A model generated the notes under the pieces. That model saw only the letters and a list, made by a program, of their open reading frames with translations. It was not told the DNA's origin and ran no database searches. From NCBI GenBank assembly GCA_048882385.1, contig JBHLRQ010000090.1, positions 1 to 11,836 of the forward strand: DNA of 11,836 nucleotides, given 5' to 3'. Below, piece by piece: positions 1-11,836 of the stretch (positions are counted from its first letter, which is position 1; each line of letters starts with the position of its first letter). A program made the position numbers and the translations under genes. The stretch comes from Candidatus Thorarchaeota archaeon (GTDB lineage Archaea; Asgardarchaeota; Thorarchaeia; Thorarchaeales; Thorarchaeaceae).

Positions 1-27
1 AGACTGTAGATCAAACTGAAGGTTCAT
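1..27 (-). CDS. 5' end of the next operon gene (MNLQFDLQS...), running off the window; probably the LivM-type permease
   Basis: ATG at 27 follows a GGTGA SD that overlaps the stop of the upstream permease. The frame is open to the window edge. Identity is inferred only from typical liv gene order. Confidence 0.5.
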
Positions 28-33
28 CCTATG

Positions 34-885
34 TCACCACAACTCCTTCTTTCCTAGCAATCCCTGTGGTCTGACTAATAGCATTATAAGAATGACAACG
101 ATAGGGACTATCACTGAGAAAGTCGGACTAATCAGGAAGTCAGTAATTGTTGTTGCATATCCCATAACAAATGCGCCAAGAATGCTTCCTGTTGTACTGC
201 CCATTCCTCCGAATATTGTTACCGAAAAAGCAAGTAGAAGATATCTCCATCCTATTCTTGGAGCAATAAAATTCCCTGGAGCATACAAGACAGCAGCAAA
301 TCCGACAAGCAAAGCGGATATCATCAGAGTTGTCATCAGAATCAAATCAGTGTTTATTCCAACCAGTTTGGCAGCTTCAAAGTCTTGAGATACAGCTCGG
401 ATTGATTTTCCTAGATTCGATTTACTAATGAACAAGGTGACAAGTGTGACAAGAATCAAAGACCCAGCCACCAGTGCTATTAGTTGGGCAGGAAACGTGA
501 CACCGAGAAATGTGATGGTACCTGGTACAAAAGGGACAATATAGTGTGTTTTCGGATCTCCTACAAACTTCACAAACTGCTCGAAGAAGAATGCCAAAGC
601 AAAGGTCACTAGAACTATGCCAATATGGGACTCTTGTAATGGTTTCATGAGACCCAGGTATGTTATGGCGGCAATCCCTACTACTGAAGCCAGGCCAATT
701 GCGACAGCTGGCCAAAAACCAACAATTGGGATTGTCCAATATACTATATAGATAGTTATGAGGTAGAAAGCTCCATGAGCAAGATTGAGCATTCCTCCTA
801 CTCCATACACCAATGAAAAGCCAATCGCTAAGAGAGCTAGTAACGCTCCTTGCACCATTCCAAAGATTAGTATTTCTTCTATCAA
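34..885 (-). CDS. livH: Branched-chain amino acid (HAAT) ABC transporter permease, LivH family
   Basis: Motifs LLAIGFSLVYGVGGMLNLAHGAFY, GKSIRAVSQDFEAAKLVGIN, FGGMGS and RPQGLLG, with many TM segments. The likely start is TTG at 885, 5 nt after the SD GAGGTGA; the ORF-track GTG at 894 lies inside that SD. Confidence 0.92.
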   Translation of the reverse strand: MIEEILIFGMVQGALLALLAIGFSLVYGVGGMLNLAHGAFYLITIYIVYWTIPIVGFWPAVAIGLASVVGIAAITYLGLMKPLQESHIGIVLVTFALAFFFEQFVKFVGDPKTHYIVPFVPGTITFLGVTFPAQLIALVAGSLILVTLVTLFISKSNLGKSIRAVSQDFEAAKLVGINTDLILMTTLMISALLVGFAAVLYAPGNFIAPRIGWRYLLLAFSVTIFGGMGSTTGSILGAFVMGYATTITDFLISPTFSVIVPIVVILIMLLVRPQGLLGKKELW

Positions 886-934
886 TTTGTTCACCTCTGT
901 TCTATCAGTAGACTAAGACTTGTTTCAAAAGAAG

Positions 935-968
935 AAACATCCCCCCTTAAAAAAAGGGGGGGAAGTTT
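935..968 (-). terminator. Intercistronic GC-rich stem-loop followed by a U-rich tract (partial terminator or mRNA-stabilising hairpin)
   Basis: Plus strand reads CCCCCCTT-AAAAA-AAGGGGGG (941-961), an 8-bp stem extendable by AAAC/GTTT. On the mRNA strand it is followed by UUUCUUCUUUU. It lies between the binding-protein stop (998) and the permease start. Confidence 0.65.
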
Positions 969-997
969 TAATCAACTGATTTCTGTGTTTTCGCGAT

Positions 998-2380
998 TTA
1001 CGGATTGATGCCATCATCTTCTATCCACTGCGGTAACTCAAACGTAGCAGTAACAATAGTGTCTGGATAGATCAGACCGCCACTTGACACACATTGCTTT
1101 GTACCGTCTGACTGCCACTGAGTGAAAAGTGTGTAGCTATAATCCGGACTTTCAAACAGGTCATGACCCAAAGTCCAGGCAACCCTACCGCCTGCTCCAA
1201 TAAATGGACTAGCGAGGGTGAATTCTTCAAGAGCCGCAACAACGTCATCTGAATCAAATGACTGGGCCTCCTCAATAGCCTGTGCATACATGTACATAGC
1301 ATCATAGCTTCCAACTGCAGTGTAGAGGGGTTCTGAATTGTAGTTGTCTAGGAATGCATCCCAGAATGCTATTGTCCTAGTTGTCTTGGCTGTACGTAGT
1401 GTTGATTGAAGAATCACTTCGTACGCACATTTGCCGCCAGTCTCGTCCCAATAACTGTCAAGCTGTGACATCACATCTATACCAGCGAGTACAGTACCTG
1501 GTTGAGCATCCGCATACTGCGTCATCATCAGGATACCACCCTGTGCAGATATGATTGGAATCGTTATCTGTGCTCCTGCAGCATCGATCTGTGACCAATA
1601 TGTGGCAAAGTCTGTAGCTTCAGCAGTGATTGGATAACCTACATCTGCTACAACACTCAGGTTGTAAGCAGGCAAGTACCCATTTAGGAAAGCATCCATG
1701 CCAGCAGTCCAGCTAAGATCTTCCCGAATGATAGCAACCTTCGAGATATTTGCGCCAGTTACTGCTGTCAGGTAGCCATCCAGATATAAAATGTACCTCA
1801 ACAGTGATGACGCCAAAGATGTTGAGTTGATGGGCATTGCACGGAAGAAGTACTTGTACCTGGCATAGTCGTCAATCACATTCTGACAGAAGCTATCAGT
1901 AGAGGCTCCTGTATCTATAAAGATCAGATCCTCATCCATTACTGTCTCGACATATGCCAGAAGCGATTCAGTTCTGAATCCACCCAAAAGGAATTGAGCA
2001 CCATCTTCTGTAATTATCTTCGTCGCTGCAGCGGTCCCTTTTGATAAATCAAGTTCTGCGTCAGCTTCGGAAGTATCCTCAGATATTATTCCAAAGTAAT
2101 ATGTTTCGCCACCGACGTCAATACCACCTGCGGTATTAATCTCATCACAAGCCAAATAGGATCCATACCAAGCACCTTCACCTTGTATTTCTGTCATAGG
2201 GTCTAATATTCCCACAACAATGATGTGATCACTTGGTGTTCCAGCAGGAGCGCCTGGTGTTACTAGCTGTCCTATAACTACAGCACCATATGCAGTAGGC
2301 AAGAACAGATACAAACCTACAGCCGCGCCTGCGACTATTACGATGATGAGAACTACGGCGACAATTTGTCTAGTTTCCAT
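998..2380 (-). CDS. Liv/HAAT-type ABC transporter substrate-binding protein with N-terminal membrane anchor
   Basis: N-terminal hydrophobic helix (IVAVVLIIVIVAGAAVGLYLFL) and family motifs LACDEINTAGGI, LGGFRTE, YKYFFR and YDAMYMYAQAIEEAQSFDSDDVVAALE. It sits directly upstream of livH. ATG at 2380 follows AAGGAG. Confidence 0.9.
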   Translation of the reverse strand: METRQIVAVVLIIVIVAGAAVGLYLFLPTAYGAVVIGQLVTPGAPAGTPSDHIIVVGILDPMTEIQGEGAWYGSYLACDEINTAGGIDVGGETYYFGIISEDTSEADAELDLSKGTAAATKIITEDGAQFLLGGFRTESLLAYVETVMDEDLIFIDTGASTDSFCQNVIDDYARYKYFFRAMPINSTSLASSLLRYILYLDGYLTAVTGANISKVAIIREDLSWTAGMDAFLNGYLPAYNLSVVADVGYPITAEATDFATYWSQIDAAGAQITIPIISAQGGILMMTQYADAQPGTVLAGIDVMSQLDSYWDETGGKCAYEVILQSTLRTAKTTRTIAFWDAFLDNYNSEPLYTAVGSYDAMYMYAQAIEEAQSFDSDDVVAALEEFTLASPFIGAGGRVAWTLGHDLFESPDYSYTLFTQWQSDGTKQCVSSGGLIYPDTIVTATFELPQWIEDDGINP

Positions 2381-2402
2381 AGATTTCTCTCCTTCATCTC
2401 TC

Positions 2403-2459
2403 CTCACATGTGAGATGTGTTCACTACTGACTGATACGCTGATATTTAAGTATTGGTTA
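2403..2459 (-). promoter_or_regulatory. Candidate archaeal promoter of the liv operon plus a 12-bp palindrome
   Basis: Minus-strand TATA-like TTAAATA at 2449-2443 with an A-rich upstream segment (AACCAATAC). The perfect palindrome CTCACATGTGAG at 2403-2414 lies just downstream of the expected TSS. Confidence 0.5.
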
Positions 2460-2575
2460 ATTCGCTTGACAACCTTGAACTCCCTTTATCATTTATCTAA
2501 TTAACCTAGTTCATTTTCGAACATATTTGTAACATTTTTTGAGCTTGTTCGTCATAGATTAAACCGACTGTTTAG

Positions 2576-4012
2576 CTACTCTTCTGAGATTCCAACAAGG
2601 TATTTTGCAATCCTCTTCCTCAATTCCAAATCATATCCTTTCAGAATGGCTACATCTTCCATTTGAGGACTTCCACCTCCATGCAGACCAGCCACAGCGG
2701 ATACGCCTCCGATTGATGAACACAGCATATCAGAGAGAGCCCTATAGAGCTTGTATATATCCTCAGAAGGAACATCTTCTTTTCTTTTGAGATATTTCTG
2801 AAGCAGGGGTCCAATCGTTTCGTCATAGAAATCCCCTTCGTGGGGAAGTGTTGCGGGTAGACCTCCTGCCAAATCAGCTAAGATCTCGAGCTCATGATAG
2901 TAGTTCTTTCCAGCATGTTTTCTTCCGACATTACAAAAGACCGTATCAGGAATCATAGTACCTGAATCATCCTTGGTTGCTGTGTGGGCAGCAGCAATTC
3001 CAGCTGCATAGACAAGTTCACTAACACTGATTAAATCTGCAAGTTTGGATTGCACATGTTTCTTATCCTCAATTCCACTATATTCGGTAACTAATGCACT
3101 CATACCTAGGATAATCTCTGAGCTTGCGGGTTTACACCCAGTGTAGCTGTGACGATGATATAGGGCAAAGAGCAATGCTGTCCATCCGCCAAATGCATGT
3201 TCTCCCTCTAGTCCGCCAAGAAAGACACGCTCGTTGGGAACAAAGACATCATCAAAGATTATGAAATTCTCCACATCGCCAAATTCACCCATAGGGCAAG
3301 CAAAGTGCTCTCTCTTATGCCCTGATGCACGTGTTACTAGTTTGACACCATCCCAGTCACCAGGGACTGCGAAGGCGACTGCATATTCATCTTCCTCAGG
3401 CGTTAGCATTCGAGTCGGTGTTACTATGATTTCCTCTGCTACAGCTGCTGCTGTAATGTGATTTTTAGCACCTCTAACAACGATGCCATCATCACGATGT
3501 TCAACTACATGTAAGTAAAGGTCTGGGTCTGCTTGCTGATGAGGTCTCAATGCACGATTGCCCTTCACATCAGTTTGCGCGCAACTGCCTACAATATCAT
3601 TCTCTTGCCAGAATTTTAGATATTCTTTGAATCTCTGATTGTAGGGTTGACCAGTCATGGCTTCAGCCCGATGTGTGATAATGGATAGAGCATTCATAGC
3701 ATCGATGCCCATACAACGAAAAACACAGCCCCCGGTTTGACGACATATCTTTCTTGTAAGCTCTTGTTTCTTAAGCAAGTCATCAACACTCTGGTGGATG
3801 TGAGTAAATCGATTGATGGTACCAAATTCCGGAGATTCCACATTGAGTAACTCCTTGAATTCTGGCTCATCGACCTTATCCAAAGTCAATGCCATTATCT
3901 TGGCAACTGATTGCAATCGTGGATCATCACGGCGAACATTTTCCCCATTGATAATCACGTTTGGCTTCATCTGGTATAGTTTTTGCAGGTATTCTTCTCC
4001 AGTCTTCATCAT
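2576..4012 (-). CDS. abfD: 4-hydroxybutyryl-CoA dehydratase / vinylacetyl-CoA isomerase family protein (FAD, [4Fe-4S])
   Basis: CxxxC in GGCVFRCMGIDA and Hx6C in YHRHSYTGCK match the Cys3His cluster ligands of AbfD. Also QTDVKGNR, DGIVVRGAKNHIT, FDDVFVPNERVFL and HGGGSP. The start is placed at ATG 4012 (MMKTGEEY); the ORF track uses GTG 4027. Confidence 0.85.
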   Translation of the reverse strand: MMKTGEEYLQKLYQMKPNVIINGENVRRDDPRLQSVAKIMALTLDKVDEPEFKELLNVESPEFGTINRFTHIHQSVDDLLKKQELTRKICRQTGGCVFRCMGIDAMNALSIITHRAEAMTGQPYNQRFKEYLKFWQENDIVGSCAQTDVKGNRALRPHQQADPDLYLHVVEHRDDGIVVRGAKNHITAAAVAEEIIVTPTRMLTPEEDEYAVAFAVPGDWDGVKLVTRASGHKREHFACPMGEFGDVENFIIFDDVFVPNERVFLGGLEGEHAFGGWTALLFALYHRHSYTGCKPASSEIILGMSALVTEYSGIEDKKHVQSKLADLISVSELVYAAGIAAAHTATKDDSGTMIPDTVFCNVGRKHAGKNYYHELEILADLAGGLPATLPHEGDFYDETIGPLLQKYLKRKEDVPSEDIYKLYRALSDMLCSSIGGVSAVAGLHGGGSPQMEDVAILKGYDLELRKRIAKYLVGISEE

Positions 4013-4029
4013 AATCAACTGTAACACAC

Positions 4030-4053
4030 AAGTATTTCTGATACTTAACTTAA
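4030..4053 (-). promoter_or_regulatory. Candidate TATA box of abfD overlapped by an inverted repeat
   Basis: Minus-strand TTAAGTA at 4048-4042, about 30 nt upstream of ATG 4012, with no SD (near-leaderless). Inverted repeat AAGTAT-N5-ATACTT at 4030-4046. Confidence 0.4.
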
Positions 4054-4130
4054 ACGGAAGAAATCTGAGAAAGAGAATTCTTGGGAAAGGCTAAAACTGA
4101 AGACTGTTTTCCTTTAATTGGGAGATTGTA

Positions 4131-4514
4131 ATGGCTGACGAAGAGTCCAAATTCAGAAGAAGTCGTGCAAAGGAAATTACTCTCAAATTCATCGAGTGTA
4201 TCAATTCAGGAGACTGCAAGGGACTCATGGACCTTCAGACTGATGACTTCATGTTCATTGACCTATCGGGAAATCGACATATTGGAAAAGACAGCTGGGA
4301 GAACTATTTCACATCATATCCAGACTATAAGATCCATGTTGATAAATTATTAACCAGTGGGAGTGGAGTTGCTGTTTATGGTAGAACAACAGGATCGCAT
4401 GCAGGTCCAGAGATAGATGAAACTTGGAAAATACTATGGACTGCTGGAATTCGTGATGATCAAATTGCAGAGTGGAGAATCTATACCGATTTCTATGACA
4501 TAAAAGGAACTTAG
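4131..4514 (+). CDS. SnoaL-like / NTF2-family small protein
   Basis: 127 aa with an NTF2-like pattern (FIECINSGD..L..LQTDDF.FID, W.NYF..YPDY.I, I.EWRIY.D). GGAG SD at 4121-4124. Confidence 0.8.
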   Translation: MADEESKFRRSRAKEITLKFIECINSGDCKGLMDLQTDDFMFIDLSGNRHIGKDSWENYFTSYPDYKIHVDKLLTSGSGVAVYGRTTGSHAGPEIDETWKILWTAGIRDDQIAEWRIYTDFYDIKGT

Positions 4515-4534
4515 TTCAAGAAAGGTACGCGTTC

Positions 4535-5011
4535 CTAGACATTCTCACCGAAGAACATCAGATAATCAGTACCCGGTACATCTATTCCCATGTCACTAAG
4601 GATAATTGCAAGTTGTCCTCGATGGTGCGCGGTATGTAGCAGGTATTGAAGGAAGAAATCAACTACATCAATTTCAAATGGTTCTTCCTTGATATGCTTA
4701 ACCATGATTTTGTCTTGGGGAATTTCCTCGATTGCAGAACTCAAACGAGTATCAAGAACCTCCCAGCGTTTGAGTAATTCCTGCCGTGGGAGTCTCTTGA
4801 CTCTTTCAAAAACAGACTTATCTCTCTCATTCTCGATGAAGTAAAAACAGGTTTCCAAAGCAAGAACAATATGCTGGACTATTGTTTTTGGACTTCTTCC
4901 GTTCACTTCTTGAGAGAACATCTCGGAATCAAAATCGCTAAGAACCTCTCTCATCTTCCAGCCTGCCCAAAGATGATAGTCTGCAAGGTTCTTGAAAACC
5001 ATCTCTCTCAA
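4535..5011 (-). CDS. DinB/YfiT-like family protein (putative metal-dependent thiol S-transferase fold)
   Basis: YHLWA near the N-terminus, QHIV, LHTAHHRGQ and the PGTDY tail. The His triad is present. Start is TTG 5011 or ATG 5002. Confidence 0.85.
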   Translation of the reverse strand: MREMVFKNLADYHLWAGWKMREVLSDFDSEMFSQEVNGRSPKTIVQHIVLALETCFYFIENERDKSVFERVKRLPRQELLKRWEVLDTRLSSAIEEIPQDKIMVKHIKEEPFEIDVVDFFLQYLLHTAHHRGQLAIILSDMGIDVPGTDYLMFFGENV

Positions 5012-5016
5012 CTACC

Positions 5017-5049
5017 GTAGACTAGATACAATCGAACGTATTAGTCTAC
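5017..5049. other. Intergenic hairpin between pfkA and dinB
   Basis: GTAGACTA-g-ATAC (5017-5029) pairs with GTAT-TAGTCTAC (5038-5049): 12 bp, one bulge, 8-nt loop. Confidence 0.55.
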
Positions 5050-5055
5050 CGAGTT

Positions 5056-6027
5056 TTAGCTTGACAGTTCTTCGAGAAGCCCGAGCATCCATTGATCGAT
5101 TGGTTTCTTTCCTGACCATGTTTCTTCGAAAGGTGTCATCACGAGCTCACCATTGACTTCTCCAACCATTCCTCCGTGTTTTCCATTCAATAGGCACTCG
5201 ATCGCATAAGCTCCTAGTCGAGTTGCAAGAATCCTATCGAAATGAGTCGGATTTCCACCCCTCTGTATATATCCAAGGACTGAAACTCTACACTTTTCTC
5301 CAATCTTTTCTGAGAGCGCTTCTCCAATCACATGTGCATTTCCAAGCTCATCACCCTCAGCTACAACAACAAGAACACTCGATTTTGCTCTTTCTCTTGC
5401 TTTGATGACTGTTTCAGCCAGCTCGTCGATTGATGTTTCAGTTTCAGGCATTAGAATTGCAGATGCTCCAGTAGCAAAACCAACATGAAATGCGATATGT
5501 CCAGCATGCCGACCCATGACTTCAACAAGAAAAACTCGTTGGAAAGACTGAGCTGTATCCCGTATCTTGTCAAGCGCTTCTAATGCATTGTTAACAGCAG
5601 TATCGAATCCGATAGTATAATCTGTTCCATAGAGATCGTTGTCTATTGTTCCCGGAAGTCCGATCAACCTACCTTTCCAATGTCTGCTAAGTGCATCCAG
5701 TGCATGCATTGTTCCGTCGCCTCCAATAGCTATCAATGCATCTAATCCTCGTTTGGTTAGAATTCGTGCGGCCTTCTTCTGGCCTTCCTCAGTTCTAAAT
5801 TCTTCAGATCTTCCGGTTGTAAGTATCGTACCGCCTCTATGTAATATCCTGGAGACAGATCTCGAATTCAGTTCATGCATTTGTTCATCGAGAATACCTT
5901 GCAATCCACCGAATACTCCAAAGATTTCACAATTCCGATGAATACCAACTCGTGTGATAGCACGAATGGCGGCATTCATTGCAGGACTATCTCCACCACT
6001 AGTTAGAACTGCAATTCTCATGGGCAT
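5056..6027 (-). CDS. pfkA: ATP-dependent 6-phosphofructokinase, PfkA family
   Basis: LTSGGDSPAMNA, IGGDGT, PGTIDND, IGFDTA, VEVMGRHAG, VAEG and LGYIQRGG. Gly in GGDG and in PGTIDND indicates ATP rather than PPi specificity. Confidence 0.95.
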   Translation of the reverse strand: MPMRIAVLTSGGDSPAMNAAIRAITRVGIHRNCEIFGVFGGLQGILDEQMHELNSRSVSRILHRGGTILTTGRSEEFRTEEGQKKAARILTKRGLDALIAIGGDGTMHALDALSRHWKGRLIGLPGTIDNDLYGTDYTIGFDTAVNNALEALDKIRDTAQSFQRVFLVEVMGRHAGHIAFHVGFATGASAILMPETETSIDELAETVIKARERAKSSVLVVVAEGDELGNAHVIGEALSEKIGEKCRVSVLGYIQRGGNPTHFDRILATRLGAYAIECLLNGKHGGMVGEVNGELVMTPFEETWSGKKPIDQWMLGLLEELSS

Positions 6028-6104
6028 TGTAATAACTCCAGCACAAATAAGTACAACCTATGAAAGATATTTGCATAGAGTTGTCGAGGATGGGACAAGA
6101 GAGA

Positions 6105-6731
6105 ATGCATGGAAAGAGTCCTGAGGAACAAGGAAGAATTGTTCGGGAAGGTTATGATAAGATTGCACAAGACTATGTGGAGCAAAGGGGACAATACTGC
6201 GATGATAGAGAGATTCAGGAGTTTATCGACCTACTACCTGAGAAAGCCAAAGTATTGGACATTGGTTGTGGCGGCGGAGTTCCCATTCTAAAGCTGATGC
6301 TGGAGAAGGGATTCATTGCAACAGGTATTGACTTTTCAAAATCTATGTTAGAACTTGCCAAGAAGAACGTCCCCGAGGCAGAGCTCATTTATGGAGATGT
6401 TACGAAGACAGACTTCGAATCGAATTCTTTTGATGGCATCATCTCCACCTATGCGATTATTCACATTCACAAAAGTCTTCATCCTGTGATATACACACGA
6501 ATCTACAATTGGTTGAAACCAAGTGGTGTGATGCTTATGGGTACATCACATTCAGAGTGGGAAGAGATTGCGGAATATCATGGAGTTGACATGGCTTGGA
6601 GTCATCCAGCTCCGCCTGATAGTCTCCAAATGGTCAGGACTACAGGATTGGAAGTTATCTTCGACCGTCTTGTTCCAACAGGAAATGATGAAACTGTTTA
6701 CTGGATTTTAGCTAAGAAACCATCAGACTAG
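6105..6731 (+). CDS. Class I SAM-dependent methyltransferase
   Basis: GYDKIA, motif I VLDIGCGGG, GIDFSKSML, FDGI and LKPSG. The start is uncertain (ATG 6060, 6090 or 6105); 6105 leaves room for divergent promoters. The 3' end overlaps corA by 9 nt. Confidence 0.88.
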   Translation: MHGKSPEEQGRIVREGYDKIAQDYVEQRGQYCDDREIQEFIDLLPEKAKVLDIGCGGGVPILKLMLEKGFIATGIDFSKSMLELAKKNVPEAELIYGDVTKTDFESNSFDGIISTYAIIHIHKSLHPVIYTRIYNWLKPSGVMLMGTSHSEWEEIAEYHGVDMAWSHPAPPDSLQMVRTTGLEVIFDRLVPTGNDETVYWILAKKPSD

Positions 6732-7679
6732 TCCCTTACGTCTGAGAAATAGAAGTAAAGGCAATGTTATGAATAGGCTTGCAAGCATGACGATAACAAA
6801 TGCAAATGGATCAGCGGCAAAAGGTAAACCGACGTTCATTCCATAAATGCTGGCAATTAAAGTTGGGACACTAACAAGGAGTGAGATTGAAGTCAACGTT
6901 TTGATGACTCTATTCAAGTTGTGACTAACCATACTATCGTATGCATCCATGGCATTCGCAATCAGTTCTCTATAGATATCGCTCAATTCAACCTGCTGTT
7001 GCAAGTCGACCTCAAGTTCCTCCAAGCGATCGACATCCAGAATCATACGTCCAATAATATTGAATCTCTTCAGACGACGAAGAACCTTAATGTTTGCCTT
7101 GAGTGCTGTTTCCATGAAGATTGCGTCACGAGAGAGTTGGAAGAACCACTCAAGTTGTGAGGGATATATCTCCTTCATGATGACATCTTCAGTCGCATTG
7201 ATTGTATCTTCGATGAGGTCGAGTGTGGTTTCAAATGAGTGAATCACAAGCTCCCACCATCTATAGATGACCTCATTTGCTGTTGTACTCAAACGAACCT
7301 TCCGTCGTAGGCGATCCTTTCTCCTCGGAACCTCATCATTCTGTATGACAATAATATCTCGTCCATTTGTGAAAATTCCAATTGGATTTGTCGAATACTC
7401 ACGTTCTTCGACTCTCAGATCAACTGGAACGCGGAGTACTATCATTGTAAATTTATCTTCAATCTGTAATCGTGGACGCTCATCAAGGTCCTGTACATCT
7501 TGCAGATCTTCTAAATCGATTTCAAAACGTTGAGAAATTTTGGTTAAGTCGTTAGGGCGAATGCCTACTATCTCTATGAGCAGTGGTTCATCAGGGGCTT
7601 CTTCCAGGGTGGCATACTTTATTCCGCTCTCCAATGCCATAATGGAGATTCTTCCATTGTCTACTGTGTCGCCGCTCAT
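6723..7679 (-). CDS. corA: CorA-family Mg2+/Co2+ transporter
   Basis: GMN signature (ASIYGMNVGLPF) between two C-terminal TM helices, DLDERPR, and the NLNRVIKTLT stalk. ATG 7679 lies 6 nt after the SD GAGGTG. Confidence 0.93.
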   Translation of the reverse strand: MSGDTVDNGRISIMALESGIKYATLEEAPDEPLLIEIVGIRPNDLTKISQRFEIDLEDLQDVQDLDERPRLQIEDKFTMIVLRVPVDLRVEEREYSTNPIGIFTNGRDIIVIQNDEVPRRKDRLRRKVRLSTTANEVIYRWWELVIHSFETTLDLIEDTINATEDVIMKEIYPSQLEWFFQLSRDAIFMETALKANIKVLRRLKRFNIIGRMILDVDRLEELEVDLQQQVELSDIYRELIANAMDAYDSMVSHNLNRVIKTLTSISLLVSVPTLIASIYGMNVGLPFAADPFAFVIVMLASLFITLPLLLFLRRKGLV

Positions 7680-7803
7680 ATGATCCACCTCGATTAGGGG
7701 GATTGTCTTCGTCCATCGATGATAGCCTGCCTGGAATGGGTTCTTACTAAAAGAAAATCATCTATTAGTTGAACCCCTATAGGTCACATTTGGGAAGACC
7801 CCT
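7680..7803 (-). promoter_or_regulatory. Structured 5' leader of corA, candidate cis-regulatory RNA
   Basis: Hairpin 7738-7776, anti-SD hairpin 7683-7703, and alternative pairings 7774-7779/7695-7700 and 7794-7799/7705-7710. Function is inferred; no known family was recognised. Confidence 0.45.
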
Positions 7804-7907
7804 TCTGCCTTTTAGGGTTTTGTAATAGCGTGAAATGCGTTTGTGTTGCTTGCAGCACCAAAACAATAAAGGTCGTCGACCTATAGATTAACATTGGAGA
7901 TGTCTGT

Positions 7908-10064
7908 TTGAGGACTAGATGGTTTTCCATCTTACTGATTGTAGGTCTTATAGTATGTAGTCTTCAAACCATCCAAGTCACTTCTAATGGATTGGAATTA
8001 CCAGAGTCTGGTCCGTATATCGACAAAATAGTGTACGTTGTCATTCCAGATCCTGGTCTGAGATTGCTTGCATTGCAAGCAGGTACAGTGGATATGGATC
8101 TTACCTTTGTGGATTCTTCCATAGTACTTAACTCACTTGAAAATCCAGATATTGATTTCTACACGCCTCCGAGAAACGGATATGGTCAAATCACATTTAA
8201 TTGTCGTAAATATCCACTCAACATTACAGGATTCCGACGTGCTTTCGCATATGCTCTCGATAAGGAGAATGTTGCACATGAGCAACTAAAAGGATTCTAT
8301 CGAATGCATGATTCTCTTGTTCCTTATGCCAATCCTTTCTGTATCGAGGAAGATCTCAATTGGCATTGGTACGGAACAGGAGGTTTACCAGATATTGGTA
8401 ATGCATTGCTTGATGGTCTAAATTTTGAAATCAACACTGATACTGGCTTTAGGGATGCTCCGAACGGGAAACCATTCAGTATTGATATAGGATATGCGGG
8501 GTTTGAAAATGATCAAGTTGCGTTTATTGCCGCCAATACTCTAAATGATCTTCATATCAACGTAAGTAACGTGCAATCGTATCCTTTCTGGAAGAAATTA
8601 TATTCCCCCTTCGATGATTTCAATATGGTAGTAAATGATAGAGATTTTCCTGATTATGATATCCGATGGCTAGTTTCAGAATATAGCTCTGAGAACACAG
8701 ATAATTCCAAGATTAATCCCTCAGGATTCTCTAATAGCACGTATGATAATTGGGGACAGAAGCTCCTTCATAGTACTAGCTATGAGGAAGTCTTTGAAGC
8801 AGCTGCAGAAATGCAGAGGATACTAAATTATGAAGTTCCAAGTATTGTATCATATCAAAACCTCTACGTACAATTGTATAGGGCTGATAGGTTCAAGGGA
8901 CAGGTTGAAGATCTTGGTCAAGGTGTCACAGGTTTCTGGACAATGTTGAATATTCAGAAATTTGATGAAACTTTGGGAGGTGCCCTGCTAGTTGCTATTG
9001 ACCAAGAACCTGATAGTTTCAATTTCTTTGTGGCAGAATCTAATGCATCGAAAACCATGCTAAACAAAATGCATCTTGGATTATATACAAGATCGTCGGA
9101 TTTAGAGCTCTTTCCAATGCTTGCTGAACAGATGATAATCGAAACACACAAGGACAATGAAGATGTTCCAGTAAATCACACACGTTTCACTATTGATTTG
9201 AGGAATGATAGATATTGGACGGATGATGCCCCAGTCACTGCAGAAGATGTATCATTCACATTCAACTATATCTTGGAGAGTCGTCTCGAAGGTAATCCTG
9301 CATCTGAAGACTTGACAGACATTGTTTCAATCTATTCACCATCAACATACAGAGTCATTTTCGAGTTCAGCACAGAGTCCTATTGGCATTTTGAGAAGTT
9401 TGCGTATGACTATATTCTGCCAAAGCATATCTTTGAAGAGGGTTCATATACCGAGTTAGGATTTGAAGAATGGAACGATTGGAATCCAATATTCAATCCT
9501 GCTGATCCAAGTCTGACTTGTGGACCATTTCATATGACAGATTATGAACAAGATGAATTCTTCGAGCTGTCTTTTAGTCCTAATTGGATAGCAAGCAGAT
9601 ACAATTATGAATTTCACTTCAGTGATGTTAGTGTATCACCTGCAGATGATTTCAATAGTTTATTTCCATTCTTCACTGTAACATGGGATCTGGTTTGGAC
9701 TCCTGATGATTATATCCTACCACCAACTTTTGATTATGAGATTTTTCTGGACGGAGCATATTTTGCATCACAAACATGGCATTACGCCTATTGGGCAGGT
9801 GGAGGACCAGATTCAATTAGTATTCACATCGGCGATCCATATTTGTTTCAAGGGACTCATAATGTCACAATAATTGTGTATACACTGTTTCATGGACTTG
9901 AACTTGATACCGTGATGGTGACTGTCCAGATTTCAATGTATCAGATTACACCTTTCGTTGGTTTTGCTATCGGATGCGGTCTTTTTGGTGTAATCTACCT
10001 ATTTGTGAAGATGATAAGGGAAATGGTATCACCAGATATCCAGAAAGGATTACAGATTGAATAA
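7908..10064 (+). CDS. Family-5 (OppA/DppA-like) extracellular solute-binding protein, circularly permuted, with C-terminal Ig-like domain and TM anchor
   Basis: Signal peptide; motifs IDKIVYVVIPD..LALQAGTVD, FRRAFAYALDK, GGALLVAIDQEPDSFN, WTDDAPVTAEDVSFTF and CGPF; C-terminal hydrophobic helix. TTG start follows GGAG. Confidence 0.88.
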   Translation: MRTRWFSILLIVGLIVCSLQTIQVTSNGLELPESGPYIDKIVYVVIPDPGLRLLALQAGTVDMDLTFVDSSIVLNSLENPDIDFYTPPRNGYGQITFNCRKYPLNITGFRRAFAYALDKENVAHEQLKGFYRMHDSLVPYANPFCIEEDLNWHWYGTGGLPDIGNALLDGLNFEINTDTGFRDAPNGKPFSIDIGYAGFENDQVAFIAANTLNDLHINVSNVQSYPFWKKLYSPFDDFNMVVNDRDFPDYDIRWLVSEYSSENTDNSKINPSGFSNSTYDNWGQKLLHSTSYEEVFEAAAEMQRILNYEVPSIVSYQNLYVQLYRADRFKGQVEDLGQGVTGFWTMLNIQKFDETLGGALLVAIDQEPDSFNFFVAESNASKTMLNKMHLGLYTRSSDLELFPMLAEQMIIETHKDNEDVPVNHTRFTIDLRNDRYWTDDAPVTAEDVSFTFNYILESRLEGNPASEDLTDIVSIYSPSTYRVIFEFSTESYWHFEKFAYDYILPKHIFEEGSYTELGFEEWNDWNPIFNPADPSLTCGPFHMTDYEQDEFFELSFSPNWIASRYNYEFHFSDVSVSPADDFNSLFPFFTVTWDLVWTPDDYILPPTFDYEIFLDGAYFASQTWHYAYWAGGGPDSISIHIGDPYLFQGTHNVTIIVYTLFHGLELDTVMVTVQISMYQITPFVGFAIGCGLFGVIYLFVKMIREMVSPDIQKGLQIE

Positions 10065-10089
10065 TGCAAAGAGATCTTGATTCAGAAAG

Positions 10090-11403
10090 CTATATGATGA
10101 CACTCTCTACCTCGACATCCCTATCCTTGATACTGAGCGTTGTTGAAGGAATTTTTTTGCCGCCAAAGAGTTCTGCTTCAGCTTCTCCACGATAGAGAGC
10201 ATCTGCAATACGACCCATGGCATCTGCCTTCATTATACCTGAACCACTTGCTCCATTCACAACGAGTACACCACATTCAAGATAAACGAATGGAATTCGA
10301 TCGGGACTGTAATTATATCCACCAGCCCAGCTGTTCACGGGTCTTGCTCCTTGGAATGCAGGGAAGTATTTCGAGAGAACTGGATACATACTGTTTTCAT
10401 AGTATGCACTTTCAGGGACCATGTCTTCGTCGGTCTGAAGGTACTTGTAGGCTCTACCAACCTTGTCTCCGCATCCAATCCAAAATCCTCGTTCTTGAAG
10501 CTGTGGTCTGAAGTAGACTCCAGCTGAGGGCAAGATGGTAAATGGGATACATCCAAGTTCGTTGAATCCTTTCACATCAAGAAGATCTTGCAGGTCTTCT
10601 TTATCCTCTGCATGAATGACGAAGAGTTGACGCTTCTTTCCCTTGGTCAAGCTATCGATTCCAATTGGATCCAGAAGCTGGTTCGTCCATGCTCCTGTAG
10701 CCAACACGACTACATTAGCTCTAAAGGTTCCCTTGTTGGTGACTACTCCATTCACCTTCTTCTTTTGCCAAACAAAAGGCTCTCCAGGTAAGTCGAGCTT
10801 CGGCTCGGCCTCCAGAAGTAGTTTCTCAACATCAACTCCAAATCTTGGTTTAACATGAGACAACTTTGTGAACTCTTGAAAGTAGTACTCAACTAATCTG
10901 GTTGGGTCGAGAACACCACAATCAGCGCCGAAGAGACCGTAACTCACCTCTTGGAGGTTCATGAGCTCTGCTTCTTCATCATTTGAAAAATCAATGTTGA
11001 GACCTGGAATCATACTTTTGAGTTCTTCTTTGTTGTAAACCTTGTAACTAATTCCGGATTTTTCCATTCGTTCCATCCATACTTTGACACTCGCATGGTT
11101 GAACTGTTCGTCACTAAGTAACCAGAGATATCCTGTCTTCTCAAAAAACAAATCATAACCCAACTCGTTTTGAACATGTTCGAAATATTTGATGGAAGTG
11201 TCGGTCAGCAATTGATTCGTAGATGAGGCAAACATGTTACGAACTGCAGCTGCGCTCATTGCAGTGTTTGCCTGCCCTGCAGCTAGGGTTCTGTCAACTA
11301 GTAGTATCTTTTTGTCAGGACTGTTTTTCTGCAGATAGTAAGCGGTAGCCACTCCAAGACAACCAGCACCCACAACAATGACATCAAAGGTCTCTTCGCT
11401 CAC
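10090..11403 (-). CDS. FAD-dependent oxidoreductase (DAO superfamily), similar to the Aeropyrum/Pyrobaculum-type dye-linked L-proline dehydrogenase
   Basis: FDVIVVGAGCLG dinucleotide motif, GEPFVWQ, GAWTNQLLDPIGID, KKRQLF, WAGGY and GASGSGIMKADAMGR. GTG 11403 follows a GGAGG SD, so the ORF track's extra 35 residues are probably not translated. Confidence 0.85.
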   Translation of the reverse strand: MSEETFDVIVVGAGCLGVATAYYLQKNSPDKKILLVDRTLAAGQANTAMSAAAVRNMFASSTNQLLTDTSIKYFEHVQNELGYDLFFEKTGYLWLLSDEQFNHASVKVWMERMEKSGISYKVYNKEELKSMIPGLNIDFSNDEEAELMNLQEVSYGLFGADCGVLDPTRLVEYYFQEFTKLSHVKPRFGVDVEKLLLEAEPKLDLPGEPFVWQKKKVNGVVTNKGTFRANVVVLATGAWTNQLLDPIGIDSLTKGKKRQLFVIHAEDKEDLQDLLDVKGFNELGCIPFTILPSAGVYFRPQLQERGFWIGCGDKVGRAYKYLQTDEDMVPESAYYENSMYPVLSKYFPAFQGARPVNSWAGGYNYSPDRIPFVYLECGVLVVNGASGSGIMKADAMGRIADALYRGEAEAELFGGKKIPSTTLSIKDRDVEVESVII

Positions 11404-11526
11404 AACGAATGCCTCCGGTTGAAAGCCGCGTGAAACAAGCCCCCTAAAATGTTTATCATTTACTATATAACCATCAAACAAATATGGGAGAAATTCAAGA
11501 TAATACAAGCTACAGAGGAGGATAGC

Positions 11527-11836
11527 ATGCCTGGTTTAGTCATAAGAAAAGATAATGGTGATTTGAAGTGGTTTCCCTTTTTCCATTATGACGATGGAAG
11601 ATACAGGTTCTATGCACCTAAAGGCATGAAGACTGGAAGGGAAGTAGGTCGTGAATGGCATTTCTTGAAATATATTCCTGGATACTGGATGCCAAGTGAG
11701 ACTCCGACTCATCGGAGAAGGATTGGAGGAGGTTCTTCGCTCATTGTTTTGGATGAGGATGGGAACCTTCGACATTATCCCTTCAAGGATGAAACCTTCA
11801 TGTTTCGAGGAACAGGTGATCGTGTTGGAAGAGGTT
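11527..11836 (+). CDS. 5' part of an uncharacterised repeat protein (tachylectin-2/FG-GAP-like beta-propeller blades), running off the window
   Basis: Strong SD GAGGAGG, ATG 11527 and 103 open codons: MPGLVIRKDNGDLKWFPFFHYDDGRYRFYAPKGMKTGREVGREWHFLKYIPGYWMPSETPTHRRRIGGGSSLIVLDEDGNLRHYPFKDETFMFRGTGDRVGRG. An internal repeat is visible. Confidence 0.8.
   Translation, partial: MPGLVIRKDNGDLKWFPFFHYDDGRYRFYAPKGMKTGREVGREWHFLKYIPGYWMPSETPTHRRRIGGGSSLIVLDEDGNLRHYPFKDETFMFRGTGDRVGRG

Follow-up and report, generated by a model that had tools for sequence, protein, structure and literature searches.

An upstream reading frame overlapping the corA ribosome binding site in Thorarchaeota leaders: a possible case of translational control

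The stretch of DNA analysed here, 11,836 nucleotides of a contig from a Candidatus Thorarchaeota archaeon and hereafter called the window, carries on its minus strand a corA gene (6723..7679, 318 aa including the stop codon; Pfam CorA E 3.6e-42) whose ATG start codon at 7679-7677 is confirmed in the sequence. CorA orthologues with 68-88% identity are present in 22 of the 24 same-genus genomes drawn, and orthologues with 56-72% identity occur in 12 further genera of the family. The PF01769 profile (MgtE) has no match in this genome, which is 95% complete. The same genome encodes a second CorA paralogue (L001) with a 125-nt intergenic region upstream, and no upstream ORF of at least 20 codons overlaps the start of that gene. 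The preliminary description of this DNA had singled out the leader of corA as long, which is borne out: the leader is unusually long, conserved and regulatory-looking, with a near-invariant stretch of ~57 nt (7736-7680) before corA within the genus. Leader counts given below refer either to distinct same-genus leaders (32 or 33, depending on their upstream reach) or to 48 distinct promoter-bearing leaders from five genera, labelled g1 for the genus of the window and g24, g25, g26 and g29 for the others. When an 81-nt leader core was used as a DNA query against 87 genomes of the order, genuine matches were confined to the same genus; the best four matches from other genera (L055-L058) fall within coding sequence that is unrelated and were rejected.

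A BRE/TATA-like motif, TATTACAAAACCCTAAAAGG (7808..7827, minus strand), stands out by its conservation as the candidate corA promoter, P1. It is kept in 19/19 orthologues of the first alignment, the sole varying base in further leaders lies between ACAAAAC and CTAWAAG, and a match to CTA[AT]A[AC]G is found in each of the 32 distinct same-genus leaders that extend as far as the motif, as well as in g24, g25, g26 and g29. The motif resembles elements 5′ of tRNA genes in the same genome, for example CAAAACCATTATATCC and GGAAGGCCTTAAGAG, and is far better conserved than the general promoter pattern at those genes; AAACCCTAAAAGG has a single occurrence genome-wide, and so the motif is no genome-wide repeat. 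The distance from TATA element to transcription start in archaea is typically ~30 nt, and counting ~30 nt 3′ of the C of CTAAAAGG (7815) would place the start at ~7785 (7780..7790, minus strand), a spacing compatible with TATA-to-tRNA distances in this genome and a region marked by a semi-conserved TGAGAC/GTGACC. The corA mRNA therefore probably starts near 7785 and has a leader of ~106 nt. A TATA-like string had previously been placed at 7814-7808, with a start near 7787. The motif holds and its coordinates are one base off (7814-7808 reads UAAAAGG), and the guessed element and start fit the motif conserved across the five genera. A second, proximal promoter, AT-rich and in or near hairpin A, from which the upstream reading frame described below would be almost leaderless, was considered by eye; the AT-rich strings there, such as CACAGAAGGAACCC, are not conserved, and the distal conserved motif is consequently preferred.

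Between the putative transcript start and the near-invariant stretch lies hairpin A (7738..7776, minus strand), with an outer stem GGGUUC (7776-7771)/GAACCC (7743-7738) and an inner stem ACUAA/UUAGU. The segment 7780-7736 has a minimum free energy of -15.8 kcal/mol vs -6.3 ± 2.3 kcal/mol for 300 dinucleotide shuffles (z -4.2), none of which folds as well, and its computed pair probabilities are at least 0.99; among the leader elements compared with chance it alone stands out. The sequence of the inner stems varies across species with pairing kept, and the outer stem appears as GGCUC/GAGCC in L107 (U-A to C-G), with L020 carrying the U.G intermediate. An outer stem of the GGUUC/GAACC type is present in 22 of the 48 distinct leaders, spanning four genera (12/32 in g1, 6/10 in g25, 3/3 in g29, 1/2 in g26 and 0/1 in g24), and in 21 of these 22 its 3′ end falls 59-61 nt 5′ of the start codon. 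The hairpin is deleted, with the rest of the leader kept, in seven short-type leaders that nest within the crown of the CorA tree, and it is remodelled in a third clade. Comparative evidence thus indicates that hairpin A, which the preliminary description had proposed, is an old, conserved 5′-proximal hairpin, genuine and evolutionarily maintained.

Downstream of the hairpin the conserved core (UUCCAGGCAGGC...AUGGACGAAGA) behaves differently when folded. The segment 7736-7680 is less structured than its shuffles in the window (z +1.8), and the mean z over orthologues is +1.1, with 29/33 above 0. This low structure fits an accessible initiation region, not an aptamer. Within the core, the G-rich string AGGCAGGC (7725..7732, minus strand) sits 9 nt 5′ of an ATG at 7716-7714 and amounts to AGGAGG with one extra C (AGGcAGG); 32 of the 33 distinct same-genus leaders carry it unchanged, and the exception has AGGAAGGC. 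The 3′ end of the 16S rRNA in the genus reads ...GGAUCACCUCCU (tail CCUCC), and we take the conserved string to be a candidate, imperfect Shine-Dalgarno (SD) element of an upstream reading frame. The elements before the corresponding AUG are AGGcAGG-N9 in this genus, GAGGUGA-N6 in g25, AGGUG-N10 in g24 and UGGGU-N9 in g29; those of g25 and g24 are good SDs, and that of the window's genus is imperfect.

The reading frame that opens at this ATG (uORF; 7591..7716 on the minus strand, ATG 7716-7714, TGA 7593-7591, 41 codons beginning MDEDNPPNRGGSYE...) is +1 out of frame with corA, overlaps the corA SD, start codon and first 28 codons, and stops ~85 nt inside the gene. Its ATG lies at -37 from the corA ATG in 33/33 distinct same-genus leaders, with no indel, and the bases that flank it at -38 and -34 are variable. 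No stop interrupts the frame for 34-47 codons in 19/19 orthologues and for at least 20 codons in 32/32. From base composition ~0.7 upstream ATG is expected within 40 nt, so that having one there is by chance nothing rare; ATGs elsewhere in the leaders are scarce (25 in 4945 nt), but their depletion is ambiguous as evidence since the permutation AGT is equally rare. Beyond the genus, all three g29 leaders have the ATG at -37 with a different intervening sequence, and an ATG in the same frame occurs at -19 in the single g24 leader and in 7/10 g25 leaders, the other three of which have CTG at -19 and a 16-codon uORF with its stop inside the corA SD. An overlapping uORF is absent from both g26 leaders. 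In total, 46 of the 48 distinct promoter-bearing leaders have a uORF that overlaps or abuts the corA ribosome binding site (RBS).

The substitution pattern is of a coding type. Synonymous codon differences make up 419/1853 (22.6%) in the uORF frame vs 182/1668 (10.9%) and 125/1686 (7.4%) in the other frames, and parsimony steps at positions 1/2/3 of codons 2-8 number 20/13/37, in a test of low statistical power, since just 7 codons are free of both the SD and the overlap. All four of the sites that vary most are third positions, and Arg codons swap between CGA and AGA at codons 4 and 9. A purely coding constraint would not be expected to keep the third positions of codons 2, 3 and 5 nearly invariant, as they are, and some of the variable sites can also be put down to the geometry of a hairpin discussed below (its mismatch, terminal pair and loop). 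A Pfam search with the peptide gave no match, and the N-terminus of the peptide differs by clade: MDEDNPPN in that of the window, MYERHPLS, MHETHLHT and MHQPHLLL in others, and MSAIRNCI in g29. An acidic start with proline is seen in 17 of 29 distinct same-genus uORF starts (16 of the form MDE[DEG][NH]PP, plus MDERHPQS), g24 and g25 begin ME.GELDDD, and neither the MY/MH clade nor g29 has the acidic/proline start. Since the N-terminus is not conserved between clades, a peptide-specific acidic/proline mechanism cannot be general. Several properties expected of a leader peptide are present, namely a start codon at a fixed position, an open frame with coding-type substitutions and overlap with the corA RBS, and the uORF may be translated.

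The corA SD itself, GAGGUG (7686..7691, minus strand), is complementary to CACCUC at the 16S 3′ end, found in four same-genus genomes, and is near-invariant in alignment A1. It can be engaged by a weak anti-SD hairpin (7683..7703, minus strand; AUCCCCCU at 7703-7696 with AGGUGGAU at 7690-7683), whose 5′ arm coincides with uORF codons 5-7. Folding gives pair probabilities of 0.5-0.7 in the window and, for the hairpin in isolation, -4.2 to -8.9 kcal/mol, with the canonical register in 30/33 orthologues; the exceptions are L023 and L054, which adopt other folds, and L107, in which the register is shifted. In the RNAalifold consensus for -58..+60 no upstream helix other than this one (-4.0 kcal/mol) appears, and the rest is a small hairpin inside the coding sequence. 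Covariation was not detected, the 80.9% of alignment cells that are paired being equal to the shuffle mean (80.9%), and the one pair with a two-sided change, in L054, becomes a U.U mismatch and so is not compensatory. When the probability that the SD is unpaired was compared with that behind shuffled upstream leaders, the window fell at percentile 0.30 and the 32 same-genus leaders had a median of 0.6, at or below 0.1 in only 3/32. Of the earlier proposal that this hairpin buries the SD, the pairing potential stands; sequestration in excess of shuffles and compensatory change were not found in these comparisons.

The structural results bear most directly on the model put forward in the preliminary description, a Mg2+/Co2+ riboswitch in which hairpin A and the anti-SD hairpin form the OFF state and the SD is freed in an ON state by either of two alternative helices, (c) (CCCCUA 7700-7695 / UAGGGG 7779-7774) or (d) (GUCUUC 7799-7794 / GAAGAC 7710-7705). 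All of the complementary strings are present on the minus strand at the reported positions, hairpin A is real and old, and in window-type leaders a G-run ahead of hairpin A is found together with a C-run in the anti-SD strand. RNA sensors are also frequent in the leaders of bacterial Mg2+ transporter genes. A gammaproteobacterial 'corA motif' is on record as a riboswitch candidate (PMC6429828). Yet folding of the whole leader no better than dinucleotide shuffles, which the description itself had named as an outcome that speaks against the switch, is what was obtained (z -0.04 for 7810-7670, where 93/200 shuffles fold equally well or better, and z -0.3 for 7787-7660). Helix (c) has a base-pair probability of 0.00 at 6/6 pairs, because its 6 bp must break the -15.8 kcal/mol hairpin, and its UAGGGG arm is missing from the seven short-type leaders, which keep the conserved core without hairpin A, and from the third leader type. 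Helix (d) falls 5′ of the putative transcription start and lacks a conserved 5′ arm. Mutually exclusive structures conserved across orthologues were not found, the 5′ arms of (c) and (d) being missing or different elsewhere, and the switch helices show neither conservation nor covariation among orthologous leaders, a second outcome that the description had named as speaking against the switch. The pairing of a C-run with a G-run is in any case trivial, and neither the under-structured core nor the lack of covariation in the anti-SD hairpin is what a switch of this kind predicts. As for known switch families, a cmscan of window positions 7400-8200 against Rfam 15 with E up to 10 gave no leader match, its sole match being psbNH at 7913-7974, outside the leader, with 15.7 bits vs a gathering score of 45; ten other leaders scanned with E up to 1 gave only a lncRNA fragment of 18 bits, in a search that covers M-box, Mg_sensor and NiCo insofar as release 15 includes them. 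The riboswitch is thus highly improbable, and the leader is not to be catalogued as a riboswitch candidate. A model of interlocking helices drawn by eye in a leader rich in G- and C-runs fails shuffling and comparative controls, a negative result that is of value in itself.

The strong conservation of an unstructured segment raises the alternative that the core, the promoter motif or both are bound by a regulator acting in trans (a small RNA or an RNA-binding protein on the mRNA, or a transcription factor on the DNA), with the ATG kept as part of the binding site. Such a reading would account for nucleotide-level conservation of AGGCAGGC and of the bases around the ATG, including the third codon positions at 7711, 7708 and 7702, for a core region kept single-stranded, and for a promoter motif much more conserved than the general pattern at tRNA genes. 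It is difficult to reconcile with the block lacking dyad symmetry by inspection, with GGCAGGCTATCATC having one match in the genome, such that no regulon is visible (CCAGGCAGGC has 5 matches vs 2.6 expected), and with the uORF persisting in g25 and g29, which have different G-rich strings in place of AGGCAGGC. A search for parts of the corA mRNA that might pair at long range with the conserved UUCCAGGCAGGC... stretch gave no conserved partner: the positions of the best duplexes are scattered, and a recurrent site near +234 needs synonymous positions that vary (GUGCCUGU) and is missing in the window itself. We regard a trans-acting regulator as rather unlikely. A simpler possibility, which we consider somewhat unlikely, is a constitutive leader that senses nothing, in which promoter, 5′ stabilising hairpin and initiation region fix a low level of CorA, the upstream ATG is unused or acts as a constant damper, and CorA is regulated at the protein level through Mg2+ gating. 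Bacterial CorA structures are those of a channel gated by Mg2+. The present results contain no signal dependence, the peptide sequence of the uORF differs between clades, SD sequestration is within chance and hairpin A can be lost, all of which such a leader would allow. On the other side, ~57 nt of near-invariant leader together with a 20-nt promoter motif in five genera exceed what is usual, and the uORF ATG and frame persist across genera while the sequence around them turns over.

Taken together, these considerations lead us to favour, tentatively and by analogy, uORF-based translational control of corA that would be functionally analogous to that by enterobacterial corL, mgtL and mgtQ. 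Transcription from the conserved BRE/TATA-like promoter would start near 7785 and yield a leader with hairpin A followed by the unstructured conserved segment, which would serve as a second translation-initiation region made up of the imperfect SD AGGcAGG and the AUG at 7716. Ribosomes elongating in the uORF would occupy the corA RBS, so that uORF translation and corA initiation would compete, and because of this competition corA output would be set by the efficiency of uORF initiation and elongation. A ribosome on the first uORF codons might also open the weak anti-SD hairpin, the 5′ arm of which it would cover. Mg2+ sensing by the leader is speculative. In the clade of the window the peptide starts MDEDNPPN, with acidic residues followed by Pro-Pro, an N-terminus of the type by which ribosomes of E. 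coli and Salmonella are destabilised or stalled at low Mg2+. It may act likewise here, in which case the leader could couple corA translation to Mg2+ via the ribosome, not an RNA aptamer. We consider it improbable, though conceivable, that Thorarchaeota sense cytoplasmic Mg2+ in this way, with translation of MDEDNPPN... aborting or stalling at low Mg2+, freeing the corA RBS and raising synthesis of the channel. Were it true, it would be a convergent, Rho-free and purely translational archaeal counterpart of enterobacterial mgtL/corL/mgtQ, set within a leader that is conserved across the family and also retains the ancient hairpin A.

The closest parallel is corL, which lies in the corA leader of E. 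coli; the more efficiently it is translated, as happens when Mg2+ rises, the lower the expression of corA (PMC11552253). In that system, described for E. coli and Salmonella enterica, a short ORF likewise resides inside a long corA leader and the proposed logic is the same, but it acts via alternative leader structures and Rho-dependent transcription termination (PMC11552253). The Thorarchaeota uORF differs in that it physically runs across the SD and start codon of corA, in a leader with no strong alternative structures; the Rfam scans revealed no sequence relation, and the likeness is one of analogy, not membership. Rho is, to our knowledge, absent from archaea. Tiny ORFs with acidic first residues and proline nearby also precede the Mg2+ transporter genes mgtB and mgtA (mgtQ and mgtL). 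The Asp2 and Glu5 codons of mgtQ control translation of Salmonella mgtB via an RBS-sequestering stem-loop (PMC8092293), and the Thorarchaeota uORF of the window has Asp2-Glu3-Asp4; N-terminal sequences rich in D, E and P are described as destabilising ribosomes (bioRxiv 10.1101/2021.02.02.429294). In mgtQ as in the Thorarchaeota uORF, the small ORF contains a strand with which the RBS of the transporter gene can pair, and control is translational, here by proposal. Ribosomal protein L31 also has a role in the bacterial systems. Unlike mgtQ, which has 8 codons and ends before mgtB, the uORF has 41 codons and runs into corA, and the acidic/proline start characterizes part of the family only (the MDE... 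leaders, and g24/g25 with ME.GELDDD). A leader before a divalent-cation transporter gene with a strand able to pair with the SD is shared with the M-box (ykoK), the Salmonella mgtA Mg sensor, NiCo (czcD) and the gammaproteobacterial corA motif; unlike these metal riboswitches, the Thorarchaeota leader has no covariance-model match, stability above shuffles or covariation.

The geometry, a uORF with its own RBS that lies over or ends at the RBS of the main gene, has precedent in both domains. The attenuation of ermC type is one bacterial example of translation attenuation by an overlapping uORF. RBS occlusion by ribosomes and translation attenuation by overlapping uORFs are described more broadly for bacteria (PMC13285730), and Ribo-seq of Haloferax volcanii shows many sORFs in 5′ UTRs that abut or enter the downstream gene (PMC10117724); the Haloferax paper goes no further than noting a resemblance (PMC10117724). 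A literature search covering sources outside subscription journals returned no archaeal overlapping uORF with a demonstrated regulatory effect, and no corA leader, riboswitch or regulatory uORF for Asgard archaea. We know of few cis-regulatory leaders in archaea and of essentially none in Asgard archaea. Should the uORF prove to be translated and to tune corA, this would provide a clear case of leader-peptide control in an archaeon and would suggest that bacteria and archaea came independently to couple Mg2+-transporter synthesis to ribosome performance.

A final observation concerns the start of the corA coding sequence, where synonymous-codon entropy is 0.36 bits for codons 2-12 vs 1.33 bits for codons 30-318. 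The openness of the alternative frame inside corA was set aside as evidence for the uORF, since alone it is not significant: the frame contains 19-31 stops per 318 codons, or ~1 per 12 codons, and stop-free runs of 60 codons are seen in other parts of corA. The frozen synonymous sites of codons 2-12 do fall inside the uORF overlap, and they could instead reflect the small hairpin at 7658-7641 or general constraints on the initiation region.

The corA gene of this Thorarchaeota (Asgard) metagenome-assembled genome (6723-7679, minus strand) encodes a 318-aa CorA (Pfam E 3.6e-42) and carries a Shine-Dalgarno sequence (SD), GAGGUG (7691-7686, minus strand), able to pair with the 3′ end of the genus' 16S rRNA, ...GGAUCACCUCCU. 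Pfam assigns the genes on one side to a branched-chain amino acid permease component and periplasmic binding protein (34-2407), an HpaB-like hydroxylase (2576-4027), a SnoaL-like protein (4131-4514), a DinB-like protein (4535-5011), a phosphofructokinase (5056-6027) and a methyltransferase (6060-6731), and on the other to an FAD-dependent oxidoreductase (10090-11508), and on these assignments no neighbour at 34-6731 or 10090-11508 has an obvious tie to metal homeostasis. The next gene upstream of corA, a divergent SBP_bac_5 gene (7908-10064, plus strand; first listed start TTG), lies across a gap of 228 nt. Within this gap, an element at 7858-7873 (CCTTTATTGTTTTGG on the minus strand, CCAAAACAATAAAGG on the plus strand) is kept only where the divergent SBP_bac_5 neighbour is shared, resembles the tRNA-Tyr upstream element CCTTTTATTGTT, and probably serves the 7908-10064 gene as promoter.

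A BRE/TATA-like motif, TATTACAAAACCCTAAAAGG (7827-7808, minus strand), is kept in all same-genus leaders reaching that far, the sole variable base being that between ACAAAAC and CTAWAAG, and its core AAAACCCTAWAAG is also present in four other genera of the family (g24, g25, g26 and g29). The motif occurs once in the genome and is similar to BRE/TATA-like strings located 25-40 nt 5′ of this genome's tRNA genes. We take it for the corA promoter, which a regulator site may overlap, and with the promoter placed here transcription would begin near 7785. ARAGORN finds only 22 tRNAs in the 256-contig assembly, and calls a tRNA-SeC on contig C4 near 5427.

Orthologues of corA (68-88% identity) were found in 22 of the 24 same-genus genomes drawn; additional loci came from genome contigs (26) and metagenome contigs (20), and an order-wide DNA search with an 81-nt core gained three further leaders. 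The pooled set covering -60 to +66 comprises 43 rows and 34 distinct sequences (33 same-genus, one outgroup), L005 having been dropped as too short; alignment A1, with 31 rows, is without L006 (one-codon deletion), L035 (truncated) and L076 (the outgroup). A family-wide protein search yielded orthologues at 56-72% identity in 12 more genera, and upstream regions were retrieved for 32 of the other-genus orthologues. Counts over 48 leaders exclude 17 that have no recognisable CTAWAAG motif, one a truncated same-genus locus and 16 from genera g15, g16, g17, g19, g20, g22, g27 and g28.

All 33 distinct same-genus leaders have an ATG (7716-7714) exactly 37 nt upstream of that of corA, and the bases flanking it on both sides vary. 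It opens an upstream reading frame (uORF; minus strand, to TGA 7593-7591) of 41 codons (MDEDNPPNRGGSYE...) in the +1 frame relative to corA; its length ranges from 34 to 47 codons in the first 19 orthologues examined and is 20 codons in one metagenomic leader. Nine nt 5′ of the uORF ATG stands an invariant AGGCAGGC, which could correspond to AGGAGG carrying one bulged C across from rRNA CCUCC. Codon-pattern tests rest on just seven codons free of other constraints: over codons 2-8, before the SD, the synonymous share of codon differences is 22.6% in the uORF frame versus 10.9% and 7.4% in the others, and parsimony steps on the CorA tree number 20, 13 and 37 at the first, second and third uORF codon positions. 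The four uORF sites that vary most are all third positions (p ~0.006 under random assignment, by our own arithmetic), though some of these sites are also accounted for by the geometry of the weak anti-SD hairpin; at codons 2, 3 and 5 the third position hardly varies, and codons 4 and 9 show CGA/AGA swaps for arginine. Within the overlap, corA itself shows frozen synonymous sites, with 0.36 bits at codons 2-12 versus 1.33 bits gene-wide. A small hairpin within corA codons 8-13, AAUGGA-N6-UCCAUU (7641-7658, minus strand), appears in the RNAalifold consensus with one compensatory change (U-A to C-G, in L020) and 81.7% of cells paired, not above shuffles; it may contribute to the frozen sites.

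Genus g29 likewise has an ATG at -37 (3/3), with different intervening sequence (MSAIRNCIRGGY). The ATG is at -19 in g24 (1/1) and g25 (7/10), in the same frame, encoding ME.GELDDD and preceded by a good SD (AGGUG or GAGGUGA); the remaining three g25 leaders carry a 16-codon uORF whose stop lies inside the corA SD, and both g26 leaders (2/2) lack an overlapping uORF. The uORF peptide sequence differs between clades.

The preliminary description had proposed a metal riboswitch in which a hairpin A and an anti-SD hairpin (OFF) alternate with either of two other helices (ON). The strings that it quoted lie where it placed them, its TATA-like string being off by one base. Neither its 141-nt stretch (z -0.04) nor the RNA between the inferred start and +20 (z -0.3) folds better than shuffles. 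The first ON helix, UAGGGG (7779-7774) with CCCCUA (7700-7695), has an ensemble pair probability of 0.00; of the second, GUCUUC (7799-7794) with GAAGAC (7710-7705), the 5′ arm lies in non-conserved spacer and, being upstream of a start near 7785, would go untranscribed. No Rfam family matches the window's leader or ten related leaders, and the leader belongs to no Rfam riboswitch family. The anti-SD hairpin (7703-7683) has pair probabilities of 0.5-0.7 in the ensemble; it is the only consensus helix 5′ of the start codon (-4 kcal/mol), and its register is kept in 30 of 33 orthologues but without covariation: the share of paired cells, 80.9%, is that of the shuffle mean, and in L054 both sides of one pair have changed to a U.U mismatch. 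SD burial in native leaders equals that in upstream-shuffled leaders with the SD fixed (median percentile 0.6; <=0.1 in 3 of 32). Since a G-rich SD pairs in almost any leader, this hairpin gives no evidence of designed sequestration.

Hairpin A (7776-7738) is the sole proposed element standing out against chance, at -15.8 kcal/mol versus -6.3 +/- 2.3 in shuffles (z -4.2) and with pair probabilities >= 0.99. Leaders sort into three types. In the window's type, GGGUUC...GAACCC encloses an inner stem whose sequence varies between species with pairing always kept; three small hairpins, of which the last ends in GAGAACC, mark the second type; the short type (n=7) misses ~37 nt, and this part of it has no structure (MFE 0 to -1.2). 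GGCUC/GAGCC is found in L107, and the U.G intermediate in L020. The window's type sits on the deepest branch of the CorA tree as well as in its crown, and the short type, nested within the crown, therefore arose by loss. A GGUUC/GAACC-type stem is present in 22 of the 48 distinct leaders (g1, the window's genus, 12/32; g25 6/10; g29 3/3; g26 1/2; g24 0/1); for 21 of these 22, 59-61 nt separate the 3′ end of the stem from the start codon. The spacing of the GAACC arm to the corA start is constant (59-61 nt) in g1, g25 and g29 despite differing intervening sequence. The loop (7749-7757, minus strand) contains an oligo-U run, UUUUCUUUU, not kept in other leaders; such runs can terminate archaeal RNA polymerase. 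Hairpin A is old and real, yet dispensable in one lineage; given that loss, no conserved switch can have it as an obligatory half. We regard the riboswitch as highly improbable.

Our tentative preference, drawn from comparative sequence data, is that the uORF may mediate translational control of corA. Ribosomes initiating at AUG 7716 would have to cross the corA SD and AUG and so would compete with corA initiation, and one halted on the opening uORF codons would cover the anti-SD strand (codons 5-7), leaving the SD free. Alternative-frame openness inside corA is on its own not significant, and the depletion of other upstream ATGs is equalled by AGT; a uORF overlaps or abuts the corA ribosome-binding site (RBS) in 46 of the 48 promoter-bearing leaders. 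Mean column identity over -60 to +66 is 86%, and the core 7736-7680 is under-structured relative to dinucleotide shuffles (window z +1.8; orthologue mean z +1.1, above 0 in 29/33). A constitutive leader appears somewhat unlikely, and that the leader holds a binding site for a trans-acting factor we consider rather improbable.

Closest in working to the proposed uORF control would be the leader-peptide systems that serve Mg2+ transporter genes in bacteria, from which it differs in having no Rho, a uORF directly overlapping the RBS and no sequence relation. D/E/P-type N-terminal composition is reported to underlie mgtL/mgtQ control (PMC8092293; bioRxiv 10.1101/2021.02.02.429294), and for the E. 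coli corA leader an inverse link between corL translation and corA expression is described (PMC11552253). The uORF peptide of the window's clade begins with acidic residues followed by Pro-Pro, a match to the composition by which bacterial ribosomes are stalled or destabilised when Mg2+ is low. A Mg2+ link through this peptide, suggested by analogy, is doubtful because the acidic-Pro-Pro motif is absent from other uORF-keeping clades. Haloferax Ribo-seq documents archaeal sORFs that run into downstream genes, none with demonstrated function (PMC10117724), and a literature search, with most subscription journals outside its coverage, turned up no publication describing a leader of this kind from the Asgard group.

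Further short frames occur. By eye, orthologues without the conserved promoter motif, L124 (g20), L139 (g15), L141 (g22) and L080/L033 (a paralogue clade), have 6-7-codon uORFs over the SD whose TGA overlaps the corA start (ATGA or GTGA), apparently an arrangement of the termination-reinitiation type. L133, likewise by eye, has a bare ATG-TAG. A recurrent mini-ORF, ATG-AGG/GGG-TGA, arises from AU plus an SD-like GAGGUGA in L116, L117, L123 and L127 (g25) and L145 (g19), and may be a mere by-product of the SD sequence.
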